Shown piece by piece: positions 1-32,000 of a stretch of DNA of 32,000 nucleotides. The notes beneath the pieces were generated by a model. The model was given only the letters and a program-made list of their open reading frames with translations. It was not told the origin of the DNA and did no database searches. The DNA is from an uncultured archaeon (GTDB taxonomy: Archaea; Asgardarchaeota; Thorarchaeia; Thorarchaeales; Thorarchaeaceae), in NCBI GenBank assembly GCA_964648855.1, contig CAZYLT010000012.1:60001-92000 (forward strand), written 5' to 3'. A program made the position numbers and the translations under genes. How positions within the stretch are numbered: the stretch's first letter is position 1; every line of letters begins with the position of its first letter.

Positions 1-1
1 G

Positions 2-238
2 GAAAAACATGATAGAATCATTGAGAAGGAGGGCTACATCTGGACCACAGAGAAGAGAAAATGGACAAAAGCTTCTGACCTGATTGATTCTAGTATCTCC
101 GAATATATGCCGAATGGGCTTCATCAATTGCATGAAACAGGAGATGTTTCCAGAAAGACACTCAATGTACTCCATAAGTACATCCTACAAATCGAAACTG
201 ATTTCACTCTTAACAATGTGGAAGAAGACAGCGAATAA
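2..238 (+). CDS. 3' end of an upstream gene (partial), possibly the C-terminus of an archaeal CCA-adding enzyme
   Basis: Frame 2 is open from the window start: EKHDRIIEKEGYIWTTEKRKWTKASDLIDSSISEYMPNGL...EEDSE*. Its stop overlaps the next ATG (TAATG at 236-240). The product guess rests only on loose resemblance of the 'GYIWTTEKRKWTKASDLI' segment. Confidence 0.45.
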   Translation, partial: EKHDRIIEKEGYIWTTEKRKWTKASDLIDSSISEYMPNGLHQLHETGDVSRKTLNVLHKYILQIETDFTLNNVEEDSE

Positions 239-1332
239 TGCAAAGGAGAAGATTCATGGTGCCAATCAAAGACATAGCAATCATCACACATCCAATGTCA
301 GGAAACCATATTCCACCTTTTCCTCGACCCCACCTTGAATCATTTGAGGCGCCAATACGCACCCAGATGATGGTTGAGTATCTCAGAAAAGCAGGATATC
401 TAGGAAAACTCACTAACAAACGAGCACCAAAGGCATCATTCGAAGACATATTGTCGGTGCATTCCCCATATCTATTGGATTCAGTTAGAGTCCTATCGAA
501 CCTAGGAAGCGGAGTTCTTGGTGAATCGGCTTATGCCAGCCCAGGACTTCTGGATAGTGCCTTATTAGCTGTAGGAGGGGCTGAATATGCAGCAGAATTG
601 GTTGTCAAAGGACACTTCACACACACTCTCTCCATAATGCGTCCTCCAGGGCATCACGCTTCCAAATCGACCCCATCAGGACTCTGTTACTTCAATAATA
701 TTGCAATAGCAGTGAGAAAGGTGCAAGAATCAGAATCCGTGAAAAAAGTAAGTATAATTGACACTGACGACCACTTCGGAAATGGAACCTCAGAAATCTT
801 CTATGCAGACCCTAGTGTGCAGTACATTGGACTACATGAATATGACTATGAGATGTTCGGAGTGGGGCACTATGACGAAATTGGCTATGGAGAGGGACTA
901 GGTACGAATGTGAATATACCTCTCCTTGAAGGCGCGTCTGATGCTAGTTATTCATCCGCGTTTGAACGCATCGTGATTCCAGCGGTAGAAGCATTTTCAC
1001 CAGACCTGATTGCGATTTCCTTAGGTTTGGATACACATTATGCAGACCCAGTTGGCAACATGAATCTTGATACGTCTAGCTACTATAAGATTGGAATGCA
1101 TATTGATGACCTCACCAAAAGGGCAGATGCATTGGGGAGTTTCAGTGTGCTTGAAGGGGGATATAACCCCATGCTATTGGGCCCGTCTGTTCGGCTCACA
1201 ATAGATGGCCTTACGGGCATCGAGATGGAGAAGATGGATGACCAAATTGACCGGCTACAAGATGAAGAGATAGAGTCTAGCAATGAAGAGATAATATCGA
1301 CTGTTCTCAGTACGATGAAGAAATACTGGTAG
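238..1332 (+). CDS. Histone deacetylase family protein (Zn-dependent deacetylase, class II-like)
   Basis: Motifs RPPGHHA, GLCYFNN, DTDDHFGNGT, NVNIPL, GLDTHYADP, LEGGY. Confidence 0.95.
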   Translation: MQRRRFMVPIKDIAIITHPMSGNHIPPFPRPHLESFEAPIRTQMMVEYLRKAGYLGKLTNKRAPKASFEDILSVHSPYLLDSVRVLSNLGSGVLGESAYASPGLLDSALLAVGGAEYAAELVVKGHFTHTLSIMRPPGHHASKSTPSGLCYFNNIAIAVRKVQESESVKKVSIIDTDDHFGNGTSEIFYADPSVQYIGLHEYDYEMFGVGHYDEIGYGEGLGTNVNIPLLEGASDASYSSAFERIVIPAVEAFSPDLIAISLGLDTHYADPVGNMNLDTSSYYKIGMHIDDLTKRADALGSFSVLEGGYNPMLLGPSVRLTIDGLTGIEMEKMDDQIDRLQDEEIESSNEEIISTVLSTMKKYW

Positions 1333-1431
1333 GATATGCCATTTGTTGAGTGAATCCAAGACGTTATGAACAGGTTTTTAGGCGCAGCCGTTGAGCCTCG
1401 AAAAGAAGTAAAGTTTTGGTGGAGAACCATT

Positions 1432-1713
1432 ATGGCTAAGAAAAGAAAATCCGGTGGCCGTACAAAAGGCAAATCCGGAAGGTCAAAGTCAGTACAGTGT
1501 TCTAAGTGTGGGAGAATGGTCCCAGTTGATAAGACCAAGAAACAAACCAAGAGAGTTTCTCTGGTGGATTATCAACTTGCTAGAGACCTCCGCAAACAAG
1601 GCGCATATGTACCAACCAAGAAAATCACTCGGTACTATTGCATTAGCTGTGCAGTCCACACCGGCAAGGTTCAGATACGAGAAGAATCAGAACGCAAATC
1701 TCATCTGAGATAG
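1432..1713 (+). CDS. rps26e: Ribosomal protein eS26 (S26e)
   Basis: MAKKRKSGGR...VQCSKCGRMVPVDK...YCISCAVH...IREESERK. Zn-binding CxxC pairs. The ATG at 1432 is preferred over the ORF-track start at 1366. Confidence 0.95.
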   Translation: MAKKRKSGGRTKGKSGRSKSVQCSKCGRMVPVDKTKKQTKRVSLVDYQLARDLRKQGAYVPTKKITRYYCISCAVHTGKVQIREESERKSHLR

Positions 1714-1789
1714 CACTTGCACATATTATCTCACAATGACCTCCCTAGCAACAAGATTAATGCAAATACTCTGAAGTTTGCAGCATTAG

Positions 1790-2392
1790 ATGGTATGCCA
1801 AATGGCTAGTTCCACCTTGAGTTTCAGGTTCATCCATGTTTTTTCGGGTATACCAGCCAAACCAGATTTCCATCTCAAAGACCTACCAGGATCCGGTAAC
1901 CGTATTGATATACTGTGTAGAGGATTAGCAGCTTGCTTTGGCTGGGCTCCCGAGTTGATTAGGAGGGAAAATATTCAGTACTATGCCGTATTGTCGGATG
2001 AGATAACGCTCAAATTTGCATACACACCAGATTGTATTGGAAGGGGAGAAACGTGGTGGGCTTCAATTATTCAGCAGGTGCTTCAAGGACAGGACGTAGA
2101 TTTCTGCCACAAAATGGATTGGGACCTCGAAAAGACAATGAAGTCCACAATTCAAGAAGGCTTTAACCTATATGTTCTTGATGAGAATGGAATCCCCCTT
2201 GATAATGCGCTCCAACAGAGCAACTCATCACAGAACAGTTTTATGCTGGGAGACCATAGAGGCTTTGCACTGGACGCCCAAAAACTGCTCGATGAAATGA
2301 ATGTGCAACAAGTGTCACTTGGAGAAAAAAGTTATCTTGGGAGTCACTGCATAGCACAAGTCATATCCAACCATGAGAGGATTTCCAAATAA
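1790..2392 (+). CDS. trmY: tRNA (pseudouridine54-N1)-methyltransferase, SPOUT family
   Basis: DFHLKDLPGSGNRIDILCR at the N-terminus; FMLGDHRGF and VSLGEKSYLGSHCI SPOUT knot at the C-terminus. The start could be 1802. Confidence 0.85.
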   Translation: MVCQMASSTLSFRFIHVFSGIPAKPDFHLKDLPGSGNRIDILCRGLAACFGWAPELIRRENIQYYAVLSDEITLKFAYTPDCIGRGETWWASIIQQVLQGQDVDFCHKMDWDLEKTMKSTIQEGFNLYVLDENGIPLDNALQQSNSSQNSFMLGDHRGFALDAQKLLDEMNVQQVSLGEKSYLGSHCIAQVISNHERISK

Positions 2393-2748
2393 TGAACCAA
2401 GATAGAATTGTTAGCGATGACTATGAAACCAAAGCCATGTCACGCCTAGAAAAGAAGATGACAAAGGAGATGCTTTGGATATACATTCTTCGACTGCTGC
2501 AGGAAAGACCCCACTATGGATATGAGATAAAGGAGCTCGTAAAGAAGAGATTTGGATTTCAACCTGCAACAGTTAGTGGGTATGCCATCATCTATCGGTT
2601 GATTAAAGATGGTCTCATAGAAGAGCAGGCAAGGGGCGATTCTAAGCGCAAATACTATGGCATTACTGAAGAAGGTCATCAAGCAATGAAGAGAGCTAAA
2701 GATTTCATTAGTGGTGTCCAAGATAGTGTCTTTGATTTGACCGAATAG
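2392..2748 (+). CDS. PadR family transcriptional regulator
   Basis: ILRLLQERPHYGYEIKELV...Y...RLIKDGLI...RKYYGITEEG. TAATG overlap with trmY. Confidence 0.9.
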   Translation: MNQDRIVSDDYETKAMSRLEKKMTKEMLWIYILRLLQERPHYGYEIKELVKKRFGFQPATVSGYAIIYRLIKDGLIEEQARGDSKRKYYGITEEGHQAMKRAKDFISGVQDSVFDLTE

Positions 2749-2763
2749 AATATGGATAGGGCA

Positions 2764-3516
2764 CTAGAATTCAGCAGGATGTTCTTGTTTCGTGTTTCGT
2801 TGGATCATTTTATTCGCATATGCTAGTCGTTGATATACCGTAAAGTGTGAGAGAATTGCCACTAGTGCAATACAGAAAGTGAGAATATTCGTGATTGCAA
2901 TGGATACGAAGAATTCAGCAATTATAGATGGAAAGAGCGAAAGGAGGTCCATCCAGATATTAGTTGCTGGTAGAGCTAACAAGAGAATACCGGCGAAAGT
3001 CAGTAAGAGCTTCTCTTGACGTTCGGCAATGCCTACTGCGCAATCATCCATGCCTCCAATCGATTCAGCTTTTGCTCTCGAGAAACTTGCCATAATCATC
3101 CCAAATAATGCGAGGAAACCCCATTGCCAGGGTACGAATGTAGCACCACTTGACAGAAACCACCAAGGAATAGCGGGTTGAACCGCAGGACCGGCCATAA
3201 GACCGAACATGAAAAAGAACTCTGCATATCTATCCAATGTATGGTCAAAGGTCGCACCGAATGGTGTTGCTAGATTGGCTGCTCTTGCGACGGCTCCGTC
3301 AAACATATCCATCACAACTGTCAGAAGCATGAATACAAACCCTAGCAGAAGGCTGCCCTGATAGAACAGGTAAGCTGTGAATATTGAAACGAGGACAGTT
3401 AACCCTGTTATCATATTGGGAGTGAGTCCTGTTTTTGCCAATGCTCGTCCAATTGGCATCATGGCTTCCTTGTATCGTCCTCTAAGCGCACCTAGCATAT
3501 CCATCCACTCGTCCAA
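2764..3516 (-). CDS. CDP-alcohol phosphatidyltransferase (archaetidylinositol-phosphate synthase-like)
   Basis: TPNMIT and the D-x2-DG-x2-AR-x8-G-x3-D-x3-D motif (DMFDGAVARAANLATPFGATFDHTLDR). Multiple TM segments. Confidence 0.93.
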   Translation of the reverse strand: MDEWMDMLGALRGRYKEAMMPIGRALAKTGLTPNMITGLTVLVSIFTAYLFYQGSLLLGFVFMLLTVVMDMFDGAVARAANLATPFGATFDHTLDRYAEFFFMFGLMAGPAVQPAIPWWFLSSGATFVPWQWGFLALFGMIMASFSRAKAESIGGMDDCAVGIAERQEKLLLTFAGILLLALPATNIWMDLLSLFPSIIAEFFVSIAITNILTFCIALVAILSHFTVYQRLAYANKMIQRNTKQEHPAEF

Positions 3517-3572
3517 TACCTAGACTGGCCGAACCCGAGCAAGGATGGTAATAAACGTGTTGTGCCCAGAAT

Positions 3573-5246
3573 CTACTTACTTTCCAGTGCCTTGTTTATT
3601 CGCTCAATAACCCACTCTCGGCCGAGCATATTGATGAAGGGACCAAGACGCGGACCAGATTTGCTCGATATCAAAACCCGGTAGAGTACAGTGAATGCCC
3701 TTCTAACCTTGAAATCCAATTCGTTAGCAGTTTCAAACACAGCAGTCTGAATCTCCTCATCTTGTAGTGGACCTTTTTGTAAGAGATTCAGTATTTCACG
3801 CAAAAATGTGACATCTTCAGGAGTAAGAGTGCCTACAACCTGCTTTGGTATTTCGTCAGGAACTTGGATAAGGTCTCTTTTCGAGCCGAACATCTCAACC
3901 CATGCCTGTGCACGTCGTAGTCTGACAGGGATTTGCTTCTTTGCGGCATCAGGAACTGTTTCTAGGTCATATTGCTGTTTCAATGCCTCTTCGCTTCGAG
4001 CAACAATTATACCCATTCCTAGGAGATTTTCAAGCTGAGACAGTACCACTGCAAATTTGAATGGGAGTTTGGGGATGTATTCCTCCGAAATCGGACCGGT
4101 CAACGCTAAGGGATATACTACTTGTGCCAAAGCCTGTGTTTCATCGTCGGTATCTTCTAGACCATAGTAAACTCGTTCGAAACGTTCGAATTCGTCAATC
4201 ATATCAGGAATTGCTTCCGGCCGTATATTCACAGCTCGTGCTAGGTCGGTCCTCAGCATAATGAAACGGTAAAGCTCAGGAGGAGCGATCTGCAACCAAG
4301 TCTTCGGAGTGAAAACAATACCTTCAGAGGTACTCATGTCCCGACCACTTATCCTGACCCACTCGTACGGAACTTTGACCGGTCCATCCCAGTCAAATAC
4401 GCGTCGAGAAACCTCCAGTCCTGTATCGTAAGAACCCCCTTTCACCGAGTGGTCTTTTCCAGCAGGCTCACAACTAACGTCAAGGACATACCATTTCGCT
4501 GGCCAATCAACACGCCAAGTCAATTTGATTCGCACATCAGTGAGAGGGAGGGTAGATCTGTGACCACATCCAGGGCACTCGAAGGATACCATATCATTTT
4601 CTTCATCATAGTCTGTGACTCTGTTTGGTACTATCTCACCTTTTGCCCCAGATTGAAATTTCCCGCATTCCGGGCAAATCACTGAGGCAGGATACCAAGA
4701 TTCCATCGCACTGAGATACTGCTTCTTTTGTTCAGGATTGAAATCCTTTGCAACATACTCCTTCATTATCTCGCGAATGATTTCTGTTTTCTTCAAACAT
4801 ATACGAACTGCATCAAGCATTTCGTCAGTTCCATACAACTTGCTTGTCCATACAATCTCTGGGTCTATACCAAACTCCGGGAATGTTTCGATGAGTTCGT
4901 TCGCCCAATGGGCTCCAAAACTCTCACAACACCCAAATTCATCCGGGACATCAGAATAGGGGACTCCAGCCCATTCAGAGAGCGACAAACTAACTGATTG
5001 CGGAAGAGACCTGAGTGGATCATAATCATCAACTACAAACATTGAACGAGCTTCTTTTTCTAGGCGAAGGAGTTCTCGTTTAATTACATCTGCGATTATC
5101 AGTTCTCTCATTATACCGATATGGATGCTGCCACTTGGGCTCTTCCCTGTAGAAATGAGATAATCGTCAAATCCCCGTTCTACTGTTTCTTGTACAACAT
5201 CTTCTATCCAATGTATCGAGAATTCTTTATCTACTCCTTCGGACAA
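3573..5246 (-). CDS. lysS: Lysine--tRNA ligase, class I
   Basis: STGKSPSGSIHIG (HIGH-like), KLTWRVDWPAKW, EPAGKDH, MSTSEG (KMSKS-like), GPRLGPF, Zn-binding CxxC pairs. Confidence 0.97.
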   Translation of the reverse strand: MSEGVDKEFSIHWIEDVVQETVERGFDDYLISTGKSPSGSIHIGIMRELIIADVIKRELLRLEKEARSMFVVDDYDPLRSLPQSVSLSLSEWAGVPYSDVPDEFGCCESFGAHWANELIETFPEFGIDPEIVWTSKLYGTDEMLDAVRICLKKTEIIREIMKEYVAKDFNPEQKKQYLSAMESWYPASVICPECGKFQSGAKGEIVPNRVTDYDEENDMVSFECPGCGHRSTLPLTDVRIKLTWRVDWPAKWYVLDVSCEPAGKDHSVKGGSYDTGLEVSRRVFDWDGPVKVPYEWVRISGRDMSTSEGIVFTPKTWLQIAPPELYRFIMLRTDLARAVNIRPEAIPDMIDEFERFERVYYGLEDTDDETQALAQVVYPLALTGPISEEYIPKLPFKFAVVLSQLENLLGMGIIVARSEEALKQQYDLETVPDAAKKQIPVRLRRAQAWVEMFGSKRDLIQVPDEIPKQVVGTLTPEDVTFLREILNLLQKGPLQDEEIQTAVFETANELDFKVRRAFTVLYRVLISSKSGPRLGPFINMLGREWVIERINKALESK

Positions 5247-5296
5247 GTTTCTTACCTCAAGAGCCCACCAGCTGAATTTCTAAAGAACGTTTCCAA

Positions 5297-7147
5297 TTAC
5301 ACTGCAAATTCGGAAATACGTAGGTCCTTTCTACTCATAAAAATCAAGTAGACGGGAATGGCGGCAAGAACGATTACTCCCAGAAGTGCCAATAGTAGGA
5401 GCCCAGCTGTAAAAGGAAGATAGACGAGAGAGGGAACGGAGGCCTCGGGAACCAAGAAGAATACACTGAATAGGACTGATACAAAGAGTGCAGGAATACC
5501 ACTTTTCATTCCCATACTGAGTCCTTCAGCAATTATTGTCTTTGCAATGAAACTTGGGGAGGCCCCCACTGATCGCATGACAACATAGTCCCTGAATCTG
5601 CTGAACACTGAAATCAGCATATAATACATCAATCCAAGAAAAGCGCTCACCAGTGCCATGATTGGAATAGGCTGCATCAGGCTCCAATACGACCCAATGA
5701 TACCCTGATTGGCTTCGAGTATTTCTTGTTGTTCGTATATCGAGAGTCCATATTCCTCAGCCAATAGACGGAGTTGAACTACTGTAGATTCCGTGTACCT
5801 GCTTAGTTGAACTAATACTAAGTTTACACCATTCATATCGAAAATATCCTGCATACGAGCAAGTGGTATTAGTGCCACTCTTCCACCGTTCAGAATTTCA
5901 AAAGCAATCCCATTTATCTCAAATGAGCTGCCTCTTATTCCTACAGATTGTATCAACGGATCTTCAAATGAGTTGATTGCGATTTCACCACCAATCCAGG
6001 CAGATGTGGTTGTATTGACTTCAGTGCCCTCATAATACCAATCGGAGAGTGTGTTTTCCCAATCAATACCGACAACAAGGGCGTCAACTACTCTGTCTTC
6101 ACCTATCCGTTCATATCTTTCTAGGGTTGGATTCCATATTATAGCTGGATTCTCTGCAACCTCCGCAAACTGGACTAAGCGGCCTTCTATTCCATCTACA
6201 GCACTCATTTCGGATGCTTCCACTAAGAGCTCTTGGGGTATGAACTGCTGATTCCCTGTATAATTGAAGGGAGCACTAAGTTGATTCCCATCTAGCCGGT
6301 ATGAATCATAGTACTGACTGAGGAGACCAGGATCACCAATTGCCACAACGTTCTCACCCATAGACCTAGTAACATAGGAGTCCATTGTTGTTTCAACGAT
6401 GCCTCCACCTATCAGCAATACGGATGCAAGTGAAAAGGACAAGAAGAGCGAGAGGATAGTTCGCCGGGTGCCTTGGATTCTTCTTCCGGTACCTTTTGTC
6501 GCGATTTTGAATGGGAGCCCAAAACTATCCATCAAACCATACTTCTTCACTTTCATTCCCACATCAGGATTGAGAGCCCGGATAGGAGACTCGTGAACAG
6601 CATCATAGATTGGCTTTTGCGCTGCGAAATAGCCCACAAATAGCAGAAGACCGGCTATCAGTAGAATCTGAACCCATGGGAAGACAAAGACAAATTCTAA
6701 ACCGGGTACTGCAAAGGCTAACCAAATCAACCCCAATAGGTATAGGAAACTCCCCAGAGCAACACCTAGAATGGTGCCAACACCTAAGATGATTACAGAC
6801 TGCGCCATAAAATGGTCAAAAATGGTATCTATGAGAGTGCCAATGGATTTCATTAATCCAATATCCTTCCGACGACTCACAATTTCTAGGGAGATATTGC
6901 TAGAAACGACGGTCACACCGAGGGATATGATCAAGATGAGAGCAGCCCAAATGAAAGTTTCAAAAAAGACTCCAAGGGCAGAGGCGAGCCCGATAGATGT
7001 GAGGGTTGATGTTACATCTAGCATGACATTTGAGAATAGGAATAGGAATGTTGTTGCACCTACTACAGTCGCAATGGAAAGTAATACTACTGAGGTTCTG
7101 AAGGGGCGCCGCTTGAGGTCTTGTGAAGCATAGTCCTGTTCAGACAT
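5297..7147 (-). CDS. ABC transporter permease, FtsX/MacB-like (two FtsX domains)
   Basis: RRKDIGLMKSIG and RFRDYVVMRSVGAS FtsX motifs, many TM helices and one large extracytoplasmic domain. The ATG at 7147 overlaps the ATPase stop. Confidence 0.9.
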   Translation of the reverse strand: MSEQDYASQDLKRRPFRTSVVLLSIATVVGATTFLFLFSNVMLDVTSTLTSIGLASALGVFFETFIWAALILIISLGVTVVSSNISLEIVSRRKDIGLMKSIGTLIDTIFDHFMAQSVIILGVGTILGVALGSFLYLLGLIWLAFAVPGLEFVFVFPWVQILLIAGLLLFVGYFAAQKPIYDAVHESPIRALNPDVGMKVKKYGLMDSFGLPFKIATKGTGRRIQGTRRTILSLFLSFSLASVLLIGGGIVETTMDSYVTRSMGENVVAIGDPGLLSQYYDSYRLDGNQLSAPFNYTGNQQFIPQELLVEASEMSAVDGIEGRLVQFAEVAENPAIIWNPTLERYERIGEDRVVDALVVGIDWENTLSDWYYEGTEVNTTTSAWIGGEIAINSFEDPLIQSVGIRGSSFEINGIAFEILNGGRVALIPLARMQDIFDMNGVNLVLVQLSRYTESTVVQLRLLAEEYGLSIYEQQEILEANQGIIGSYWSLMQPIPIMALVSAFLGLMYYMLISVFSRFRDYVVMRSVGASPSFIAKTIIAEGLSMGMKSGIPALFVSVLFSVFFLVPEASVPSLVYLPFTAGLLLLALLGVIVLAAIPVYLIFMSRKDLRISEFAV

Positions 7148-7898
7148 TTTCACCAATAACCCCATTTTTCATTGTGAGTAGTCGAACTCGGTCTTGCTCA
7201 ATGATATTGATATCGTGCGTCATGCACAGCACGGTCTTTCCAGACTCATTCAGCCAAAGCAGTACATCACGAATCATCTGTGCTGACTCAGCATCAAGAT
7301 TGGCAGTGGGTTCATCAGCCAGAATGATAGGGGGATCATTTGCCATAGCCCGCGCAATTGCCACTCTTTGTTGCTCGCCTGAACTTAACTGCCAAGGAAG
7401 ATGGTCTGTTCTTTCACCAAGGCCAACTCTCCGCAGCAGTTTGTCCGCTTCTTCCTCTGCATCAAGCTCCATGTCATCAAACAGCTGCATGGGAAACATG
7501 ACGTTTTCTAATGCAGTAAGGGTGGAAATCAGATTGTAGCTTTGAAAGATGAAGCCAGTATTTGTTAATCGGAAGAGAGCACGAAAGTGTTCATCATAGT
7601 CCCCGATTGGTACATCCATGACCAATACCCTGCCAGATGTTGGATAATCAATCGCACCAATCAAATTTAGAAGTGTCGTTTTACCTGATCCAGATGGCCC
7701 TTCAACAACCACAAATTTGCCGGGGTTCACTTCGAGGTCGGTCTTCCTTACTGCAACGATTTCCCGGTTCCCCAAAGAATAGCTTCGAGTCACATCAACC
7801 AGCTTGATTGCATTCTTGACTTCTTCCGAGCCAAGAGATTCCATGAAGTCAAACTCGTCATCCATTGGTGCTAGGTCAACTGATGTGTCATCGTCCAA
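7140..7898 (-). CDS. ABC transporter ATP-binding protein (LolD/MacB type)
   Basis: Walker A GPSGSGKT, GFIFQSYNL, signature LSSGEQQRVAIARA, Walker B ILADEPT, H-switch THD. Confidence 0.96.
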   Translation of the reverse strand: MDDDTSVDLAPMDDEFDFMESLGSEEVKNAIKLVDVTRSYSLGNREIVAVRKTDLEVNPGKFVVVEGPSGSGKTTLLNLIGAIDYPTSGRVLVMDVPIGDYDEHFRALFRLTNTGFIFQSYNLISTLTALENVMFPMQLFDDMELDAEEEADKLLRRVGLGERTDHLPWQLSSGEQQRVAIARAMANDPPIILADEPTANLDAESAQMIRDVLLWLNESGKTVLCMTHDINIIEQDRVRLLTMKNGVIGENV

Positions 7899-8025
7899 TT
7901 CTATTTCACCTATGTTTGCAGTGGGCTCAATTGAGGAAATTGACCAACGTGCTACTGTATTCCTTGTTATCAGACATAGGACTGCGTTATCGTTCTAAGA
8001 TAAACATGGGGTTTAAGGAGTGAAG

Positions 8026-8778
8026 TCACACGAGTTCAAAGCTTGTAAGTGCCTGGTCAGCCCATTTGGTTAGGGCTAAGGGACGTTCACGGCCAAATAC
8101 TCTGATAGTTCGAAGAACTCCTGATTCGACAAGACTGTTCGCATAATAGGATACCAGACTCTTATCGATGTCCAGGGTTCTACTCAAAACAGCCTGTGTG
8201 ATGCGTCCTTCGGTTTTGACTTCAGAGAGTATTGAACGAATTGTAGGATTTCTCGTCATGGAGGCAAGCATGAGAGTGTTTTCATCATCCGAATAATTTC
8301 GCATGAAGAAATGTCGTGAGTTGCCATTCCTGATAGATATAACCTGACCATCAGCCTCCAAATTGTCTATATGATACTGAAGAGCACCCATAGCACAGTC
8401 TACTGACCGCTGTAGCTCTCTGAGATGGATTCCAGGATTAGCCTCTATTTCGATAAGAATCCGGTCGCGAAGTGAAAGTTGTTCGTCTTCACTTCTTCGT
8501 TCCGAGGCGACTGTGCCGATTGCAAATGCGACAACAGTACTCACTGTGAGAGACCTAGTTAGAAAACTGGGAAAGAGAACGGATGTACCACTAGCCATAG
8601 GAATAGACAGCATCTGAACATCCAGTGAGCCAATATCTGAATCATAGGAAAGAGGAATATCTTGAATAGCAGCGTCACCTACTACTGCATTAGAACTGAT
8701 CAAAAAAATGCTGACTAGACCGGTCATCATTAAGGATAGAGCTAATGCCATTAGTATTTTCTGACTGCGATCGCCCAT
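8026..8778 (-). CDS. Membrane-anchored winged-helix transcriptional regulator (N-terminal hydrophobic segments plus two wHTH domains)
   Basis: Hydrophobic N-terminus, then IEANPGIHLRELQR...GALQYHIDNLE and a second HTH ITQAVLSRTLDIDKSLVSYY. Confidence 0.8.
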   Translation of the reverse strand: MGDRSQKILMALALSLMMTGLVSIFLISSNAVVGDAAIQDIPLSYDSDIGSLDVQMLSIPMASGTSVLFPSFLTRSLTVSTVVAFAIGTVASERRSEDEQLSLRDRILIEIEANPGIHLRELQRSVDCAMGALQYHIDNLEADGQVISIRNGNSRHFFMRNYSDDENTLMLASMTRNPTIRSILSEVKTEGRITQAVLSRTLDIDKSLVSYYANSLVESGVLRTIRVFGRERPLALTKWADQALTSFELV

Positions 8779-8802
8779 CTTATGCCTATTCTAACATACT
8801 TC

Positions 8803-8812
8803 AATATATATT
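8803..8812 (-). promoter_or_regulatory. Putative TATA box for the wHTH gene
   Basis: AATATATATT lies 25-34 nt upstream of the ATG at 8778, typical spacing for an archaeal leaderless or short-leader transcript. Confidence 0.4.
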
Positions 8813-8840
8813 TAGGGCATTGGTATGTGCAATGTTCGTA

Positions 8841-9392
8841 CTATTCTCCTCTTGGCGGGTAACTCATCTTTATGTGAAATGAGCACAGCTCGTGTCCAGT
8901 TGCCATACATCTCTCTTCTACTACAGTAAGAGTTTCATATTCTATTCTATTATAGTCGGTTAGATACTCTAGGACAGACTCAATAAAGCCGCGCAAAAAG
9001 TAGCAAGATGGATCTTCGCTTTCATATCCTGAGGCGTACGGATTATCACGAATCTCGATTATTGCTTCTTCATCCAACCAAAGCTTGTAAAGCTTGGCAA
9101 TTTTGATGTCGCCGAACGGCACTATTAGAGTTTCCAGAGCCATTCTTATGAACTCAACAATACCCTTGAAATCTCCAGGAGGTTTTTGGTCCCCAATTTT
9201 GAAGTATTCTCGCTGTGCTTCAAGTCCTGCAAGACGTCCTGCAGAGTAATACAAGTCTCGCACTCTATCGGGAAACATAACTCCTATGCGATTTCCGATT
9301 TTGGTCCATGTCTTTCCAAAAAAGGCACGCATTAGCTCCTGCTCTTTTAGTCGACCTTTCCACCATTCAATGACTTCATCCTGATTAGACAT
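8841..9392 (-). CDS. V4R (4-vinyl reductase) domain protein
   Basis: NPYASG...PSCYFLRGFIE...EERCMATGHELCSFHI, the canonical V4R C / E-x-x-C-x-A-x-G-x3-C pattern. Confidence 0.85.
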   Translation of the reverse strand: MSNQDEVIEWWKGRLKEQELMRAFFGKTWTKIGNRIGVMFPDRVRDLYYSAGRLAGLEAQREYFKIGDQKPPGDFKGIVEFIRMALETLIVPFGDIKIAKLYKLWLDEEAIIEIRDNPYASGYESEDPSCYFLRGFIESVLEYLTDYNRIEYETLTVVEERCMATGHELCSFHIKMSYPPRGE

Positions 9393-9464
9393 CTTGGTCT
9401 CTCCAGTCTAGCTCTCAAAGGAGTGGTAGGTTAAGTGCTTTATGTTGATAAATTAAAATCCAAT

Positions 9465-9938
9465 CTATCCTAGCCGGACATTCCAAACGCAAACTTCTGC
9501 ACCGGTAGCACGACTCATTTCTTGAAAGACCTTCACGTCAACTCCCTTAAAGTCCAGAATAGATTCCAATATGCCACTAAAAATCTCGCAGTATCCAAAT
9601 CCGCGCATTCCCTCGAGGTTCACTTCTTGGCACCAGACGCACTCTTCGTCTGTCACACGGATTGATCCTCGTGCGGAGTCCATATCCAAGTCGTCAGGCT
9701 TCTTATCATATAGGACTTTGAAAACGGATTCAATGAGTTTGGATACGTCTTCTCGAGTGGTTATCGTGTCTTTGGTTTTATCAGCAATCTCGGTATTTAG
9801 GTATAGATTTGTACCCAACCCACGACCGATATCACGAAGCCTTTCATTTGCAGCCTCGATATTACTGGTCTCCTCCATCACACCATCTACTATCCAACCA
9901 TATATACTAAGCAACAATGGATTCTCGATATCGCCCAT
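9465..9938 (-). CDS. Bet3/TRAPP-like V4R-fold protein (copy B)
   Basis: LLSIYG...ANERLRDIGRGLG (Bet3-like helices), CVWC...YCEIFSGILESIL...QEMSRATGAEVC. Colinear with 12354-12860. Confidence 0.75.
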   Translation of the reverse strand: MGDIENPLLLSIYGWIVDGVMEETSNIEAANERLRDIGRGLGTNLYLNTEIADKTKDTITTREDVSKLIESVFKVLYDKKPDDLDMDSARGSIRVTDEECVWCQEVNLEGMRGFGYCEIFSGILESILDFKGVDVKVFQEMSRATGAEVCVWNVRLG

Positions 9939-9963
9939 TAGGATGAAACCTCACTTATGACTA

Positions 9964-10950
9964 CTATACAGTTTTGCCAATCATACTAACATTCTTTCGG
10001 TATTTAGCTAGCACATTGATGACCATCTGCTTCTGAACCCCAGCAGCTTCTGCAACTTCTGCAGTAGTTCTAGTACCATCACAGAATTTTAGGATATCTT
10101 CGTCTGCGTCCATCGCCTTCGAAAGATCGCCCTCAAATTTCGGACATTTTACGAATTGACCCATGGTGCCTGCCTTGGCGCCCTTGCCGTCTTCTGCTTC
10201 AATGGCTGGAACATCAACAATATTCCTCGATGCTGCCCATTTAATGCACTCTATAACTCGCTCTGTAGGTTGAAACATCGAGTCTGCAACTTGAGCAACA
10301 CTCACGTTGCCATCAACCAGCATCAAGACATCAAACCCGAAGTTCCGATATGTCTTTTTCATCTCGGATGATAATTCAGAGTCTAGTGACAAGGTAGTGG
10401 CATATGCAGCTCCCCGTTTAGGAATCGTGGTCGGGATAACCTTGAAGTCATCAGGAGACCTTTCTTCAGGGGGAGCCTCCTCTGATTCTACTTCTGGTTC
10501 CGCTTCAGCAGTGACCAGTACTTCAGCAGCGGGTTCTTCTGCAGCTGTAGAGGCTGCTTGAATACCTATACTCTCTAGTACCTGTAGATTACCTTCAGCA
10601 GACTCCTCGAATTCATCCGGAGGAGGTGGAAGTTCTATTCCCTCTAGCATTCTAAGTACATTCTTGGTCTTTGCTATAGCCAATCCAAGCTGCAGCTCAG
10701 GCACATACAGAACAGTCAGAATCCAGTGCTCATCTACAGGGGATAATACAACGAGGCCTTTCTCGGTATCAATAGTCATGAGTCTTAAATCAGACTTGTA
10801 TAGCGAGATGCTATCTTTGACTCTTGGAAAGAGCTCGTCGGGGAATGAAAAACTAACGAAGGGTCGACCTCCGCTTGTCATCAATGAGTATCCCAGCACT
10901 TGGTCATCAAATCGGAGTTTTGAGAGTGCTCTTTCTAAATCGGTGGACAT
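9964..10950 (-). CDS. Roadblock/LC7-like domain + acidic linker + two winged-helix-like domains (paralog B)
   Basis: N-terminal alpha-beta-beta-alpha-beta-beta-beta-alpha pattern ending LGLAIAK; Pro/Glu-rich linker; LMLVDGNVSVAQVA and LKFCDGTRTTAEVAE HTH-like motifs. GAGGA upstream. Confidence 0.7.
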   Translation of the reverse strand: MSTDLERALSKLRFDDQVLGYSLMTSGGRPFVSFSFPDELFPRVKDSISLYKSDLRLMTIDTEKGLVVLSPVDEHWILTVLYVPELQLGLAIAKTKNVLRMLEGIELPPPPDEFEESAEGNLQVLESIGIQAASTAAEEPAAEVLVTAEAEPEVESEEAPPEERSPDDFKVIPTTIPKRGAAYATTLSLDSELSSEMKKTYRNFGFDVLMLVDGNVSVAQVADSMFQPTERVIECIKWAASRNIVDVPAIEAEDGKGAKAGTMGQFVKCPKFEGDLSKAMDADEDILKFCDGTRTTAEVAEAAGVQKQMVINVLAKYRKNVSMIGKTV

Positions 10951-11175
10951 GATTGTATTCCTCGAATCCTCTGGTTGTGGTCTAAAGCTGCGCTTCCGAT
11001 TCTTCCTTCCCGAGTATAGTGAAAAGGGTTGCGGTAATGAATCACAGGTCCATGACGAGCGATTGCATGATTATCGTGAGAATGAGGAAGAAGATACATT
11101 TCAGTGGTCGTAGTGGCGATGGCAACAACATTAAGAGGCATTCTCATAACTACCAGCTGGTAGAGGTCAGAGAAA

Positions 11176-11769
11176 ATGCGAAATTTTGCAGGAGGTTTTG
11201 TCGGGTCAATTTTGGCTATGGCATTGGCTTATTTCTTGATAGACAACACATCAATCGCCTATCCTGAGAATGTAGAGCTGGTAGGCTTCCTGCTCACAGG
11301 CTCAGTCATACTCTCGGGGTCTCTAGAGAGCATTATTTCGCTCAATTCCATATTGGAACTCATAGTATTGTGGGGACTAGTCGGTCTAATAGTTGCACCG
11401 TTCGGGGTTAGCGAATGGAACTTGCTTAGAACCGCGGTTTGGATGGGCGGAATAATAGCAACGTTCGCTCTCTCATCCACATTATCAGTAAATCCCGGTT
11501 TTTGGGTCCAAAACGATCGAAACCTGCTCCTAGCCATTCTCTATGCGAAAACAATCATTGCTTCTCTAATCTCAGTTCCATTCTCATTTTTGGTCTTCAA
11601 TGCAAAGAAGCGGTGGCTGAGAAAAGGACCGGAACCGGTACCTGAAAAGATAGAAACAGTCTGTGAGTGCGGGGCAATCTACAAGTCAAATCCTCTTATT
11701 TGTGTAGAGTGTGGCCGACAGCTTCGAGGGCAGACAGAAGAAAAATCGGGTGAATTATCTGGGTCGTGA
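11176..11769 (+). CDS. Predicted ~4-TM membrane protein with C-terminal zinc ribbon
   Basis: Hydrophobic helices followed by CECG-x8-CVECG. GAGGT upstream. Confidence 0.75.
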   Translation: MRNFAGGFVGSILAMALAYFLIDNTSIAYPENVELVGFLLTGSVILSGSLESIISLNSILELIVLWGLVGLIVAPFGVSEWNLLRTAVWMGGIIATFALSSTLSVNPGFWVQNDRNLLLAILYAKTIIASLISVPFSFLVFNAKKRWLRKGPEPVPEKIETVCECGAIYKSNPLICVECGRQLRGQTEEKSGELSGS

Positions 11770-12270
11770 GATTCCACCGCCCAAAAGGCCACCCACAACA
11801 CTGGCAATTGCTGGATAAAGAGCACCCTCTAGCACAACTTGCAATATCAGCATTGATTGACCGCCGATTATTGCGGCGTAGTCAGTGGTTTGCACCAAAA
11901 AAATCAACAGCCAACTCAGAAAAGCCCCAATAATCACCGCAAATAGAGCAGCAAATATACCCTGAACAATGTCACGGGAAAGAAGACCAGCAATAAGGCC
12001 ACCAGTCCCCCAAACCAAGAACGTTAGAACTTGGCTGCCTGTTGCTCCGTATCCAATGTACATCCCGATGTTTACACCACTCAGTGTTGTTGGATAAAGA
12101 ACTGTGGAGATAATAACCAGTTTGAGTTCGAGGTCACTTCTATCCAAGAAGTCGCTTATGATTGTGGGATCAATTACTTCTGGCGGAATAGCAATACCGA
12201 TGGTTAAAATAACGAAAGTCAAAGCAAAAGCAACCACCAATCCTGCCAGTGTGCCGATTCCTTGACCCAA
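11755..12270 (-). CDS. Predicted ~4-TM glycine-rich membrane protein
   Basis: Highly hydrophobic with WGTGGLIAG and GGLLGGG motifs. GGAGGA upstream of the TTG start. Confidence 0.75.
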   Translation of the reverse strand: MGQGIGTLAGLVVAFALTFVILTIGIAIPPEVIDPTIISDFLDRSDLELKLVIISTVLYPTTLSGVNIGMYIGYGATGSQVLTFLVWGTGGLIAGLLSRDIVQGIFAALFAVIIGAFLSWLLIFLVQTTDYAAIIGGQSMLILQVVLEGALYPAIASVVGGLLGGGISRPR

Positions 12271-12353
12271 TCTATGTCCTCCATATCAAACTGATATTAC
12301 AATTCGAATGTAGTGTTTTAAGCATATTCAAGAGCGATTTCTATCTGGATACT

Positions 12354-12860
12354 CTAATCCAATTTTCTTAGGGTCCATGTGCAAACATCGTCACCCAATG
12401 CTTTACAGGACTCCTGAAATGAGTCAGCATTAAAGCCGCGCAATTTCATGACTGCATCGAATACTCCACTGACTAGATTGCAGTATTGTAGCCCTGGCAT
12501 ATCAGTAATCTGAACACCTTCACATATTGGACAATTGGCATCTGTAAACTTGATAGTCCTCTCGTCATCACTGATCCAAACGCCCGTGAAGTCTTGTCCA
12601 GAATTAACTTTGTAAGCCAACTGAAGCGTGTTGGAGAATTCTGCAAAACTAGCCGCATGATCTTTGATTCTATCAGCGTAGTCCATCAAGAGAGTTTCAC
12701 CCACCTTGAATCCAACATCCTTCATTTTCCTGTTTATCTCGTCCACACTCTCACTTGTTGTCATCAGCATATTCTGCAGCTCTCGATAAGTAGCTTGAAA
12801 TAGTGTTTTTGATACTTTGTCAATTTTGAGAGCCCAAGCGAGTTTTCCTTTGATACCCAT
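12354..12860 (-). CDS. Bet3/TRAPPC3-like V4R-fold protein (copy A)
   Basis: LFQATYREL...EINRKMKDVGFKVGETLLMDY...GLQYCNLVSGV resembles TRAPPC3/Bet3 (LFTLTYGAL...VNKQLDKMGFNIGVRLIEDF...LIYSNLLCGV, recalled from memory). V4R-type ESCKALGDDVC C-terminus. Confidence 0.8.
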   Translation of the reverse strand: MGIKGKLAWALKIDKVSKTLFQATYRELQNMLMTTSESVDEINRKMKDVGFKVGETLLMDYADRIKDHAASFAEFSNTLQLAYKVNSGQDFTGVWISDDERTIKFTDANCPICEGVQITDMPGLQYCNLVSGVFDAVMKLRGFNADSFQESCKALGDDVCTWTLRKLD

Positions 12861-12875
12861 AGTATTACCTTCATT

Positions 12876-13802
12876 TTATATTCTTGATTTACGCACGAAC
12901 TTCACTGCTTTCCCTCTATATGGAACTACACTCTGTAGAGCCTGAAAATATGGAATATTCAACAACTGTGCAATTTCTTGTAAGGTGTGAGTGCCATCAC
13001 ATTTTTCGATAACATCACGATGTTCCTTCTTTATCTTGTTGATTTCTCCCTCAAAAATAGGAACTTCGACAAGTTCCTTCTTTTCTAAAGCTTGTTCCTC
13101 AGGACATTCGGCCGAAATAATCTTCCGTGAAACGCACCAGCGAAGAACATCCATTACTTTTTCAACTTGCCGTGCCACGGCTTCAGCAATCTTGAAGGCG
13201 GTTCGACGTTCATCAACCATCATAAGAATATCAAGAGCTGTGTTTCCAAATTCGGCTGTGAGCTCTGTATTTACAGGGGTGTTTGTTGCCATTGATTGAC
13301 TGTAGTTTTCGTCTCGGTGAATTATGCAGCCATGTCGCATTTCCACTTCATCAGGGGAAAATGATTGCCGCGGGGTTTCGACAACAGGCGATTCCTGTGC
13401 CGTGATTGCTTCTATTTGGACGACTTCCGTAACTTCTTCGTCTGAAACATCTGGATCCGGCACATATACTGAACTGGGAGGAGAAGGCAAATCAACTTCA
13501 CCTAACAACTCCATTACGTTTCGTGTCTTCTGCAATGCCATCCCTAAGGACTCTTCAGCATCGAAAAGGACCCCCAGAACCCAATAGTTGTCAACCCGCG
13601 CTAGAACAACTGTTCCTGCACCGCTCATGATGTTCATCAGTTTCAGGGATTCTGCATGAATTTCCAGAGTTTCCTTAATTGTAGGGAGAATTTCATCAGG
13701 TAGAGAGAAAGAGAGGAAGGGAGTTCCATCGTTGGTGAAAAGAGCATAGCCATTAACCGACTGATCAAATCGGAGTTTCGTTAATACTCGCTCTAGTTCC
13801 AT
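12876..13802 (-). CDS. Roadblock/LC7-like domain + acidic linker + two winged-helix-like domains (paralog A)
   Basis: Aligns without gaps to 9964-10950 over the first ~107 aa. The start is placed at the ATG at 13802 (MELERV), matching the paralog and removing the overlap with the PfkB gene. Confidence 0.7.
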   Translation of the reverse strand: MELERVLTKLRFDQSVNGYALFTNDGTPFLSFSLPDEILPTIKETLEIHAESLKLMNIMSGAGTVVLARVDNYWVLGVLFDAEESLGMALQKTRNVMELLGEVDLPSPPSSVYVPDPDVSDEEVTEVVQIEAITAQESPVVETPRQSFSPDEVEMRHGCIIHRDENYSQSMATNTPVNTELTAEFGNTALDILMMVDERRTAFKIAEAVARQVEKVMDVLRWCVSRKIISAECPEEQALEKKELVEVPIFEGEINKIKKEHRDVIEKCDGTHTLQEIAQLLNIPYFQALQSVVPYRGKAVKFVRKSRI

Positions 13803-13839
13803 TAATGCTTCCCTAACCTGTAAGTTCTGACGCGTCTTA

Positions 13840-14946
13840 TTATCCTCTGGCAGATTTAAGTAACTTTGTGCCATGAATTGAAACGTCAGGATTGGACTCT
13901 AAAAACGAAATTAGCTGGTTCAGTGATGGATGTGTTGCATCTTTAGACGAAACATAAAGTGCTGCAACAGCATTTGCTAGAGCTAATCGGTCAAGAGAAT
14001 CGAGATTATTCAAGAGTCCAAATATATTGCCAGCATTCCAAGCATCACCAGCCCCACATAATGTTCTCTCGGTTACATTGAAACTGGGGAAGGAAACAGT
14101 CTCTGAGTTTTGAATAGAAGATGAAAAGAAAGGCGTGTGAAGATCGATTTGACAGTTTATATGCTTCGATAATATTTGAGCGGATTCGAGCCATCTTTCA
14201 GGCGTTTCTACAATCTCTTGCCAATCACTGGAGGCCCCGCTCAGAGCACGAAAAAGCCATGCAGCCTCATTTTCATTTACGCCCAATACATCAATCAAGT
14301 TTGAGGGAAATATTCTGTCAACGAGGTCCGCAACCATATCAGGGCGATTTGAGGGATCACCAATATCGAGATATGTAATCGCATCGCTTTCAGATCGAAC
14401 AAATTCAAACAGATTCTCTGTTAATTCCATTGCCGCAAGGTTGTGATTTAGATTAACCAGAACCACCATCTTTGATTCTTTGATTGATTCTAAGTCGCTT
14501 TCAGTCAAATCTTCAAACCTGAATTGCTTTGCAGAGCCACTGTCACTCATCATAACATTGGCCCTTCGTCCTTCATAGTTGCCCTCCAATGAAACTGTGG
14601 CTGACAAAGAACCGTCTGTATGAATGTGGGATAAGTCCATAGAGGATTCAACAAGGCTTTCGAGTAGGCGATACCCATATGCATCAGTTGTGATTATTGG
14701 AACAGCTGGAACAGCTAATCTAAGAAGGGCTGATGATGTGTTAATGGCATTACCACCCTTCCGGACGAATTGTGTATTACCAAGAATGTTGCCACCGCCC
14801 TGTTTAGCTATTCTCCGGATACTGTCAAGGAGATCCTCCAAATCTTCCACAATCACAAAGTGGTCTAGAAAGAAGTCAGGCAAAACGGTGACTTGTGGAC
14901 ACTCTGTTTCCTTTTTCAGAATTGATATGAGATTTGTATATACCAC
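13840..14946 (-). CDS. PfkB/ribokinase family carbohydrate kinase
   Basis: GGNAINTS, NENEA and the anion-hole motif CGAGDAWNAG. Confidence 0.88.
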   Translation of the reverse strand: MVYTNLISILKKETECPQVTVLPDFFLDHFVIVEDLEDLLDSIRRIAKQGGGNILGNTQFVRKGGNAINTSSALLRLAVPAVPIITTDAYGYRLLESLVESSMDLSHIHTDGSLSATVSLEGNYEGRRANVMMSDSGSAKQFRFEDLTESDLESIKESKMVVLVNLNHNLAAMELTENLFEFVRSESDAITYLDIGDPSNRPDMVADLVDRIFPSNLIDVLGVNENEAAWLFRALSGASSDWQEIVETPERWLESAQILSKHINCQIDLHTPFFSSSIQNSETVSFPSFNVTERTLCGAGDAWNAGNIFGLLNNLDSLDRLALANAVAALYVSSKDATHPSLNQLISFLESNPDVSIHGTKLLKSARG

Positions 14947-14983
14947 TAGAATCGCCCCTATTGGGACGTATTCAGCAATAAGT

Positions 14984-15427
14984 TTAGACCTTCTTAAGAG
15001 CTGCTTTCACCATTGAGGTGATTTTGTCCTCATCAATTCCAGTCTTGTTAGTTGTCTTCTCAATATCGCAATAAGCCAAGTCAGAGATGGTCAGGATTCC
15101 TGCACCAGCAAGTGCTTCAGCATTTGCTTTGCTTACGCCACGAATTGATGACAGCTCCTCAATTGCTGTGGCAACATTGGTTGCAGGCTCTTCAAGGGAC
15201 ATCGCCTCGATAATGTCATCAATCTCTGCAACATAGTTCTTCAGAGCTTCAACGTTCTCTTCATGGAGCGTTCTCCGTCTGAGGTCAACAATGAGCCCCA
15301 TATCTCTGGTCTCAGGGATAGTGAGATCAGCTGCTTCAATCTCCTTCTGACTGAATCCACGTCCAATACGCGGCCGTTTGTCTTTGGGTGCTCGTACAAC
15401 AGGTTCAGGTGTTATGTCGAAGCTCAT
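14984..15427 (-). CDS. rpl13e: Ribosomal protein eL13 (L13e) with C-terminal helix-hairpin-helix domain
   Basis: RIGRGFSQKEI...GLIVDLRRRTLHEENVEALK is the archaeal L13e signature, followed by LSSIRGVSKANAEALAGAGILTISDLA. The ATG at 15427 is preferred. Confidence 0.85.
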   Translation of the reverse strand: MSFDITPEPVVRAPKDKRPRIGRGFSQKEIEAADLTIPETRDMGLIVDLRRRTLHEENVEALKNYVAEIDDIIEAMSLEEPATNVATAIEELSSIRGVSKANAEALAGAGILTISDLAYCDIEKTTNKTGIDEDKITSMVKAALKKV

Positions 15428-15730
15428 TTTTTCGTTGGCTCCTATCCAGAACCATCGACTCGACAAAGCGCTTATTAGGCTTTCGAGATGGCACAAATTC
15501 AACTAATCGCTATATCGACCTATGCCGCAAAATCCATGGTGCAGCAATCTCCACCAATGCTGCTAGAATGATAGAAAGCAAGAGAGGAGGAACTGAGCAA
15601 TATTAACAAACTGAAGTGCAGGATAATCCAACTCAATCTAGTGTATGAATCATAAATACATACCCTCCATGGTGATTTTACGTATATCCTTATTAATTGA
15701 GTAATGAAAGCAAAAAGCACTACGTGGCTT

Positions 15731-16561
15731 CTAGAACTGGTCTAACGAGGTCTGCTCGATAGCGAGCTTTGCTTGCATTGATTCTAGCTTTTTCTTCTGA
15801 CGAGGCTCAATAACATCCAACATCTCCAGCATTTGCAGAGCATTTAACGGAGCGTATCCAAAGAAATGGTTGTTGAAGTATCCCAACACGGTATCGTTGT
15901 TGTCCTTGAGCTTCTCTAACCTCGGTTTCCACTCCTCCAGTTCATCCATCGAGTATTTGTACTTGTACCATGGATTGGTGCCGTGACCATGCCAACGAAC
16001 ATACGCAAAATCCGTTGTTGTACGCATGTTGACCGCCAGACGTGGTTCGTCAACAATGACGTGAGCAATGTCATATTGTTCTAGGAGTTGCCAAGTTCCT
16101 GGACATAACCAACTCTCATGCCTAAACTCAATTGCATATCTAAAGGAGGCATCCAATTCTGAGAGAAATGTTTCCAAATCAGCCATTTTATCGATGTGCC
16201 AGGGAGGCAATTGAATCAGTAATGCAGCAAGACGATCAACAATAGGGCGGAGTAGTGTGAAGTATTCGTGAAGTACTTGCCCGCCATCGCCAGAGATATC
16301 AAGTCGATTATCGTGCGTGACCTTCTTAGGTAGCTTTGCTGTGAAAAACTTCGTTTCATCTACACTCGTTTTCAGGTGCTGAATGAACCCTCTCTTTGGG
16401 AGCGCATAGAAAGTTGAGTTGATCTCCGCAGTATCGAAGTAAGTAAGATACTGTTGCAGCAAGGAAGACATCGAATGATAGAATATCTCCTTCCATCCAG
16501 TAGAGTCTTTGTAAGACCAACCACTAGTGCCAATATGCAGTCCTGAAATCATTGCTTCCAC
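15731..16561 (-). CDS. DUF72 domain protein
   Basis: IGTSGWSY, EINSTFY, LIQLPP, AIEFRHESW, YVRWHG, YFNNH. Confidence 0.93.
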   Translation of the reverse strand: MEAMISGLHIGTSGWSYKDSTGWKEIFYHSMSSLLQQYLTYFDTAEINSTFYALPKRGFIQHLKTSVDETKFFTAKLPKKVTHDNRLDISGDGGQVLHEYFTLLRPIVDRLAALLIQLPPWHIDKMADLETFLSELDASFRYAIEFRHESWLCPGTWQLLEQYDIAHVIVDEPRLAVNMRTTTDFAYVRWHGHGTNPWYKYKYSMDELEEWKPRLEKLKDNNDTVLGYFNNHFFGYAPLNALQMLEMLDVIEPRQKKKLESMQAKLAIEQTSLDQF

Positions 16562-16672
16562 AAATACCCCAATGGTTTTGGCTCTTTGCGTGAATGAAAT
16601 TCATCCCAGCTAGCTTACTACGTCTAAGAAGAGATTCAAAAGGGATGAAGACATCTTATTTCTTGATTCAAG

Positions 16673-16990
16673 ATGAAGGCAGAAAACGTCAAAGCCGAGT
16701 TTTCTAATCTCAGCATACATATGGGTGACTTCGGTCATTCAAAATTCAAAATGAAATGTGATGTCACATACGAGGACATGATGCTAGTGATGGACGACGG
16801 GAAACGGGTCGCTCGCCTCCATGCTCGCAACATCAATAATGTGCATCTCGAAAAGAAGGCCATACGAATCTCAGCCATGAATTTCGAGATCAAAGAGAAG
16901 GAAGATGTCAGTGTGGCTACTGGGTCAATTAGGTTAGAATTAGGTGATGAAGCCAAGGCATGGTATGAGGAGCTTTGGGGTTATTCTTGA
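16673..16990 (+). CDS. Hypothetical protein, possibly PH-like fold
   Basis: 105 aa of beta-strand-like segments ending in a single amphipathic helix with Trp (DEAKAWYEELW). Confidence 0.65.
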   Translation: MKAENVKAEFSNLSIHMGDFGHSKFKMKCDVTYEDMMLVMDDGKRVARLHARNINNVHLEKKAIRISAMNFEIKEKEDVSVATGSIRLELGDEAKAWYEELWGYS

Positions 16991-17058
16991 GCTTAGAACA
17001 CATTTTTTAGTGCATATTTATTTGCATGACGATGCCTTTAATCAGGGGTTAAGTGCAA

Positions 17059-18363
17059 ATGGCTGGAAAAATTGAGTACATTGAGTATCGACTAGCGGAC
17101 ATCCTTGGTCAACTAAGAGGAATGGTGGTTCCCTGCGAGCCTGTCGATAGCCTCGAGGAGCTGAAGAAGAACCCGGAGCTTCTTGAAGGGACAAGCGTTG
17201 ATGGTAGCTCCATTCTAGGTCTATCGAGAGTAGAATCATCCGACCTCAGACTGGATCCAGACCCCAATTCTCTGGTGGAACTACCATACTCGCATCATCG
17301 GACAGCAGCTGTCATGTGTTTTGTACGTGACAAGGCGTTTGCCGATAAGAAGGAGTTCTATCCAAAGGATACAAGAGGTGTTCTTCACCGTGTCTGTGAA
17401 CAGTATCTTGCTCCAGAGATGATGCTGAAGACAAAGGTCGAACCTGAATTCTACTTCACCTCCATGGATGGAGAGCCCTTTGATTTTGCACAGTATGCCG
17501 CAACCTTTCCCATGAATTCAAGTCAGACTATCCTCTTAGATATTGCCAGTGCAGTTCGAAGTACGGGTGTAGGCGTTCATGTCATCCACCACGAGGTTGG
17601 AATAGCACAGCAAGAAGTAGAACTGGCATACGAAGAGGTCCTTCGTGCATCAGACAATATTCTGCTGTTCAAGAATGTCGCCAGAGCAATAGCTGCGAAG
17701 AATGGAATAGATGTTACCTTCATGCCCAAGCCATTTTCGGACCAGGCAGGAACTGGTCTTCATTGCCACCTCCAGCTCTGGGAGAAAGGAGAGAATCTAT
17801 TCGGTGACAAGGAGAATGATTCCCTTTCTGATACTGCAAAGAGCTTCTTGGCAGGATTGATGAAGCATGCACCGGCAATCACAGCAATTGCCAATCCGAC
17901 CATTAATTCTTACAAGCGATTGGAACCCCATCAGGAAGCACCTGTGTACATTTCCTGGGGGATGCAGAATAGAACAACTCTCATACGTGTGCCTCTGTTT
18001 CAGAAATCAAGCAAGGCAGCCATTGAATTTCGGTCTCCTGACCCAACATCAAATCCATACTTAGTTTTTGCATCTATTATTGCTGCGGGGATGGAAGGAG
18101 TGAGAGAAGAAATGAAACCAATCCAACCAGTTGAAGGCGATGTGTTCCATATGGCTGACTCTCAGAGGGATGAAATGGGAATCAAATCGCTTCCAGTTAC
18201 GCTGAAAGAAGCACTTGAGCATCTGAAAAGGGACAGGCTCATCAGCGAGGCGCTCGGAAAAGAAATCATCGATACATACATTGACATCAAGCTTGGTGAA
18301 TGGAATGATTTCATTTCTCATAGTGTGACTGATTGGGAATGGAATACGTACTTTGACATGTAG
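17059..18363 (+). CDS. glnA: Glutamine synthetase family protein (GSI-like)
   Basis: DGSSI...ESSDL, EPEFY, HHEVG..QQEV, TFMPKP, GTGLHCH, NSYKRL..HQEAP, NRTTLIRVP, EFRSPD. Confidence 0.9.
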   Translation: MAGKIEYIEYRLADILGQLRGMVVPCEPVDSLEELKKNPELLEGTSVDGSSILGLSRVESSDLRLDPDPNSLVELPYSHHRTAAVMCFVRDKAFADKKEFYPKDTRGVLHRVCEQYLAPEMMLKTKVEPEFYFTSMDGEPFDFAQYAATFPMNSSQTILLDIASAVRSTGVGVHVIHHEVGIAQQEVELAYEEVLRASDNILLFKNVARAIAAKNGIDVTFMPKPFSDQAGTGLHCHLQLWEKGENLFGDKENDSLSDTAKSFLAGLMKHAPAITAIANPTINSYKRLEPHQEAPVYISWGMQNRTTLIRVPLFQKSSKAAIEFRSPDPTSNPYLVFASIIAAGMEGVREEMKPIQPVEGDVFHMADSQRDEMGIKSLPVTLKEALEHLKRDRLISEALGKEIIDTYIDIKLGEWNDFISHSVTDWEWNTYFDM

Positions 18364-18364
18364 G

Positions 18365-19516
18365 TTACGAGAAATACTTGGCCATCCTGTCAAACGATTC
18401 ATCTACGGCTTCAGGAGTGAGGGGGCCAACCGATATTCGAATATGCCCTTCACCTGCAGGCCCGAAGACTCTTCCTGGTAACGTAAGAATCTTGATTTCA
18501 TCAAGCATGTCAATCACTAGATTTCTCGAATCTTCACAGCCTCTTACACGTGGAAAAAGATAGAAGGTGCCTTTCGTTCGAATGATTTCGAATTTATCGA
18601 TTTCTTGGGTCCGGATGTAGACTAGCTCTCTTAGTTTTCCCAGTCGATTCAGTTCATCATCTACAAACTCAGCTCCCTCTTTCAAGATCTCTAACGCAAG
18701 CATTTGACTTGCGGTCGGTGCGCAAATGGTCACGGTATCTTGAACTTTGAGAAACTCCTTCATGAAAGTTTGAGAACCGACAATGTAGCCAACTCTCCAT
18801 CCACTAATCCCAAAGTCCTTCGAAAAGCTTCCCAATACAACAACATAGTCCTCGGCATCCCGTCTTCTTCTTGGACTGTAATGAGTGGCTCCTTCAAACA
18901 CCAAGCGAGCATATGCTTCGTCCGATATTAGAAACAGTTCATTCTCCAGGCATATGTCAACTATTTCGTCGACCACTTTTTGCTTATAAACCGCACCAGT
19001 TGGATTGTTTGGTGAAACCAGCAGGACCGCCTTTGTGTTGTCATCTATCGCTTTGCGGATTGAATCAGGATTGGGTTGAAACTTCTCATCAACTTCAACT
19101 GCCTTTGCATCACCGCCAGCTAGCTGAATGGCCATTACTTGATTGAAATAGAATGGCTCAGGAACCAGTACGTTCTCCCCAGGCTCAAGCAAGGTAAGCA
19201 TAGCACCAGAAAAGGCGTTATTCCCGCCTGCGGTGATTGTAATCTCTGTCTGAGGATCAACATCAAAATTGGAATGTTTTCGCAGATATAGTGCTAATTC
19301 CTCTCGCAATTCCAAGTGACCTTGGTCAGGCGTATATTGATGGGTTACAGGGTGCAGTATCTTCTCGCCCAAGGAGGTCAGTATTGATTTGGGTGGGATG
19401 TGCCCAGGTAGTCCCTGTCCAAGATCGATGAAATCTTGTGAGCCAGCATATTTCTTTGCAGCCTCAGCCAGCTTCACGATCGGAGGTGGCGTGATATTTT
19501 CTGTGCGGAATTTCAT
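18365..19516 (-). CDS. PLP-dependent aminotransferase, class I/II
   Basis: DLGQGLP, SPNNPTG, SDEAY, SFSKDFGISGWRVGY (PLP lysine), HIRIS. Confidence 0.95.
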   Translation of the reverse strand: MKFRTENITPPPIVKLAEAAKKYAGSQDFIDLGQGLPGHIPPKSILTSLGEKILHPVTHQYTPDQGHLELREELALYLRKHSNFDVDPQTEITITAGGNNAFSGAMLTLLEPGENVLVPEPFYFNQVMAIQLAGGDAKAVEVDEKFQPNPDSIRKAIDDNTKAVLLVSPNNPTGAVYKQKVVDEIVDICLENELFLISDEAYARLVFEGATHYSPRRRRDAEDYVVVLGSFSKDFGISGWRVGYIVGSQTFMKEFLKVQDTVTICAPTASQMLALEILKEGAEFVDDELNRLGKLRELVYIRTQEIDKFEIIRTKGTFYLFPRVRGCEDSRNLVIDMLDEIKILTLPGRVFGPAGEGHIRISVGPLTPEAVDESFDRMAKYFS

Positions 19517-19731
19517 ATCTTTGCAAACCTGGGGTATAGCCCCTAACTAATCATGTACCTCTCCTAAGAAAAAGGAATCGTCTTGACAAGCTCATTTTGT
19601 ATCTCTGGAGTGCGATTTCTTCAGATGAAACAGACTGGGTGAACATAAAAACAGCCGAATATATCTGCCAAACATCCCTAAATGATATTTAATAACGCAA
19701 TTATTCATACGGGAAGAAGGAGATGCACTAT

Positions 19732-20520
19732 ATGAACGAGGAAATGAAAAAATGTGCTGCAAAGATACTGGGTTCTCCAGACGCACAAGTAGTTCAAACA
19801 AGAGAAATTGAGATGGACGAACCTCTGCTTATTTGCGGTTTCCCCTCAGCGGGAGTGGTTGGTACGATTGCCGCCAATACCATAATTGAACAGTCAGAGA
19901 TGGAGGAGATTGCGCATGTTCGGTCCAAATACATGCCCTCAGCAGCAGTATTCATGGATGGTAGACTTAGACATCCGTTTCGCGTATATGCAAGCAAGGA
20001 TAAGAAACTCCTTTTGGTGACAACAGAGTTGCCGGTAGCAGAACAGGGTATGTATCAAGTCAGTTCTGCGTTGCTGGATTGGGCAGCAGAACTGGGAGTT
20101 AAAGAAACAGTCGTTCTTGATGGTATTCCTGTACAGGGAATGCCTTCTGAGAGGAAAGTCCTGTATGCTGCAGAAGAGGAGAAAATCGCTGATTTAGAAG
20201 AGCAAGAGGAAATGGAAATACTGCAAAAGGGGATTATTACTGGAATAGCAGGGTCGATTCTATCTGAAACACTGTGTAGGGATATGGTTGGATTTGCCCT
20301 CCTGACGCCTGCTCTCACCATGATTCCTGATCCGGAGGGAGCAGTGAAACTTCTCCAAGCTTTGACTAAGCTATATGATGTAGAAGTTGATGTTTCCGAG
20401 CTACAAGAAAGTGCGGACAAAATCCGAGAAAAGATGCGGGACATGGCAAAACAGGTCGACGGAATGCGTCAAGGCCAGCAACCAGGTGTCCCCTCAGGAT
20501 ATGAGAGAATATACGCTTAG
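19732..20520 (+). CDS. Proteasome assembly chaperone family (PAC2/Pba-like) protein
   Basis: ICGFPSAGVVGTIAA, PFRVY, GIITGIAG, PDPEGA, C-terminal IYA. The start is uncertain (19723/19732/19744). Confidence 0.9.
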   Translation: MNEEMKKCAAKILGSPDAQVVQTREIEMDEPLLICGFPSAGVVGTIAANTIIEQSEMEEIAHVRSKYMPSAAVFMDGRLRHPFRVYASKDKKLLLVTTELPVAEQGMYQVSSALLDWAAELGVKETVVLDGIPVQGMPSERKVLYAAEEEKIADLEEQEEMEILQKGIITGIAGSILSETLCRDMVGFALLTPALTMIPDPEGAVKLLQALTKLYDVEVDVSELQESADKIREKMRDMAKQVDGMRQGQQPGVPSGYERIYA

Positions 20521-20572
20521 ACTGTCCCGTGAAGCAGTAAGCTAGGGATTGAAACCTGTACTTGGTTTCACC

Positions 20573-21130
20573 CTAGTCACTGCAGGACTTATAGGCCTCT
20601 TCCGCTCCCGCAGCATTCTTTTTACCTACTTTTTCAGGCCAGTTCTTCTTGATCACTTCTTTTACTGTTTCTAACTTAACCAAGCCAGTTGCCTTTGCAA
20701 AAGCGCCCAGCATCGTGGTATTGACGACGGGAAGTCCTGAAACCAAAAGACCGTGTTTCAGTGCGATTCCAGTCCCATCATATGTGTAGACATGTCCCAC
20801 ATCAAAATCAAACTCAGACGCCTTTTTTGGACTGTTGATGATGATTTTCCCATCTTCTTTCAGCCCTTCAGTGACATCTGCAAGTTCGATGATAGTGGGG
20901 TCAAGAACTGCAACTACGTCAGGTTCGTATATCTGGCTTCGAACGTTGATCTCCTTGTCAGCTATTCGTGTGAAGGCTTTGACGGGAGCCCCACGTCGTT
21001 CAGCACCGAAATATGGAAACGCTTGTACACCCTTATAGCCATCCTCGTATGCAGCCTTTGCCAGTAGTTCGGCGAAGGTTACACCACCCTGACCTCCGCG
21101 GCCGTGAATTCTAATCTCAATCATTTTCAT
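20573..21130 (-). CDS. porG: 2-oxoacid (pyruvate/ketoisovalerate):ferredoxin oxidoreductase gamma subunit
   Basis: EIRIHGRGGQG, AFPYFGAERRGAPV, PDVVAVLDP, NTTMLGA. Confidence 0.93.
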   Translation of the reverse strand: MKMIEIRIHGRGGQGGVTFAELLAKAAYEDGYKGVQAFPYFGAERRGAPVKAFTRIADKEINVRSQIYEPDVVAVLDPTIIELADVTEGLKEDGKIIINSPKKASEFDFDVGHVYTYDGTGIALKHGLLVSGLPVVNTTMLGAFAKATGLVKLETVKEVIKKNWPEKVGKKNAAGAEEAYKSCSD

Positions 21131-21261
21131 TTCAGAAGACTCCTCTATGAGGACTGCCTAATAGACAAGGAGAGGCGGACAACGGTATAACAAAACTGTT
21201 TCGTTATCGCCACGATTTTTGATATCTGAAAAGATGAGATGTGGGACGTATATCTTCAGGT

Positions 21262-21272
21262 AAAAAAAAAAA
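21262..21272 (-). terminator. Oligo-T tract, putative archaeal intrinsic terminator
   Basis: A11 on the + strand is T11 on the - strand, ~70 nt downstream of the stop of the minus-strand FAD oxidoreductase. Confidence 0.5.
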
Positions 21273-21340
21273 CGGAATCTCCATTTCTCACTAGCGAGAG
21301 CCCGTCCTATCATTTTGAAACATATCTGTCCATATAGTTA

Positions 21341-22714
21341 CTATGCGAAATCATCTTCGTGAAGTGCTTCGATTACCCCTTGAGCAGAGTTAGCGGCTTG
21401 TTGAAGGCCCACTCCTGAACCAGCAGTATCAGTCCCCACGATGTAGAGTCCTCTCAAGGGCGTTCTAGGGCCTGGGCGGTCTAAATCGGTCTGACCGGGA
21501 ACGAGAGCTGCTCGGGTTGCATATGATGTCTGAAGATGCTCCATTTCTATGTTCTCAAGAATTTCTGGGTAGTAGGTATCTATTCCGTTACCCTTCATTT
21601 GTTCGACCTGTTCTTCTAAGGAGATGGATTCATCACGCATCATCGCAAGACCAATGAGCTCCTTGCCCTCAGGAGCGCAGGTGGGGTCAAAACTTGATAA
21701 GGAGATTATCCAGCGGTTCGGCTCGGGATACACCAAGACTCGAGACTTTCTATCACCGATGACGACCTTTTCAAGTCCAAGCCAAAGCGTGACACCTTCC
21801 GTGATTTGCATCGAGTCATAGTTGTTAAAGAATTCCTTGACTTCACCCCGGTCGGATTCAATGATGCTTGACATAGACCATAGGGGAATGTTGCTGATGA
21901 TTCGAGTGTGTCTGATTTCTTGTTTATCAACGGTAAGAGATAATGTTCCATCTGGAGTTTCTGAAATCTTGTCTACTCTGGAGTTCAAGACATAGTCCCC
22001 GGAAATGGCATCTTTGACTCGTTCAACCAGATTGTTCATGCCCCCGATAACATATCCTTCGTCGTATTCGTCAGAACCAAACAGCAGCCTCTTTGCGGAT
22101 TCTACCTTCGAAGTTTCCCTATCCGTGTCTTTCAATGTGCGTAGGGCTTCATAAGCTGACGCCTCAGTGATTGGAACGCCTGCAGCCATATAGATAGCGC
22201 TCTGCATAACGTCCAGCATGACTTGATTTGTAGCATCTTGAGATTCCATAAATTCGTGAAAGGTGATATCCTTGTATTCCTTCATCTCAGCTAGCTTCAT
22301 GGTCTTGATTTTTGCACCAATCCTTGCAAGGCCTAATCTTCCCCTCAGACCTGTCAGCGGCCAACGGAGAGTTTCACCAATGCTGGTTGGTATTGTGCCA
22401 ACTTTATCGTTGACTCGGAAATACCATCCATCATGGAGAACGAACTCTGGAGGGGGGTCAAGGTTTTCTCTCATGAATTCTGCAAAAGCACCTCGCTTTA
22501 CACGCGTAATCATATGAAGACCATTATCTACCCGATACCCATCCGTTTCATATCCATGCCATACACCGCCCAGACGGTCAGCCTCGTCTATAACGAGGAC
22601 TCGCTTATTCAATGCTGAGAGACCTAAGGCAGTCAAAAGCCCACCTGCACCTGCACCAGCGATGATGAAATCATATGAAGATACATCAACCTCGTTAGAC
22701 GAAATCTCCTGCAT
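21341..22714 (-). CDS. FAD-dependent oxidoreductase (phytoene dehydrogenase/amine oxidase-like)
   Basis: IIAGAGAGG dinucleotide motif, LGGVW...GYRVDNGLH, GGMNNL, TPLRGLYIVG. Confidence 0.88.
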   Translation of the reverse strand: MQEISSNEVDVSSYDFIIAGAGAGGLLTALGLSALNKRVLVIDEADRLGGVWHGYETDGYRVDNGLHMITRVKRGAFAEFMRENLDPPPEFVLHDGWYFRVNDKVGTIPTSIGETLRWPLTGLRGRLGLARIGAKIKTMKLAEMKEYKDITFHEFMESQDATNQVMLDVMQSAIYMAAGVPITEASAYEALRTLKDTDRETSKVESAKRLLFGSDEYDEGYVIGGMNNLVERVKDAISGDYVLNSRVDKISETPDGTLSLTVDKQEIRHTRIISNIPLWSMSSIIESDRGEVKEFFNNYDSMQITEGVTLWLGLEKVVIGDRKSRVLVYPEPNRWIISLSSFDPTCAPEGKELIGLAMMRDESISLEEQVEQMKGNGIDTYYPEILENIEMEHLQTSYATRAALVPGQTDLDRPGPRTPLRGLYIVGTDTAGSGVGLQQAANSAQGVIEALHEDDFA

Positions 22715-22768
22715 TTCAGAATCGAGTTTTATCGACCACGTGACTACTTAAGCATGTTCAAAGAAGAA

Positions 22769-23875
22769 CTAGAGAAGGGCAATGCATCGGTTCTTGTCGG
22801 TTGATTCATAGGCTGCATCCACAATATTGTGTGCTGCAACTGCGTCACCGAAATCTGGCGTAGGCGATTTATTTTCCTTGACAGCCCTTAGGAATGCATA
22901 ATCCAATGCAGTATATCTTTCTGATCCAACAGAAGTAAGCGCTTCTATGGCAGCAGGGCGGACATCTTTACATTCAAGACCTAGTTTGTCGAGAAGTGCC
23001 GAATTGGCGGTTTCGCTCCACACTTTTACTGGGGCATCTCCCTGTAAATGGTATTCCAGATAGCGTTTATCTGATTCCAAACTAATGCCGATATAGCCCT
23101 TCTCAAAAAAGAACTCCAGATACCGTTCGTTTGGTCGCTCGACCCAATGCCAAACAGAGTCCAAGGTACTGGCTGCGCCAGTTGTGTGGTTGATTATTAC
23201 AGATGCATGGTCCTCAACATCTCGACCAGCGAAGTGATTGGTTTTAGCATACACACTCTCAATGTCTCCAAGAAACCAATTTAGAGTGTCGATATCATGG
23301 ATGCTATGTTCGATCAATGTCCCGCCCCCTGCGATTGTCTTGTTGGCGCGCCAGTGGCTATAATAGATATAATCAACAGGAAATCTCTGGTCATCTCTGA
23401 TATGTGCAAGCATGGGGGTTCCAAAATCATGCTCGTCGACCAGTTTCTTAGCATATAGGAGGAATTGGTCATAACGTAGTACCAGACCTACGCCGGCAGC
23501 TACTCCAGCATCCCTTGTGGCGGCCATCATGACCTGTGCTTGGGGAGATGATCGAGCCAAGGGTTTCTCACAGAAAACCGCCTTATGATTCTTCGCCGCT
23601 TCTTTGACCATGTCACTATGCAGATTAGTAGGTGTACAAACGTAGATGATATCAACATCAGGGCTTTCTATCAGCTCATCGTAGTCTACATATGTTGTTT
23701 TTATATCAAAAAGCTCAGCTGCCCGATTGAGTGATTCTTGATCAGTGTCGCATACTGCTGCAATATCTATATCCAGAAGACCTGCTTTCTGCAATGATGC
23801 GAAACTTATCAGATGGATCTTCCCGATGTTTCCAGTTCCGATAAGACCCACATGCAAGGCATCTTTGTTGCTCAA
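22769..23875 (-). CDS. Gfo/Idh/MocA family oxidoreductase
   Basis: GLIGTGNIG, VCTPTNLH, VFCEKPLA, GGGTLIEHSIHDID. Confidence 0.95.
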   Translation of the reverse strand: MSNKDALHVGLIGTGNIGKIHLISFASLQKAGLLDIDIAAVCDTDQESLNRAAELFDIKTTYVDYDELIESPDVDIIYVCTPTNLHSDMVKEAAKNHKAVFCEKPLARSSPQAQVMMAATRDAGVAAGVGLVLRYDQFLLYAKKLVDEHDFGTPMLAHIRDDQRFPVDYIYYSHWRANKTIAGGGTLIEHSIHDIDTLNWFLGDIESVYAKTNHFAGRDVEDHASVIINHTTGAASTLDSVWHWVERPNERYLEFFFEKGYIGISLESDKRYLEYHLQGDAPVKVWSETANSALLDKLGLECKDVRPAAIEALTSVGSERYTALDYAFLRAVKENKSPTPDFGDAVAAHNIVDAAYESTDKNRCIALL

Positions 23876-24017
23876 TGCAACTCCCTTACTTTACTTCCGG
23901 TACTCCCACATATTATCCTTTTGTTAAGTGGATAAGTGTATCACAAATCACTTTATGACAAGCCATATGTAGTTGGATACTAGAAGAAACATCTAACAAC
24001 CTCAGGCATTCTTCGAT

Positions 24018-25871
24018 ATGGTGATAACGGTGGCTTCCGACAAGGAAAAACTTGCAAAAGCAATGGAGGCGCTCAAGAAGGGAAAGAATGATGTTGCTCA
24101 GATTCTCCTATCACAAATCGCAGATAGTTTTGCATTACAAGGGTTGCATTCCAAAGCTGCAAATCTGTATGAGAAAGTTGCCATCCTAGGGTATCAACTC
24201 GACAAGACAGAAGTTGCTCTCAGAGCGATTGAGAATGCTACTCTTATGTATGTGCGATTGTCTGACGAAGGGGTATACAAGGACATTGTGCGCCTAAATG
24301 AGAGGGGCTCCAAAATAGCAGAGAAAGCAGAAATGTATGAAAGAGCAGCAGATGGTTACTTCAGAGCCTTAGATTTTGCAGCATCGGAACAAGAAAGAGA
24401 TCGCCTAACCTGCAAGGCCGCGGACGCACTTGAGAATCTTGCAGATATATTCGAAGAGAGAAAGGAGTTTGAGGAAGCTGTTAACACACTCAAAAAAGTT
24501 GGACGTCTTTACTATTCTGCAGGAGACCGCGAATTAGGATTAAGAATCCATGAAAGAGCGATAAGAGTTGCAATCCGTTGGGCAGACCAAGCAAAAGATT
24601 CGAAGAACTATTTGGCAGCAGGAAATGCTTTGGCTGAGGCAGCACAGATCATTCAGAATCAGGGAGATAATGTTGAGGCAGCACGTTTAATGATGGAGGC
24701 GGGAGAATATTATGAGAAGGGCGAATTGCATGAGAAAGCAGGGAATATCTATGATGCGGCACAGGAAGCTTACGATTTTGAGCGATTGACCAGTGCTACA
24801 AAGCAGGCTATGGCCCAAGCGGCAGAAGCGTATATGAAGATGGAAGGAAAACCGCAAGTTCTCGCTCCGCTTCTGGTAAAGGCTGGAGATATGTTCTCTG
24901 AACTTGGTCGTGTTATGAAAGCAAAATGGGCATACAAGCGAGCCAGTGAGCTCTTTGCTGAATTGGCTAAGAATGCAGCTGAAGAGGGAGATATCGATTC
25001 TGAAAAAACGAATCTTAGATATCGGGCGATGGGTCTAAGAAAATGGGGTAGAGAGAGAGAAGCTGATGAAATCTATACAGAAGTTGCCCAGTACTATCTC
25101 AACCAAGCAAAAAGAGAAGAAGAAAGAGGCGATGTCGAGAGGCAAGGCCTTTCGCTGGAGGAAGCATCAAAGGTTCTCTATGAGTACGGGGATGAAGAGA
25201 AAGCTCAAAGCAGCCTGAAACAAGCAATGGAGATATACCGCAACTTGGCTCAAACTGCCACTGATTCAGAGGAACCAGAGGATGCTTCGAAATTCTTTGG
25301 GAGGGCCGCGGAATGCGCTGGACGCCTTGGAGATAAGGAAAGAGAGAAGGAGTTTCATATCCTTGCGAGCAAACGAGCTGAAGATGCTGCGAAATACTTT
25401 GCAGATGTGGGTTTGAAGCAATTGTCAACAATTTGGAAGAGAACTGCAGCAGAAGAAGCCCTGAATACTCACAATCCAGATATGGTTGACAGAGCGATTG
25501 AGCTTCTGAAGCAATCGGTAGAGGGATTTCAGGATACAGGAGAACTCAAAGAAGCCTTTGAGGACTTGTACACAATTTTCTTCACGGTGTATATGCAAAA
25601 GCCCCAGGAGAGATCGAAGCTGGATGGCATTGTAGAACAAATGAATGACATTGCAATAGATGAACGCGACCTCTACTACTCCTCCATGGTGAATGTCATT
25701 CGGGCAGTTAATAAATCCGATAAAATTGGTGCACTATTAGCATTTCAAGAACAGGAAGACGAGCTCATTGGGAAAAGAGAGTCATTGAGGTCGCTTATTG
25801 AATCCGTCGAACCACCAGAAGAATCCGAGGATGAGGCTCCCAGAGACTCGACTCACTGGCTTTACAAGTAG
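24018..25871 (+). CDS. TPR-like / alpha-SNAP-like alpha-solenoid repeat protein
   Basis: 617 aa, almost entirely helical Ala/Glu-rich repeats (KAANLYEKVA, RAADGYFRAL, EAARLMMEAG, KAGNIYDAAQ, DASKFFGRAA). No catalytic motif seen. Confidence 0.8.
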   Translation: MVITVASDKEKLAKAMEALKKGKNDVAQILLSQIADSFALQGLHSKAANLYEKVAILGYQLDKTEVALRAIENATLMYVRLSDEGVYKDIVRLNERGSKIAEKAEMYERAADGYFRALDFAASEQERDRLTCKAADALENLADIFEERKEFEEAVNTLKKVGRLYYSAGDRELGLRIHERAIRVAIRWADQAKDSKNYLAAGNALAEAAQIIQNQGDNVEAARLMMEAGEYYEKGELHEKAGNIYDAAQEAYDFERLTSATKQAMAQAAEAYMKMEGKPQVLAPLLVKAGDMFSELGRVMKAKWAYKRASELFAELAKNAAEEGDIDSEKTNLRYRAMGLRKWGREREADEIYTEVAQYYLNQAKREEERGDVERQGLSLEEASKVLYEYGDEEKAQSSLKQAMEIYRNLAQTATDSEEPEDASKFFGRAAECAGRLGDKEREKEFHILASKRAEDAAKYFADVGLKQLSTIWKRTAAEEALNTHNPDMVDRAIELLKQSVEGFQDTGELKEAFEDLYTIFFTVYMQKPQERSKLDGIVEQMNDIAIDERDLYYSSMVNVIRAVNKSDKIGALLAFQEQEDELIGKRESLRSLIESVEPPEESEDEAPRDSTHWLYK

Positions 25872-25932
25872 GAAGAGCAAGCTTAAACCATCAAGAGCTA
25901 TCTCAAGCACAGATAACATAGCATTAGAAGAG

Positions 25933-26361
25933 ATGATACTAGTGGGCACTTTTACAGATACCTTAGAGTTTGAAACGAATGGTCATTGTGACATGATAGA
26001 CATTACCGAACGGGTTCAGAATGTTGTAACACAGAGTGAGATGAATACGGGTATTTGCACTGTTTTTGTGCCCGGATCGACCGCATCCATTATCACCATT
26101 GAGTATGAGAAAGGGCTTCTGAAGGACTTCCCTGATGCCATGGAGAGAATTGGTCCGAAAGATGCAGTTTACGAACACCATCTTAGATGGAGGGATGGCA
26201 ATGGGCACTCTCATGTCAGGGCCTCCGTAGTTGGACCCAGTCTCACAATCCCCTTCGTAAATGGTGAGCTAACTCTGGGAACTTGGCAACAAGTAACATT
26301 TGTTGATTTTGACAATAGGCCCCGAGCTAGAACAGTTCAACTAGTGCTGATCGGCGAGTGA
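25933..26361 (+). CDS. yjbQ: YjbQ / UPF0047 family protein
   Basis: DITERV, VFVPGSTA, DGNGHSHVRAS, LGTWQQV.FVDFD.RPR. The start is at ATG 25933 or GTG 25942. Confidence 0.93.
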   Translation: MILVGTFTDTLEFETNGHCDMIDITERVQNVVTQSEMNTGICTVFVPGSTASIITIEYEKGLLKDFPDAMERIGPKDAVYEHHLRWRDGNGHSHVRASVVGPSLTIPFVNGELTLGTWQQVTFVDFDNRPRARTVQLVLIGE

Positions 26362-26631
26362 CTAGTAAAATTCCGCACTGGGGTCAAGATCCCATGAGAG
26401 CTCCCGGATTGATTCGGGAACAGGGGTGGTCTCTCTTATTTTCAGGGCGAGATAGTGGATTCTTAATGCTCGTCTCAGGCGGTGTAAATGATAGGGCATT
26501 GTCCAACCAGGCGGACTATTACGATATTGGGTAGTATCCATAAGATCTCTGACAGTGTCAAGTTCACGCTGAATTTGCGCTTTTATGTCATCAATCTCGC
26601 GGTTTATCGTAGGTTCGCCTCTATATCTCAT
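26362..26631 (-). CDS. Hypothetical small helical protein
   Basis: 89-aa ORF that fills the gap between neighbours. GAGGAG lies 5 nt before the ATG. Confidence 0.65.
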   Translation of the reverse strand: MRYRGEPTINREIDDIKAQIQRELDTVRDLMDTTQYRNSPPGWTMPYHLHRLRRALRIHYLALKIRETTPVPESIRELSWDLDPSAEFY

Positions 26632-26724
26632 GAAATCTCCTCGTCATGAATCAGACTAATAAGCTTTCAAATAATCTAGTGTATTACTGAAGTAATACGC
26701 GCCAAATAGCGAAAATTCAGTGTA

Positions 26725-27249
26725 TCAGGGGATATGTTCCTTCTTCACGGCGCGTCGCCGCATTTCTGTGCCACAAACAGGGCACATCTTGCCTTCATCT
26801 ACGGTCTTGCTCGTATGCCCACATGCAGGGCAATGGTATGTCCATTTGATGCGTCTTTTCATTCGCCCAGATGGGTCTAGGACTTCTAGCCCCAGATGAC
26901 TAGCGGTATTCAGCACAGCTAAATCAGTAGAAACAAGGACAATATCATCGCTTGTTGTTGCCTTCTCAAGAGCAAGAGCAATTATTCCTATATCAGTGGG
27001 CGATAAAGTAGGTGCGTCGCCATATTGCATGGCTGCTTTCTCTGCCTTTTTCATTTGTTCCTCAGACGGCTCTTGAACAAATAGGCGACCAACAGAAATC
27101 AAAGTGTCAATTCTAGTCTTGCTGGGTCTGTTTTCCACTTCGTCAATGACCGAGGGAGTTGTAAAAAGGTCGCTCTCACGGATTTTCTGGGTCCAAGTAG
27201 ACAATAATACACCAGTGTCCAATACATACTCTCGCATTATCCCAGTCAC
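26725..27249 (-). CDS. nob1: Nob1-family PIN endonuclease with zinc ribbon
   Basis: YVLDTG, TTPSVIDEV, LSPTDIGIIALA, STDLAVLN, CPACG...CPVCG. Confidence 0.88.
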   Translation of the reverse strand: MTGIMREYVLDTGVLLSTWTQKIRESDLFTTPSVIDEVENRPSKTRIDTLISVGRLFVQEPSEEQMKKAEKAAMQYGDAPTLSPTDIGIIALALEKATTSDDIVLVSTDLAVLNTASHLGLEVLDPSGRMKRRIKWTYHCPACGHTSKTVDEGKMCPVCGTEMRRRAVKKEHIP

Positions 27250-28119
27250 CTATCGTGTGCGCGGCACAAGTCTAGTGTTGAGTCGGTCATAGTAATTATC
27301 CTCTAACCTTATGAATCGCGTAACGGTGTCGGATTTGCGAATCCACACTTTCTCGAACTCGTCGACTTCATAGCGTATTTGACCGTCTATTACAGCAAGA
27401 CCAGGCGCGCCCTTCTTGACGAGTTCCAGTTCCAGAGTACTAGTATCTGGAATAACTAACGACTTCAGTTCAAATCTTGGGGGGCAAACTGGAACGAATA
27501 TCAAACCATGAACATTTGGTGTAAGGATGGAGCCACCCGCGGCCAAGGCATATGCTGTAGATCCGTTGGGGGTGGCAAGCATCGCTCCGTCAGCTCGACC
27601 ATAATCAACTCGTGTTCCGTCTAATGTGACCTGAAAGGTTAGAAGACGGCCTGGGATTCGCGATACCACGTAAACTTCATTGAGTGCCTCTTCAAAGGTT
27701 CTGTCCCCCACCCCGGCAGCAAGATTGATGCTACTCTCAATTACTGCTTTATTCTCTAAGACCTGCTTCAGGACATTCACTGCGTTAGTGGTACTTGCTT
27801 CAGTCATAAAGCCAACAGTCCCCCTATTTACGCAAAACAGGGGAATTTCTCGATCAGGAAGCCGTGATAGAGTATAGAGAATTGTGCCATCACCCCCAAT
27901 AGTAATGACAAAATCCACATCCATCTTTGAGATTTTCACTGGATCCAGTCTGCCATGAGTTGCATGACAAGAGCCCTCATCCACTTGAACATTGATATCT
28001 TTCGACAGAAGCAGATCGGCTAATACCGAAGCAGTCTTCTCAGCTTCAGGCCGTCCTGGCTTGCAGACAAGCCCAACTGATTTCTTATCTGAAAGAATCT
28101 GTGGATTCTCCTCAATCAT
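27250..28119 (-). CDS. nadK: NAD(+) kinase
   Basis: GGDGTIL, GTVGF, ALNE, ADG...ATPNGSTAYALAAGG, DGQ. Confidence 0.95.
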   Translation of the reverse strand: MIEENPQILSDKKSVGLVCKPGRPEAEKTASVLADLLLSKDINVQVDEGSCHATHGRLDPVKISKMDVDFVITIGGDGTILYTLSRLPDREIPLFCVNRGTVGFMTEASTTNAVNVLKQVLENKAVIESSINLAAGVGDRTFEEALNEVYVVSRIPGRLLTFQVTLDGTRVDYGRADGAMLATPNGSTAYALAAGGSILTPNVHGLIFVPVCPPRFELKSLVIPDTSTLELELVKKGAPGLAVIDGQIRYEVDEFEKVWIRKSDTVTRFIRLEDNYYDRLNTRLVPRTR

Positions 28120-28382
28120 CTTTTCGCCACGTCCGATATCGATGACTTGTTCTAAGTAGCCTTTTACTCTTGCGGAGTGGGCTTAAGTGAAATCAGACCC
28201 GCGTGCAAACGCCCGAATGTGAAGGCCCACATGTAAACGGTAACTAATGAAAAGACATCTAATCGAGAAATCACTAATATGCCAAAATTGACAATACTGG
28301 GGAAAGAAAAAGTATAATTGGGAGGTTCAAGACGTTGGTTCTGAATAGGTCTGCAATAAAACAGACATTAGGGTGACCAACA

Positions 28383-28781
28383 TTGAGCATTAAGAAAACA
28401 TCTGCAAAATCTTTGAAACCCGGAAGCTATGTCGTGATTGATGGCGAACCATGCAAAGTGACAAGTATTGAGAAGTCTAAGCCAGGGAAACATGGGTCCG
28501 CCAAGGCAAATATTACTGCAATTGGTTTCTTTGATAACCGAAAAAGAAACGTGATAATGCCTGCAGACCGCATGGTCGATGTTCCCATTATCGACAAACG
28601 TTCCGCTACAGTAATTGCGGAGATGGGAGAACGGTATACTCTGATGGACACAGAAACCTACGAGACCTATGATATCAAGAAGCCAGCAGACCCGGAAATT
28701 GCGAGCAAGATGGAGCTCAATAAAGAAGTTGAAGTCTGGGAACTCATGGGCGAGCGAGTCATTACCAGAGTAAAGAATTAG
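28383..28781 (+). CDS. eif5a: Translation factor aIF5A
   Basis: SKPGKHGSAKA hypusination motif, LMDTETYET. Confidence 0.97.
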   Translation: MSIKKTSAKSLKPGSYVVIDGEPCKVTSIEKSKPGKHGSAKANITAIGFFDNRKRNVIMPADRMVDVPIIDKRSATVIAEMGERYTLMDTETYETYDIKKPADPEIASKMELNKEVEVWELMGERVITRVKN

Positions 28782-28864
28782 CGCCAATTGTTGCACAGTT
28801 ATCAGAAGGACCCTGTCAACTTATCACAGACAAGGAAAATCCATACCAAAAGGGGCTAGGCAGT

Positions 28865-29302
28865 ATGAACCATTCCAATGTGGATGAAAAGGATAGAAAG
28901 ATAATAGATATCCTAGGCGAAAACTCCCGAAGCTCATTGAGGGACATCGGAGATGAGGTGAAACTCAGCCCAAGCTCAGTTCGCAACAGGATGACTTCCC
29001 TCATAGAGGACGGAGTGATTCACCGTTACACAGTTGATGTTGATCATAGAAAACTTGGCTATGAGGTTCAGGTGATTGTCTTGATCACAGCGAAGCCAGG
29101 CTTTTCTGAGGAGCTATATTGGAAACTGAGATCCTATGAGCAAATATCCCTAGTATATTGGACATCGGGTCCGGCAAACTTTGTTTCATTACTCCGCTTC
29201 AGAAACATGCAGGAGCTTTCCAAGTTCATGACTGAGAAACTTGAGAAACTCGATGGAATAGAACGTGTTGAGAGCATGTTTGTTATGCCTCCACCGGAAT
29301 GA
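28865..29302 (+). CDS. Lrp/AsnC family transcriptional regulator
   Basis: DEKDRKIIDILGENSR.SLRDIG...LSPSSVRNR...GVI...D..KLGY. Confidence 0.93.
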   Translation: MNHSNVDEKDRKIIDILGENSRSSLRDIGDEVKLSPSSVRNRMTSLIEDGVIHRYTVDVDHRKLGYEVQVIVLITAKPGFSEELYWKLRSYEQISLVYWTSGPANFVSLLRFRNMQELSKFMTEKLEKLDGIERVESMFVMPPPE

Positions 29303-29410
29303 AGAGGCCCAAATCGTAATCACCAGGAAACACGGCGAAATTCTCGCAGGCAACCTTCATATTATATTGATGCAATCTAAAATCTACTGACTCGTGGATG
29401 GGTTATAGAT

Positions 29411-31324
29411 TTGAGTGAGGATGGTTCACCAATTGGGAAGCGGCTAAAACGAACTGGAAAGATGCTGCTCGATGGTGCAGAAAAGCAAGTGAGTGATTAT
29501 AGAGATAGATTTGATAGTCTCTCAGGTGCTTTTGATGACCTTCTCTGCGATTTTATGAGGTCATATCCGCAGGAGAAGCTCGACACAGATTTCGCAGACG
29601 AGTTCTTCGGCAAGAATCGCCTGTATTTCCGTGGAATTGACGGTACAGTCTGCAAGAATCCCGTTTTCGACCTAATCATCTTTTTTGCTGGAGCCTATTC
29701 ATCAGGAGGGTATCTTGATGTCAAGAATGATGGTGAATTCGATATAGTATATGATGAAAATCATCTGGAGTCGGGTATTGGGATTTCAAGTGTTTTACCG
29801 GTCTACATAAGTGAGGTTCCTGATATTGACAAGAAGGTTACACCACGTGATGAAGAAGGTTACGTTGACCCTGCAATATCATATTCTGATGCTTGGATTA
29901 TTGACAACTCGGCTATTGCAGACTATATGATGGGATTTGCGGAGTTCTATCTAGGATACAAGTCAGTATCGAGAAAGAATCCGGTGGACATACTTTTTCT
30001 GGATAGAATACTCTCTTCCGAGGTTTCATCATTCTATGCTGAAACCTCACCATCAAGAGTTAGGCTTGACAAGGAGTCAGCGATTATTGGCAATTCATTT
30101 GATGGTGAGGTGTATACACCAGCTGATTGGATTTATGCCCGCAGACTATTTGGCAATCCCAAGCTTGGCACACCCCCGCCGCGTGGGGAATATATCCTTC
30201 CACGTGTGATGAATGAGTTGATTGAAGATAATGGACTAACTGAAGAACAGCTTGCCAAGCGTCTAGGTATCGACACAGAAGCTCGAAGAAAGCGGTTACA
30301 TAGTGAACTAAAGAAAGGCACTAAGGCCTACGCCGGGACTGAACCGGTTCTAGAGGTCATGGGAGATAAATTCAGTGTTCGCTCGGGGGTCTTGAGCCTA
30401 CATGAACGAACTGAGTCTATACTAGGAGAAATTGGTGAGAAAATTTTTTCAGAAGGAATCGACATTTCGGTGCAAGACCGGTTCAAAATCGACTCACACT
30501 GGCTTACTACAGTAGACTTCTCATTCCTTAGTCTCATGTCGATTTATTTTATGGTTGAAAACTGTCACAAGAACAATATACTTCTCCTCGGTATTGCCAA
30601 GGACACATCAGCAAGAGACCTGAAGCGGCAAGTCATCCCAACTCTTAATCACACAAAAATCTATGATGGAGGGTTTGGTCCAGCAGCCTCTCAGGTTCCC
30701 GATACTGATAGAATGATTCTTCAATGGACATCCTTGAAGGCTCGAGATAAGATTCCTGTGCCATGGGCTACCATTGAATATGATACTGCATTCAAAACAA
30801 TCATTCCACATTTTGATAGAAAACAAGATTTGGTATCAGGAGCAAGAAGGAATCAGATATCTCTTGAGAAGACCTTCGCGAAGTCCTATTTTCAGTTATC
30901 ACAAGCAAAGTCGGACCCCAAATTGAGAAGTAATGTATTGCTCTATGATAGGCTCGTATATCCTTCATTTGACACAAATGAGAATCAAGTGACGCGGTTA
31001 CAGCATGACTATACTGGAGACCCAGCAGAACCAGAACCGGTCGATTTAATTCTCTACCTTGAAGCCGAAAATAGTGTACAGCAGTTTATTATAACTCTCA
31101 TGAGAGCAATGACTAGTTCGAGTATTCCAGAGCTATTTGGGCATCTAAAGCCACTATATGTAGCGGACAAGGTTGCAAAATACTATTACCAGCAATTCGA
31201 CTCAATTGTTCGCAGCACAGCAAACTGGCTGGTTAACCGCCCAAGCCTTAGAGAATTTCTATTCTATTTGAGCACTTTTAGAGAAAGGAGGACAGAACAT
31301 GAAGAAACAAGAAGAATTTCCTGA
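29411..31324 (+). CDS. NurA-like nuclease domain protein (long form with HTH insertion)
   Basis: RGIDGT, DILFLDR, LLGIAKDT and FGHLKPLYVADK match NurA motif order; the gene overlaps a downstream HerA-like gene. Confidence 0.75.
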   Translation: MSEDGSPIGKRLKRTGKMLLDGAEKQVSDYRDRFDSLSGAFDDLLCDFMRSYPQEKLDTDFADEFFGKNRLYFRGIDGTVCKNPVFDLIIFFAGAYSSGGYLDVKNDGEFDIVYDENHLESGIGISSVLPVYISEVPDIDKKVTPRDEEGYVDPAISYSDAWIIDNSAIADYMMGFAEFYLGYKSVSRKNPVDILFLDRILSSEVSSFYAETSPSRVRLDKESAIIGNSFDGEVYTPADWIYARRLFGNPKLGTPPPRGEYILPRVMNELIEDNGLTEEQLAKRLGIDTEARRKRLHSELKKGTKAYAGTEPVLEVMGDKFSVRSGVLSLHERTESILGEIGEKIFSEGIDISVQDRFKIDSHWLTTVDFSFLSLMSIYFMVENCHKNNILLLGIAKDTSARDLKRQVIPTLNHTKIYDGGFGPAASQVPDTDRMILQWTSLKARDKIPVPWATIEYDTAFKTIIPHFDRKQDLVSGARRNQISLEKTFAKSYFQLSQAKSDPKLRSNVLLYDRLVYPSFDTNENQVTRLQHDYTGDPAEPEPVDLILYLEAENSVQQFIITLMRAMTSSSIPELFGHLKPLYVADKVAKYYYQQFDSIVRSTANWLVNRPSLREFLFYLSTFRERRTEHEETRRIS

Positions 31325-32000
31325 AAAGTTGTTCACGGATTTTGATGGCGTTTTTGACGGTGTCTTAGCAAGAGTTGCGTCAATACCCGCGAATTACACC
31401 TCGGAGTGGGCGGGTTCAGCAGCACGCTATGAGTGCAAGATAAAGATACGATACAACAAGGAACTGATGGCACAACTAGAAGAGGGCATGATGCTTGCAG
31501 TGCGCAACTTTCGAGGTCAATCTGAACGCGCCAAAAAAGAGGGGATCCAAAGGTATACTGTAATGGTAGTCAGCAAGGTTTGGCCCCTACACTATGGCTT
31601 AGGTGGGGTTCGTGATAGCCATTATTACCCGCTGCAAATGGAGATCATAGAGCAAACGGTTCCAGATTGGGATACTGATGACCAATCCACGATGATGATC
31701 CATATGGCTGCCATCCCAATCAACTACGACTTAGTAATTGATGCCGATGGGAAAGTCCACTTCAAGAAGGGATTCTCGTATCCGCTGATAGGTGACAAGG
31801 TCCATGTCATTAATCTTGAAACAGTTGACATGATATACAACTCCAGAGTAAAAGAGGCGATAGGTTTCGATGGTGACCCGCTAGCAGAAGACCCGAAGGA
31901 TAACCCTCGAGTAGGGGTATTGAGAATGTTCATGGAATCTGACAGGAAGGTCCCTATCTATGTTGACTTGCACAAATTAGTGAGATATCACTTTGGCGTC
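31299..32000 (+). CDS. HerA/DUF87-family ATPase, N-terminal part (runs off the window)
   Basis: Not in the ORF track. The frame is open from ATG 31299: MKKQEEFPEKLF...LEEGMMLAVRNF...YPLIGDKVHV...RVGVL...PIYVDLHKLVRYHFGV. This is a HAS-barrel-like region plus the segment that precedes Walker A in HerA; Walker A itself lies outside the window. Confidence 0.75.
   Translation, partial: MKKQEEFPEKLFTDFDGVFDGVLARVASIPANYTSEWAGSAARYECKIKIRYNKELMAQLEEGMMLAVRNFRGQSERAKKEGIQRYTVMVVSKVWPLHYGLGGVRDSHYYPLQMEIIEQTVPDWDTDDQSTMMIHMAAIPINYDLVIDADGKVHFKKGFSYPLIGDKVHVINLETVDMIYNSRVKEAIGFDGDPLAEDPKDNPRVGVLRMFMESDRKVPIYVDLHKLVRYHFGV

Follow-up and report, generated by a model that had tools for sequence, protein, structure and literature searches.

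In an uncultured archaeon of the Thorarchaeaceae, a gene for a Roadblock/winged-helix protein (Rb) stands next to a gene for a Bet3-like protein (Tr), and this pair occurs twice, which raises the question of whether the encoded proteins are parts of one assembly and, if so, what that assembly would do. The two pairs lie in a stretch of 32,000 nucleotides (the window; its base 1 is contig position 60001), together with two membrane-protein genes and a V4R gene. The coordinates of all seven open reading frames were reproduced:

RbA: 12876–13802, minus strand; Roadblock domain, LPSPP motif, acidic linker and two winged helices; 308 aa
TrA: 12354–12860, minus strand; Bet3/TRAPPC3-like protein with four conserved Cys; 168 aa
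MemA: 11755–12270, minus strand; membrane protein with about four TM segments; 171 aa; TTG start
MemZn: 11176–11769, plus strand; membrane protein with about four TM segments and a C-terminal CxC...CxxC zinc ribbon; 197 aa
RbB: 9964–10950, minus strand; Roadblock domain, ELPPPP, acidic linker and winged helices wH1 and wH2
TrB: 9465–9938, minus strand; ortholog, by homology, of the crystallised Thor-TRAPPC3; 157 aa
V4RC: 8841–9392, minus strand; classical V4R-domain protein, third gene of the B operon; 183 aa

Gene arrangement and duplication

The longest reading frame of RbA extends to 13874; the start at 13802 agrees with the orthologs, which begin at this Met. In each pair the Rb gene precedes the Tr gene by a short gap, 15 nt between RbA (ending at 12876) and TrA (starting at 12860) and 25 nt between RbB (9964) and TrB (9938), as given in the earlier, sequence-only reading of this DNA. 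That reading also took the pairs for a duplicated module, which is borne out by similarities far above chance as judged by BLASTP: RbA and RbB are 31% identical across their full length (E 2e-58), and TrA and TrB are 24% identical (E 6e-23). By this comparison the A and B copies are old paralogs, and both genes were duplicated together as a unit.

Two membrane-protein genes do lie between the copies, as had been claimed, but they are not co-oriented: MemA, behind TrA, is on the minus strand, and MemZn is on the plus strand, so that the two converge and overlap by 15 nt. At least three transcription units therefore make up the locus, and the notion of a single seven-gene unit has to be given up. 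A comparison of MemA with MemZn detected no similarity. On the 3' side, the block is followed by further genes that the family has kept, encoding a membrane-anchored HTH protein (HVO_0163-type, HTH_24), an ABC ATPase and an FtsX permease.

Two Bet3-like proteins and a V4R protein

TrA and TrB are of the Bet3/TRAPPC3 type and not ordinary V4R proteins, in line with their initial assignment. TrB scores 40.0 bits against the Pfam TRAPP family (PF04051; cut-off 27) and TrA 26.3 bits, just under the 27-bit cut-off; the orthologs of TrA carry PF04051. In phmmer searches TrB matches both Thor-TRAPPC3 structures, PDB 7YH3 (E 7.6e-76; about 80% identity) and 7YH2 (E 1.1e-74), whereas TrA matches 7YH3 with E 1.4e-22 and eukaryotic TRAPPC3 chains directly with E 1e-7 to 1e-5. 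On these matches TrB is an ortholog of Thor-TRAPPC3, and its 24%-identical paralog TrA, a protein without prior study, is closer than TrB to eukaryotic TRAPPC3.

The Thor-TRAPPC3 structures, from SMTZ1-45 (7YH3) and AB25 (7YH2), show a homodimer resembling TRAPPC3/C6, with Zn bound and an accessible hydrophobic cavity (Tran, Akil, Senju and Robinson 2024, Commun Biol 7:273; PMC10933270). The same paper favours a ligand-binding role for the protein, describes Asgard GFP fusions in HeLa cells as diffuse and without membrane targeting, and contains the observations that mouse TRAPPC3 binds palmitate and that a longin-TRAPPC3 fusion is reported in Heimdall (PMC10933270). It treats the protein alone and makes no mention of the second paralog, the upstream Rb gene or the operon. 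By homology, TrA and TrB would have the same fold as the solved protein, its four Cys ligands of zinc and the N-terminal helices through which it dimerises. Eukaryotic TRAPPC3, in contrast, binds no zinc and belongs to a multi-subunit Rab GEF that also contains longin subunits.

The gene following TrB, which had been read as a further V4R gene, encodes an ordinary V4R protein by Pfam (PF02830, 44.3 bits, cut-off 31, E 2e-11), with no TRAPP match and a local match of only 47 residues to TrB. V4RC is the most conserved gene of the block (mean identity 76.5%); across nine genera the mean identity is 71.5% for TrA and 49.9% for RbA. Purifying selection is strong on RbB, TrA, TrB and V4RC. A V4RC-type gene also lies 3' of the Bet3-like gene in the sister family f2.

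Domain structure of RbA and RbB

The AF2 model of RbB (pLDDT 80) consists of a Roadblock domain (residues 1–111), a disordered acidic linker (114–160) and two winged helices, wH1 (about 165–250) and wH2 (about 263–328). The N-terminal domain runs helix, two strands, helix, three strands, helix, which is the Roadblock topology, and it matches LAMTOR2, MglB and Asgard Roadblock proteins best (Z 12–13.7). The roadblock-like domain recognised earlier is confirmed as a Roadblock fold by the superposition on LAMTOR2 (1sko_B; VIA Z 13.7, rmsd 2.1 Å, 103 of 116 residues), with MglB at Z 11.6–12.5 (VIA); Pfam Robl_LC7 matches are sub-threshold only, in 9 of 26 members of the Rb family. An LPPPP motif is conserved in Rb proteins.

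With full-length RbB as the query, Foldseek returned NPRL2 as the top match (E 4e-7). With the C-terminal half, the 11 best matches are all Npr2, NPRL2 or NPRL3 (best E 4.3e-4), followed by sigma factors at E 0.05 or above. In VIA superpositions wH1 matches NPRL2 164–236, the segment directly after the NPRL2 longin domain, and Npr2 234–307, with Z 9.6–10.4 and rmsd 2.2–2.5 Å over 73–74 residues; among the matches listed, DNA-binding winged helices (TFE-alpha, Z-alpha, Lrp/AsnC and ArsR types) reach at most Z 6.9. Aligning both domains at once to NPRL2/3 gives an rmsd above 10 Å, the relative domain orientation lying outside the model. Pfam signals among the 26 family members are weak: HTH_47 in 21, DUF742 in seven and HTH_NPRL3 in three (best E 0.0087), the DUF742 matches being to wH2 domains and below the Pfam cut-off. 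Neither RbA nor RbB has a Pfam NPR2 or NPR3 match at E ≤ 1, and a search of the genome for PF06218 (NPR2) gave zero matches. The GP motif of NPRL2/3 lies at the loop before strand 2 (PMC12290439). At this location RbB has G-G-R-P-F and RbA D-G-x-P-F, so that the motif reads G-x-P, with the Arg in RbB only, and f2, Freyarchaeum and family f12 do not share it. A cluster of Roadblock-TrmB fusions exists in Thorarchaeota.

Judged from the model, RbA and RbB are best described as NPRL2/NPRL3-like proteins, with two winged helices after the Roadblock domain. Their description as Roadblock/winged-helix partners of a TRAPP type thus stands as to the domains, but the best structural match is NPRL2/NPRL3, and the locus appears as a mix of GATOR1-like and TRAPP-like parts.

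The winged helices could instead belong to transcription regulators, controlled by TrA, TrB and V4RC through binding of a hydrophobic small molecule or lipid and acting perhaps on the membrane-anchored HTH protein and the ABC/FtsX exporter; the cavities of Thor-TRAPPC3, and the ligand binding that its authors propose, would suit such sensing (PMC10933270). The two winged helices of RbA and RbB match HTH families weakly, the 3' membrane HTH, ABC ATPase and FtsX genes are family-conserved, and Thorarchaeota also have the Roadblock-TrmB fusion cluster. V4R domains, moreover, serve as ligand sensors in bacterial regulators such as PoxR. However, the winged helices are acidic to neutral rather than basic (net charge -2/-4 for wH1 and +1/+2 for wH2), they are structurally nearest to the NPRL2/3 winged helices, which bind protein, and not to DNA-binding types, and Roadblock domains are known as partners of GTPases. 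The HTH and ABC genes are also absent beside the pair in the Freyarchaeum, Borrarchaeum, f12 and f2 loci, of which several kb were read. We consider this regulatory role unlikely.

Recurrence of the pair across Asgard archaea

Rb genes occur in 75 of 76 genomes of the family, typically as two genes about 2.9 kb apart, each lying immediately 5' of a Pfam TRAPP match, of which there are exactly two, and the tight Rb-Tr adjacency holds in nearly all genomes. The full gene order, from L13e and a pfkB kinase through the ABC/FtsX genes, is kept in nine genera of the family. Conserved synteny in related genomes, for which we looked, is thus found, and the pairing extends beyond the family: in an HMM scan, a gene with a homologous C-terminal winged helix adjoins the Bet3-like gene in ten Asgard families, in which the other neighbours differ, and 11 sampled families have Bet3-like genes without such a partner within 1.5 kb. 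The N-terminal domains of the partner differ among lineages. Freyarchaeum has a Roadblock-like/winged-helix gene with one or two Bet3-like genes, Borrarchaeum a longin-like/winged-helix gene with two Bet3-like genes, and f12 a 160-aa winged-helix protein with a Bet3-like gene (hhalign 97%). As far as sequences tell, what stays with the Bet3-like gene from one lineage to the next is the C-terminal winged helix rather than the Roadblock domain.

Because the pairs are related across at least ten Asgard families, these eukaryote-like proteins probably act together. In the literature the members are published singly, and we found no description of the pairing of Rb and Bet3-like proteins.

Membrane proteins and conserved flanks

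MemA and MemZn each have about four TM segments by hydropathy, with a Cys motif at the C-terminus of MemZn. MemA has no credible Pfam family, its sole match, RRM_8, being sub-threshold (19.4 versus a 26.2-bit cut-off). MemZn is poorly conserved (mean identity 35%) and always paired with MemA, f2 and f12 included; MemA adjoins TrA in nine genera. The earlier proposal that the 4-TM proteins tether the complex is weakly supported, because the MemA/MemZn pair is on a different contig from Rb-Tr-V4R in f2, because the Bet3-like gene lies elsewhere in f12, and because the whole block is syntenic, ribosomal protein L13e included.

An alternative is a membrane-associated complex that binds or handles lipid and works without a GTPase, in which the Bet3-like and V4R proteins would carry lipid at or between membranes and the Rb proteins would be only scaffolds that dock to MemA and MemZn. 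Palmitate binding by mouse TRAPPC3 and the accessible hydrophobic cavity of Thor-TRAPPC3 agree with this (PMC10933270), as does the position of MemA/MemZn, inside the block in f1, beside the Rb-type gene in f12 and beside two Snf7/ESCRT-III genes in f2. The Bet3-like gene neighbours an SCP2 sterol-carrier gene in f8 and an HMG-CoA reductase gene in f12, but each of these lipid-related neighbours was seen in just a single lineage, the MemA/MemZn pair is not linked to Rb-Tr in f2, and the Snf7 genes of the genome studied here are on other contigs than the block. To our knowledge, no lipid-transfer activity has been described for Bet3-family proteins, and we regard lipid handling as quite improbable.

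That the genes have no functional link and are neighbours merely by inheritance of an old syntenic block within Thorarchaeota is very improbable: although the order from L13e/pfkB to ABC/FtsX in nine genera includes genes without plausible connection, and L13e is near the Rb-type gene in f12 too, the winged-helix partner adjoins a Bet3-like gene in ten families with varying flanks and partner N-terminal domains, the 15- and 25-nt gaps fit co-transcription, and the Rb and Tr genes were duplicated as a unit.

A putative GTPase-regulating platform

Based on the observed folds and homologies, the ancient paired duplication, the adjacency within the family and the recurrence in ten Asgard families, we propose with moderate confidence that the locus encodes parts of one hetero-oligomeric cytoplasmic complex, a platform that would regulate a small GTPase. 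The complex would contain two kinds of subunit, duplicated together: (i) RbA and RbB, adaptor or platform subunits laid out like NPRL2/NPRL3, and (ii) TrA and TrB, zinc-containing Bet3/TRAPPC3-like subunits with a hydrophobic cavity. Probably V4RC would join them as an accessory subunit that binds a ligand. RbA and RbB would pair through their Roadblock domains, comparable to NPRL2-NPRL3, LAMTOR2-LAMTOR3 and MglB dimers, and TrA and TrB would use their N-terminal helices to make a heterodimer of the Bet3 type, comparable to TRAPPC3-TRAPPC6 and the Thor-TRAPPC3 crystal homodimer; each Rb protein may dock its own Bet3-like partner with its C-terminal winged helix. Since control of small GTPases is the general role of Roadblock/longin dimers (as in MglB, Ragulator, GATOR1, TRAPP and the actinobacterial conservons), the assembly could act on a Ras-superfamily GTPase as GAP, GEF or scaffold. 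MemA/MemZn may supply a membrane site, which is the weakest step.

As noted earlier, a Ras-family gene is absent across the 32,000 nt of the window. The genome has at least 25 Ras-family matches, the nearest at contig positions 52110–52601, 7.4 kb before window base 1. No GTPase gene lies beside the module in its own family; a Ras-family gene adjoins it in f2, f4 (two Ras genes) and f7, and the ortholog of the f2-adjacent GTPase is 33–43 kb from the module in five genomes. These three adjacencies are only suggestive, because each genome has at least 25 Ras-family genes.

NPRL2/NPRL3 (yeast Npr2/Npr3; in GATOR1/SEACIT, the GAP for RagA/B, Gtr1) have the same domain order, a Roadblock/longin-superfamily platform followed by winged helices, and there as here two paralogs occur, forming a heterodimer in GATOR1. 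Their N-terminal domain, however, is a strand-first longin, whereas that of the Rb proteins is a helix-first Roadblock domain, of one superfamily but different topology, and GATOR1 is without a Bet3-fold partner. The likeness is structural, with no Pfam NPR2 match, and may reflect either homology or convergence in layout. In the eukaryotic TRAPP core, Bet3-fold paralogs (Bet3, Trs31, Trs33) are likewise associated with Roadblock/longin-superfamily subunits (the longins Bet5, Trs23 and Trs20), but these are without winged helices, whereas the partner here carries them and the winged helix is its most widely conserved element.

In actinobacterial conservons (CvnA-D, MfpB-E), a Roadblock/MglB-type protein and a small DUF742 winged-helix protein together serve a Ras-like GTPase; the DUF742 protein MfpC is a GEF (PMC11343762), and the Roadblock protein MfpD is reported to be a GAP (PMC9769811). 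The two modules are separate proteins there and fused here, and conservon operons include a GTPase and a histidine kinase, neither of which occurs in the operons or the window here, where the neighbour is a Bet3-like protein instead. The resemblance is one of working logic only.

A more specific form of the proposed platform, an archaeal 'proto-TRAPP/GATOR' in which a Roadblock/winged-helix heterodimer and a Bet3-like heterodimer switch a small GTPase at a membrane site, is possible but doubtful. If true, the association of Bet3 with a platform in TRAPP and the NPRL2/3 layout of GATOR1 would both derive from one pre-eukaryotic Asgard assembly. An NPRL2-like family has been described in most Thor MAGs (Liu et al., preprint 10.1101/2020.10.19.343400) and is probably the Rb family analysed here.

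Organization of the gene block

The host genome of the window (Thorarchaeota) is 94.6% complete. The sequence-only reading had outlined seven genes in which a roadblock/winged-helix gene followed by a Bet3-like gene occurs twice, and all seven are present as ORFs:

12876-13802 (-): RbA, Roadblock protein with two winged helices (wH1 and wH2)
12354-12860 (-): TrA, Bet3/TRAPPC3-like protein, 15 nt after RbA
11755-12270 (-): MemA, membrane protein with about four TM segments, next gene after TrA
11176-11769 (+): MemZn, membrane protein with about four TM segments and a C-terminal zinc ribbon, convergent with MemA (15-nt overlap)
9964-10950 (-): RbB, Roadblock protein with two winged helices
9465-9938 (-): TrB, Bet3/TRAPPC3-like protein, 25 nt after RbB
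8841-9392 (-): V4RC, third gene of the B operon, 72 nt after TrB

The duplication of the pair is borne out by comparison of its members: RbA and RbB are paralogous over their full length (31% identity, E 2e-58), and TrA is a paralog of TrB (24% identity, E 6e-23). No relationship was detectable on comparison of MemA with MemZn. Since MemA and MemZn are convergent genes on opposite strands, the block comprises at least three transcription units. The RbA start chosen previously fits the orthologs better than that of the longest ORF.

The Rb proteins resemble NPRL2/3

The AF2 model of RbB (pLDDT 80) consists of a Roadblock domain (residues 1-111; helix, two strands, helix, three strands, helix), a disordered acidic linker (residues 114-160) and two winged helices. 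The Roadblock domain superposes on LAMTOR2 with a Z score of 13.7 and an rmsd of 2.1 Å, closely followed by MglB and Asgard Roadblock proteins. In a Foldseek search with full-length RbB, the GATOR1 subunit NPRL2 is the best match (E 4e-7), with Npr2 and NPRL3 also among the matches; when the C-terminal half was folded alone and searched, the best 11 matches are all Npr2, NPRL2 or NPRL3, and sigma factors follow at E ≥ 0.05. We find that wH1 superposes on the NPRL2 segment immediately after the longin domain with Z scores of 9.6-10.4, compared with at most 6.9 for DNA-binding winged helices in the same list. The charge of the Rb winged helices, acidic to neutral, speaks against DNA binding.

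Pfam signals among 26 Rb members are weak and consistent (HTH_47 in 21, Robl_LC7 in nine, DUF742 in seven and HTH_NPRL3 in three); Pfam NPR2 matches neither RbA nor RbB, nor any other protein of the genome. The family is very narrow, with 23 representatives among 1.84 billion proteins, and a fold search of the Atlas returned chiefly the family's own Thorarchaeota clusters. An NPRL2-like Thor family described by Liu et al. (10.1101/2020.10.19.343400), in a text without TRAPP, is a candidate for the same family as RbA/RbB. An (E/D)LPPPP motif resembling a polyproline ligand (window 10618-10638 (-) in RbB, and the equivalent site in RbA) immediately follows the Roadblock domain in both paralog lineages and in f2, the sister family of the host family f1; it is near-invariant, L107, P108 and P110 being conserved to at least 90% in alignment A1. 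A loop of RbB contains an Arg (G-G-R-P-F).

The Bet3-like proteins and V4RC

TrA and TrB are the only two PF04051 matches of the genome, TrB exceeding the Pfam TRAPP cut-off (40 vs 27 bits) and TrA falling 0.7 bits below it. The crystallized Asgard protein Thor-TRAPPC3 (PDB 7YH3) is an ortholog of TrB (E 7.6e-76); its structure, solved at 1.7 Å, is a zinc-containing homodimer closer to the TRAPPC3/C6 heterodimer than to the bacterial V4R domain of PoxR, and its gene neighbors go unmentioned (PMC10933270). Eukaryotic TRAPPC3 chains are matched directly by TrA (E 1e-7 to 1e-5), and by TrB only at E ~0.09. The N-terminal MG(I/V)KG-LAW start of TrA recurs in Bet3-like proteins from Freyarchaeum, f8 and f12 (the latter two being other Asgard families). 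As judged by sequence, TrA, the unstudied paralog, is therefore the more eukaryote-like of the two. The four zinc-binding cysteines are kept in all of these proteins, TrB included. The TRAPP score of TrB and the TRAPPC3 matches of TrA uphold the earlier assignment of both as Bet3-like and not ordinary V4R proteins; the third gene, V4RC, previously read as V4R, encodes a protein of the ordinary V4R kind (44 bits). We conclude that the pair combines GATOR1-like and TRAPP-like parts.

A search for longer, fused forms of TrA found none, which is weak evidence, and a tree of the Bet3-like proteins has long branches and no resolution at its deep nodes. One TrA ortholog (L015:6989-7495, genome G046) has a TAA in frame near codon 22 (Gln in the window), and single stops also occur within or bordering TrA/TrB matches of several other genomes; pseudogenization, assembly error and edge effects are all possible explanations.

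Conservation in the host family and recurrence across Asgard lineages

Rb genes are present in 75 of the 76 f1 genomes, typically as two copies ~2.9 kb apart; Pfam-TRAPP matches number exactly two, and each Rb gene immediately precedes one of them. The order L13e, pfkB kinase, RbA, TrA, MemA, MemZn, RbB, TrB, V4RC, membrane HTH, ABC ATPase, FtsX permease is kept in nine genera. Mean identities across genera are uneven, at 76.5% for V4RC, 71.5% for TrA, 67.7% for TrB and 64.9% for RbB, compared with 50.4% for L13e, 49.9% for RbA and 35% for MemZn; V4RC, TrA, TrB and RbB are therefore under unusually strong constraint. The ribosomal protein L13e homolog (window 14984-15502 (-)) has a C-terminal helix-hairpin-helix (HHH_5) and lies near an Rb-wH gene in f1 and f12.

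The f1 gene order alone could reflect inherited synteny, and operons seldom show who works with whom in Asgard archaea (PMC10933270); the informative test of partnership is recurrence in other lineages. A single Rb-Tr-V4RC operon is found in f2. In Freyarchaeum, a 252-residue Rb-like protein, with a C-terminal winged helix related by homology to wH2 (hhalign 95.7%), precedes one or two Bet3-like genes, and in Borrarchaeum two Bet3-like genes precede a 224-residue protein with a longin-like start and a C-terminal winged helix weakly similar to wH2 (hhalign 56%; wH2 HMM E 6e-6). A profile built from Asgard Bet3-like proteins detects such proteins in 287 of 400 genomes of the phylum. An HMM scan of the flanks of representatives (Roadblock domain, wH2, Bet3-like fold) placed a gene with wH2 directly next to a Bet3-like gene in ten families (f1, f2, f4, f12, f13, f15, f16, f17, f19 and f28), the f12 partner matching at 97% in hhalign (E 7.6e-11). 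Partners differ at the N terminus (a Roadblock, a longin-like or a short Cys-rich domain); what consistently accompanies the Bet3-like gene is the C-terminal winged helix. A further 11 sampled families lack a wH2 partner within 1.5 kb of their Bet3-like genes; in these families, tandem pairs of Bet3-like genes or longer Bet3 fusions are frequent.

Based on these observations, the Rb-wH proteins very probably function together with the Bet3-like proteins. The proto-TRAPP or trafficking-like system envisaged by the sequence-only reading is supported in part: the Bet3-like identity, the recurring pairing and the synteny, which it had asked to be traced across Asgard genomes, stand; the Rb proteins turn out NPRL2/3-like, and the tether fares less well (see below). 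A description of the pairing was not found in the literature searched, in which single components are already published. The occurrence of the pairing in Asgard lineages suggests that the association of the Bet3 fold with a Roadblock/longin platform predates eukaryotes. The locus also gives the only crystallized archaeal TRAPPC3 named partners (an NPRL2/3-like adaptor, a Bet3-like paralog closer to eukaryotes and a V4R protein), turning its function into a question for co-expression and GTPase assays.

An apparent case of Rb-wH without TRAPP in f12 (0/19 with PF04051 alone) was dropped, as the Asgard profile A4 finds Bet3-like proteins in 19/19. Comparison by hhalign did not relate the N-terminal extension of a Bet3-fusion protein in f4 to the Rb family; scores in an Atlas feature search were at most 0.78, and one of the clusters has NPR2 in 19% of its members, a lead only. 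In f9, the most sampled family (L105, L109, L110), the Bet3-like gene is followed by a 486-489-residue protein with a weaker Bet3-like match and no Pfam family, which may be a long fused Bet3 form. Neighbors of Bet3-like genes in one family each are an SCP2 sterol-carrier protein (f8, L089:1023-1361, E 3.9e-18) and HMG-CoA reductase (f12, L086:94-1371, E 5.7e-116). A histone-deacetylase-family gene lies 7.5 kb from V4RC (window 238-1332 (+)); a Pfam HDAC-domain gene is immediately upstream of the Rb-like gene in Freyarchaeum (L035:7240-8016), with a look-alike by N-terminal sequence at L037:5867-6643.

The membrane proteins

MemA and MemZn always occur together, inside the block in f1 and adjoining an Rb-wH gene in f12, where a separate contig carries the Bet3-like gene; in f2, MemA/MemZn are on a different contig from Rb-Tr-V4RC. 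Because of this separation, and because L13e shares the old synteny, the proposed tethering by the four-TM proteins is weakly supported. In f2 (locus L038, G112:C23:71043-74492), MemA/MemZn adjoin two Snf7/ESCRT-III genes (Pfam Snf7 E 2e-20 and 1e-8); we rejected this as a general feature, since it is confined to f2 and the Snf7 genes of the host genome are on other contigs. No Pfam family matches two long ORFs of the window, 29411-31324 (+) (637 residues) and 31299-32000 (+) (at least 234 residues, cut off by the window edge).

Possible regulation of small GTPases

Asgard genomes encode many small GTPases, as well as many Roadblock, longin and TRAPPC3-like proteins. No GTPase gene was found in the window, in agreement with the earlier reading. 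A Ras-superfamily GTPase gene and a TPR/SNAP-like gene lie next to the f2 operon in divergent orientation; in f4 two Ras-family genes are oriented divergently to a Bet3-fusion gene, and in f7 a Bet3-like gene is followed by a Ras-family gene. Given at least 25 such genes per genome, the three adjacencies are suggestive and not proof. The GTPase/TPR pair found in f2 lies 33-43 kb away in the host genome and the four other f1 genomes checked, and was rejected there as an operon member, this being synteny. The host-genome ortholog of this f2 GTPase is a conserved 238-residue protein (C12:35886-36578), and a Rab-like gene is located at C12:52110-52601.

A precedent for the working logic is provided by conservons, in which a Roadblock protein is reported as GAP (PMC9769811) and a DUF742 winged-helix protein acts as GEF (PMC11343762) on a Ras-like GTPase. 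Small-GTPase regulation would be the most likely mechanism of the pair. The main rival is ligand or lipid sensing by the pair; Thor-TRAPPC3 contains hydrophobic cavities, and ligand binding was proposed by its authors (PMC10933270).

Two TPR proteins were also noted: one in the window (24018-25871 (+), 617 residues) matches SNAP (soluble NSF attachment protein) with E 3.4e-11, and a second (L027:570-1433) adjoins the conserved Ras-like GTPase 33 kb away, its f2 ortholog matching Pfam SNAP with E 1.7e-23.
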